Shown here: positions 1-64,000 of the stretch, in pieces
Position numbering within the stretch: position 1 is the first letter of the stretch
How the letters are laid out: every line of letters starts with the position of its first letter
Origin: Hyphochytrium catenoides
Lineage: Eukaryota > Protista > Hyphochytriomycota
Direction of reading: 5' to 3'
NCBI GenBank assembly: GCA_900088475.1
Contig: FLMG01003710.1
Coordinates: 102,578 to 166,577, forward strand
Length of the DNA stretch: 64,000 nt
Program-made: the position numbers and the translations under genes
Notes under the pieces: generated by a model
The model's database searches: none
What the model saw: only the letters and a program-made list of their open reading frames with translations
Told to the model about the DNA's origin: nothing

Positions 1-903
1 TTCGTCCAATCCTTTCTCTTCAATCAGTTCCGCTCCTCGAACCATCTTTCCCCTCTGTGTGGCGTCTCTGGTCTCCCAGGCAGTCGGAGGAATAACAAGG
101 ATGAGGCCAAGAACTCTCTCAGGGGCCTGCAGAGCAGCGTAAATTGAAGTCGCACAGCCCATTGACATACCTTAACATAATGGAAACGTGTCAGCTATGC
201 GTTAACAAAATCAAAGCAGGGATAGGGACAAGAGAATCCAAAGCTTGAGAATACAGAGAACTAGTATTCCTAGAACTAGCAGACCATGGACTGAGGCGTC
301 CTATTGGATAGATGCAATGACGCAATCAGTGAGACGACATGAGCAAAAGCGTACAAGGTGGACGATAGAATAGCATCGCAAGCTGAGAGCCAAGCATCAC
401 AGAGTCGCCAGGAACATAAGCAAGGAAATAGATCGAGGCAGAATCGCTCAATTACCTCCGCAGACGAACTGCTCGATTCCGATCTCTGTCGTTAGAGCAA
501 GACAATCTCTTGCTAGATTCTCCCATTTATAATCCTCGGGCCTAAAGGTGCCCTGTGAGCCACCGTGGCCACGTGCATCATAGCGTATACACTCTACGCC
601 TTCCACTTGTTGCCATAATCTGGCAGAAAAGACTTCTGCCTCGTCAAGAATATCCATACAATTAAAGAGACCGTGCAGGAAGACAAGCGGTACTCGCTCT
701 TTTGAACTTGAAGTCGCCTCCTTGGCCTGATCATCTTTATCTTCGTATAACACCCTAGGAATACCAAGGAAGGACAAGGAGAGGTTTTAGCTAGAACATG
801 TGTCCTTGGCCTGCGATGAGACCAACAGAGTACATGCTGACCTTTCAACCTGCAACTCCACTCCATTAACGGCCACCAATCTCCTAGCTGCTGCTCCTTC
901 CAT
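1..903 (-). CDS. Alpha/beta-fold hydrolase (enol-lactonase-like), 3' end runs off the window; 3 exons visible
   Basis: Exons ~903-842 (MEGAAARRLVAVNGVELQVE), ~755-456 and 170-<1, joined by GT-AG introns. The spliced product has the LVFLHG oxyanion motif, RYDARGHG, the nucleophile elbow CGG|MSMG (GxSxG, split by intron 455-171) and PERVLGLILVIPPTAWETR. Confidence 0.85.
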
Positions 904-1888
904 GTTTCCTTTATGGACACTAGATGCTGTTTAGCGCTGCCTAACGTCCTCAGTGCGCTGTTTCTTGCGTGCCTTGAAGACTTAACATGGACCTCCGTCC
1001 CCAGATCTTTGGGTCTGTTGGCCTGTCAGCCTCCAAAGCTGAAGATCATCATCATCTCATCAGAATCCATCACCCACGCTGTTGTGACTAGTAGTAGTCA
1101 TAATAATAGCCGCAGAACTTGCCTGACTAGTGCCAAAGCATTTTGGGGTTATTGATCCAAAAGGCAAGAGGTAGTAATAAACAGAAGCGTGCAGACCTCC
1201 TCCTGGGGTATGGGCATCCTTCCAGCATTTCATAGCCAAATGCAGATCAATCTTTGTGATGTTTATGGAGCTGCGATGAAGGCTGGCGTCTCGCTTCATT
1301 GCGCCTGACGCCTGTGATGCACAGGCTGCATCTGAGAATCATTGGAAGGGGAACAAAGAGGCGTAGCTGGGATGAAGAGAGAGGCGCTTTTGCGGGGTTT
1401 TACCCTTACCACTATATCGATACTCTGTTCGCTGTGCATGGTATGAATGCGCTCCCTCCCTCATTCACTGCTTTATGAGTAAGAACACGAAGCGGCTTTG
1501 GAAGTGAGGCCCAGCGGCACAGTGCTTACCAAGGAGGTTACATCGCCCGAGCGACTAGCGGATCTATGGGGAGGTCCCTTTAGCAAAGTATTCCTTAGAT
1601 GCCAAGAAGTAACTTACGTGGCATCATTGATAAACCCTATAAACTCAATAGGTCAAATACTAGATCCTAGATGTGATCTCGACTGAGCCATGGGACCAAC
1701 GGCCGCCGACCACGCCTCCATGCTGGCAAGTCCATGGCCTTGGAAGGCCTTTAAGGGAAAGATGAGTATGGACGTTGATGTCCGATGAGCTTGGACAAGT
1801 TATCGGTAAACAGGAGCAATTCCTCATCTCTGTATTTGTTTCCAATGTTTCCATTGTCTCGCGTTCTTGCCTAGTCTGGGTTAGTTGA

Positions 1889-1942
1889 AGTTTCCGGGTG
1901 GCTGCTTCTTTCTCCAGTTTGCGGGTGGCTGCTTCTTCCTCT
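1889..1942. repeat. 27-bp imperfect tandem duplication (2 copies)
   Basis: agtttccgggtggctgcttctttctcc / agtttgcgggtggctgcttcttcctct; reads EEAATRKL-EKEAATRKL in the minus-strand ORF 1660..1998. Confidence 0.8.
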
Positions 1943-2185
1943 TCCTCATTACGAAACGGCGCAGCTGGCGCCGCCAAACTTGGAATTTGAGGTAGCACTC
2001 TGCCATAGAAGGCTAAAGAAGATGGGGTAGGCCGAAAGAATCAATCATTAACAGTGAAGCAGTGTGACAAGCGTGTCAAGGTCAGCAATGTACGATTAGT
2101 GAAAGAGAAGAGAGGAAGACAGGGAAACGAGTAGGAAAGCCCTGATCGAGAGTGGAAAGCTGGACCAGACAGAGAGAGAGTGCCA

Positions 2186-5100
2186 TCAATCGGGAGAGTC
2201 CAACAAGTCTGTAAGGGAAGCAAGCGGAAAGGAGGAAATGGCCATCAAGTAGCGGAGAGTCTGAAGACTGATGTTAGGGCTCTCAGGGCCCAAGAGATGC
2301 GAGGTTAAACACTTCAATGCCTCTAACCTGTGATCACTGTCGAAGCTCGTGAAGAAGAGGGAGAATACACCCTTGAAGGCTCTATATGAGAGAGTCACGT
2401 CTGTGGCTTGGAAAGTCGGTGACAAAATGGGAATCTCCGCCACCGCCTGGAGCACCTAAGGAGTAGAAGGATGATGGAATGAGGTTTGATGAGAAAGGAA
2501 AGAAACCTAAAGTATCTAAAGCTGTGGCTGACCAGCCCGCTGTGTACAAGCTCCTTCCTTGGTATATAAAAGACAAGGTGAAAGAAGACTAAGGAGGAAA
2601 TAGGAGAACAAATGGAGGGAACGAAACAGGATGGCAATTTGCAGACCTTCACTGTCAAATATCTCTACCGGTTTAGACCATGCGATGAGAACAGAATTTG
2701 ATGAGATCTCAAACGGTCTCCTCAAGAGGCTTACCTCGTTTAGCTCGGTCTGCTCGATATCCAGCAGAAGAGCGAATCGTCTCACGGTACTCAGGAGAAC
2801 TACTACTTCAGGCTCCTCGCTGGGGAACTCTGCGGTGGCCGTCGGGATTGCCTCGACCTGTTCCCCCCTCCTTTGATCCCCACCTTCAAGTCTTTTGTTA
2901 ATTTCAGATTTTCCCATTTTGACGCTGAGAATGGTGAACACGTCCTGGGAGTATCGTTCCCTAAGAGCAACAGGTAAGTAGGTAACCATAGTGAGTTAGA
3001 GAGAGACCGATAAGGTGCAATGGAGGTGGGGCTGACATCAAGGGAAAGCGCAGAGCAGGAGGTAGCGCAAAGGAGAAAGGGGGATCAGAAGGAGGAGCTA
3101 CGCATGAATCTTTTTCCCATTTGTTGTGCTTGCCATACTGGAGGTTGGTCTCTTTTGCTACTACTTCCACCCATCTTTTGTCTACCCATATCAGGCTTAT
3201 CTCAGTCTGTTAGGTTATCTGCATTTTCCCCGTAGCCGCCTTCTTAGAGATTCTCCCTTCCTCTGCCCATTCTCTCCTCCTCCAATCTCTTTGTATCAGC
3301 GGCCCTTTGACCCTGCAGGTACATCGAGACTGTAGGTCAAACACGACCGTACCAGAACTGCTTGCAACACTTAAAGTTGAGGGCGCAAATCATCAGCGTG
3401 GCGATTAGAAAGCTCTCGTAGGTAACGAAGCCAGAGCGTGTATGGTCTACACAGAAACGAATGTTAGCCTGAATCTGCTTAGAGACGAGAGGCCTCCAAG
3501 CCAGTTGACGCGTTCAGAAATAGCTAGAAATAGAAGAAGAAGCCTGCGGACAGCGACTAGCACAGCAGCTTGCCGACAACAGGAATGATTAAGGCGGAGC
3601 TTGCAACACCACTTTGAGGGTGTCCAATGACTCATAGGGAGCCCTATTAATAGCTAAGTAAAAGAGAAAGCGTATCTGCGGGAGAGAAATGCACTGACAG
3701 TCAGGGTAGCCGGCCCCACGACAAAAGAAGTGAGACGAACCTAAGAAGTCGAACATATTTAGACAGTAATGGTCAGGAAAGTCTCCAATATCCCTCAGAT
3801 GCCTCACAAATTCACACTCCTCCAGCACTGAGCCATGCTGACCTAGTGAGCCATCTGCCGCTCCGTTGGAGAAGGAAAGAGTTATGACGGGAAAGATCGT
3901 CAGAGTCCGAATAAAGTATAGAGATGAGAAACTGAAGATTACATCTGCCGCAGGAGGACTAGAGAGAGAAATTGGCTCATGTTGAGCTTCAGAGATTTTG
4001 TTCACCTCGGGCAGGTGTTAATGGTGTTGCCTAGGCACGGTAGCTGGAGAAGAGTAAAGGTACATAGCAAAGTGGGCTGGACATTTGGGAAAAAGTACCA
4101 GAGGTCAGCTTACCTAAGCCATTGACAGTAACATAGTGGTTCTGCTGCTCCTGCAGATACTTATAGAAAGCCTGCTGAACTGGCTGAGTCTGCAGCAATT
4201 CGAGGAGGATCTAGACCCAATGAGCGAAGAGGAGGGTGAGGCAGAATACCACCAAGAAGAAGAGGATAACACTTAGGAGTCACATCAAAACCCATACAGT
4301 CTGGTGGCGAGAGCTTCGAGGAAAGGAGAATATGTGAGAGGAACGATAGATTCCACCAAGAGCCCAATGGACAGCTCAGATGCAATAAAGAGTTTTGAAG
4401 TCTTTGTACTGCATCAGCTAGCCTTGCCTTGGGAGATTCCTCAGAAACCCCTGTTGATGTGAGCAAAGTGGAACAAGTGAGATTTTACTTCTCGCCAAGC
4501 GCCTGAAGAGGAGGCCCAGGCAGGCAAGACGATCATGTGAAAGGGAACTTACTCTCCCCAAGCGGCGCCAAAATGCTGTTGAAGAACTTGAGGTTGATCT
4601 GCGAGGAGAGGTGATGGTGCACGAAGGTAAGAACCTCTCTGTCTTGTCGACCATTGCAATGTTGCTGATCACTTCTATCGACCTTGAAGAGGCGAAACTC
4701 TTACTCTCTCTACTCTTTGCCCTTTTCTTCTTTCCTCTTCGACCTCCCTGTCAAGTCCTCTCAAAAGCACTCTTGAAGACGAACGAAGTCCTCGCCCATA
4801 TCATATGCTTTTCGGTTCCGCTCGTCACCCAATGCACTCAGTCATCTTGCTTAGTGGTACGCATATCCCCGACTAGCAGTCCTGCTCTTTGCTTACCTGC
4901 ATCCCTCCCCAGATGTGTTGGCTTGGAGCTCTTCAGTATGTTGTCTGCATTAGAAAGTAGTAACAATTGGGCGTAAGAGAAGCCCAGGGCAGGAGGACGA
5001 GCGATTGCTTCGAGAGTGTATAGAGTTGACGTGACTGCTTTGGTTAGTGGCAGACGGACCTAAGAGAGGGACGCTAATGCCCTTTAACTCACTAGGACCG

Positions 5101-5830
5101 TCATTGCTTCACTGATGGTGCTTCTCCTTGGGCCGCCAAAAGCAACAGCTTCGGTATTCTAATATGAAGAAGCATGACTTCCGCTATGATAGGTCATTGG
5201 AGTCAGCACACTCGAAGGGCACGTGTGTTCCCTCTAGACCTCGCATCCAGCCATAAGATAGAAACAGACGGCAGTAGTGATGTACCAGGATGCCAGGGCT
5301 GATAGAGAGAGACAGGTTGATAAGCTCATCAAACCGCTGAGGTGCGCTGACAGCTCTAAAAGCTCGATAAATGACCTTTCGACGATTGGCAGCATGGAGC
5401 TTCCCCGCTATTGCGACTATCTAAGGGATTTTTTGCTGTTCACGCCCAAGCTTTGTATAGACCGCTCAGTTTCTTGAGTGTAAAACAGACATTATGGGGA
5501 CGTGGACGACGCTGAGTTGCTATGATTGTACCTCTGAAGCCACTTGCGGCAGATCGCAGTTCTGGGATAGCTGGCGAAGACTGGAAGATAGAGCTGCTGA
5601 TGTTGGGATAAGCGATGGAGATTGCTTGCTGCTCCCTTTACAAGGACGGAGGACCGAGAAGATCTCCGTAAGAAGCTTACGCCACGCGTCAGTATGTGAA
5701 GGTTAGCCAGTGGACAGGTAGTGAAGACAAAGGGAGAGCGCAAGGCAGTCAGCCGGGGGTCCTGCTGAGAAAGCCTGTGAAGGACATCTAATTCTTTGAG
5801 AAGCATATGTTTGATGTGTTCAACTGCAAA
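2186..5830 (-). pseudogene. Probable decayed, intron-containing gene of unknown family
   Basis: Exon-like blocks with AG/GT borders (e.g. ctag|ILLELLQTQPVQQAFYKYLQEQQNHYVTVNGL|gtaagc ~4210-4114; ag|..ERYSQDVF..TELNE|gtaagc ~2960-2736; ag|VLQAVAEIPILS.. from ~2455). Neighbouring blocks carry in-frame TAA/TAG/TGA. No recognisable domain. Confidence 0.35.
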
Positions 5831-6127
5831 GGTGATGTGTGTCTTATATGGCTATTTTTGCAATCAATTTTCTCTCCCACCGCCTAGCTTTATCCCCAAA
5901 AAGCCTAAAGAAATAGGACGCCTTCCTCCCCTGGCTCAAATAGTACAGATGCTGCCTGGATGCATGCAGGTATCTTCTGCTTGGTGTCTCAAAGTCAGAT
6001 ATACATATAGGCCTGTTGGTATGCTTGGCGGCCGAAGGACAGGGGCGCCCCATAGAAACGCTGACCAATTTGGCTGGTGGCAGACCTCGCATGCGCCAGA
6101 CGAAAGGGAGACTGGTGTGGGTTGAGT

Positions 6128-6675
6128 TTAGATATCATCGAAGTCAAAGCCAATGTCGTCGTCATCGCCTCCTTCTAAGCCGCCTGCACCCTCGGCTGAG
6201 ATTTCATTGATTCTTGCTGACTCTGGAAGTTCTCCGTATGCCTTTAGTTGACGAGCTTCATCTGCATTGTACTTGTGGATGACGTCCACCTTTCCATCCT
6301 GGTACTCACGCAAGCTGACGAGAATGATATCTCCAGCGCTAACCCAGACCTTCTTACGCATCTTTCCACGAATATGGCCTAGACGTGTGGTACCGTCGAA
6401 GCAATAAGCCTCCAAACGGCCATTACCAAGCATTCTGATGACCTGGGCGTATTCTGAGCGAATAGAGTGGAACGCAAGCGAATCGGGAAGAGTCAGATTA
6501 TGAATATATGAAGCATTAGAAAGTCTTTCAAAGCAGAGAAGAGATAGTTGCATATTACTGCGCAGAAGAGCGTACCTTGGCCATCCTCTTTGAATTCGAG
6601 CTCACGTTTGTTTTCCTCGTTCTCGTTCTTGCCTCTACGTCTGTTCTTGCCACCCTTTCCCTTATTCTTCGGCAT
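6128..6675 (-). CDS. EIF1A: Eukaryotic translation initiation factor 1A, 2 exons (6675-6576, 6453-6128)
   Basis: [25 protein letters not shown]|[38 protein letters not shown] plus acidic tail; intron 6575-6454 is GT..CAG. Confidence 0.98.
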
Positions 6676-6909
6676 GGTTACTACTGAAATAGAGGAGCGT
6701 TAACTTCTAGAAAAGATCAATATCTCCAAATTTGCCCCTTTGGGAACAAGACCGACAGGACGCAACTACAGAGCCTACTGCCGGGCATGTGAGACTACCC
6801 GACCGTGAAAAGGACGTTTCTAGTTCTATATCTCACCTGTAAGCTTCTTTTACTTCGGTAAACCAGGTATCTCTTCGATTTTCAATATCCGAGCTGATTT
6901 CGCTGCTTA

Positions 6910-6933
6910 TGCAGATTGCAATCTGCAGATTGC
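6910..6933. repeat. Overlapping perfect palindromes upstream of eIF1A (candidate regulatory site)
   Basis: tgcagattgcaatctgca (18 bp, 6910-6927) and gcaatctgcagattgc (16 bp, 6918-6933) are both self-complementary. They lie ~235 bp upstream of the eIF1A ATG. Function is inferred only. Confidence 0.6.
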
Positions 6934-7812
6934 CAGATGAGCTTTATTGGGCCCTATTCTGAAGACTGCGGAGACCTTAGCATTGTGTTCGCAGTTGGAC
7001 GCGCCCGTCCTCCGCTACCCAACCACCACAACATCTCTAAGAGGCCTCATAACTCCGATATTGCTGTCCATATCTGGGCCTAATTAGGAGCTGTACTCTT
7101 CCAAGAACTGGTGAGCACTTACCCATTACCACAGTCAGCTAAAGGCGGAGTATGGCCTCGGAGTATGTGGATCAGGAATGTGGATGGGCTGATTGGTGCA
7201 GCTTGATCTTTTGAGCTCTGTACTTTCGGGTATTCCCGAATATAGTATGCGAAGAACGATGATGATAATGATGATGACGCCAAGGAGTTGAGTATATCAC
7301 GGTCAGTGTTGTTTATTAGTAGTCTGGTCTGCTTGATTGGGGGTCTATTATGTCAGTTGTTTGTCCGTCAGCGCGAGCAGCTGGTTGGTGCGGTGGTGCA
7401 GACAATACAAGGAGGAGTCATGGCAACCTACTACTAGTAGGCAGCAGGCGAGCAACCGCTGCGTAAAGTTCTTCCTTCGCCTATTATTTTCTTTTGGATA
7501 GCTCCGCAAGTAAAACTGATCCCGTTGATGGGGAATGGTGGTGTCTGTCAAACAATCTCTGTGAAACAGAGAATCAAAAAGAGGTGTGGGGCCCTCCGCC
7601 TTCAATCCCACCTCGTCCTTTATTTTAGTAGCTGCTGCTGCTTGCCGTTTATTCCCGCGTCGTCTAAACAGCGACGAATAATAGTAATAAGTAAGTTGTC
7701 TTATTGCTGGAGGAGAGGTAGTATGTGGCATTGATGATAATAGTTCTATGCTACTTCATTGCGGATTGCTATCCTCTGAAGACTTATAGTTGCTGTATGT
7801 AGAAACAACTAC

Positions 7813-8541
7813 TCACAAAAAGAAGAACAAGAAGGAAGAGGAGCCGAAGAAAGGACAAGCTACGAAAGCTTGGCTTCTTCTTGGACTCTGTCCTCCGCCA
7901 CCACCCTTACGAAAGGAAGAATCATAGTTGATGTCCTTAACAATAATCAACAATAGAAGAGGGAAAAAGACAATAAAAGGCACCAAGACTATCATCACTC
8001 TCTGCCAGTATTCTTATATATTCTGGACGAGGATCTTGATGAGTAGCTCTCGTTCGTCTCAAAGTCAATACAATGGAAGAAGCCACCTGCTCTTCATGCA
8101 AGCAAGCTGGAGATCTTGCTGGCCGTAGCCTTGCACCTAAAAGGGAGAATTGTCCAGTATTCATCATGTATGTATCCTTTACATCCTTATTGCAATAGAC
8201 AGATTTACTGAAGAGGGACACTTGAAGAAGTATGATGATGTCCTCTGCGAGCTGGTGGTACAAAGTTCTGACACCACCTAATTCTTCAATAGGCACTACT
8301 TTCCATCCCCTGGTAAGGAGTCTGACCAGAAGACTCGTTCTAAATGATTTAACGAGATGTTGTCGTCTCTGGCCGTAAAAGCCCCTTCTTGATTACTGGT
8401 CAACTCCGTCGACCTGACAGAGAGATGTCCGGTGTGTGGAGAGGAGATCTTGATTCTAGCAAATTCTATCTCCATACATCTTCTTCCCATTCCTGCATGA
8501 TAGATGTTTATATCTGCTGCAATACCACAATGTAAAACCAT
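7813..8541 (-). pseudogene. Possible decayed ORF remnant
   Basis: Abutting ORFs 8296..8541 and 7937..8296. After ttag| there is an alternative frame VQGYGQQDLQLACMKSRWLLPLY*L*DERELLIKILVQNI*EYWQRVMIVLVPF with three stops. No family recognised. Confidence 0.2.
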
Positions 8542-9654
8542 TGTAACGCCGGGATTTAGTTATGAGAATAAAGAACCGTGACAACAACTTGATGCGGAAG
8601 AAGATGCTAAAAGGCCCCAGTGGAGGCAGGCGACAACGAAAAGAAGAACTGCTGTTAACTTTGTTCACCACCGAGTAACGCAACTAGTGGCGACAGTCGC
8701 AACCGCAGCAGCTGCTTTCAAACATCGATGGCGGCGACAAGAAGGGGGATTGATCGCTACTTACGTTAACCAAAACTCCTCCTTCACCTCTTCTTCCTCC
8801 ACTTCTCATTCGATCCCCCAAGATCCTTACACCCTTCTTACGCCCTGCCTCTTCCTCTTGTCCCCTCCTCTTCTTTTCTCGCTGGCAAGGTCCTCCCTTT
8901 GTTGCGGTAAGGTGTACAACGCGAAGCCTTCAAAGTTGCATAGGTATGCCTCTTTTTATGAAAGGACAGAAAGAAGGTACCTCCTAATCGTCATTCCTCC
9001 CTACCAGTTGTCTTCCTGGCTGCCTCCTCATGTTGTTCTTGTGCACCTTCTACTACCACTCCAAGAAGTAGCATCCATGGGTAACGAAGCACTATGATCA
9101 AGGAGTCATCATTGTTGTTGAAGAACAAGAACGAGGAGCGTCTCCAAAACACGACGGACGAATGATAAAAGACCAAGACCCTAATGATGGACTTCCTTCT
9201 TCTGTCTTCTCTTCTTTCTGATCTTTCATCGTGTTCCCTAACTACTCAAACCACCTCCTGCACAGTGTAAAGGCTTTTAGACCTTTCGATGTTCCCGGTC
9301 CAGACACGGCCAACACACAGCCGCATGAACTTCCTAACTTCAACCAGAACAAGGCCCGGACGATATGTACAAGCCAAGGTACAAGCTGGTATACATCCTA
9401 CTGCAGTTCTTTCTGTCCTCAACCTTTTGGTCTGTGTTGATTGGTAATAGCTGTATTATTGCCAGACAGGTTTGGCACAAATAGCGGAATGATCCTTAAT
9501 AGGGCTGATGAGGGATGAGGAAAGGAGGCAAAGGTGTGACGAAGGGTTGTGAGATTGATCCAATCAGAGAAACACCGCCTAAATCATTCATTTCCTTCCA
9601 TTTATTCCATTATTGTTCCCTTTTATTAACTTAGTGAACTCTTGCAATGAATGA

Positions 9655-10779
9655 ATGTTTCATTCCGAAGTGGTCAAATCTCCTCAACAAGAAACAGAAG
9701 AAGTTTCCTTGAATTCTTGCGGCGAGCGGCGCCAATCCCAGACAGCCCCCTGCCATCATCATCATCATCAGGCCTTTGAAGAGATAGAGCGCGGGCAAAG
9801 AGCTGCAAGGGCCAAGAAGAAGAGGAAACTCTTTCTAACAGCTGCAGAACGATCACGACCGAACTTCTCCCCGTCTTGGCACACGACATACTACTCAGTA
9901 CACTGGTGACCTCGCACCTGCCCGGTCATTGCAGAATATTGCCTACTCGGCCGACGACACAACCGCATAAAGGTCCTTTCGCGGACTGAAGAAGACTTCA
10001 AGGGACGTCTTACATTAAGCACTGGACTTTCTCATCATTGAAAGCGGACGTACTAGACTCAAGGACCGTCAAGGAGCAATACCAAAGCCAAGTTGAGCAA
10101 GTGGGGGAAGTCATTGCGTTTGAAGTGCCATCACCAAAGCGATAGACACGACATTGTGTTAAAGCAGTACAGTCGCTAGACTTAAGGCTGCTGGTGGAAC
10201 TTCTGCGCGGACGTTGACTGTATTGCCGAGACATAACGAGCAGCAGAGAACTTGGAACGACTGGCACGAAAAATGTTCTCCTCTATTATGAGTTTCGCAT
10301 TTGGGAAGCCCGAGCAGTACAGGAAGAACCGCCACAGAAAGCCTGTGAAAGGGAGGACAGTAATCAGTGCAACAGACAGAGAGAGGGCTCTTTCCGAGTG
10401 CGAGATTGATGATGGCGCTTGGGTGCTAGTAGGCACCAAGGCACCGCCTACGTCATATGCTGCGGTAGCGGCATCGGCAGTGCCATCATCCAAGATTTGG
10501 CCCTCACCTTCAACGAGCAGCGGACCTGCTTCAAAGGATAGAATGTCAAACTGGTCAACCCATACGAAACAAAATGAGGGCAGGAGACGAAATAAGGAGA
10601 GAATAGAAGCAACCCCTTCTTTCCATACAGTGGGGGTCGCAGCGTCTGGAGCGGTCACCTCTCGGATTTCTCTGAGCAAGCCCCCTTCAGCTCCAGAAGT
10701 TGAAGAAGGCGGTCTCACTACTATTCCCCTCATAGATGAGGAAGTTGTTATCTCGGTGGATGAGCTGGCTCAGTGCTGA
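9655..10779 (+). pseudogene. Possible decayed ORF / hypothetical protein remnant
   Basis: ORFs 9655..9909 and 10252..10779. The intervening frame (..KEQYQSQVEQVGEVIAFEVPSPKR*TRHCVKAVQSLDLRLLVELLRGR*LYCRD..) looks protein-like but is interrupted by stops. No domain recognised. Confidence 0.25.
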
Positions 10780-11450
10780 ATCTCATCATTGTCTCTTCTG
10801 TATAGTTCTGTATCATAGGTGTAATTATCTCTTATTACTGCTTCCTCCATCGGGGCTATTGCCCCCCAAATCTTTCTTCATAGAGATCGAACGAAGGCTA
10901 TTGGTAGGATGACGACGGCAAATAATTAAAGTTCGACAGAAGGCTTCTTTCCAATGTGTAATAACTGCTTTTGATCACCGCAATGCTCTCGCATCTCTTC
11001 TCTCCAACTCAGCCCCACCTCGCGGGCTGACGAGCAAGGATCTGGCAATGCAGAGGCGTCCACGCAGGTGAATGGAGAGGTTCTTTCACTACACTCAGTG
11101 CGACCACCTGCTCCTCCTGATTATTTATTAGCTCAGACTCAAGGGCCTCTTCTCCTTTTAGCATGTGAGAACATACCTCAAAGTCAAAGAATCATCACTG
11201 CTGACCGCTAACCGTAAGGATATGCGACAATTGATGACTGCAGAAAATGAGACTCCAAGAGCTATAAAGGCCCAAGAAGGATCGTTGTTATGATCTCTGT
11301 TGATGCTGGTCGGCAGTGTGCGGCGGTGCAAGTGAAGAGTGAACAGTTTACTAGCTCTTCATCTGCCCAGTGCAAGCACGGCCCGTAAGGAGCCTTGACA
11401 GCTTTGATTGTAGTGGCAAGAAGACGACATTAGAAGCAAGCGAGCTGAGT

Positions 11451-14400
11451 ATGCGAAGCCTAAAGATGGCTCTACAGAGGAACGTCCTGAAAAGATGCAC
11501 CCCGTCGCTCAACACATCCTGTGTAACCCTGGAAGCTCTTCCAAGGAAAGCGCCCGGGTTGAAAGCCCTCTTGAAGAGGTCTCTGGCCACAGTTCCGGCA
11601 GCCAGAATGGAAGGTGCACATCTTTCACTGAATGTTAATGTGATGAAACTTCGGGTTGCTCTCACGCTGCTTCAAAAGAACTTCCTTCGACATGTCCTAT
11701 CGGCTATGCCTCCGGGTCCCTTTGCGGCATTCCATGATCTTGTCATGCCTCACTTCTTTTTGGCAACCATCTAAGGCCCATGCTTTATCTGGCTAGGTGC
11801 GGGTGGCAACGTGTTCGCCTATTTTTCTCAACGAGCTATGGAGGTCAAAGCTGTTAACCTTGGACAGGGCTTTCCTACCTTCGGCTCCCCCAGGTATAAT
11901 AAACCATGGTGAACCGGTCTTAAACCTTAACCTGGCCTCAACTAAGTATGTAACCCCTTGTCAACTGGTGCTGTTTCTATTCTCATGTCCGCTGTCTCCT
12001 CATGCCTTGCCAGCTTCCTGGAGGAAGCAGCTATCGAAGCGATCAAGGCCGGACACAATCAGTACACGCGGCCGGGAGGCCATCCACAGTTTGTACAGCA
12101 ACTAGCAGACTTTTACTCTCCTATCTTCGGGAGGGAAATTGACGCGATGAAGGAAATTGTCACGTTTGGAGGCGCTCAAGAAGGAATATTTGCCATCCTG
12201 TCAGCCCTGGTGAACCCGGTATGTAGCCAGCCTGTGATAATACGCTCTATCCATGAGACCATTTCCTTTGAACACGCTATGTTGAGGCGGCAGCCTGTTG
12301 TCCTCGATCACTAACAAGGTTCACTAAACCTCTACGCTAGCTGTCTATTAGTATATCACTTGTGATGGAGGCGGTTATCCTTGCACCTACGCTTGGGGCA
12401 CCCTTCCTATTTTTGCCCACAACGCTGCTCTCATCTCTTAACTCTTCAGAGGGTTGACCGCAAAGGTCCTCTCTTTCTCGTCGTTGGTCCCTACCTCTTT
12501 TGTGAGAGTTTCTTTCCCTTTACTCATTCCTCATCCCTACCAGGGGGAAGAGGTCCTCATCCTTGAGCCATACTTTGATGCATATAAAAAGGCATCTCTG
12601 ATGTTAGGGATAAAAACAGTCGGAGTGCCATTAAGATGGCAGCCTGGGCCAGAAGATAACGTTAAAATAGAAGGAAAAGCATTTCCGAAGGCGTCAGCCT
12701 GGAAGGTTGACCTTGACGAGTTGGAGGTAAGGAAGTAAGGCATAGGAATTGGCGCGAAGCTCCTCATGCTTAATCGAAGCTCTGAGCTTTCTTGATTTAC
12801 CCCAAATGATTCCTACATTCTAGCGCATAATCGTCTCTTGGAACTCTTTGTTAGAGTGCTCTGTCGAGGTGCTTGTCTCTCCTCACTATTGCTTGGATTG
12901 TCTTCTGAACGGATCTCGCTTTCCGATTCAACATGGAAGGTGACTGCTACAAGGCCAAAAGACTGACTCATGCTTGCCCCATAGTCGAAGATAACCAAGA
13001 AGACCAGGGTTTTGGTACTGAACACACCGCACAATCCTACCGGAAAAGTTTTCGCCAAAGAAGAGCTAGAGGCTATAGCTGAAGTTCTTCATAGGCACCC
13101 CCAGGTAAGCCTACCTATCCCTCATCGTCATATTCTCAGTCCTTTTTGTGATCCTCTTTCTCAATCTAATGATACGCACACTGTCTGACACGGTTCCCGC
13201 TCTTCCGCACCCTCTATTCCGATCGCCATGTCGAAAGAACGGGTACTGAGCCTTAAGACATGGAGATGTGCTGTTGCTACGTCCATCCTTTGACGTACTA
13301 TATTGCATACGGCTCGGACGTGCTCTAACTTCTCCTTTTGGTTTAAAAATGTGTGGCCCCAGGTTCTCGTGATCGCCGATGAGGTTTATGAGTTCATGTG
13401 TTACGGATCTGCGTCCCATCAACGACTTGCAACGTTTCCAGGGCTCCAGGACAGGGTCATATCCCTCTTCAGTGCGGGAAAAACCTTCTCTTGCACGGGA
13501 TGGCGGATAGGGTAGGAAGTTATCCATGTGTCTTTGCTGAGACGGCTAGCTACCGCATCAATCATTGGTTCCTTGTTTAATTGTTCTTCACCTGATTCCG
13601 CCTTCTTGGTCAGGTATGCTATATGCCCTCCTCAGTACGCGCAGCATATTTTGTCTGCCACCTCTATCATTATGTTCTGTTCGGCCACACCGCTTGAGCT
13701 TGCTTGTGGCACTGCCTTTTCTAAGGCTAAAGGAGAAGGATACTTTGAGTGGCTCCCGAAAATTATGACGGTACATTACATAACTTTATCTTAGCAGTGC
13801 AACTCCCTGTTCTTGTACCTACCATCAACCTTCAAGAGTGGTTTTGGTGCTACAGTTGCTGTTGCACTGGTGCTCTTACAGCCTTCGTAGTTGGTTGGTT
13901 GTCTCTTACAACCTTTCTACACCTTTCTAGTCGCTCACCTAATCGTCTTCACCGTCCATCCTTTCCTACTATCGATTGCCTTTCAGCTCTCCCCTAGTGA
14001 GCTGGATACACCCCATTACCATAAATTCATTGCACACTTCAACTAACGCCTTACTTCTGTGGTCAGGCCAAAAGAGATAAGTTAGTTCTAAGCCTCGAGG
14101 CGGCGGGAATGCAGCCCGTAGTTCCTGAAGGCGGATATTTTATTATGGCAGATACCTCCGCCCTTCCTGTGCCAGGGAAGACGCCAAAGGACAAGCTCAG
14201 CCCAACCATGGCCTTGGAGGTAAACACAAGCGGCTACCTTTAGAAATTTTTAGGCTCGCTTGCTTTACGACTTCTTGGCATCTTCTGCTGTATGCTGTGC
14301 TTACATCGTGGCATTGTTTCAGTATCAGAGCTAAGCTACTTCATGCCTTACATGCGTTTAGTGTGTGCATCACTTGCGCGACAGAAGCGACTCTTTTGGT

Positions 14401-14678
14401 GGTTCTCTCGTCCAGTCTTTTTTGAGCTCAGATTCTGCTTCCTCTTCTCTGACTGGCATGGCCATCTAACTGGTATCTTCCTACCCAAGGAACGGCCTGA
14501 TTTTCAAGTGGCGTCATGGCTAGTTAATTCTATGGGTGTGGCTGGCATTCCTATCACATGTTTCTACAGTCCAGAGTATAGGCATTTAGGTGATGACTTC
14601 ACGCGCTTCGCATTCTGCAAGGATGAAGAGACTCTGGACGGTGCAGGCAAGAAGTTTAGGGAGCATTCGACCTTATGA
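11451..14678 (+). CDS. KYAT: PLP-dependent class I aminotransferase, kynurenine/glutamine transaminase (KYAT1/3-like), ~9 exons, probable mitochondrial presequence
   Basis: Spliced motifs AVNLGQGFP, HNQYTRPGGHP, GAQEGIF, EEVLILEPYFDAY, LNTPHNPTGKVF, IADEVYE, SAGKTFSCTGWRIG (PLP lysine), PEGGYFIMAD, RFAFCKD. The N-terminus is Arg/Lys/Ser-rich and acid-poor; alternative start at 11466. Confidence 0.93.
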
Positions 14679-14947
14679 GGGCATGACTTCCACTTTTGGA
14701 GATAATACACTTATCCGATAAGACCTATATCCTCCGCACGCCTTCCGCTGGCTCGTACTTGCGATACTATCTGAGAAGTAGCTCTCTCGAAGTATTGAAC
14801 CACAAATAGTGACAACAAGAGAGAGGTAACTTATATATTGGGCCCGAGCCCAGGAGCAGTGCTGAAGGTGAGATGTTTGGGTCATCACGACGTTGATAAA
14901 TAAATAAGGAAGCTGATTTTTTTTTATAATGATTACGATAGGAGCCG

Positions 14948-16773
14948 CTAGGGAATAGTGGCGTATCCTGGCCGTTGGCCATATTCTTGAATGCGCTCGC
15001 GGAGGTAGTCCGGCGATAAACAGCACGTCAGCAACAAAATAAAGAGGAGAGAAAGCTGTCCATACAAAGAGTAGTTAGGAGCAATGTGAAGAAAAGCGAG
15101 ACTACATGCAAACATGTGGATGTAGGAAGCTTTACGTTGGGAAGCAGAGGAAAATGGCAAACGAGCAAAGGATGCATACAAGCTTCCTGGATAGAGCTTA
15201 TGGAGTAAGGCAAAGAGGCGTATTGGTAGCATTGAGACGGATTGGCAACATCGACAAGAGAGAGCAGCACTAGCGGCAGGGAGATATAGAGAAGGCCACA
15301 TCACGAGGGCAGAGAAGATGACCATATTCTTACATGGAAGACCATCGACCCCACGGAGAGAGTCACAAGGGCTGCAGAGTATGTTAATAGGCGCTTGAAT
15401 GCGCCTTCCCCGCAAAGCTTGGTAAACTGTGAACCAGGGCTTTCCTACGAGGATAATTCAGGAATTGAAAGGTTAGATCAAGAGCCAAAACCAAAGAAGG
15501 AGAGGGAGCCGCCTCTAGGAATTCTATTGTAAGGTTAGCCAACAACCCACCAAAGGATTCCACTCTATCTTCAGGGAAGTATGATGGGAAGAGTTGATAG
15601 AGGATACGATGGTACAAAACGAGAGAAGAAGAAACTTGATAGAGGGATAGGGATCAGAGGTGACGTAGAGTGTCTAAGGAAGGTATAGTAGCTCCATACT
15701 CCATCGAAGCATTTCTTTTCCCAGTTCTGGACAGTAGAGTCCTCCGCCTTTCTGTAGCAGTTGGTCCTGAACCAGGCAATAACATCATGGTACTCCACAG
15801 GCCGCTTAACTGCAGTGCAGTAGAGCCCTTCCAACCTCTCTCGGGTCGTCATATTACGCTCGACCAACGGAGGGCCATCCTGGCGGTATCACGGTTGTAA
15901 GATGACACATTCCCTTACCGAGACACAAGGAAAGGAGGGAATGTTGCTGCAAGGGGTGATCTCTATGAAACTCAAGCCCTCCAAGGGCCAGTGAAGATTG
16001 AAGATGCAACCTAGATCTCGAAGCTAGTGGCCGACGCCAATATAGGTTACAATCTTCAAAGGACGCAGAGCCTCAGGCACAAGAAATAGCACTTTAGGAG
16101 AAGACGGGAAGTAAACATTGGGCATCTTCTGTGAAGAAGAACCTAACCAGCAGGCAAAGTACGGATACAAGTTAACGGAATCCTGGAACCTGCAGTAGAG
16201 CTTTTTGCTCCGCCTCTATATGTGGAGCGGCAAGACTGGCTTTAGAAGCAACGTAGACACTGAATATTGTCACCAAGACAAAGATGGAGAAGAAAAGAAT
16301 AAGAACGGCGCGATTGTTGGTGTGAGCGCTAGCACAGCCCATCTGTAGGGAAAAGAATAATGGTTAGTGTGACAAGAAATCAAAAGCAGACAGTATCTGA
16401 CTAACACCAAGCGGACAGAGCGATATCAGAGACTGCCAACAATTGTGACGACAAGAAAATATGGAATTTGAGAACTGGTGAACGCGAGAGTAAGCAGCCA
16501 GGCATCCAAAACCAAGGCTCAAAAATGTACAGACAAAAGCTAGCTAGGAGCATACCCTACCAGAGCAACAATAAGGAGGGCAACCCCAAGGAAGAAGACG
16601 AGACGAGGTAGCTCGAAGCTGACAACTGCGTCTAAAGTGTGCCAATGTGATTGTTGAATGAACAGGCACGATGTCATCAGTAGCACTCCTAATGCCCCCC
16701 AAAATAGGTTCATTGCCGCTAAGAGGAAGCGGAAGTTGTCTTGAACAAATCCAGTGCCACAGAAGGGTAACAT
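14948..16773 (-). CDS. Tetraspanin-like four-TM protein
   Basis: TM1 FLLAAMNLFWGALGVLL, TM2 LVFFLGVALLIVAL|MGCASA, TM3 AVLILFFSIFVLVTIFSVYVA, a large loop with 4 Cys, TM4 ending ..ILLLTCCL, and tail GYATIP*. Internal loop exons are less certain. Confidence 0.75.
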
Positions 16774-16988
16774 TTTTCTCTGCTATTGGCGGCGTATCTG
16801 GCCGGGCTTGTTACTCGTGCCCACCACTCCTAGTCTGAAGCCGATCTCTTGGAACAACGCCGCGTATTTTAACTTAGTGGACATTAACATCTACACGCTT
16901 CTATTAATGCTCTCACCGCTCGCACTTCCTGAACTCTTCCTAGACTCAAAGATAAAAAGTCCAAGCTTTGTCCGACAAGACTTCCTGA

Positions 16989-17026
16989 AGATCTGAGGAG
17001 ATCTGAGGAGATCTACAGAAAGATCC
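16989..17026. repeat. 10-bp-phased AGATCT repeats in the divergent tetraspanin/RUN-gene spacer
   Basis: AGATCT at 16989, 16999 and 17009, plus AGATCC at 17021 (unit agatctgagg). Confidence 0.7.
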
Positions 17027-17575
17027 GTTCAGGTTTTGTGTTGTTGATTGTGATGGACATCTATCGATCCCCTGGAGAATCAGATATCGATTACTGAATA
17101 GATAGTGAAGGATGTTGGAAGGATGGCATGCCACTGGTTTGATCCTTGACCCTTGACCCTCTGTCCCCTTTGATTATCATATACTTGATTATCACAAGTA
17201 GCTTTGATTCTTCTTGCGCGTTGAAGTTTCTGTTGACAGAGAAGAGGAGAAGCATCGGTTCCGTGAAGCGTTGCCGGCAATCTCTGAACTCTGAACCCAG
17301 ATTAGGCTCTTGGTCGATAGCTTGAATGGCGGTGTGCCGACAGGTGGTGCAGCAGTCCGAGCCCTAAGCCCCACAGACAACGCCATACGCCTCCCTTGCT
17401 CCCGTCATCCCTTCCGTAGTCTCTCCCTATTGCTGGAGATATTGCTTTCCCTTCCTTACCCAGAACTTTCTCTTGCCAGTCAGAGTTTGCGGGCATGAAG
17501 CCAAGCACAAAAATTTGAGTGAGAGGATCGCAGGTCAAGCAGTACATTGAGACGTAAGGCTGATCAGTGTAAAAG

Positions 17576-20500
17576 ATGAGCTCTTTCCTCCAAAAGGTGG
17601 AAGGCTATCTGCAGCGCAATGAGCTCTTTGGTTCATCTACCGTAGAGGGAGGGAGAATCTTGCTGGTGAGTAGTTAAGATTGTTGATGTCGAGCTCGCTC
17701 CATCCACTAAACTTTTCCTTGCCACGCAGGACGATCTCAAGAAGAATGTGCAAGCGACGCTGGAAGAGGCCTCAAAGAGCGGTCCTAGCCCCCAGGGCAC
17801 GCTTAGTGTGAATTCTTCCTCAGCACAGTCACAGGATCTAGGTTGGTCTTAAAATTCATTCTCCTACACACTACCTTTTTAAACTGGATCATACTGTTTG
17901 TCTCTCGGGAGCGGAGCTTTTGACTTCTCTGGCCGTCTTCCTTTTGTTTGGAAGACTCCTGACTCTAAGACTCTGCTTTCGCGTAGCAACAAGCATAGAG
18001 AAGTGCCTCATCCATGGTTTGAAGCTGAAGAAGGACGGGAAGCGAAACACACTCTGGAATGTGCTTTTACACCTGAAGAAGTTCTGTGAAGACGTTGAGA
18101 CCAATAAAACAGAGAGCATCGGACGCATCATCAGCGCTATTGAAGGTGCCAGCAATCTGCAATGTGTCCAGGTATCAACCGTTCTTCATGAACTTACGCT
18201 ATCTATCAACTCGTTCTTTCATGACGGCGTGTGATTGATGGCACTTTGCTCTCGTCTTGTTGCGGACTTTTAAGTCCTCTAGGGGTAAGGCCAGGGCTTG
18301 GATTCGGCAGTCTTTAAACCACAAGAACCTGGCGTCGGCTGTGCAGGTAACTCATTCGCGTCTTGGCTTCAGATCATAATCTTTTTGTCGCACGCACTTC
18401 TCTCTCTCTTTTCTCCTTTTTGTCGCCTCCCTTACTGGGGTATTAGCGTCATGAGGCAGCTTCTCTATCATCCGATAGTTAGGGAACGCCCTGGTTGCTC
18501 CGATTCTTCCACCCAACACATCCACATTGCCTTCCTGCCAGAAGTGGCTCTCCACTTGTTCTGCTCAATATGCCCTTGCGGCTCTGTATGACGCTGTCGT
18601 ACTAATGCCTACGTTCGTTATCTGAATAACCCTCGGGCTGTCGCTGAAGTATCTGACAGAGGAAAAGTATGGATCTGTCTTGAGAGCAGACTTTGAGGAT
18701 GGAGCTTTACTCGTTCATCCGGAGCTATCATTGACGTTGGTAGGTTGAGTGTAATACCCGCACATCCTTTGGCCTGGAACTACTCAGGTTGTTCGACTAC
18801 TCTTCACTACGCTTCCTGTCTTTGCTGCATTATCTAGTATATTTCTGGTTGGCTGACTGCTCTTGATGCCTGTTAGGTTTCTATTTTGACTGCACTTGAT
18901 ACCGTCGAGTTTGAGTTCTTAGTAGACGACAAGCAATTAGATGCAGCAGCAGCCGCCGAGGCGGCTGCGGAAGGAAGGTTAGGTCACTTGCTTATCATCT
19001 TCTGACCGAGAGCCACGTTTGAAGAGATTGTCATGGGTCTGTCTAATTTCGACGTTTAGTGCGTTCTGCGTAGGTTACGGCTCTCCGTTGACTCTTCTGC
19101 TAATTTGTTCCCTTGCTATAACCATACCAGCCAGTTGTCAGTATTCCAAGCTTCTCTTCTGACCTCTGATCTCTCTCTTCCCCTCGACCCATTTGCGACC
19201 TCCCTTCAGCCCACGGCAGAGGTTAGATATCGATACTGCCAACAGTCTGATAGAGAAAATGGCTGTCAAAGGTAACGAACCTCCACCTCTACATGGACCT
19301 AAGCTAGCCAGAAGCTAATTCAAGAACTAATTTCTTTAGCCGACGGGTATTTTAGCTCTGCTCTTCGCTCGATGGAGGACCAAAGAAAGGTTAAGAAACC
19401 CTTGCATGCAATAGATTCCTTCAAAGAGCTATGAAAAACCTAGCCGAGAGAATCCTCTTTGTTCTATGAAGGATAGAAGAAACTAAGAAGGATGGCTATA
19501 GTTGCTTTCTACAGTAGAAACATCCTCAGCGCCGCTCTCATTATATCTGTTTGTTGGTTGTACAATGCAGGGCATTGCATCCTGGCAGAGGGTGTTCGGT
19601 GCATCCCTTGCTACACTGCTGCAGAGCTCTCACCATTGCGATTATGCCGTTCTGGCTCCGACCATAGGAGTGCCAAAGTTTATTGAGAGGGCCTGTGACA
19701 TTATTATCTCTAATGCCTTTGTACAGGGGCTCTTTGGGGACAAGTCAGCTGCGGTAAGCCATGGTGTTGTTAACACTTTGTACCTCATGCATGAAGAGAT
19801 TCAAGGCTCATAATACTGTTAGGACCCGGGCTCTCAGTTATCAGATCATCTCCTTACAGAAAACATCTTTCTGGGTCTTTCCTTCTCGTCCCTCACTCTC
19901 TCTCTACCTGGCTCCTGTAATGTTTTCCGGCGTCTAAATGCTGTATCCTCTTCTACAGTCGCAGCTGCAGGCGGTAGCAGATTACTTTGAGATCCACCAG
20001 GACTTCCCTCCGTCTGTAAATCCGCTATTAGTGGCAGATTGTTTGCTCAAGTTCTTGAAGGAGACAGAAGAACCTCTCCTAAGCTTGGAGTTCTATGAGC
20101 CTCTCCTGGCCTGTGCAAAGTTAAAAGAGGTATCGCCGGAGAGAAAGGAGGATGAGCGGCATGATTAGCACGCTTGCTTACGGATGCTCTTTCTGATTAT
20201 TTCTGTACTAAGGATAAATCCTCGATCATCCTGATCGTGCTTCTGTTGCTTCTCGCTGGCATTCATGTTATTTTACTCTCCTAGCTTATCAATGCCGCTT
20301 GTAGATCTCGTCTCGTGTTCGCAATCTCTCCTGTCTACTTTTGGAGTTGCCATGGTACAACAAGCCTGTTCTAAGGAAGCTGCTGAAGACGTGTGAGTAC
20401 CTTATGAAGGTAGGGACAAAGAGCGCACGAACACTGGATCGTAGAGGGAGAGAGAGCAGTGTATATAAGCGGAATAGGCCTTCAATGGAAAGAGTGAGCC

Positions 20501-23500
20501 AAATGACCAAGGCAACTTAGAGGCACAACCGTGAAAACCTTGTATAACCCTAGGAGAGAGTGGGGGACTTGCACTAGAATGAATTACCTGACAACGTGCT
20601 TGCTAGCCGGAGTTCCAGTCCCGAAGTGGGCTGACTCCTGCCAGTCTAGCTTCGGCTCTTGCCCCGGTGATTTTCCGCACTGTACAGGGAATCCCCCTTC
20701 CTCTCCCTGTGCCCCTTGGTGCCGGAGGAGACCCTGATGGAGGTAAGGAGACACCAAGCCCTCTCTTCATCTATTAGTCACAGTGCAGAGCCATGTTAAA
20801 GCGTTGCATCCTATCTGAACTTTTGATCACCAGGCGCCCTATCTCCTGGTTAAACTATGTATCTTAATCTTTATACATGACAAGACCATTAGCTTGCTAT
20901 ACTCTATTATTCTCTCCTTCTTGCTCTTAAGGTTGCTGCCCCTTTATCTCCCCCTCCGCTTTGATTAGATGGCAACCAGAATCTGCTAGGTGTAGAGCTA
21001 GTTCGCACTCTAGTCTCCCATGCCTCGGAGGTCCTGGCTCCGATGGATCAGGAATTCCTTCCGGTTCAAAAGGTATAATTATCTTGACTTCATCCTATTC
21101 ATTATTTTCCTCTGTTTATAAGCTTTGGGCGTGACGTCTTCATTTGACTTACATATCCCACTCTACCTCACATCGTTAGCACTGATAGTCAACTCTCCTA
21201 ATGCTTTCCGTTGACATACACTAGATGCTTCAGAGCAAGGTGGACTACTACAGGAGTATAGGGGAAAGTCTGGACAAGGTGAGTGCAGCTTTCAACTTGT
21301 GTCTCGATAACCCGTATTTCCTATCCTAGAAGTCCTAGCGAGCCAGTTATCTCCGATGAAAGTGCGCTTTTTTCCTGAGCACCCTTTCCCTTCTTTGTTA
21401 GCCTGTAAGCGCAGGGGACCCCAAACATGTAGAACAGTTGAGGTCTATCTGGGACTTTCTGGCTGAGGTGGATGTGGATCGCCTGATGCGGAGTTTCCAG
21501 CCTGATGGATTGCCGGTACGCTCGAGGCTTGCCTTCTTTTGCTAAAGTTTTGTGCCATTGTTGTCACGCATATACCTTAAGCACTGAGCAACGCTCACCC
21601 CTGAAACGTTGGGCAACTCTCACGCTGTCAATCAAACTGAGATCTTGTGCTGTTCATAACCTCGAGGATTCTTTTTATGGTTCCATGGTTAGAAATTGTA
21701 ACATCCCTTATCCTACCTTTATCGATTCCTAGGCCGAGCTGGACTCAGAGAAATCACTCTCCGCTTCTGAACTTTTCTCCTTGTCATCACATCGCTGGAG
21801 GAAGTGTGGATTTAGCGAGGATCCGGCAAAAGATTTCTCGCAAGGGGGGTTCCTTTCCTTGGAACTCTTCTGCTACTTCATCCGGAACTACCCAGAAAAA
21901 GCTCGAGAGGTAGGAATTCCTAAATCTATACATATGGAAATGAAGCTATTGTATAGCTCCCAGCCGACTTTATCCCTGAACAGCTCTTTCTAGACGTCTA
22001 TGACCGTCTGCCGCCCGTGGAATATTCTTAGGCATTGTTCATTTGTTCTGTCAATGTGAGGCTATTTTACGGTGCTTCTCTGGTTAGGTCGTTGCAGATA
22101 ATGGAGGACCTGGTCCTCATTGCTTTCCGGTCTACTACGTCACTGGCCGCATCGCTCGAATGACGGTTGGCGCTTTAGCACTTCTCCCGACTCCGGTGGA
22201 TGAAAATAGCCTAGTGAAGCTCTCGCTCTCCCCTTCTTTCTCTGTCCTAGAAGAAAGCAAAGGAGTGCTCAAGGTAAATCAAACTTGAAGAACCCTTTAG
22301 GCATATATTGTCTCGGTAATCCAGATTCCGTGATCCTCTGATTTCTCAAGCGTTATTCTGTTACTCGTGCTGGCCTAAGCGGCAGTTTTACGTGTGTTCG
22401 ATTGACTGGTAATACGCGTATGCCCATAAGGGCACAGCATGCTGATCAACCTGATCACATTTCCTCCATGCCCGAAGGTTGCATGCATGAGTTTGTTGCT
22501 GTTTGAGAGAAACTGGAGGGAGACCAATGCGAAAAGGCAGCATGTGGAAAGGTTAGAACGGCGTTGTTCACATTTGCATGAAGGGTCAAAAGTCAGCGGG
22601 GTAATTGGGTTGGTGGGATTCTCTATCGTTTTCCCAGCAGGAACTTACAATTGAATCTCAAGTCGCCTCTGGCTTTCTGACTGGAAGTTATAGGGTTATT
22701 GCCTGGGAGTCTTGCATTTGTTTTGTTATCTGGGGTTCCTCGAGGTCTGGTAGAAATTCTCCTCGAGCCGATGAGATCCAAATCTTTCAAGCGCGGCACT
22801 TTTAAGGATGTTTCTGTTGCCTGTGTAGGGTAATAGATGACACGGATCGTCAAATCCGTTGGCTTCTGTCACGGAGCCCTTCTAATGTCGACGAGATGTG
22901 GAAGCTCTGGATTGATGTAAGGAGAAGGATTGCAGAAGCCCACGCAGAGGGCCAAAGAGAGAACATCGCGGCGAAAGGGCTTTCCGCAGCCAAGGTCAGA
23001 TCATTGATGTCAGCCCCAACGCCTATTGACAATGCCAAACTCTGTGTCCTCTTCTCTTTTGTCTGACGACTTCTAGTCAATCATCAGCCCCAGAAGTAGC
23101 AAGAAGCGTCCTCTACCTCTCCAGCCATCTAACGGCCAGATTGAGACAGAAGCTGCTTCTGCGCTGTTTGCCGGGAAAAGAGAGATTCTTTCTCCAAGAG
23201 GAAAACGGATTGATAACGAGGACCAGTTTGAAGAGTTTGGGCTGGGTGACGATATCCCCATTGACGTCTCCGGAGTTTCAGGTAAGTGGTAAATGGTCCA
23301 AAAGGGACATGAGTGTTACACAGCACTCGAGGCAATTTGCTGTTGATCGCTCATTGTCATTGCAATCTCGTCATCGTGGCAGGGCACTATGATAGCCGCT
23401 CATTACCGCCACCTCCTCGCTCCCCAATCACTAAGATGAGCGGAGGTGTACTATCACGCCTTCTGGCTCCTTCTCTTATCCTTACCAAAGACGTGGTTGC

Positions 23501-24437
23501 AAGCCTGGAAAATGCTTTGCCTGAGGCTGCGCAGGGCTACGACTGGTCTTTGCTGTACTGGTAAGGGTAGTGGCAATATAAAGGCTTCCGGGAGAAGCTT
23601 TCCTACCAGTGCTCCCTCATCCGCATTTTGATATCTCATTCCCTTCCTGACCACTTTCATCTACTTGTTACCATCACATCCCCATCTGTTGCTCCGTAGT
23701 ACTGAGACTGATGGCTCTGCGCTGGAGACCATGTACCGAAAGGCTGTGGGTATCTCGCAGTCGATTGTTGTCGTGCAGACAGTGGAAAATGACCTTATTG
23801 GAGCTTACGTGACCGAGAGCTGGAAATCTAAGCCTTACTACTATGGAAACGGGGAAGTTTTCCTTTTCTCTGTCAAACCGTCGCCAGCATCCTTTCAGGT
23901 CTACAGATGGAGTGGAAAGAACTCCTACTTCATGCTCTCCACTGACGACTCTCTTGCATTGGGAGGAGGCGGGAGCTTTGGTCTCTACTTGGTGAGTCAC
24001 GCCGTAGGTTCCTTTCTTCCTCCTCATGTCAGAGTCCTAATCTAGAAGGTGTAAGACGAAACGTTTGGACTTTTCTAGATTCCTTTTGCAAGCAGTGGCA
24101 GGATGTGCCAACTATTTAATGTGTCGCGGTTTCTTCTATTTGTCGTCGCGTGAGGTCCAGGCAGTCAATCTGTCCGGCTTCCCTCAATGGCAATCCTTGG
24201 TGTTTGTTATAAGCTCATGGCCATTCCTCTGTCCTATTGCGATTGTGTCTTCTTGGTCGATCAAACTCGGCTCTACTTTCTGTCTAGCTTACTCATACTC
24301 ACTTCCATCAGGACTGTGACCTCTCTAGTGGTTCATCTGGATCCTGTGAGACTTTTGACTCTCCTAGCCTAGTGGCCCCTAAAGAAGATTTCACGGTTCA
24401 GAGGATTGAGCTCTGGGGGCTCAGAGCGATGGCCTAA
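17576..24437 (+). CDS. Multidomain RUN - RhoGAP(-like) - ELMO/CED-12 - TLDc protein, >20 exons
   Basis: RUN: IEKCLIHGLK, GKARAWIRQSLN, ALDTVEFEF (~17990-18930). RhoGAP: RVFGASL..GVPKFIERAC..QGLFG, VADCLLKFLKETEEPLL, LELPWYNKPVL, SLASALAPVIFR (~19570-21050). ELMO: HVEQLRSIW, WRKCGFSEDPAKDFSQGG..YFIRNYP, FERNWRETNA (~21400-22900). TLDc: WSLLY|CTETDG, IGAY, YYGNGEVFLF, LALGGGGSFGLYL|D..CETF..IELW (~23440-24437). Reading phases are compatible wherever I checked junctions; the junctions at ~22550-22840 are unresolved. Confidence 0.85.
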
Positions 24438-24946
24438 GCCGTAAACACTTCTCTGCTTCCACTCCTTGACTATGAATGTCTCTTAGAGACACGGCGATCC
24501 GTTCCCTAAAGATCAAAAGGGAAGGTACCAAGCACCTTCCGACCCCTAAACTTCATGGCATTTGGCCACGAGCAAGAACGCTCCCGTCCTGTTAGGCCCG
24601 GAAGTATCCGGCTTCAACTCAGCATTTTGAAATAAAGCTTGATGCCAGGTTGATTGAAGTTTGGTCAATGTAGCCTTTCCTGACCCGCAGGCCTAAGCGG
24701 ACCTGAAAAGCATCTCTTATTGCTAAATTAAAGATTCCTCTATAGCCAAAGATTCTGTGGCTCTCAATGTCTCAAGAGAATGAGTTCATCCCTTTTACAA
24801 GCTGGTGTATAAGGGGCACAACTCTAGCACCTTTCTTCAGATCACAAATGAGAAAATGCGAAATGGGGTGACTCCGATGATAGTCCGTAAAGCTTATATC
24901 CATCTTTTTATGTCTATTACTGGGTCGCTAACTCCTCATCGACGTC

Positions 24947-27900
24947 TTAGTCCTCAGCTTCCTCTGCAGCACCCTCAGCTGCAGCTTCCTGGCCTGTAAT
25001 GAGAGAATGAGGAATATAGATTATAAAGAGATTAGTCACACAGACAGAGCAGCATTGGGGTGAGGGCCAATTAGCCTGTGAAACTCACTGTGAAGCGACG
25101 TTAGGAACGTATGGTTACTCACTCTTCGTCTCCGCAACTCTAATATCGTCTTTGGTCAAAGGCGCGGTCACGTCAAGGTAAAAGCAATTGGCCGATAACA
25201 TAGAGACGGATAGTCCCACCCTCTCTGCAACGACAAGACGTATTTTGCGATTAAAAGAGGTAAGTTTTTGTAAGGAAACCGAGACAGGAACAGGCAGAAA
25301 ACAGAGAAGAGAAAGGTCAGCAGCCAATAAAGGGTCGGTATGGTAAGGAAGGCATCTCTTACCAAAGTTCTGAGGCTCTTGAATCGAGATCTCATGGGTG
25401 AACTCCTTGCCCGTAGGATGGATCTGTAAGACATATCCAAGATTGAAGGTAAGTCGTCAGCCTATTGCTGAGGAAAAGGGCAGCATAAGGGCAGCCTCAT
25501 AGCGACATGACCCAACGCATGACAACCGGACAAAAATGGAGGGACGGAGCCATTGAGAAGAAGCGTAGGTCTTATAAGAAACCTTGTCATAAGCAAGAAT
25601 CCTATCTGTTCCCTGCTTTTCTACAATGACCCAATAGAACTCCTTTGTCGCAATCTGTCTAGGGTCCTTCTTGGCGATCGGAAGCTTCGTAAGCACCTTA
25701 TGGCTCTGCTCTCCGTTCTTCATATGGGAAAAAGCGGTCAAACGTTAGATAGGAAGAACGCTGTAAAAAGGATCCACGACCCGGTAGAAGGGAATCGTCA
25801 GCAGCGAGATAAAAGGCAAAGGCTGTACGCTTGAAGTTGCAGGAGAGCGGCGGTCAATCCGACAAGAAGCAAGGGAAACATGAATCCAGGGGCATCATGA
25901 CTAGTTTTGATTAGCGCGACGTGGATATAATGAATTTGGCGTTAAGGTCTAACGTGGATTACTGGAGAGGTGACAAGAGGAGATACCGATACTGCGGAAC
26001 CTCACCTTCAAGTTGTCAGCGACGGATTGGAGCTCAATCACTATCTCTCCATCCTCGTCCTTCCTTCCTGAAACCTTCAGCGTTCTCTGGGGAAGCGTCA
26101 GTGACGCTGACGAGTAAAGACTCCTCTGTACCTCTTCTGTCATGTCCGCATCGTCTGCTAGGGCCAGAAGTACCAGTCTGAGGAAAACAAGAGCAGACGT
26201 GGCTATCTTCTTCTTGTTGAGTTCTAGTGCTGACGAGACCAGTGCCTGCGGGCAAGGTGAACACGAGGAAGGGTGAGTGTGACGGCTTATACCTGAAAAC
26301 ATGAAGCTTTGTCACTCTTGATGCCGTCCACGATGAAAAATTGTACGCACCTCAATGACGTATGGGACCCTCTCGAGAATGGGAGTGGCAAGCGGTTCGA
26401 CTGCGGATGAGGAAAGTAGTTGCGGTTCAGTTGAATGACCGTTAGTAGGTTCTAAGCAGGTTGATGAGAGAGCAAATGGCTGTTCTTGTTGCCATCAAGG
26501 AAAGTTTTCCGTACCTGACGAGAAGATCTCTGGGTGCTTAGACTGGTGCAAGTATGCCGTCAATATTGCTACACAGCGACTAGGAAGGAGTAACGTTAGC
26601 TGCGGAACAACAAGATTGAAGAAGAGCTTGTGGAAGCAGGTAAGGTTCAGCAACGACTTAGAATGAGAAAGACTGTCAAATAAGAAGCACCAGAACGATT
26701 TTCAAGGGGAAAACGCAACTCTACTCACAGCAGCACTGGGTGGGACTTTGCTTTTTTCTTCATGAGTCCAAGCTTCTGCATCTCAGCAATTTTCTCGTCC
26801 AAGAAAACTCGCTGAGGTTTGCTAAAGTTTGCGTAGCGGAGTACTTCCGGCGTCCGCATCACCAAGTCCATGATTTCCTTGCGACTCATGTCAGAACCTA
26901 CGACGAATTAGATTTTATGCCCATGCAGATCTTGCAATCTCTTCATCTAAACTCCCATGCACCCCGTTCCCAAAGGCGTGAAACCCGCTAGCATTATGAC
27001 TTGCCCCCTTCAAAGGTTCTTGTCTCTTGTCTTCGCTCTGTTCCTGACGGCCACACTTACAACCTCCCTTGCTGCGGACGATCTGCGAACTCTGGCAACA
27101 CTACATGGGTCTATATCTACCTAACCGCCCTCTTCCCAAGTAAGTCAGAGGCACTTACGTGATTGCAAAGTCTGTTCAATGAGCATCAAACTCTGCTGAC
27201 TGACAGCGAAGCTCTCTCCATCCTCTCCTCCAGGTCCTTGGTCCTCAGCGGGCTTGCGCCTACCCAGAAAGATGAAGAGCGAGGGGATACCCACTACCAG
27301 TGCGAGCAAATACGATGCTAGCATGTAGGCGTATCGGAAACAAAAAGTTGTATAAAAACAATTTGAAAAAAAGACGGGCCTGCCGTTAGCACTCGGATTA
27401 CATCTGAAGAAAAGGTGCTATAAGAGGTAGAGGTCGCACTGGTGGTATGTTCACATATCCAAACACTGCAGTCAAACAGGGACTGCAGCAACTCAGCTGC
27501 AAATCGTTCGTTCCCATTACCTATAAAGATCTGCTTGACGGTAGCGTGCCTTAAGAAGGATGGCACCCCCAGCGCAACAAGCATTGCCTGTTGACCGTCT
27601 GGGTGTCCATACTTCATCCAATTCGCCTTCGCCTCAAAGTCCGTCAATGTTTCATAAGCCTTAACCAGCCGGGTAAAGATGTGCGCAGCCGTAGCATTGC
27701 CCTAGAAGTAAGCGGGATGTACATAGAGTTTATGAGAGCAATCAAACATTGCCTATTGAAGGGATAGCATGGGAGATTTTCTTCAACCAGCTCATGCGAC
27801 CAAGTTCAGCAGGATGAGATGAATTGTGGGACTAATAACTATAGGTAGTGAGAAATGACAATAGACAACAGATGCCGTCGATGCTAAGTAGGGAGAAGGT

Positions 27901-28488
27901 GAAGAGGAAGGTTGAATTATTGGAGAAGGCGGAGATGAGCCTACGGGATTCTTATCTGGATGGTAGGTTCGGCTCAGTTTCCGGTAAGTCTTCTTGATAT
28001 GTGCCATACTATCGGTGTCTGTCACACCCAGAATCTGGTAAGGATCAAAGCCTTCAGTGGTCTGCTCCTGAATGAACTGGATTCCATGGACCAAAGCCCA
28101 CCACGCCACTACCAGGCCCTAGACCATGAGCGAAGGGGGACCGTATACAGCAGGTTAGCAGCAGCAGGTAAGCAAGTAGTATGGAGATAACCTAGGTTAT
28201 CCCTCTTTGATCGAAAGAAGGCAGATGACTCACCACCAGGTTAAGGATAAAGAGTCCAGAGAACTTCGACGGCGGCTTCTGACCATATCGTGGAGCCTTT
28301 ATCTCTTCCGTCTTCCTGGTGATTCTTTTACATGAGAGCATATGAGCCATAAATCCAGGGCTCCAAAATGAGAGTGCCAGGTACCTCTTAAAGGAGTATA
28401 TGGTAGATGGGACAGCGTAGAGAGCTATCATGACCACCGCAAACATGTAGAAGCCAAGGTCCTCGTTGAGATCCTTTGCCTTCGCCAT
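24947..28488 (-). CDS. SEC63: ER translocon J-domain protein Sec63
   Basis: N-terminal TMs; J-domain FDPYQILGV..IKKTYRKLSRTYHPDKNP|..LVKAYETLTD..NWMKYGHPDGQQ..ALGVP; third TM; Sec63/Brl-type C-terminal exons (EFYWVIVEKQGTDRIL..); acidic end ..GAAEEAED* at 24947. Confidence 0.92.
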
Positions 28489-28563
28489 CGTTGCAACGTC
28501 CTCCCTGCCAGTGGAGAGTTATCGCAGTACTCTCGTCTGCCGACTCCAAGCGCGCGCTTAGCG

Positions 28564-28872
28564 ATGTTCTCTATCAGCGGCGGCGAAGGCCTGGTTGCAC
28601 ACTTGCCGCTTGTTGCTCGAAGTAAGTATCTCTCTACGATCAGGAGCTGGCTCTACGACGAGCTCCAGGGCCTGTTGTTGAACTCTGTGCTTGAAGGTGG
28701 ACGACGGACGGTCAAGAATCCTGAGAGCTTCATCTTCATGAAGCAAAAGATCTGGGCAGAGAATCAGATCCAAGTAATCAATCCCTTAGGACTGCACGTC
28801 GGAAGCTGCTGGTTATCACTCAGATGTGACATTAGCTCATTTTCAGAGGAAGTGTGTGTAATGACACGATGA
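28564..28872 (+). CDS. Small hypothetical ORF/exon head-to-head with SEC63
   Basis: ATG 75 bp from the SEC63 start, GC3-rich codons, possible donor caa|gtaatc at ~28774. I could not join it in frame to the downstream ankyrin gene. Confidence 0.25.
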   Translation: MFSISGGEGLVAHLPLVARSKYLSTIRSWLYDELQGLLLNSVLEGGRRTVKNPESFIFMKQKIWAENQIQVINPLGLHVGSCWLSLRCDISSFSEEVCVMTR

Positions 28873-29330
28873 TCTGGTGACCATAAAACGGACATGTCAA
28901 TTCTTGTAAAACCGAAGCCATTTTGGCAACAGACAAAGTTGACAATGCCCTTTGTTCACTGCAGGGACCACATGGCTATTTTGACAAGTGCGAATTTACA
29001 TTGACCCTGTCTGCGGCTCATGTGTAGATTATGAAGCGGCATGGAAGCTGATGGTGGAAGGGATGGAGTTCGGCCTTCAGAAAAGGACGATGAGAAGCTT
29101 CATTAAGGGCAACGACAAAGGCCCAAGGGCTGATCGGAGCCGCCCGAGCTGGCCCATATCATCAGAGTTCTGGGAAAGAGTAGGAGGGGGCAGGGGACAA
29201 GATGCTCGCGTTGCAGATCGTTATCATGCCGCGTCTGCTCCTCTTGGCTTGATGAGGCGTCAATGGAAGAATCCGACGATTCTTCGATGAGTGAGAGGGA
29301 GGGCTAGGTTCCTGCTGAAAGAAGTAAATT

Positions 29331-32300
29331 ATGGCAGGTTCCGATCGCGAGCGGGCACGAAGGGCTAATGCTTTCGTGGAAGCAGCAGCAGCTAATCATG
29401 AGAAGGAAGTCGTCATCCTCTATAAGCGTAAGGCTTGAATGCAGGAGCTTTAGTCTTGATTGGTCCAATAGAGGTTCCTCCTGCTGCTGCTCGGTTTCCA
29501 CCCTCTCTCTTCATTGTATCCCTGGTTTCTATTCTAAAAAAAGTTCACCACCCTTCAGCGCCCGTTTAGATCTCGATCTTACCTGATCTTGTCACAGAAC
29601 AAGGCTTCTCCATCAATGACACCCATGAGCTGTTGGGCTACTCGGCGTTGCATGCTGCCTCTGTGTTCGGGCACGAAAAGATTGTAAAGTGGCTGCTGAA
29701 GCAAGAAGAGATAGATGTCAACGTTATCAACAGGAAAGATGGCTGCACTCCTCTTCACTATGCAGCAGCGGCTACGTCACCGTTGGTTATCATGATGCTC
29801 CTGGATAACGGTGCTGACAGGCTAATTAAAGACAAAAGGTGTGGAAGTCTTACATCTCTCAAGGGCTTGATTTCTTTTGCAAGGATTGTCCTCCTTGCGT
29901 ACTTTCTCTTCTGGACTTCTTGACAGTTCTTTATCAGATTGCTTTACATACTCCGAGCGTAATTAGCGTAAGTCTCTGAAGCTCTTTGTAAAGAATATTT
30001 ATTGTTTCCTTCCGTGATCTCTTTAAGGGGAAGAACCGCGTTGGACACTGCTCTCGCGCAGGTGAAACCGGAACTAGTCAAGCTTCTTCGAGTTCTCCCT
30101 GCCAGTCCCCAAAATCTTGCTGTTCTCTCCAGCTCTGAGCGAGGATTCTTCCTTACATGGACACCCCCTGATTACAACGAATCATCAATAGACTTTCATG
30201 AGTTGCATTTCAGAGCTGTCCTTGATGAAGAGCACAGAACGCCAGATGAAGAAGAAGAAAGCGGAAAGGACCCGTGGACTGTCTGGAACATGACGGCCAG
30301 TAGCCATTACACCTCTTCAGGAGAGGTAAGCCCTCGAAGGCTGTTTACGTAACCAAAGCTCTGCAGCTTTCTTCCGCCACCTGCCCGATACGCTCAAGTC
30401 CCATGTTTTTCTCGTGTTCTCCATAATCTGGCTTGATAAGAGTAACGCCTCTTATTAGCGGCAAATTTTCCAACAGTAGCGCTTAGCTCATGTCTCAATA
30501 ATAGCGTTTGTTCTCATTTCTTGCCTTCCTCAACTCACTTCTGCCACTCTCACGATTAACAAACAGATAGACGTTTTACATCCATACAAGGGCTACGAGC
30601 TCCGACTCAGGGCCCATAATGCTGCCGGTTTTGGTCCCTTTTCATCATCAATCTTTGCATTCACCTCTCCCTCAGTTCCGGACCAGCCGGAGAAGCTCAG
30701 GGCGCTGTCCTCGCTAGGCCGTAGCGTACTGTTATGCTGGGAGGTCGCTGCTAGTAATGGGAGTAATGTCGACTGCTATGAGTTGGTGTATTATCATACG
30801 CACCAAAACTCAGCTGGGGAGGAAGAGCTAAGTAAGTGTGCTTTCTCGGCCTTTCCTATCATCTCCCGCTTGTTTCATATCGGCCTCGCTTACTACCTGA
30901 ACTTGCTGTGTTGCTTCATTTTATCCTTCGAATGCGCCTTGATCAGCCCAGGTAAAGACGACTCTCACAGTTAAGGATGACACGTTCTTAGTAAGCGGAC
31001 TAGGCCAATCTCATATGTATAGGTAAAGGCACTTCGATAGTTGAGCAGTCTTTTACTGAGCTTTGACTGAAATCCTCAAGCCTAAGCAATCCTCCACTGT
31101 GCTAGATTTCAGGTCCGTGCCCACAACAGCTACGGCTGGAGTGAATTTTCGGATGTGCTAGAAGTCAGAACCGCAGGTGGGTTCCGTCCTTCAAATATCC
31201 TGAAGCGCGGAAGGACATGACTTGTTGCTTTCCCTTTATAATGCCCATGCTAGACCCTCCCTCCATCTGCTCACTCGCCAGTAGGAGTGTGACGTTGCGC
31301 TGGGCAAGGATGAAGGGTATGGACGGAGGAAAGTTAAGCTCGTTCGCAGTATCACAAACGGTCGTTTCTGAGGTAGCAAGGGCACTAACTATATTTCTTC
31401 ACTAGTCTTACAGCTACTACTTCTCTTCTTCTTTCCCTTGCACTCTCTCAATTGGTCTAGGGCCCCACTTTCTCTGAAGTAGTTTCTTTCCCTTTGCTTT
31501 CATAGGAGAGTTTATAGCCATGGGTTCACTCTTCCAGCTGTTTTCCCCGATTATCCACTTCCACTGACTAACGATTTAGGATTCTATTCCGCTATATAAG
31601 GAGCTCAGAGGAACTTCCACTACTATTCCCTGCAACTTCGAGCTTATTAGCATAAGCGAAGATCTGCTCGAGATAGCTGTAAAGGACTTGATACCTGCAA
31701 CGGCCTATGTTTTCTACCTGCAAGGGAAAGAAGAGCGGGAAGGACAAGAGGCTGCATTGTTTCCGTCCCTCAATGATTGCACGATGACCGAAGTCATTAG
31801 GACTAACGGTGGGACTTCTATCACTCGACATCATTGCCTTGTCTTTGTCTTCCGATGTCTCTTTTGTAACCATGTATGAGCTACTTGCCTTCTAGCGTGA
31901 TATTTCCGGCTCTCAAGGGGACTTAAGAATGTAGCTTTCTCACCTTCAAAATTCGCTTTGCGAGTACGGAAGCCCCCACTTCTGCCCGTACTGCCCTTCT
32001 TCCCACTGTTCACTTCATAATCAATCCTTGTCCTAATTCTTCAATGCTAACTATTATGAGCTCCCTGTCCTTGATTGGCTCTAATTTATGGGCTCAGCTT
32101 CAGTCACCTCCATGTTGAGGTCTAACAATAACCTGATTATGTCTTTGGCCGCTTAGATGATTGTCCCGAGGCACCCTATTCCCTAGCGCTTGGTTCTTTA
32201 GGACCACGTTCCCTGGTCTTAAACTGGACATCTCCGCGGTGTAATGGACAACCAGTTGATAGCTTTGAGTTAATGCTAAGAGAAACCGACATAGAGAAGT

Positions 32301-35300
32301 ATTGTGAAGACCGAGAGGGTAAGAAGGCAATTGCTAGGAGACCGAGCTTAGAAAAACCGCCAAAGCGGCACCCCTGGATGACCCTAAAGAGAGGGAGTGC
32401 TTCGAGGTAACCTACTAAGTGATTCGATTGATGTAACGTGCCACTTTTTCTGTCCTCAGAAGATCCAAAAGCTTGGAAGAGCATTGAAAGGAGTATTGTC
32501 AAGCAGCAACACCGGGTATGAAAGTCCCGTGCCTCTAATCTAGCACGAATGCTTTGCTTCCAGTCCCCTTCGTTTTCTCACTGGGCCGTTCCGAATTCTT
32601 ATACGTTTGCGACATAGGTTGGAGGGCTCGTTGGTTCCTGCGAGTACAGCCTGAAAGTTAGGGCTCATAACGCACTGGGTTGGGGAAACTTCAGCTCAGA
32701 ACTCACGGTCACAACTGAACGTAAGGCCCGTCTGACTTAATGAGCCCATTTGGCTATTTCCACCGCCAACTTGCGATGACGTCTTTTTCTTGAGGACCTT
32801 TGTATCTCACCAACTCGTTAGACTAAAGTAACCAACCATCTCATATCTCCGGTTGACTCCGCCTGTGTAAAGTTTGTCGATGTTGGTCGAAGTAGAGCTT
32901 ACTCTTTGTACGCAGTCTGGTTAAATGTTGTATCGTCTTACTCATACCGCTGTCTTGTATGTCACAGCGGATGTCCCTTGTCGACCCTTTGGGCTGCGGT
33001 TGCTAGAGTCAGGCTCTACCTTTCTTCGAGTTCAATGGCGAGAGCCCTGGTCTTGCGGGTCTTCCATTGAAAAGTTCGACTCGAGGATAGGCTGCGAACG
33101 GAGGGAGGATGAGGACGGCGACCCCAGGTTATAAATGCCGCTAGACTGGGCCAGAATGATTGGGCCTCTAGGATCACTGTCCTGCCTCATGTCTTGTTTA
33201 GAATTACTGCTGTGCGTGCACCCTCCCCATGTCTAACTTGCTTTCACCTCAACCACTAGGTACTGGGTGGACAGGCTACCGACGGTCGCCACCGACTCAT
33301 CGCAGCTAGAACGCTTGCTGTACACGGTCGAGAACGCGAGTCAGATAAGGAGGAAACCTGGAAAGTGGAGACCAGATGGGCCTGTACACAAACAGATCAC
33401 TACTGAGGAGATGGTCCTTACGAACCTCCTGCCAGCAACGGACTACTTCTTCTTTGTAAGGCAGATTAAAAGAATACCGAACCTTGGCGAGACACGACCA
33501 GATGCCAGAACCTCTGCGTCGAAGGACCTCTGCGCACATGCCTTTTCTGTCCATGGCGCCAAATTCTTGACCTTTCTCTCATCTGACTCCGCAGCTAAGC
33601 AGTGGTTCCTTATCTTGACCCTAAATGAGCAACAATAACTGCTCCCATGCTTGGTGTTGTGCGCCTTTTGTGTCTTTCTATCCTTGGCCCCGCGTTTTGC
33701 CTTGCTTACCCTATTTTCCCAGATACGGGCGAAGAACCGCTTGGGATGGGGTGACTTCAGCCCTTTAACTAGCAGCTTTACGACTGCCCGTAAGTTCATA
33801 GGCCCGCTTTTCTCTATTGTATCCCTAAATGGGACGGTACTCATTTCATCTTAATACTTTATTGAGTTGTCTTACTTGTTGGTATAAACACCTTGATTTA
33901 GCTTCCCCGTATTCACCCCTCCCGATAGCCTCCTGCCCTCTCCCTCCTCGCTCTATATCCGCTCTGTCTATAGAGAAGCGCTCCATGACTCTTTCATGGT
34001 CCTGTTGTCGGCCTTGTGGTTCTCCCGTGAAGGAATGCGAGGTCAGAGTGTACCAGGTCACAGAAACAACGGTAAAGAGACCTTCAGCTTCCTCTATAGC
34101 TTTTCCTGGCTGCCCATGACGACGCAACGTTCATTAAAAAAAATTAAGGACCTGGAGCTAGTGAAGACGGATACGGTGACGGTCAATGCAGAACAGACCG
34201 GACAAGACGGCGCTCAGCGGAAGTATAAAGCCGGTGAACTCATCCCAGGGATCGGCTATGCCTTTTCTGTCCGTGCTCGGAATGCATTGGGATGGGGCGA
34301 GTGGAGCTTACCGGGGAGCAGCCCTATATTGTACACTCTACGTACGGCGACCTGTCCTTGATTAGCACCGTTCTTGACCGTTTCCATTTTAGCCCTCCAA
34401 ATCTCTTCAAGATCCGCAACGTTTCCGTTCTAGCACTCTAACCTTCCTTCAAGATCCGCAACTTTGGTCCTTGCAGTTCCTTCATTCTCGTCTAACAGTG
34501 TTTAGCGGACCGTCTCTGGTGCCTCATACAACCAAGCCCTGAAGATCTTGCTTCTCTTCCCAAATCCAGCTGACTGCCCCGATGCTCCTGGGAGTTTACA
34601 TGGACAAGGACTTTCCCCAACAACCATCCTGCTAAGCTGGACAAAGCCCAGTGCTAATGGTAGCACTATCGACAGGTGTTGTTGCAAAACTGCTCTCCGC
34701 CACACTCGGCTGCAACTTCAAGGATTTTCTGTTCACCTTCCTATCATCATTTTGGGCTGTGTCCTTCCTTGCGGTTCACCTTCTAAAGTACGAACATGGC
34801 GCCTTGCCTAGTGCTACCCTATTCTCTATTCGTCCCCATTGATGATCCTCCCACTTTTCCCTTACGGACAGATATGAGATATCTACCTTACTGGCCATGG
34901 AACCTCATGAGGAGTCCCTCAAAGAAGGCGAAAGGAGATTAGCACAGAAAGTGGCCGAAGAAAAGAATATGGAAAGGATAGAGGTCCAGGATGCGCCAAG
35001 GGAGACAGAGTTTCACGCAGAACACCAAAATAGCGCAACCAACCATGGATCAAAGAGAGCGAGCAGCAAAGAGTCAACCGAAGAGTGGATCGTCTATCAG
35101 AACAATGTCCCGAAGCATCGCACTCAGCAAGAAGTGGATGGCCTACTTCCAGGCCGTGCTTACTTCCTTCGCATTAGAGCGCGAAACCGGCTCGGCTGGG
35201 GCCCATATGCTGTCTGTTCTTCAGCCATTGAAACGCTTGGTATATACCTCTCTACTGCCGATCTCTCGATTTGGAGTCCTGCGTTTATGTAAGAGGTCGC

Positions 35301-36882
35301 ACGCCGTGTTTGCTTCAAGACAAGGGAACACTTTTCTGAACGACCGTCATCTCGCTTTCTTAACCTCCTCGCTTTGGTCTTTCCCATCCTTTCATTCCAT
35401 GGACATCATCTCTTTCGAAGTTAACCTCATCCTCGCTGTGACAAGATTCCAAACTCAAATCGACCTCTAGGGACAAAGCCTGGCCGCATACTCCGCATCA
35501 AAGTCGAGTCGGTTGATGACTCCTGCCTGCAACTTCGCTGGGAACCTCCGGAGTCCAATGGTCTCCCCATAGAAGCTTATGAAGTTCAGTGTAGGAGGGG
35601 CAACGAGGATTGGGAAAGGTATGGCGGGATGCATGCGATAAGGATCACGTAACTTCTCAGATACCACAGCCACAGATACGGAAAAAGGGATATATCGTGA
35701 GCGGGGAGGCGTTATACTTTAAGGAAGATGTTCCCCTACGTGGAGTCAAGTTGCTGACGCGGACTGCGATTATTCTCTTCTTCTTGCTCTTTTCACGTAG
35801 CATTGATGCTCAGGTCTCGTCACCCATGATTTCTATCTCTCGCCTCAACGGCCTTTCACTGTTTGGGGGCTGGCGCCATAGCGTGAGGGTGCGTGGTAGG
35901 AACAGGGCTGGGTGGGGTCTCTATAATGAGGACGAGGATGGGGAGAGCGTGGAGGTGCTGCTACCAGGTAGGCCTTCCCATTTTCCCTAGTTGCATATCT
36001 GCTTCCTTCATACTCTTTTACCGTTATTCTTCTTCTCTTCGTGGTGTTCACTATGTAATGATGACCTTCATATTCATGTGTGTCTCGCTTCCTTTTCATA
36101 AACTGGGATCCGACTCGCAGTTATGCCAGCGTTTGCTTTGGAACATTTACTCTTCTCGCCTTGCGGCCCTATCACTACTCTGTTACTAGATTCTATATGG
36201 GGAGATCATCAACATCGTGCCATCTGGCTCCCATCCTTGCATAAGGCTTTTTGAAGTTGTTCTTTATCACCTCCTGAATCGTTCCGACTTCTGAACAATT
36301 TCCCTACTTCCCTTTACTTTTGACGTTTATCGATTTTGCAGCTGACACTGCCCTCTCGCCGTGGTTATGTTCTCTCTGTTGGTTATAAATATCGAAGAAA
36401 CACCTCCTTGGGCCCCGCAACAGCTCCGCGCAGTGGACGTTACCTCTACCGCAGTGACTCTTGGGTGGGATCCCCCTATCCATGACGGAGGAAACTCTAT
36501 AAAGCGCTATGAGTTGCAGCGAAGGAAAGTTGGCCGGGAGGAATCTGTGGAGGAGAGAGTGAGGCGGAAACTCTCTGGGGGTCGGAATACCGGGAAAGAG
36601 ACCATCCCTGACAAAGACAGCAATCACAGTCCCTACAATGAAGAAAAGTTAAAGCGAAGACCAGGGCATGACACTTTAGAAGGAGGAGAGGCACGAGATC
36701 TGCTGGACGAAGAGATTGGGTGGGAGAGTATCAACACGAATATCCAGCCAGCCACCCTGCTCTATATTGTCTTCGACCTCAAGTTTGACCTTTATCAATT
36801 TAGAGTCAGAGCTTTCAGTGACAAAGGTGCAGGGGACTTCAGTTTGCCAACTGAGGGACTGAGGTGCCATCGACGTTTCTAG
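29331..36882 (+). CDS. Ankyrin-repeat + nine fibronectin type III domain protein (no signal peptide or TM seen)
   Basis: MAGSDRE..AFVEAAAANHEKEV, GYSALHAASVFGHEKIVKWLL, GCTPLHYAA, GRTALDTA. Then nine FN3 units of the type P..P..L..W..P..NG..I..Y..L.P...Y..RVRA.N..GWG.FS (e.g. LRAHNAAGFGPFS, VRAHNSYGWSEFS, VRAHNALGWGNFS, IRAKNRLGWGDFS, VRARNALGWGEWS, IRARNRLGWGPY, VRGRNRAGWGLY, VRAFSDKGAGDFS). Unit 3 is divergent. Confidence 0.88.
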
Positions 36883-37212
36883 AATTATTATAGATAAATA
36901 AACAGATACGGGTAAAGGTTGTCGGAAAGCGGAACAATTCTGCCCTATTGGCTGCTTGCTTGTTCTCTTAAAGCTCCCTTCATTCCTCTTCCAGGTGCTT
37001 CTTCCAGCTGTCTCATCCACGTCGACTGCGGCCGTTTTGAGATGATGCAGACGCGGTGGCATTCGATCACCACTGTTCATTCCCTTTACCTCCCATACCT
37101 TCTCCAAACCGCGAGCAATATCTGGCGTTGTTCTTTGTCCGGCCTCTATGCTCTTGATACCGCCTTGTGACGTAAAGTCTTTTGTTTCCTCTCCTCTCAT
37201 ATCAATCCGTAG

Positions 37213-40200
37213 TCAGCCGGCTTCTAGACTCTTCCTAGTGCCCGTCCGCAATCTTCGGAAATAGAGAACATGAAGCGCCTTCAGAGCCTCCTCGTCCTGA
37301 CCCGCGTAGCGTGCAATAGATTCGCTTGCAATGGAAGACAGAGAGGAGTAAGATGATCCCTTTGATGAGATAGAGCTCGTGGACTCGTGGTCAGATTCCT
37401 CTTTCAGACCAGCTCTTATCCTGGGATCTAGGTCTGGTGACAGATAAGAAATCCTCTCGGTCCACTTCTCCCCTCTGTTATTGTGTAGGCTAAACCGCTG
37501 TTGACTTCTGGAACTGACGGTAAAAGAAGCTTGACCTCTACTTTCACGCCGAACATCACCCTCGGAAGCAGTGGGAGATCGGCTTGGGCATGCACCTCTT
37601 GACCCTCTAAGTTTCTTAGAGGAAAGGTCGATGTCTAGTCCTCTATTGCGATGTCGTTCTTGAAGAACCGCGGACAGGAGTTCGCCAGTTTCTGCTCTGT
37701 GACGAATCATGTCCTTCGCTAGCTTTAGCTTGGTCTCTGCACTGATCCTGATCTCCTCTAGTTTCATCCTTTCCAGTTCCTCTAGGGTTGTGGCCTTGTG
37801 CTTTCGAGTTGGGCCTACTCTTCCATCTTCTAGGAGTTTGTTCCCCAATGCGATAGTCTGTGTCTTCTCTCTTACACGGATGATTTTCTTCATCTCTTCT
37901 TCTTGGCGCTTTTTATGAACATACTGCCACTTGGCTTCTTGTCGGGCTTTCTTGAGATTTCTTTCTTCTTCCTTCTCTTTTCTCTCTCTCTCCTTCGTCA
38001 TTTCCTCCTTTAAAAATTTCCTCTGAAGTATGGCCCGATGGCCCTTGAAGACGCGCTGTATTTCAATTGCCGCCGCGTGCTTCAAGGTCAGAAGGGTCCT
38101 GTCTTCTTCCTCTCTCATAGAAAGGAGAGCCATTTGCATTCTCTTGATCTCCTCTGCTTTCCTTCTCGACTCTTCCTCCTCCTTCCGGCGTTGCTATAAA
38201 TTGTAGTCAGATGGACAAGAGGGCAGGCAAGACAAAGGCGCACCAGAAGAAGCAAACCAACCTCTTTCTGTTCGTTTTCCTTGCGAGTCCGTTCTTCTTC
38301 TTGTAGCTTTCTCCTCACGATTTCCTTCTCAAGTTCTTCCTTCTCCATGCGGAGCCGGGCTGGGACCGTAAGTGCAGGTGACCGCGTCAGCTTAAGGATA
38401 AGCGTGCTGCAAGAGCCCCCAAATTGAGGTTCTCTTCTTCTTTATTTCTCCCTGCGGGTGTTCGGCCCTATGCGCTAACACTTCTTCCTCCAAATTCATG
38501 TCTACGTAATACTTCTTACCTTGCTCTTGCTGGTACTTATCTAGGGCATCCGGGCTAGTCCAGCTGACGTCAAAGCCTCCCGTAGAAGGTAAAGGCAGAC
38601 ACGAAGATACAGGAACCGTTCCATCTCCTGCTCCGAAAGCGGTCATGCTCTGGATATCCTTTGTAGGTTCTGGCGGTTTATTCACGACATTACGTTCCAT
38701 GTCTCTCTCCTTTTGCTCCCCATCCGACTCAAACATATCGCTATTGTATGCCTCTTCAGTGGTGGGCTCTCGGTTCTCCGTCGTCTTCTGTGGAGGTTTG
38801 GGTCTAGATAGCGAGGAAGACTGTGTGGTGTCCGCAGAGACAGGTTGCTTCCCTTGTGTGGAAGAACAGTGTGAAGGAAGGCGTGAAAAGTTGGGCTCAT
38901 GTGGGTCTGGCTTGAACAATGAAGCAGCCTCCTCGTACGCAGCACTTTGCGCAGCAGAGGCCAAAGATGGGTCCTGAGTAGGTGAGGAAAGAGAACTGCT
39001 GATACTTTCATCCGCCTTTGAAGAGCGCTCAGGCGCCTGACATTGGATGCCAAGCGCAACTGCCAAGAGGGGATTGCTTTGGTGATGCGTGCCCTTTTCC
39101 TCAGTCCGCCAATTGCAGAACGTGACTGTGATGGTCACCGTTCCTGCGAGGGAAGTACAGTGAGATAGTGAAACTTCGAGTCTAAAAAGGCGGGAGGCCG
39201 AGAGAGAGGAGGGGATGCACGTTGGCACGTCACTGGAGTAAGCTCAACGAACAAACAGACGGGAAGGAACAAAGTTGTTGATCGCGAACCGGCGGATGGA
39301 CCAAGGGTCAGGTCCTCTAGGTATAAGGAGAGAGGTGGCAGCTTGGGCCCTAACGGCTTAGTACCTTGCTTAATGCCTTCTTCTGCTCCCTGTGCTTTGT
39401 ACACAAGTGGTTCCACTAACTCCACCTTGCCATTGAATAGAGGTAAAACGGCGCTTTTCCCATTTTCTTCTTCGTGATCCTTCTCTCTTGCTCTTCGTAT
39501 CACTTCGTTCAGATCTATGGTAGCGGATCCCAGAATGGGGAAATCCTCAAGAGGAGGATCTTTGGATACTGACCTCAGGATTACCCTGGGGTCGTGATCC
39601 CTCACGTGCACAACTAGCTCGTGAGGAACTTTTGCGCTAGGCCCAGAGGGGAGAATGAAGACATGGCTCTCATCATATTCTGCGTCTCGTCCTTTGTGCT
39701 CAGTGTACACAGGTTCCTTAATATACAGAGAGGAAGAACCCAAGTGTAGAACGATGAAGGGAGACTGTTCCTCCTGGTGCCCCTGAGCCTCCCTCTGGTG
39801 ATAGACATCTAGTGGGCAAATCGGGTCATGATCCAGGTTAAAGGTCAAGAAGGAGGGAGAGGCACGGAGGAGAGTTCCAATCAATAGAAGTTCTCTCGAA
39901 TAGATGCAAGAAGCAAAAAAGGACGAAAAGGAACCTGGCAAGACATGCGCTAAAAGCAGGGAAGAGGAAGATGAGCAGGCAAGGCTGCGAGTCAAGTATC
40001 AAGGGCATAATCCCGTATCTTCTCGCTCTACTTTGGTCGTTCTTCCTTTCACCCTTTTGCTTCGCTGCTGTCATTGGCACCAGATATACAAAGGGAAGCC
40101 CACTCTCGGGGTCTAACGGCTATTCTATTCTGATGCAAAGTTAAGTACCTTGAACCTTAGTGACATCAACGATGAGCTTCTGCAGTTGCGATGGCCTCCT

Positions 40201-40338
40201 TCTAGTTCCCGGGCTGCTAGGTCTACGTCCTCCCCCTGTCCTTTTCGCGTCCTCACTTTGGAGCCTTCCCTGTGCCGTCTCAGTGACTGGAGGACAGCTG
40301 ACTGACAAGGGCTGCTCGAAAGGCTTGAGTGCATCCAT
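37213..40338 (-). CDS. C2-domain / low-complexity linker / charged coiled-coil protein with an IQ-like motif
   Basis: C2-like strands KLIVDVTKVQ|..SPFIVLHLG..YDESHVF..LVVHVRDHD..ILGSATIDL..|GTVTITVTF; E/K/R-rich helix; AAAIEIQRVFKGHRAI (IQ-like). Exon junctions are in phase; the start codon is uncertain. Confidence 0.7.
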
Positions 40339-40744
40339 CTGTTTGCCTTTCAGAAGGTGAGACAACTCCCTAACCTCAAGGTCATGGTTTGATCAACCCA
40401 TAGAGGCCCAGCGAATGTCAAACAAGGAAGACACAAGAATAATGCTTGACGAAGGTGTGTTTCAATAGTACATATTAACGCTGGAGCCTGTGGACCTGCT
40501 AGCGCAGCCTCTGCTCGAGGAGTCAATCACATGTTCACATGCGCAGGCAGAGGGAACGGTATTGGTGTTGCCAAGTCGTCTCCATCCGCAGACCTCGAAG
40601 GACGGCAATCCTGATCATAATATTAGGGACCAGAGGACATTGTAGATGATAGTAGTCAGCGATGGCGAAAGAGGAAAGGAGGGCGGGAAGAAGAGACGAG
40701 AACCTGTGAAGGGAGAGAGAGGAAGACTCACACTTAATTAGGCA

Positions 40745-41035
40745 GAGAAGAGAGAGGGAGTGTATGCGAAGATGTGTGCAGGCATGTTGGAGAGACAGGA
40801 GAGAGAGAGAGGAAGAGGAAAAGGTGATGGAGACAGAAAGAGAGAGATGCACAGGAAGGGAGAATGAGACAACAGAGAACAGAATAGAGGGAGAGAGGAA
40901 GAGAGCGCAAGAGATAGCGAGAGAGAGCGAGAGAGAGGAGAAGAGAGAGAGCGCGAGTCAGAGGAAGAGCGACGCTGAGAACGTGAGAGAGAGAGAAGAG
41001 GAGAAAGAGGGAAAAGGAGAGAGAGAGAAAAGCGA
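40745..41035 (+). repeat. GA-rich polypurine tract (degenerate (GA)n)
   Basis: ~290 bp dominated by GA/GAGA/GAGCGA units. Confidence 0.9.
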
Positions 41036-41344
41036 TTCTGATCTTCAGCAAACAAAGAGCAACTTGGGTCAATGTGGGTCTCCATTCTTACTAGGGCTGA
41101 CCTCATAACTAGGTTATCAGGATCAACCCATATTACCCAATAGCCAAGAGCTGTGTAACTCCCGTGCTAATCTAAGATATAAAGATATACATGCAAGAAT
41201 AAGAGGTAGTAGATTCAGAATGTCGCGCCATCAATGCCATCACTGAGGGTTGTGGGTCCTTCCAAAGCCTCTGTCTAGGTGTTGGCTAACCTCCCACTGA
41301 TGATAAGTCTGTCTTCCTTTCCTTACTACTGGTTCTTACCTACC

Positions 41345-41615
41345 ACTCTGTCCCTCTTCCTCTCTTCCCCTTGCCCTTGTCTCTCGCTTTCCCTCTCCTT
41401 TTGCCTTTTCTCTCTCTCTCTTTCTCTTTCTCTCGCATTTTCTTCTCTTGCTTTCTCTCTCTCTCTTTCTTTCTCTCTTTCTCTCGCTCTCTCTTTCCCT
41501 CTCCACGCTCTCGCTCTCGCTCTCGCTCTCGTTTCTTTCTTCCCACATCTCTCTTTTTCGACTCCTCGTTCTTTCTCACCCCTAGTTTGTTTCTCTGTCT
41601 CTGATCCCTCTCCCA
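41345..41615 (+). repeat. CT-rich polypyrimidine tract (degenerate (CT)n, CTCTCG units)
   Basis: ~270 bp dominated by CT/CTTT/CTCGCT units. Confidence 0.9.
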
Positions 41616-42116
41616 TATAATCCTCTGACAGCACAAATTGTTTAACGTGTGTGACTGACTACCTTTGGGCAATCCTCTATGTTTCCCCCAAAAAACACCC
41701 CTCTCTCTGCGCTGGCCCTCCTTCGCCTCCTTGTGCGGCCTTGCAACTTCTGTCGGCCATATCTCTCTCGTCGTGTTCTTAAAGTTTAGGTGGCTCTGTG
41801 TCGTCCGATCGCCGCTTAGCGATATAGGAAGGGCGACCTCACCCCCTTGATTCTTTGAGAAATGGGTCAGTGCTTTGTTTTATTGTGTGGCCAACGATTC
41901 TCCTCCTCGCAACTGGCGTCTCTTTCCGTTTCCCCAATATTCCTCTTTGTAGGATAACAGCCTTCTCAGTTGCTGACAATGGCGACGTTATTGAGCGCCT
42001 TGCCGCTAGCCAGATGGGCTCTTAGCGACTAAGCCCAATCTCCCTTCAAAGGATCTCTCTCCTCCCTGTATAGAGTCTCTCCTCCTCAATAGCGTTGTTC
42101 CCTTCTATTCAGGTGA

Positions 42117-45100
42117 ATGAAGATGGCTTCGGTTGACGAAAGATTGGAGGAGAGAACAGAGAAAATGCCAGACAATCAACTCGAAGATGATGGAGGAGGG
42201 CGAAAGTTCAAAGTGTGGGAGATAACGCGTGAACGAGCGAGAGAGAGAAGAGCTTCGTTGAATCTCAAACAGATAAAGACCATTCAGCCTGAGCTTGATC
42301 CGGCCCAGGTTCCGGAAGCTGCATATGACGATCCGGAGAAGACAGAAGGGCATGTTGGTTTGAAGGAGAAGGAAGTGCAAGAGGCAAACAAGAGAGATGA
42401 AGGACAAGTGAAAGGATTATCAGAAGTTCGAGGGAAAGAGAAGAGCCAGAAAGGAAATCCCCTTCTTTCATGGTTACCTAGCGTCCGCCAGCTCTTTGAT
42501 GATATGATCAGCAGCGAGGAGGAATACACGGAGGACATTCACCAACTGCTGGAACTGTTCATCAGCCCACTAGAGGATGAAAGTCATCCAGTCATAGCAG
42601 AGCCGTGCATCGCGGTACTTTTACGAACTCTCTTGTTTACCTTTGACCTCTCAACTATCTCCTCTTCTGCCACTTTTGGTTCCCTCTTCCCTTACCTCGG
42701 AGCCGCGTGTGATAATCTCCGCTCGTTTCCGAGTAGTTCGTCTTATTCTAAAGCTAGCACTGCTTATCTCTAGATGTGGTCTGCTTTACTTGTGCTGATA
42801 GCAAAGTTTTTGATCTGCCGATCGCACACAATTCCCCTAGCCATGGTCCTCCATAGCGCCAAGTTGCTTTGCCTGGCGCTCGTTCTGATGCCTCATTCTT
42901 AAGCGAATGCTTACAAAGTGCTAATTACATTTATTGTCTTCTTTCGTTTGTATGTTTCTGTGGAACTGGACTGCAGGTTCTCTTCAGTCTTCTCAAGCAG
43001 CTAAGCCACCTGCATGGGAAGTTCTTATCTGATCTGGAGCAACTTCTCAATCGAAGCCTCAGCAAACCTCTGGCCACGCACTTCTCTTTAGACACCAAGG
43101 GAAACTCTCCTGGACCGGGAACACCGTCATCAACCTCGTCTGTTCTCTCGTACAGACGAACAAGCGATAAACGCTCTTCTTCTTCCTCCGTCTCTTCTTC
43201 GCTAGGAGAGAAAGAAGAAGAGGCGCCCGATCTTCTGGAGTATCCTCAGATTTTCAAGGAGTACGCTCCGCTCTTTCGGCTCTATGTCAAGTACGCCGCA
43301 ACTCATGCAGATGCCCAGCAAATTTTTAGATCCTATAGAGAAAGGAGAGACAACAATCTTATGGACTTCTTTGAGGTGAGAGAGAACCCGACGTTGCAGT
43401 CTTGCTAGACCTGCGCTCTGACGTTTTCTGTTTAGAGGTGTATGGACCATGCCCCCGAAACTTCCACTCTCTCGGTGCAAGAGCTCCTTCTCCTCCCTCT
43501 AGGTCGCGTCGAAGTCTACACTCGACACTTTTCTGAGCTTGTGGGACTCATTCCTTTGGCCACTGAGATCCAAGCGTCCTATGTGGAGACACAGGGCACT
43601 CTTCTTTCCTGTTTGGAGGAAATCAGAAAAAAAGAAAAGGACCGGAAAGTGAAGGACCAGCTCCTAGCACTCCAGGATGTAGGGCAACACCATCGCAATT
43701 GTTTGAAGTGGTTTCCTTCTTTCCCTCTAATTTTAGGATTCCCTTTCAATTCTTCCCGGATACAAAGGCATTCGTCTTAGTCCTGCCGCCCATTTTTTCT
43801 ACCATGCCTGAAATCTGCACTGAACCCTGCTGCACCTTTCTAGCTAAGCCTAGCCGCACTTTTTGCCTTAGGCTGACTCTTGTGCCTCTTTCTCCACGGT
43901 ATTGCTCCGTCAGCCTCACTCTTCCGCCTTCATCAACCTCTCTTGTCGTAGCTCTTCGGTGACCAGCTACACGTCGTCTCTCCGTCGCGCTTCCTAGTCA
44001 AGGAAGGCAAGCTTCTTAAGCTGTCGAGGAAGGGACCAGAGCCCGTGTACGTACATATGTTCAACGATCTCTTGGTCTACAGCGATGAGCCAGAAGGAGG
44101 GAAGACTTATAAGCTGCGAAGGGTCATTCCATTACTGGATGGCAGTGTAAAGGTACGCTTGCACTTGTCCGCGTGAGAAGGAAGTAAAGCAGCGTCGACT
44201 TTCCACAGCTGTTCATTGTTCTCCGTGTGTATAAATTCTGCTCACTCATCTCTCTAACGGGTGCTTTCTCCCTCTTCTGGGTGGCGATGAACTTCTTTGG
44301 CATCTTTAGCTGAAGCCTGATGCCAGTGGAATCTACTCTACTCTCTCATACAGAGGACAGCAACTCAAGTGTGAGACGGGCTTTCTGGTCCTCAGAAGAG
44401 CCGAAAAAAGTGTCCTGTTCTCTGCAGAGTCTACAAAGGAGAAAGAGGAATGGGTGCACGGTCTCTCTGAGTGCCTTGAGGTTGGCTCTCGGTTGGCTTC
44501 GCCAAGTCAGAGGGTAGGAGATGGGAACGTCCGGACCGCCAGCGGTCTCTTAGCGGGAAGAACCTGTCTTCCGGAAGGAGAAAAGAGAGACAGAAAGTCG
44601 CCTGTATCTCCCCTTGCAGGTCACTCTGCACCTTGGGTTCCTGATGCTGCGGCGGATCGCTGCAAGCTCTGTTCTACTCCGTTTACCATGCTTTTTAGGC
44701 GCCATCACTGCCGACAATGTGGAACCCTTGTCTGCGGCAGCTGTTCCAGCCACAAGAGCTGGAATGGGAAGGAATCATCGTCTTTCCATCCCAACTCCTC
44801 TTCAATATTGGTAAGCTCACAATCTCATACGCATTCCTTCTTTTGCTCGCTCTTCGCCTCCTCAGCCTCCGTATCCTAGGTTTCAATGTGACCGCTGGTC
44901 TTGGACCTTCGGCCGTACTTGTATCCCTTTCCGTATGTTGGTCCTTGCTCAATCTTCGTTTCCTTGTTACCTTTAGCTGTTGGCTCTGCTCTGCTCTCAT
45001 CTGATGTCTCTATTGGCTTCGTGCTTCAGAGGACATACTCTCCGTACGGAGCTTTCAGAGGTATCCGCGTGTGCACTCGTTGTGTCCGCGTCTATGGCCT

Positions 45101-48100
45101 TGTAAAGAGAGCATCACATCTCCTTTTGGACAACATCACAAGAAGAAGGGGTTGTCTCTTGAGAAAGAAAGGCAAGAGATGGCAGAAGATGTACTTTGAG
45201 GCGAGAAGGGGACAGCTCCTGCAGTATCCTCTCTCCGCACAAGGGAGAGCGGAATACCAAGCTCCTGAAGAGAGAATCTGGCTGTCTCATTGTGAAGCCC
45301 TTGAAGGGTAAGTTCCTAAAAATAGGTTCGAGGGATAACCACAGAGGTTTATAGGAGCTGGGTAGGGTGAAGAGAACCAGAGAGGAGAACTGATTGGGCT
45401 CCGTAAGAGTTGGCTGAATGCGAACGTAGGGTAAGGCAAGCGTCACTAAGCCTGAGTGTAGGCCAGAGAATGGACCTCTGGTGGTTCGCATCCGTGGTCG
45501 GGGAACTAGACGAAAGAGTTCCGCTGGGGAGGTTTTGGAGCGCATGGAAGCTGCAGAGGGCTCTTTCTTTCAACTCCTGTCCGGCTCGACGTCTGCGCAC
45601 TGTGTGGACCAGGAAGAAGATTGGATCTTGCGGGTGCGTTCTATCCGTCTGTCGTGATCACCATCTGCTGCTGGAATGATAGCGACTTCCCACGTCGCCT
45701 TTAACTCTACTTTGCTTTAACGTTGTGCCTACGTTCACTCAATGACGCTTCTCTCTTTGGCTCCCAGGTGGATCCTGACGAAGCTGACGATAGTGAGGGC
45801 AACCTTGGGACATGGCTAGCAGCGATAAAAGAGAGAAGCAAACCCTTCCGATCCGCATTAGAGAGAGACAACATCATCTCCTCCCCCTCATCGCCTTTCA
45901 AGACCCGTGCAAATACCCAGAATGAGCAATCTCTTCCTCGCTGCCGGCGGTCGAGGCCGCGCCTTTCTTTGTCAGAGAAGAGCCGTTCCCAAGAGTCAGA
46001 TGAGGACCTCGACAGCAGTGGTGACGTTCTTATCCCTCTTCCTGAGCCTTTCGTCTTTGAAGCAACGCTTCCTCTGGGCGGAGAAGGAGAGTCGATATGG
46101 AGTATCGCGGAAGGGGCAGAACCACCTAGAAAGTTTTCGATCCGAAGCGTTATTGAAGAGAAATGCAAGGAGAGCGAGTCAAAGAGAGAAGAGTGGACGG
46201 TACTTAAGCTTCTGAGTGAGATTATCCAGACGGAGAGACTTTATGTCTCTAATTTAGAGGAGTGTATCCAGGTCTTCATTGCTCCTCTACTCAAGAGGCA
46301 TCAAGAGCATGAGGATAGTAAGAAGGTAACCCGCGGGATACCGCTATGCAAAGCTTCTATCTACTATAGCTCTCTCTATTTTAAGCCTCTGTCTGCTGGA
46401 TCATAATCATTATCTTCCTGTCCGTATGCTGGTCCCGCTCTAGCGCCAGTCACTCTTTCTCAACCCAGACTATACTTTCAGCTCAAGCTAAACATTCATC
46501 TTAATGACAGGCTCTTATCAAAAAGACCAGCACTTTAAAGAAGTCCCTCCGAAGCATCTCTCCATCTTTTCTGAAGCGGATGAAGGCGGGCAAAGTGAAG
46601 TCGCGCTCGAACCCAACTCTTACCAATGATAAGAGTCAAATGGAAGTCCGGCGCAGCCATAGCAGTAGCTTTACACCTTCTTCCTCAACTTCGTCGTCCT
46701 CCTCGCCCGAGAAAGGTTTCGTCCTAAATGCCTCCCTCTTCGTCTTCTTCTCCTCCATGGAGGAGATCCACACCCTGAATCAGCAGCTGCTGAAGCACGT
46801 CACTTCTCATTTGGAGGAGATTATCCGAAGTAAGGGGAATGTGGTTGACTCTCATCGGGTTGGGGCCATCTTCTCCTCGTTTGCCCCTCTCTTCAAGCTC
46901 TACACCAACTATGCCAGTCATTATGACGATGCCCTCAAGGTGAGTTACCTAGATATTTGGTGGCAACAGAGCGAAAGGGAAGGACGGACAATGTAAATAG
47001 GACGAGGGCATATGTTTATGTTTATGGAAGGTAAATGGGAGACGCAGGGAGAGAAAGACTGCGTGTGTGGCGAGCACCTTGCTACTCTTCACCGTGTTGT
47101 CTCCACGTCCGCCGCAACTCCAGGTCGCCTGTTGGTCCTCTATAGCCTTGCCTGTGTCTAAGCAAATGAACTTTCCATTCTCTTTATCGTCTTCTGTAAA
47201 TTGCGTACAGGCGGTGCATACGGAGAGCTTCAAGAAAGTCCTCTTATCTTTGGGGGAGGGTGCTACAGAGACAGCGCTTAGTAGCTTCCTCATTCGTCCG
47301 ATACAGCGCATCCCTCGGTACAGTTTACTCCTTAAGCGGATGTCAGAAGTTACCCATCAAGGTATAATGGTAGAAGGAAAAAAGAGTTTGACTGACTTAA
47401 GGCAAACAGGAGAGGAGTCACCAACCAAGACGAGAGAGACCCACAAGCAGACAATGAACCCGATCCGAGATTCTCACTCTCTCTTTCTCTCTCTTTCCGC
47501 CCTGGCCCCACACCCTCTTCGACCTCTCCTTTTCGCTTGTACACGTCCTTGCCTGCCGCAGGCCATGAGGACTATCAAGACCTTCAATTTGCAATCAACC
47601 AGGTTGACTCTGTGGCCTCCTTCATCAACGAAAGGATAGCAGACAGGAACAATAGGCTCGAAGTGAAGAGAGTCCAAGACGCATTTGGAGGATCAGATAA
47701 GATTAATCTGCTCAAGAAGGGAAGAAGGTTTTGCCATGAGGGGAAGCTTTGGAAGGTCTGCAGGCGTGACATCAAGGAATATCACTTCGTACTGTTTAAT
47801 GATGGTAGGCGCACGGACAATAAAGCTTCTAAGAGCCACCTGGCACCCTCACTTCACTCTATTAGCTGGACCACCCAACCTTTCCTCCTCCTTCTTGGGA
47901 CTCCTCTTCCATTGTCAGTGAATTCGCTCTAAGGTGCCTCCCTCATTGCGAGCCGACTGAGGCTCTCGCCTCCGTTATTTGTCCCAGTTTGCTAGCTCAC
48001 CTTCCTTTCTCTTCTTTTCCTTTTCAGCCATTCTCTATGGACACGCAACTGGACCAAAAACGTTTAAGTACCACCGTCTCATTTCACTGCACAACTGTGC

Positions 48101-50382
48101 AGTGAGGGACGTAGAGAAGAATTCACTGCTGGCCACTGCCGCAGCCTCTTCTCTTAAGGTCTCAGAAGTGCAGTTGACAGCTTTAAAGCTACTCTCTCCT
48201 CATAAGTCGTTCATTGTGCTGGCCAAGGACCAGAAGGAGAGAGACGAATGGAAGACAAAGATTGCGGTAAGCAACAATAGTTGCTGCTGTCTTATTCTTC
48301 CACAGTGTGCTTGCTAGTAGCCCTGCCCTCAATGCTGCATATGACGACTCTCGGCCCCAGCCATCACTCGTCTGCATACGGGTCTCTCTTCTTTACGAAG
48401 TTACACCTGATTTGCAAAGTGTCCGACCGCATTAGAGCTAAGCGTGCCCATAGTGGCAGCTCCACTGGCTCGTTCTCTTTGTTGTCAGTTTGGTAGATAG
48501 TGACCTTTGAAATTCACCGTCTGCTCTGTCATGACCCCTTAATGACCCGAAAGCTTACCATCGACGCTGACCCTCAGTATCACTGATTCCCTCTCTCTCT
48601 CCTTCTGTCCCTCCATTTTCCCTACGTGTCTTCTCTTCCTGCATCCATTTCTCAATCTATATAGTTCTGCTTAGCGCAGTTGAGTTCAGGCGAAGCTTCT
48701 ACCATGTCGCATTGCTTACCGCAGCATTCCCCTTCACCATCATCTCAAGTAGATAGCTCCGACTCTTCCCGCTCACGGTCTCAAAGAGCCCGGGCGCCAC
48801 GTTCAGACGGTTCAAGAAGGGGAAGCAAAGGTAGCAGTCATACGGATGACTCTTCCGCTGATGAAACAGGGAGAAGATACGCCGGAGCAGTATGTTCGGT
48901 TGGGTTAAGAGGTAAGCTCGCTCTGGCTGTGAAGAGAGAGACAATAAGACGGGTTGAAGTTCGCCGAGAGGTGCTTGCCGTTGTTCGCTAATCCCTAATT
49001 GTCTCCCTTTGCTACACGCAGCGATTCCACGTGCACCTGGAAGTGATTCTTCCCCGTTGGATGGTGACGCTCGGGGCCAGAAGAGAGGGTCGGGAGCCTC
49101 TTCTAGAAGTTCCTTGGTAGAACCTAGAAGCAGCACTTCATCCACATCTCTCTCTTCCTCGCTCTCTTCACAGAGCGTAGTAAAGTGCGGCTGGCTATAT
49201 AAGCAGGCCCAGATTAAGCGGATCTGGCAGAGAAGATGGGCTGTCCTGGTTCCTGGCACTCTTCACCTCTACTATAGCAACCGCAGCTCGCGAGCTTGTG
49301 GAGCTATAGAGCTTGATGGCAAAGTGGTGGAGGGGTTAGCCACGAAGGGTCACAAGTATGAGTGGGCCATTCGCGTCTGCAACAAGAAGGTACCTATGTC
49401 AAACTTCGACTTCTTCAACCTCGTCGTACTCTCTATGCACTCTCCTCTCTCGTCGATCAGTTCTCCATCAATACGGCTCTCCTCGTCGTGTTGGTGATTA
49501 TCTTGCAGCTACGGAGCTCCATGACCCTTCCCTCTTATCTTCCGCTATCACAAGGCGCATGTTGGCATAAACTTACCGGCCTTTGCTCTTAAGGGGGGTC
49601 CACTACCTAGTAGCCCGGCAACTGCCGCCCAGGAGTTAAAGGAGGTCGATTCACCTGCAGCTAGTCCAAGAGGAGATGATGGTAAGAAGAGACAGGCACT
49701 TTCATGATCGACTTATACTTCTCCTCATTGAGATCTACTGGACGGGCTTGCTTGGAGTCCCGTCATCCTGCTGGTCCACCTCTCTTCCTCCTCTCGTTGA
49801 TGTCCTGCGGTCATTCCGCCTAGACCTTTTTTTTTGCGTTAGCCAATATCGTCTGATGCAGCTTTCTCTTTAGCGTCTTCAGAGGAGCTGGCGGATCAGC
49901 ATCACCTCTACTTTGAGACTTCTCTCGATAGAGAAGAATGGTTACTCGCTTTCCAGGCGTCCGAAGACTTCCTCACAGCCTATCGATTGGCAGGAAAAGA
50001 AGGAGAAGTAGAGCCATCTCTTCGCAGTACTCACCAGCAACTGGCTCCCATCTGGGTGCCCGATCGACATGTGCAAGAGTGCACCTGGTGTCATCTGCCG
50101 TTTGGTCTACTTCGGCGACGGCATCACTGCAGGTAAGCAACTAGGCAGCGACGGTGTTGTCGTGTGCCGATAGACTCAAGATCCCATGTTCGTCCTAACT
50201 TTCCTTTGTCTCTCTGATATCTCCTTCATTACACTGCTTCCCCTGCTAGAAACTGTGGGAATGTCACTTGCTCGTCATGTTCTTCGAAGCGCTGGCTCTT
50301 ACAGCATGTGGATCCCACCAAGCCTTCCAGGATATGTGACCGCTGCGAGACAATGCTGCAGATGAGGCTTTTGGACGGCTAG
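42117..50382 (+). CDS. FGD/frabin-like RhoGEF with doubled architecture DH-PH-FYVE-PH-DH-PH-PH-FYVE
   Basis: DH1 [18 protein letters not shown]; PH1 [22 protein letters not shown]; FYVE1 [22 protein letters not shown]; PH2 [17 protein letters not shown]; DH2 [35 protein letters not shown]; PH3 HEGKLWK..LFND..ERDEW; PH4 [13 protein letters not shown]; FYVE2 WVPD..RRRHHCR|NCG..RIC..C; stop TAG 50380-50382. Confidence 0.9.
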
Positions 50383-50853
50383 ATTTGGAAAAAATGGGGG
50401 CAACAGCACCTATCAAAAGGTCCTGAAGAGCTAGGAGCGAGAAATGGACTTGGAGGTGCTATACAGATAGATATTTATGTTGGTGACACGAGAGGTCGGT
50501 GATGGGCCCATGTCATCCTTCGTGTTAGTGTGCAGATTGCTCTGCTCAGCGAGGCCAAAGAACTGCTCGCGTATTGTAAAGCAATCAAAGCAATCAGGTT
50601 TAAGCAATCAGGTTTAACAAAGTCCAAGCTGGATCAGCTTCTGACAGCAGTTCGATACAGTTTTCCCTTGCCCCAGTGTAACGTAGCCCATACACTCTCG
50701 GCTTTAAAGTCTGTCACTCCTTTCTTCATATCGGCCCGATGGTGCAAACCTCTTTAGGAGGCCCACCTTATTTCATCAAGGCTGGTCAATGGTATGCTAA
50801 GCGTTCCATCTTCCGCTAGTATAACATAACTCGATTTTGAGAGGAGGGATCCC

Positions 50854-51598
50854 TTACTTAGAGATGCTTCTGCCTTTGCTGCTTGTACCTTCCGTCGACC
50901 CAGTTATTAGAAAGCGCGCAAGGAAGGTCCGTGGCTTGCTCTCTCTGATCGGATATTTGGCAATGATGATGAAAAGCAAAATTGTTCTTGGTATGGATAA
51001 GTTCAAGATTATTAGAATGTAATGATAATGCATTGTGAAGGCAAGCATCAAGACTCTAGCAGATATGAGTGAGCTCGGAGCTCCTCTGATGGGCAGCTCT
51101 TCTGTGCGGCTTCTGTTGCTCTTCCCATGAGCCATTACTTGGCGAAGCAGGCACGCGCCAAATCCTTCGTCAGAGTAGAGACGCTTCTCCATCTCTGCTC
51201 GTGGCAGGAAAGTCTGTAGTCCTGACAAATGTATCTACTCAGTGAGGGCTAGGAGGGACTCTTGATCTGTAGGTGAGCAATGCCTGGCGGATGTTACTCA
51301 AGCGCCTGACGGGAGGGGACTTTGATGCCTTAGGCAACAACGTAGCGTCCTGGTTGGACATTAGGAAAGAAAGCTCCTCAGCTGCTAGCGTGGAGTTGTT
51401 CTCAATGAGTTCTCGAATGCTCTCCACGCGGAGCAAAAGCTCATCATGGTTATTCAAGCTCTTTTGCTGCTTGTCATTGTAGCTTGGCCCCTGATAGCTA
51501 GGATCGTCTTCCTCAGGTCCCCGAGCCTTGGGTGAGCAGCGGCTTATGGTCTCCGCGGCATAATAAAATTCTGTGACAGAAGCATCATCGCGAGCCAT
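50854..51598 (-). CDS. Hypothetical protein or decayed gene (weak resemblance to a TCP11-family motif)
   Basis: Two adjacent ORFs (51239..51598, 50854..51228) with helical composition. ISARVLMLAFTM loosely recalls the TCP11 'RVxLxAYMI' motif. Start and end are unresolved. Confidence 0.3.
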
Positions 51599-52395
51599 TT
51601 TGAGAGACCGCTGTGGAGTTGGGTCTGTGACTGTCGTTTGGTTCTCGCCTCTTGTGGAGGTTGTCGGAATTGGCGGAATGAGCAGAAACTACCTTGGACT
51701 TTCAAGGTTACGCACCAGAGACAATTACCCATTTGGCGGCAGTGAGAAGAATAAGAGCTCAAGGGCGCAGACTGTAGGCCACCAGTCACGAGCCTTGCCC
51801 ATAGTATTGCACGCTGTTATCAAGGTGAGCAGGAGAGTCAGAGGGAGAGGACCGAAAGATCAGACTAGGTGACACAGGCGGTCGGGCCTGAACACGGTCT
51901 TGATAACCTTTCCCAGTGCGGGGTGTTGCAGTCATGCTTCTATTTTCGTAGGCTGATTCCAGACTGTACAAAAGCCCAATCTATCAACAAGAAGACCCCG
52001 AGGAGACGGAGTTATCCAAGAGACGGTGGCAAGATTCTCAAAAGTGTCCTAGAGGCTCGCCATGACCCCTGGTCTGTCTCGTGAGCGTCCGCTCCGGCTC
52101 TATCCATCGGTGCGCTAGCTGGCTGGCATCCTCTCTCTCTGTGACTCTTCTCGGTGACAATGACACCAGAAGCCCACAGCCTGACCTGTCCCATCCCGCA
52201 ATTTTAGTTCTAGTGGTGTCATAGACTGGCCCCTGCGTTGGACTCAAAAGTGGTTGTGCGCTTTTGCATCTTCGAGGTCACGTGCCGCTTCTCATAGCCT
52301 GTCTCTCCTGCGGTTCCTGAGCTGCCTCCTGCTCTCCTCTGGCAATCGAGAGAGAGGGAACATGAGGAGTGGGCAGTGAGAGAGATAATAGGAGG

Positions 52396-52424
52396 GAGCG
52401 AGAGAGAGAGAGCGAGAGAGAGAG

Positions 52425-52459
<35 letters not shown>
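52396..52459 (+). repeat. (GA)n microsatellite with GC interruptions
   Basis: gagcgagagagagagagcgagagagagagagcgagagagag... directly visible. Confidence 0.95.
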
Positions 52460-52461
<2 letters not shown>

Positions 52462-52951
52462 ACTAGATTCTCAACAGCAGCGTTTTCAGCTTCTTGTCCC
52501 TTCTTGTTGCTTGAGGACAAAGGCTGACATCCTTTACAGTACAAAAATAGTAGTTGGAGACAGATGTAACGGACTGACTGAAGAAAAAAATCTCACCTCT
52601 CAGTTATCTGGAGTTATGGTTATGCGGTTATCACAAATTAGTTATTGTAAACGGCACGCTCAGTTTGTAACCAACTTTCTGTTCTGCTGCGCTGAAGAAG
52701 AGGAGGATTTTCTTGTCCGCAGCACTTGCATGCCGGTTCGTTTGCCCCCGCTCCTGAGCCTTGAGCTTCCCCTAACCAATGACCAATGGCGAGACATCTC
52801 CTAAGTCTTGAAAAGCTCCGCCTAGGATTGTAGTGAGGGTCGACAAGCAGACTTCGCAAACCTTATTGTGAGTCAGGTAGTATGCCACGTCATCAGCTGT
52901 AAGCTTTGGACTGGGCAAGTGACCCTAATGCGGGTGCTGAGCGCAGTCAGT

Positions 52952-54128
52952 ATGGCTGCGAGCAACCTCTTTATTCTTCTTCTATTCGTATTTCCCATCC
53001 AGTGTAGGATGGAGGTCATCCTGCAGCCTCATCTTAGAAATGACGGTGTCACCTGCGATTACGTCGCCGCTGCAGAGGCTGGAGTTACAAAGCTCAATGA
53101 CCTCTATCGTCTCCTTTCACATAAGTCTGCAGACCAAACTTTCATCAACGCTGCAGCCTATACGTTCCCTCTCACACTCAAGAGTGTTGATAATGGCCAG
53201 ACTGTCATTGCTGGAGCTAGGCGACATTGCAAGGTGATGGTGACCGTGGCCTCAGCCCCCAGCTTAAGTAATGCCGAAAGGTCCACGGCCCGAGCAGATG
53301 AAGGTAAGCGCAACCAGTAAGGGATAAGTTGTGTTCATTTCTGTACTATAAACATTCTTCGTACCGTAGTCCTTCCTCCAATCCATAGAGTCCCTAAATC
53401 TTCACATCTACAGGCGTGATCACGGTTTCTCTCCAAGATAAGGGAGATGGGACGTTCTCCCTAGAAGACTCTTCCGTTCTGGGGAGCAGTGCTATTATCC
53501 CCAATAGTTTCAATGTTGTAGCCTCTCATGATACAGGAGAGTCGATGGAAGGTGCTTCAGTGTCCTCGTCCGGATCGGGTTCCAATGGCTGGCTTGTGGC
53601 CATCGGAGTGGTTGGCATTGCCTGCCTCGCCCTCTCCGCACTGGTGTTCATAGCCAACAGAAGACGAGGCCGAACTACAAAGAAGAAGGGTACTCCACCG
53701 CAGCCATCTCTCCATATTCGGCCCACTCAAGTGGTGGACACCACTGAGCCAGAGGTGGATAACCTCAAAAATGAGCTTGAACTGACTAGGGAAGAGCTTG
53801 CAAACGCTAAAGGTATGTGCAACAAGTTATACAGGAACAAAATAATGATCAGATGTGGAAGAGGGGGAAGCCAGCCAAGACGAGCACCAGCGTCGTCAGT
53901 GAGAGATTGCCTTAGGTAATTGTCTTGTGTCTCGTCTCTACTTTTGTCCTACTAGATCGCGAAGATGCACAGCTCTCAAGAGTAGTCCAACTGGAGGATG
54001 ACCTCGCTGAACTCAAGCTCAAGTATGCCAATACAATGGCCGAGACAGAGGCCGCCAAGGCTGCATTGGCGAAGTTGGCTTGGGAGAGAAGGCAAGCACA
54101 AACCAGCAAGGGACAAACAGAAGTCTGA
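52952..54128 (+). CDS. Predicted type I membrane protein with cytosolic coiled-coil tail, 3 exons
   Basis: Signal-like MAASNLFILLLFVFPIQC; ectodomain; TM WLVAIGVVGIACLALSALVFIA followed by NRRRGR; coiled coil VDNLKNELELTREELANAK|DREDAQLSRVVQLEDDLAELKLKYA. Both GT-AG introns are phase 1. Confidence 0.65.
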
Positions 54129-54212
54129 GATGTAACCATAATAGGACTCGACTCAGCAGCAACGAGTTTGGTGATCCAAGAAACATATTAACATTAAATA
54201 TAAAGTAAACGG

Positions 54213-56609
54213 TCAAGACTTGGCCAGGCTGGTATTGAACAGGTATCTGTTGACCGCCTCTTCAACCCATGGTCCGTCGTAGTAATCTCCGAGTCTTTCT
54301 AAAAGCACGTCCCTCTCCTCCTCAATAGCCAACGCCTAAAATGGCAAACGAAGGTAAAGACAAGGGCGCGGCTTTGCCACTTGCCTGAAGAAGATGGCCT
54401 ACCTGAAGGTCGGTTGATTGCCACTCGATAAAGTCGTGGATGAACTGGCAGGGCTGATGCGCAAAGCTTGTCATGAAGTCCCGTTTCCTCTTTTTGTCCT
54501 CCACGAGGTACATTACGTTCGTAATCTGAGGGAAGATTCGCATGTAGAGTAAGTCGAAGCGCGGGAGACATACTGGGTCCTCTCTCTTCATCAGCCGGGT
54601 CACCGCCAATAGNNNNNNNNNNNNNNNNNNNNNNNNNNNNNNGTACCTGATCGTCGAGTGTTCTGATCTGCTTTTGCGCGTCTAACCACATCTTGGAAGA
54701 AACCTCTAAGGCGCATTCGGTAGTCGCCTCTTTGAGTTCATCCACCTCAACCTAGAAATGAATAAAAGTTGAACAGTTCGAATGTAGCCTGAGCTGGATA
54801 GGTGGTCCTTGTTCTCACCTCAACGTCTACGATCTTGGGGTTTTCTTTCGTGTACTCTGGTGTGCCATCAAGACTGACAAACGGCATCGAAGTGACAGAA
54901 GAAGGTTACAGAGAGATGTCAGAGAGCGACGAGAATAAGGAACTTGTAGCCGACGGAACAACGGCAGAAGTCCAAAGCGCGAAGAGGCATCTACTGCTGA
55001 TCATCGATGTGATCTTGACTAAGAGACGGTTCTGGGGCTTTTGTTCTTACGTGACAGTGTAATCAACACCAATAGGTGGACACGGGCCCAAGTGCTCGTT
55101 CAATCTGGTGAACAGAGTGCTGAGTTCCATTTCCTTGGCACCGAATACCTAGAGCCAAGGGATCTAGTCAGGCCATATTGTTATGTGCTCAAGACCGTTT
55201 CCGAGCTCTATGCTGGGCGCCCCTACTTCTTCTCTTAACCTCTCAGGTACACGAGGCTCTCGACTTCTTCGCCAGGACTTACCGCCTGCAGCTCTGCATC
55301 TGCCCGTATCATAGTGGGATTATCTTCATCCTGAAGGTCATGGGCCTGCGATGAAGTGTATAAATCATAGTGATAGCAGCGAACAGATTACCATCAGACG
55401 GTGGCAGCTAGATGGTCAGGCAACATAATTCAGGAAGCCACATCGAGACGCTTACCGTGATGTATCGCCACAACGCTCTGCAGACGCTCTGACGACTTTC
55501 ATCGACCGAGGAGTCTTTTAAGTATGGGGCCAGAAGATGCCTTAGGCGGTAGGAGAGACTGTATCTTTCTGGAGTATTACTACGAAAGAGTGAGATCTTC
55601 AGCTTGAAATCCATATCTCCTTGGCGATGAAGCTCAAAACCATCCGAGTCTGCAGCATTAGAGGGCCGTGTCCACTGCCATATATGGTTAGTCGCGAGTC
55701 TCCACTCAACAGCCCCAATTGCAACTCTATGGGAACCCATTTTGCCCCGCATAAGAGTGTGCCCAGGTCTTTCCTTGGTCCTTAAAGATAATGTTTCCTA
55801 AAGCGCTAACTCTACCTCCTTCGTACGCGTTCGTACCTCAACTAAGGGTTCGTTAGGATAGACATTGTAGTCAAGCTCTATCAAAATCTTACGAAAGAAC
55901 TTAGTGAATTTGTGGCTCCGCTCCTAGGCAGTAGGATCTCATAAGTGATTGATAGGAAGTTCTTTCAGGACGTTTCTGGATGTGCTTACCGCCCCTGCGT
56001 CAATGACTTTGCCTTCAATTCGCAGTGTCCAAGACGGAGGGTCACTGAGTGCTAGATCCTAGATGGGCAGAAATAGCTGTCATAAAGCTGGCTTTATAGG
56101 GAAAAGAAACAGAGAGAAAGAGGAGAGAGAGCTCGCCTTACCGTTGCAATTAAGGGCTTTTGGTTGTGATGTTCATGATATATCATCAGCCGTAAGGTCT
56201 TGCTTACTGTCTGAAGTCCAGAGTACTCAATTAGAGGTAGAGACATATACGGCCATCACACTGGACTATAGAGCGAACCTTGGCCGGGGCCTTGAGAGAC
56301 GCATCAATTGCGCGGCGCTTTCGAGAGATTGTCGAGTCTATCCTACTCTCCAGTTCTACAAGTCTGTTCCATAGATAGGAATCCACAGCCAGCTTGGGCC
56401 GGCCCTAAAAAAGAAGGTCATAAAGCAAGAAGACAAACCTTCACTTTATGGCCCATCCTTACCTTCTTGTCTATCACCGAGTTGTCCACAACAGACGATG
56501 GAGTTGACGAGGGAGTCGCTTTCTTTCTGCGGAAAATCTCAGATGAGAGATGGAGCTACAAGAATCCCTAACAAGCATAAGGTCCTTACTTGGTCGATGC
56601 AGTCTTCAT
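54213..56609 (-). CDS. SMARCD: SWI/SNF complex subunit BAF60/Swp73 (SWIB domain)
   Basis: LVELESRIDSTISRKR, KTLRLMI, SWTLRIEGKV, KFTKFFRKILIELD, DGFELHRQGD, ALWRYIT|AHDLQD, KRDFMTSFAHQPCQFI, YYDGPWVEEAVNRYL. Start MKTAST at 56609 is inferred. Confidence 0.92.
54613..54642. other. Assembly gap (30 N) inside a SMARCD intron
   Basis: The N run begins 4 nt after the donor cag|gtac. The flanking exons join in frame (TLDDQ|ITNVMY). Confidence 0.95.
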
Positions 56610-56902
56610 CTCACCCTCTCTAAGTTTCAACAGGAATCCGATGACATATGACTTGGAAGCAAGGGAAATGATAAGCCTATCTAATGCAACTCAAGGCTCC
56701 TGGTGCTTTCCGAAGACTTCGTGTTACAGACAGATAGGTAGCGGGAAGGTAACTTTGCTATAGATCTGCAGGCGGGCTCTGGAGTCTCGATGCCCTGGGC
56801 AAACGGAGAAGAGCTTCCTGCTTCACGCTCGGGCTCTGATGAGGCCGATGAACCGATGAAGGACAAGGATGGACATGCCCATTTTGAACTTTTGGGGCAC
56901 TT

Positions 56903-57070
56903 TGTCTCTCTCTCTCTCCCTCTGTCTTTTTTCTCTTGTGCTCTCTCTGTCTCTGTCTCTTTCGCTCTCTCTTACGCTCTCTCATTCCCTCTTTCTCCTC
57001 TCAACTATCTTTGTGCCTTTTTCTGCCTCTATCTCTTGCTCTGTCTGACCATCGATTTTCTCTCTCTTTT
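56903..57070 (+). repeat. CT-rich low-complexity tract
   Basis: tgtctctctctctctccctctgtc...ctctctctgtctctgtctctttcgctctctc visible, upstream of SMARCD. Confidence 0.85.
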
Positions 57071-57940
57071 TACTGTGTATCTGTAGTGAGGGAATCAAAG
57101 GGACGTTAACGGCTAGGGGGCCGCGTCAAACTGGATGTCAACCTCCATCATCGGCGCTCACAGCTCACAGAATGGCCGTGGTAGAACTTCCATCTTGGTT
57201 GGTGCCAACTTAATGTCATTCATTACCTTTCTTCCAGCTGCCCATCGTGGTTGTCACCTAGTCCCAGGAAAGGAGTCTTCTGCTGCCTTGATGGAGTGTG
57301 ACAGAGATTACGAAGAGAGTAAACGGGAGCAGTTACGTAGGCGAAGGGGAGGGGCTCTTTGAAGCGCGTGCCCCCCAAGGAAGTACGTCGTGCCCAGCAC
57401 CGTCATAAGAAAGTGCTTGGTAGGAAACGCAGAAGGTAGGTTGCACCGACAAGCTTCTTCTTGGTTGGTTGCAGACTGGGATGTCCGCCCTATTATGCTA
57501 AGATGTGCCAAACGACACGGATGCAACTGTTACACACAGCATAGCACGTATTGATGCGGAAAGGGTAGCTCGAAGAGACGCTACTACTATGCTACTACTG
57601 AGATTGGAACTGTTTACGCGAGATGTAATGCCGTCGCTTTATGATGTCAGGGTAGTAAACAAGTAAGGGTCTAATGGCTGATGTTGGAGAGGGACATTAA
57701 CAGCCAGCAGCTGAAGGAGACAATTCATGGTCTTATCGGATAGGTGCAGCTGTTTCAATTCGAGACTCCTAAGTGCATTTGTCCTGATTGGACTGATCAA
57801 AGAAGAGAGAGGGTTGCAGCTTCAATGTCAAGGTCACGGCCCTCCCGACGTCATCCGCCATGCCTGGTTTCAATCGCTATGCGGGCCTGAGTCTGGCGTG
57901 GAAGCGACCTCTTCAAAAGGTTCTAGCTAGCCTGGGATTG

Positions 57941-60628
57941 CTACTTCGCGAAGCGCTTCACATCCTCATCTTTCTCATTGGGGTACCCTGGAGAGGTGAA
58001 ATACATACGGCCGTAGTCATCTCCAGAGACTACAATATTCTGCTCTGCGTCGACAGCTAACGCGCTGATCGTGCATTGATGCGGCGTTAGAAGGGCTTTT
58101 GGGGGTGCCAAGGGCCTTTCTAAGTCTATAGAGACGACAGCATGCAAGGCATCAGATTTAGCGGCAGCATGGTGGAAGTCGATATAGTGATAAGATCTGC
58201 TCTGCTTACCATAAACGTAAAGGCGAGAGAACTCTTTGTCCTTCCGGCTTGTGCAATAAATAAATCTAAAGAAAGGCGTCAGACCACTTACGATCAGCGT
58301 GGATCGGGCGTCCTTTACAGATCGACAAGCAGACAAGGACCCTAGTTAGACTTCTTTCTCTTACCTGTCATGGACTACGGCCGTGGGCAGACTGTAGTTA
58401 CCGCTCTTGTGCTCCGTATCCTGACCCTTCGATGGGCTACGCAGGGTACACAGACCCTAAGAAGGTAAGATCCTCTTGTCAGACGAACGGGGAACTAAGT
58501 GAGGAAGGTAAAGAACGAGGTACGGACAAGAAAACAAAGCCACAAGAGGGCACGAATACCACCAGGTGAATGTTGATGAAGCTATGCAGTTATCGCACCT
58601 TCAAATCTGATAACCGCCAAACGTTGATATGTCCTTTCCTGTCGAAGGTTACAACTTTGCTGGCATTTGAAAGTACGTTGACAACGATCTCTGGAGGGCT
58701 GCTTGGCTCTGCATTCTATTGCCATGCTGTTAGAGGATTCATGGCTGAGGCTACAGTGCCACTTCCCCCCTTGACCTTACCAAATCATGTTCAAGAAAAG
58801 CCGGCTCGTAGCGCCTCGTGAAGGCATTGTACACAGATTTCGCTTGCGTTTGAGCAGCAAAGTCATGCCGATAGATAGGCTTTGATTGAGATTCGCTTGA
58901 TGTGTCGGTCGATGCAACAGGGCTAAAGCCCGTAGGCCGTCTAATATCCCAGAGCTCCAAGCCAACTGGCAGTGTCGGATACGTATGTTACTCTTTGCTA
59001 ACCTTCCCAGTGGTAGAGGAGTACAGAAAGAAATATAGGGGATATGGCACAGGAGAAAGTATTCACAAATTAGATTTAGGAGGACTGGGAGCCGGAAGCA
59101 AGGAAAGTCAAGAGGGCAAAACCACGTAAGGAGCCACCCCTTAAGAGGTGAAAGTGTGTTAGGGAAGTAGTTCGGAGCTCCAGAGAAGGAGATCCTGTCA
59201 GAATCAGCATTGTGAACAAACCAGATAGAGGAACTAGTAGTGTCTCAGAAGGAGGCAATAGGCAGATCTTGACCCACAAATTGCCATTCTACTTACCTCC
59301 GGTCGATGCTAGAAGTAAGCTAGTGCCGGGGACAAACTCAATGCTATGGATTGGGTTCGGTGTCTGCTTGAAAGAGGGCAGCTTCCGTAAGAAAGCAAAC
59401 TTCTGGTGGTTGGGGCAGCGGAAGTCGAAGACCATGACGAGTAGCTCTCTCAAAAGCGACAGGATAGGCAATAGTGATCGCTAACCTTTATAATGGCGGC
59501 GTTCTTCGGTTGCCGTAGGTCCCTGAGCTTTAAATCTCGTTCTAGGGCGGAGGCAGAGCAGACGAGGCTAAGCAGCGCTTTAGGCATAGCATTAAGATGA
59601 CAAGGATGCGATCGAAGACAGGCGCTCCCTCACCTTGGCTGAGAAAGATCCATGCAAAGGCCATTGACAGCGTGAAAATGGCAGTCCACCAGATCATTCA
59701 TCTATCAAGACGGGTAAACGTTACTCAAACTGAATTCTCTTCAAAGGACTTTCACCCTATGTTGCCAACCTCGGGTCGATTTATCGGCCAACGAATGATA
59801 AGTCCGTCCCATCCTGTTAGTGGGCAATAAGCGTTAAGACCTTTTTACATGTGGGAGCAAACGTCTAGTATGGTTACACCTGCAGTGAGCACAGAGTCCG
59901 TGCCCGGTACGCGCAAGGCTCTAGTCACAAAGTGGTAAGTGAAAGGCGTAAGTTTAGACCCATGTATCTGCGGTAATAGAGTAACCAAGGATTGTACGGC
60001 TTGAATGGAGATAGTCAACCTTTTTATAAGTACTGATGTCACATCTCGGCGACAATGATAGGAAGATCGCGTGTGGGCTCGAAGCGAGGCAAAGTTGCAC
60101 TGACCTAAGAATCGCGTGGCCAGGCAATGAGTGTTTCCATTGAGGTAGGATTGGCTTTCCAGAGTATCTGCAGGGATCCACCTGGAAGATCCGCAGGTTT
60201 CCTCCTGTATCGCCTGAGAACACATAAGGTCTCTCACAGCCTGCCATGAAAATGCCGAGGCGAGAAGCAGGACACTTTCGTTATCATTGGAATGCCACTA
60301 ACGTACGCAGAGCATTGGAAGAAAGAGAGAACACATTGGCAGCTCACCTTCGCCTAACACAACCACGGCAGCCGTCTGGTAAATTGAGCGCTTAAGCTCG
60401 ATCGGCCTGGACTCTTCATATCTGACCGGAAAAGAGTAGGGTTAGCATTAGACCTCTCTTGTCATGGCAACCAGTGACAAGAGTTGAAGAGCTGAGAGAA
60501 ACCTGGCAATAAGCGCTTCGTTGATTGATTTGCGCAACTGAATGGCCTACGGTCGGTGGTAAGGGTCCGGCGTCAATGTACCCTGAGTAATAACGTGCTT
60601 CTGAGGGCTCACCTGGTCCAAGCGCCAT
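57941..60628 (-). CDS. WD40-repeat (beta-propeller) protein
   Basis: YVFSGDTGGNLRIFQV, VLTA|GWDGLIIRW, HFHAVNGL..LVCSAS..DLKLRDLR, IHSIEFVPGTSLLLASTGG, LELWDIRRP, HQCTISALAVDAEQNIVVSGDDYGRMYF. Several junctions are unresolved. Confidence 0.65.
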
Positions 60629-61909
60629 GAGTGAGTCTGAAGCCTACCAATGAGGCAGTGCTCCATGATCCATCCGACAAGCACCTTCCCTCGCTCTAAG
60701 TATAGTCCCAGCTGGGCTGGCCGCTCGGATGAGCTTTACCACGTCCTGCTCGTTTGGTGCAAACGTGCTAACACTAAGTGTTCATCTTAACAGGAAATGC
60801 CCTGTGTGGTCGGCCCCAAACGTCCGTTCGCCAATAATAAGAGCACGCCTATCAAGACTCCTCTTCTAGCACTGCAGCCAAGCGCAGCGGCAGGCATGAT
60901 CCTCGAAGGTCCGTGCAGCGTTTCTTCACCCTGACAGCAACACTATCGTCTTTGGAATGATAAGAAGTGCAGTTCCTCCTTCAGAATCTCCTATATGGGA
61001 ATTGGCGGGAACCAAAGTAACCGTTTGCGGCACTTTTGTGCATCTCTTGAGATTCTGATCTTCATTTTCCAAGCTCCATTCTTCACTCGTCATTGCGAGA
61101 TCGGGTGATGTGGACTGATCAACGCGGGCCCTGCATCCAGCATAGAGCATTTCCGCTAACATCGTTCTTTTCATGAGCTTGGTGGACGGGGGCAATGGTA
61201 CTTTCAGCTTAATCTCCAGAGTGTGAGGAGGGCATGTCCCGTGTGGGAGCTCTGTATGTTATATCGCAGATGTCTAAATCCCGTCCGAAGAAAAGATGCA
61301 AGCAGCCTCATCAATGATGTAGGAAGAAGGGGAAGGACCCACAGAATCTGTTGGAGGTACTAGCCTAAGTGAGCCTGGGTATAGGTTACAAGGAAACATA
61401 TCGAACCTCCTGGACCTTTCATTCTTTGCCTTCGCCTTCGCTTTATCTGCGCCACCCAAGAGTCAACTAGGGCATCGTCTTTGATGGCCTCTCGAGGAAT
61501 CGGACTGCATTTGAAGACATGGTAGGTACAAGCTTTAGTTGTAGATCTTAAATACTCTCCTAACACCGCTGTGCGGGCAATAGGCCTGTAATGTAGTTGG
61601 TCAGCAATCCCATGAGTTCCTCTCTTGACATAAGCCTCATTGATACTACTTGGCGGAGGCTGCCCTCAGTCTGGCAAGCTGCATCTATGAGGTCCACCTC
61701 CACCATTGAACATCATTGTACGGGTACGTTTGACCTATCGTAGCGCTGCATCATACATTGTCTAATCTTGCTACACTTCGATTAAGGCACAATAAACAAG
61801 CAGCATAGTCCCCACGCGCCAGTCTCTAACTCTAAGACGGTCTCTAGGTACACATGGATACATCAAGGACGAGGGCAGCCATACACCTTTGAGGAGATAG
61901 GAAAGAGAG

Positions 61910-64000
61910 CTACGAGCCGAGAGCCCTTCTAGAGGAGTATTGTGTCCGTCCTATCATACACACGCCATAGAGCTTATCTCTTCGGGTGACCACCGGACGC
62001 CCTCTGCCACTTGCGAGTGGTCTGCTCGACTGAAACTGCAAGTCTCTGGGAGGATGAGGATGGCTTGTCACAGGAGGGTTTAGGTCTGTGGTGACGTCTG
62101 TCTTCTGTGTCCCTTCTTCACCCGGTTGGGCAGATAAGGATGTTTCTGACCGCAAAGCCGGAGGAATATTTGCGAATGGGCGCGCTGACGTTCACGTAAA
62201 TGACCACGAAAGGGTGACATGTGAGCCATGGGAGCAAAAGTTGCGGAAAGTAGTGCCAACCTTCCAGAGCTGTCTCTAGGTCGGCCTTGTTGGTTCTGAC
62301 GGCTGGTTCCTTGGCCTCCATAGCAGTCCTAAGCTTCTGGAGCTCCACGGTTAGTTCATCTCTCTCACGAGACGATTCTAACGTTGCAGCTTCTTTGGCT
62401 GCAGAGAAACGGAATGGGTGGGTATGCTCAATCCTGTATGTCCAGGCAGGAGGAGGGAGGTGCAAATGTTTCACCTTCCAGAGCTTTCTTGAGCTCTGCT
62501 CTGAGAGCTGTAACAGTTCTCTTCTCCGCGTCCAAAGCAGTCGTCAGCAAATTTAGATTTGCAAGTGCCTCATCTCTCTCACGGGATGCTTGCGACCGTG
62601 CAGCTTCTTTCTCTGCAAAGGAGAAAGGGTCGGTGCTCCCAGCAGTATGGCTAGAAGGTCGTGCTACAGACCTGCCAGTGCTTTCTGAACCGCTTCCAAC
62701 GTAGTCCTCAGCAAATTTAGATTTGCAAGTGCCTCATCTCTCTCACGGGATGCTTGCGACCGTGCAGCGTCTTTCCCTGCAAAAGAGACAGGGTCAATAC
62801 TCCAAGCAGTATGGCGGCTTCGGCTAGAAGGTCGTGACACAGACCTGCCAGCGCTTTCTGAACCTTGACATTCCTAGTTCTGATGACTGCTTTGTTTGCC
62901 TCCATCGCGGTGATGAGCTTATGCAGCTTCAGAGCTAGTCCTTCTTTCTCGGAAGACAATTTTAACAGTGCAGCTTCTTTATCTGCGGGGAAGTGACGAA
63001 ATGGTCAGCACTTGAAAGCAGTGGGTGTGTCGGGGTAGAAAAAGGGAGTAGACCTTCCAGTGCTGCTTGAAGCTTGGCCGTGTCGGCTCTGACGGCTGCT
63101 TTGTCAACCTCGACTGTGACCTCAAGTTTATGAAGCTTCAACGCTAATTGATCTCTTTCCCCAGATGTCCGCGACAGCAGGACGTCCTTGGCTCCAAGGT
63201 AAAGGAGGAGATCAGTACCCATGGTACCAGACTAGCAGGTAGCTGAAGACAGTCACCTTTCAAAGTCGTCTGGAGCTCTTCATTGGTAGCTCTGATGGCT
63301 TCCTTCTCAGTATCTGACGCAGCCTTCATTAGATGGACCTGGTTAGCGAGCTCATCTTTCTCATTAGCTATTTGCAAGAATGCAGCTTGGTTGTCTGCAT
63401 ACAGACTTGTTTAGTATGATGGAGTTCATAGCGGAGGAAGTGGTATGAACCTTCCAGAGCTTTTTGAAGTCTGGTCGCGTTAGCGCTGACGGCTGCTTTG
63501 TTGGCCTCCGTCGCGTCCATGAGCTTCTGCAACTCCAGGGCTACTTCTTCTTTCTCAGACGACAATTGTGACAGTGCATTGTCTTTGGCTGCAAAGTGTG
63601 GAGAAAAGGTAAGCACAAGCAGTGATGTGTCCAGCCAAGAAGAGAGTAGTAGAGACCTGTGAGTGCTGCATGAAGCTCCGCAGTATTGGCCTTAACTGCC
63701 GCTTTGTCAGCCTCGATTTTGGCCTCAAGCCTTTGAAGCTTCAAAGCCAATTGATCTCTTTCGCTAGATGTCTGCGAGAGCAGGGCGTCTTTGGCTGCAA
63801 AGAAATGGTGGAATGATCAGTGTCCATGCTATACGTATCTCCTTCAAGGCTTTCACCTCTCAGAGCTGTCTGGACCTCTTTGGTGGTAGCTCTGACGGTT
63901 TCTTTCTCAGTTTCCAAGGCCGCAGTCAGCAAATGGATCTGTTTAGCGAGCTTATCTTTCTCATTGGCTATTTGCAAGAATGCAGCTTGTTTGCCTGCAT
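61910..64000 (-). CDS. Long coiled-coil protein built from repeated exons; 5' part outside the window, 3' end unresolved
   Basis: Nine successive exons of consensus AKEAALxQxSxERDELAxxLxKLxxAxEAxKxAVRAxxxxLQxALE separated by ~60-70 nt phase-1 introns, followed by a Pro/Thr-rich exon (ETSLSAQPGEEG..). The end coordinate is taken from the ORF track. Confidence 0.75.
62260..64000 (-). repeat. Tandem exon+intron repeat array, ~200-bp unit with a 600-bp higher-order period
   Basis: 138-nt exons (e.g. 63191-63054); LQIANEKD recurs at 63977 and 63377; a near-identical block recurs at 62545 and 62709. Confidence 0.85.

Follow-up and report, generated by a model that had tools for sequence, protein, structure and literature searches.

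The forward strand of the window, which is the whole 64,000-nucleotide stretch of Hyphochytrium DNA that was analysed, carries a predicted intron-rich gene with a full coding span of 17576-24437 (Table 1). The hand-built spliced model contains 23 exons and a coding sequence of 3033 nt for 1010 amino acids, starting at ATG 17576, upstream of which lies an in-frame TAA (17570-17572), and ending at the sole stop of the model, TAA 24435-24437; these limits are exactly those given in an earlier, sequence-only reading of the same DNA. The 22 introns are all GT..AG (mean 174 nt, range 64-320 nt), every splice phase is compatible and there is no internal stop or frameshift, which bears out the earlier description of phase-compatible introns with no obvious stop or restart between domains. 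A junction at ~22550-22840 that had been left open was closed by a 277-nt phase-2 intron (22552-22828) between exons 22478-22551 and 22829-22994, and the join 22551/22829 matches homologue sequence without a gap. Exons 1 and 2 and the linker exons are without homology support. An extra exon, 18542-18598 (+), was tried and dropped, as it reduced the HMM score of the RUN part from 57.1 to 36.6 bits and would require a 51-nt intron.

Table 1. Exons of the predicted RUN-RhoGAP-ELMO-TLDc gene (HMM, locally built family HMM)
Exon	Content	Position	Strand	Remarks
1	N-terminus	17576..17665	+	start ATG, phase 0 end, donor ctg|GTGAGT; tentative, N-terminus unconserved
2		17730..17841	+	phase 1 end; tentative, weak donor tag|GTTGGT; only last residues align to HMM
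3	RUN start	17987..18171	+	HMM 86-122; weak Pfam RUN, profile 5-45, E 0.096
4	RUN core	18275..18346	+	Pfam RUN 22.5 bits, profile 58-89; HMM 136-163
5	RUN	18650..18739	+	collinear with HMM
6	RUN end	18877..18977	+	phase 2 end; HMM 191-218
7	linker	19210..19271	+	phase 1 end; phase and splice sites fit; unconserved
8	linker	19340..19389	+	phase and splice sites fit
9	RhoGAP start	19571..19753	+	HMM 294-354, E 7e-11; tblastn to oomycete proteins; finger codon GGG (Gly) 19736-19738
10	RhoGAP	19959..20129	+	Pfam RhoGAP 25.6 bits, profile 31-91
11	RhoGAP	20305..20409	+	HMM 417-449; tblastn
12	RhoGAP	20607..20742	+	phase 1 end; HMM 449-472; conserved Asn of homologues is Ser
13	RhoGAP C-terminal part and linker	20969..21072	+	phase 1 acceptor fits; poorly conserved
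14	linker	21225..21278	+	splice sites and phase fit
15	pre-ELMO-core region	21402..21515	+	splice sites and phase fit; alone without Pfam match
16	ELMO with ELMOD-type GAP motif	21733..21909	+	Pfam ELMO_CED12 43.3 bits; catalytic Arg position TCG (Ser) 21838-21840
17	ELMO	22088..22273	+	HMM 699-739
18	ELMO end	22478..22551	+	phase 2 end; HMM 744-769; gap-free join to exon 19
19	conserved post-ELMO linker	22829..22994	+	HMM 767-835, E 5e-8; tblastn to homologue P0041 residues 839-902
20	low-complexity insert	23077..23281	+	phase 1 end; insertion relative to homologues
21	lead-in and first TLDc strands	23383..23560	+	phase 2 end; HMM 851-886; tblastn to homologue P0041 residues 903-957
22	TLDc core	23700..23991	+	Pfam TLD 89.5 bits; NCOA7 structures E 2e-21
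23	TLDc end and stop	24312..24437	+	Pfam TLD 26.7 bits, profile 131-169; TAA 24435-24437

Pfam scores were obtained for single stop-free translated pieces and read against the curated cut-offs, and joined domains were compared with homologues by local family HMM and alignment; the short trimmed exons are mostly without a Pfam match and their domain coverage relies on the locally built HMM. RUN (PF02759, piece 18239-18376, 22.5 bits, cut-off 22), the RhoGAP fold (PF00620, piece 19938-20165, 25.6 bits, cut-off 24.5), the ELMO_CED12 fold (PF04727, piece 21733-21990, 43.3 bits, cut-off 23.3) and TLDc (PF07534, pieces 23632-24042 and 24288-24434, 89.5 and 26.7 bits) were all found above their cut-offs, in the order and on the one strand first proposed. 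The RUN region aligns collinearly with its counterpart in homologues, and the RhoGAP part of the protein scored 121 bits with the family HMM.

The architecture is less singular than the sequence-only reading implied, as dozens of database proteins carry the same domains, and the uncharacterised stramenopile homologues at which it had guessed were found in oomycetes, Blastocystis and Ectocarpus. The same four domains are present in ~45 oomycete proteins (Phytophthora, Pythium, Saprolegnia and others) and, in the same order, in Blastocystis KAK8803392.1; Ectocarpus CAB1111428.1 (1920 aa) has this order with an ELMO match below the Pfam cut-off, and could not be aligned at the motif columns. Metagenome proteins matched the architecture in part. 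As the Blastocystis and Ectocarpus members share the domain order of the Hyphochytrium protein, the family has members in Bigyra, Pseudofungi and Ochrophyta alike. It is already in the databases but uncharacterised, the oomycete members, P. infestans PITG_00476 and Saprolegnia SPRG_03345 among them, being automatically named 'Oxidation resistance protein 1' or 'TLD domain-containing protein 2'. Literature searches on the four-domain combination, on ELMO with RhoGAP in stramenopiles, on homologue locus tags and on oomycete domain combinations found no paper describing the architecture and, in keeping with the earlier claim, turned up no characterised protein that has it.

The spliced model scored 456 bits (E 1e-140) against a local HMM of 18 full-length members, in three collinear domains (HMM positions 75-220, 274-472 and 640-1022), the last of which runs from ELMO through the end of TLDc. 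BLASTP gave one alignment with the Blastocystis protein (residues 163-1006) and one with a Thraustotheca protein (residues 66-721). By tblastn the Blastocystis protein matched the ELMO and TLDc exons only, and full alignment was obtained after splicing the model; a phmmer search of a library of 1.84 billion proteins with the TLDc core exon returned nothing above 51% identity, and the family was reached via a few long matches. The oomycete members have the four Pfam domains in order within 950-1130 aa and are collinear with the Hyphochytrium protein, including the linker from ELMO to TLDc; identity is 40-45% within TLDc and 22-28% outside it, and the 22 introns are a further difference from these members. 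In a phylogenetic tree the oomycete sequences formed a clade (93/94) with the Hyphochytrium protein outside it, on a long branch (3.86 changes per site) that could mean relaxed constraint. Full-length collinearity and the ordered domains show the predicted gene to be an orthologue, outside the oomycetes, of this uncharacterised four-domain stramenopile family.

A RUN-RhoGAP-ELMO paralogue that lacks TLDc occurs in the Hyphochytrium genome and in the oomycetes, and an in-frame ATG (23436) lies just upstream of the TLDc domain, both of which would suit a division of the locus into a RUN-RhoGAP-ELMO gene, ending by read-through of intron 23282-23382 at TAA 23291-23293, and a TLDc-only gene starting at ATG 23436. 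However, such a division would leave only ~145 nt for a terminator and a promoter, the sequence 5' of this ATG still resembles the fused homologues (P0041 residues 903-957), exon 22829-22994 matches the ELMO-to-TLDc linker of the fused family, and every splice phase fits one product. We therefore regard two genes as very unlikely; homology and splice logic support a single predicted gene for a RUN-RhoGAP-ELMO-TLDc protein.

The earlier proposal of a hub for three GTPase classes presumed, as written, working GAP domains, and on this point the sequence does not support it. Competence of the RhoGAP domain was judged by an arginine finger within a G-(I/L)-(F/Y)-R motif; on alignment with homologues the motif is GLFGDK, with Gly in place of Arg, and a search of the assembly for another haplotype or copy in which the finger is intact found none. 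The oomycete members keep this arginine, that of their PRLFR motif aligning to the arginine of ARHGAP11A GLFR and ARHGAP15 GIYR, and have lost the ELMO arginine, while Blastocystis keeps the ELMO arginine (13/13 of the ELMOD consensus) and has Tyr at the RhoGAP finger. The second RhoGAP polar residue, Asn in oomycete homologues, is Ser here. ELMOD GAPs share the consensus WX3G(F/W)QX3PXTD(F/L)RGXGX3LX2L, in which Arg is invariant and replacement even by Lys abolishes activity (PMC8483735). The Hyphochytrium protein has the ELMO_CED12 fold in common with the Arf/Arl GAPs ELMOD1-3 and retains 8 of the 13 motif positions, but the catalytic Arg is Ser (DFSQGG, 21838-21840), Gln follows it where the consensus has Gly, and one residue is missing from the first spacer. 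With both catalytic arginines replaced, it is therefore likely that neither domain is a conventional GAP, and small GTPases are probably bound rather than switched off.

Some GAP families act without an arginine finger, such as RapGAP with its asparagine, and the RhoGAP and ELMO domains remain recognisably conserved, as the score of the RhoGAP part indicates, so that other residues might replace the canonical arginines in a protein that is still an active GAP. We consider this unlikely in view of the loss of activity already seen with Lys in ELMODs (PMC8483735), the additional replacement of the RhoGAP Asn and the limited retention of the ELMOD consensus. Loss of both arginines together with the very long branch might also indicate a decaying or non-functional copy, but 1010 codons in 23 exons with GT..AG introns throughout are free of internal stops and frameshifts, the assembly contains a single copy of the gene and the TLDc core residues are intact, all of which makes decay very unlikely. 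Binding of GTPases without switching them off is the reading that we retain.

TLDc proteins have recently been recognised as direct regulators of V-ATPase assembly. NCOA7, OXR1 and OXR2 provide the closest solved structures to this TLDc domain, the core exon being nearest to those of NCOA7 (E 2e-21) and OXR2, and sequence similarity extends to NCOA7, Oxr1 and mEAK7 chains. As in Oxr1 and NCOA7, the protein ends directly after TLDc, without a C-terminal helix of the mEAK7/Rtc5p kind; where NCOA7, OXR1 and OXR2 have LysM/GRAM-type N-terminal parts, it has GTPase-related domains. The equivalent of Ncoa7 G815 is kept, as are the Gly in LIGAYV and the GGGGSFG run, read from the alignment with structures; Ala mutants of Ncoa7 G815, G845 and G896 lose V-ATPase binding (PMC8608904). 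The equivalent of Ncoa7 S817 is Ala, and S817A reduced V-ATPase binding by Ncoa7, a partial effect (PMC8608904). The domain thus looks like an intact TLDc of the NCOA7/OXR type, and we infer that it may bind the V-ATPase. Not every TLDc can be assumed to do so, since no V-ATPase was pulled down with the purified Tbc1d24 and Tldc1 domains (PMC8608904).

As both GAP-type domains are without a catalytic arginine, a scaffold is the likely mode of action. On a membrane, RUN and the pseudo-RhoGAP and pseudo-ELMOD domains would recognise GTPases of the Rab/Arl, Rho and Arf/Arl types, respectively, in their GTP-loaded form; this recognition would deliver the TLDc module, of the NCOA7/Oxr1 type, to the V-ATPase of that membrane, whose assembly or activity the module would modulate. 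The GTPase and V-ATPase binding, the endolysosomal site and the control of acidification in this scheme are drawn from knowledge of the families. With moderate confidence, we favour the complete reading, that of one gene for a four-domain orthologue acting as an arginine-less scaffold that delivers TLDc to the V-ATPase.

Such a scaffold would be analogous to TBC1D24, in which a GAP domain without an arginine finger is joined to TLDc (PMC7015432) and which co-precipitates with V-ATPase (PMC8608904). TBC1D24/Skywalker and the Hyphochytrium protein both combine an arginine-less GAP-type domain with a C-terminal TLDc, but the former has a TBC (Rab) domain rather than RhoGAP and ELMO and lacks RUN. 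Neither the exons nor the homologues gave a Pfam match to TBC, which places the protein outside TBC1D24/Skywalker, an analogue and not a homologue except within TLDc. A bolder and, in our estimate, doubtful extension makes the family the counterpart of TBC1D24 throughout the stramenopiles: its ancestor would have acted as a GAP on both Rho and Arf/Arl while physically coupled to the V-ATPase, the arginines would have been lost by lineage (ELMO in oomycetes, RhoGAP in Blastocystis, both here), and the present protein would read which GTPase is on an endolysosomal or contractile-vacuole membrane and so set V-ATPase assembly.

How TLDc proteins are targeted to particular membranes is poorly understood, and this family, in which TLDc is welded to three different small-GTPase-recognition modules in a conserved stramenopile protein, is a natural candidate. 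It is present in major pathogens (Phytophthora, Saprolegnia and Blastocystis), and its lineage-specific arginine losses offer a ready comparative series for asking whether the members are GAPs or binders. What is new here is an intron-rich, doubly arginine-less member with a corrected gene model, and not a new kind of system.

Alternative splice sites were also noted between the ELMO and TLDc domains: exon 19 has an alternative in-frame donor at 22916|22917, and exon 20 could be skipped in frame via a phase-0 acceptor at 23434-23435.

The window is eukaryotic, with a G+C content of ~48% and numerous short open pieces. Stop-free pieces of the forward strand were translated and scanned against Pfam with Pfam's own cut-offs. 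Matches to RUN, RhoGAP, ELMO_CED12 and TLDc, all at or above these cut-offs, followed one another along this strand (see table), which confirmed the four domains, and their order, claimed in the sequence-only reading. Searches of Pfam, PDB and the large protein collections were run exon by exon, while the joined, spliced model was set against homologues locally by family HMM (a profile built from 18 full-length four-domain homologues), BLASTP, alignment and tree.

Domain matches and exons of the predicted gene (window positions), with domains of three database homologues
Feature	Position	Strand	Evidence
RUN	18239-18376	+	Pfam, 22.5 bits
RhoGAP	19938-20165	+	Pfam, 25.6 bits
ELMO_CED12	21733-21990	+	Pfam, 43.3 bits
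TLDc, first piece	23632-24042	+	Pfam, 89.5 bits
TLDc, second piece	24288-24434	+	Pfam, 26.7 bits
Conserved linker exon, ELMO-TLDc interval	22829-22994	+	similarity to homologues
Low-complexity exon, ELMO-TLDc interval	23077-23281	+	insertion relative to homologues
P0041	RUN 107-226, RhoGAP 348-487, ELMO 707-840, TLDc 927-1099 (residues)
P0115 (Blastocystis KAK8803392.1)	all four domains
P0026 (Peronospora belbahrii)	RhoGAP, ELMO, TLDc

The sequence was read by hand, guided by homologues, into a 23-exon model, the ends of which agree exactly with those first claimed: an ATG at 17576 with an in-frame TAA just before it, and a TAA at 24435-24437. The coding sequence of 3033 nt specifies 1010 aa and its sole stop is terminal. 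All introns are GT..AG and 64-320 nt long (mean 174 nt; the published assembly of Hyphochytrium catenoides has a mean of 208 bp, PMC5795050), and every junction is phase-compatible, as had been noted for the junctions first resolved. The junctions at ~22550-22840, previously left open, were resolved: a 277-nt intron separates exon 22478-22551 (phase 2) from the conserved linker exon, and their join is gap-free against homologue sequence. An alternative phase-0 acceptor at 23434-23435 would skip the low-complexity exon and keep ELMO and TLDc in frame. Exons 1 and 2 are tentative, as homology does not support them. One further candidate exon, the 24th (18542-18598), was rejected; its inclusion lowered the score of the RUN part from 57.1 to 36.6 bits.

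The evidence favours a single gene. The spliced model scored 456 bits against the family HMM (E 1e-140), exon-by-exon matches were strictly collinear from hmm 86 to 1022, and one HMM domain covered ELMO, the linker and the sequence through to the end of TLDc. BLASTP with the spliced model generated one alignment each to the Blastocystis protein (residues 163-1006) and the Thraustotheca protein (residues 66-721). Two adjacent genes are very improbable; oomycete similarity persists 5' of the internal ATG at 23436, and the intergenic space would be only ~145 nt.

The TLDc core exon (23701-23991), used as a phmmer query against 1.84 billion cluster representatives, gave 2431 matches, all at ≤51% identity. 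Three of the long matches (P0041, P0115 and, with three domains, P0026) share the architecture. Word-index searches with P0041 recovered ~45 oomycete proteins in which all four domains, or most of them, are present. They belong to Phytophthora (including PITG_00476), Pythium, Globisporangium, Lagenidium, Plasmopara, Peronospora, Hyaloperonospora, Saprolegnia, Achlya, Aphanomyces and Thraustotheca, and most are automatically named 'Oxidation resistance protein 1'. Ectocarpus CAB1111428.1 (1920 aa) carries RUN, RhoGAP, a weak ELMO match and TLDc in order, and the metagenome proteins P0208 and P0216 have three of the four domains each. In the ESM Atlas, an oomycete four-domain cluster was accompanied by a second oomycete cluster of RUN-RhoGAP-ELMO without TLDc. 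In the database model of one homologue, P0189 (Thraustotheca clavata THRCLA_05335, 1903 aa), the four-domain protein is preceded by an N-terminal half with a SET domain (PF00856, PF17907); this model may have merged two genes, and the fusion may not be genuine.

The uncharacterised stramenopile homologues that had been supposed thus exist by the dozen in public databases. No description of the RUN-RhoGAP-ELMO-TLDc architecture was found in the literature searched, whose coverage excluded subscription journals and supplements, in keeping with the statement that no protein of this kind is known to be characterised. As dozens of stramenopile proteins already share the architecture and no description of it was found, the window gene is a new, divergent member of an uncharacterised family held in databases under a misleading automatic name. 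What it adds is the loss of both catalytic arginines and a reciprocal pattern of loss among lineages.

For RhoGAP, the oomycete PRLFR motif aligns to the arginine finger of both ARHGAP11A (GLFR) and ARHGAP15 (GIYR). In this column of the family alignment all 10 oomycetes have Arg, Blastocystis has Tyr and the window protein has Gly (motif GLFGDK; codon GGG, 19736-19738). The Gly is not a splicing artefact, since the join to the next exon is gap-free. The assembly contains one copy of the gene. A second conserved RhoGAP polar residue is Asn in oomycetes and Ser in the window protein. For ELMO, the ELMOD GAP consensus is WX3G(F/W)QX3PXTD(F/L)RGXGX3LX2L, the Arg of which is essential, even substitution by Lys abolishing activity (PMC8483735). 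The window protein keeps 8 of the 13 consensus positions, with Ser at the catalytic Arg (DFSQGG; codon 21838-21840), and Blastocystis keeps 13/13. Oomycetes have E, D, Q, A, N or I in this column, and Arg is found there in Blastocystis and the metagenome proteins P0216 and P0222. The pattern is reciprocal: in the alignments, oomycetes retain the catalytic arginine of RhoGAP only, Blastocystis that of ELMO only and the window organism neither.

The structures that best match the TLDc core exon are those of NCOA7 (E 2e-21) and zebrafish OXR2; mEAK7 is far more distant. Alanine mutants of Ncoa7 G815, G845 and G896 abolish V-ATPase binding, and S817 is a position of partial effect (PMC8608904). 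The G815 equivalent is conserved throughout the family alignment, those of G845 and G896 are present in the window protein as read from the TLDc structure alignment, and that of S817 is Ala. Unlike Rtc5p, in which a C-terminal helix inserts into V1 (PMC12139955), the window protein lacks such a helix, since it stops a few residues past TLDc.

The structures nearest to the RUN domain are those of RUFY3, RPIPx and PLEKHM1. It is established for these families that RUN domains bind GTPases of the Rab/Rap/Arl8 type, that RhoGAP and ELMOD folds dock onto Rho and Arf/Arl proteins in their GTP-bound state, and that TLDc domains attach to V1 of the V-ATPase and promote either its disassembly (Oxr1p) or its assembly (Rtc5p). 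Since both catalytic arginines are lost, the protein is most economically read as a multivalent scaffold that would bind GTPases through its RUN, RhoGAP-like and ELMO modules and would place a TLDc module of the Oxr1/NCOA7 type on particular membranes. An analogue is TBC1D24, in which a TBC domain without the arginine is joined to TLDc (PMC7015432).

In a maximum-likelihood tree the oomycetes formed a clade (93/94), with the window protein outside it on a long branch of 3.86 changes per site and Blastocystis further out. The topology agrees with vertical descent, but its placement of the window protein is soft, because two long branches meet. On another contig of the same genome, a paralogue (L001, C2762:60000-69999, minus strand, ~9985 down to 5090) matches the family HMM collinearly over RUN, RhoGAP, ELMO and the linker that follows ELMO; no TLDc was found within 5 kb downstream. 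Both of its catalytic columns are Gln, the RhoGAP finger reading EGIFQTD. Together, L001 and the window gene mirror the oomycete clusters without and with TLDc. The genome also holds at least four further TLDc loci (C2421:7577-8119, C2152:3699-5105, C4745:20597-21354 and C4411:6641-7122) and about ten more ELMO_CED12 loci. By eye, the window also contains class I/II (kynurenine-type) aminotransferase-like open pieces upstream of the gene on the same strand (11946-14675, +), a J-domain signature with an HPD motif, possibly of a Sec63/DnaJ-type gene (27321-28118, −), and ankyrin-repeat-like exons followed by fibronectin type III-like sequence (29570-30971, +).
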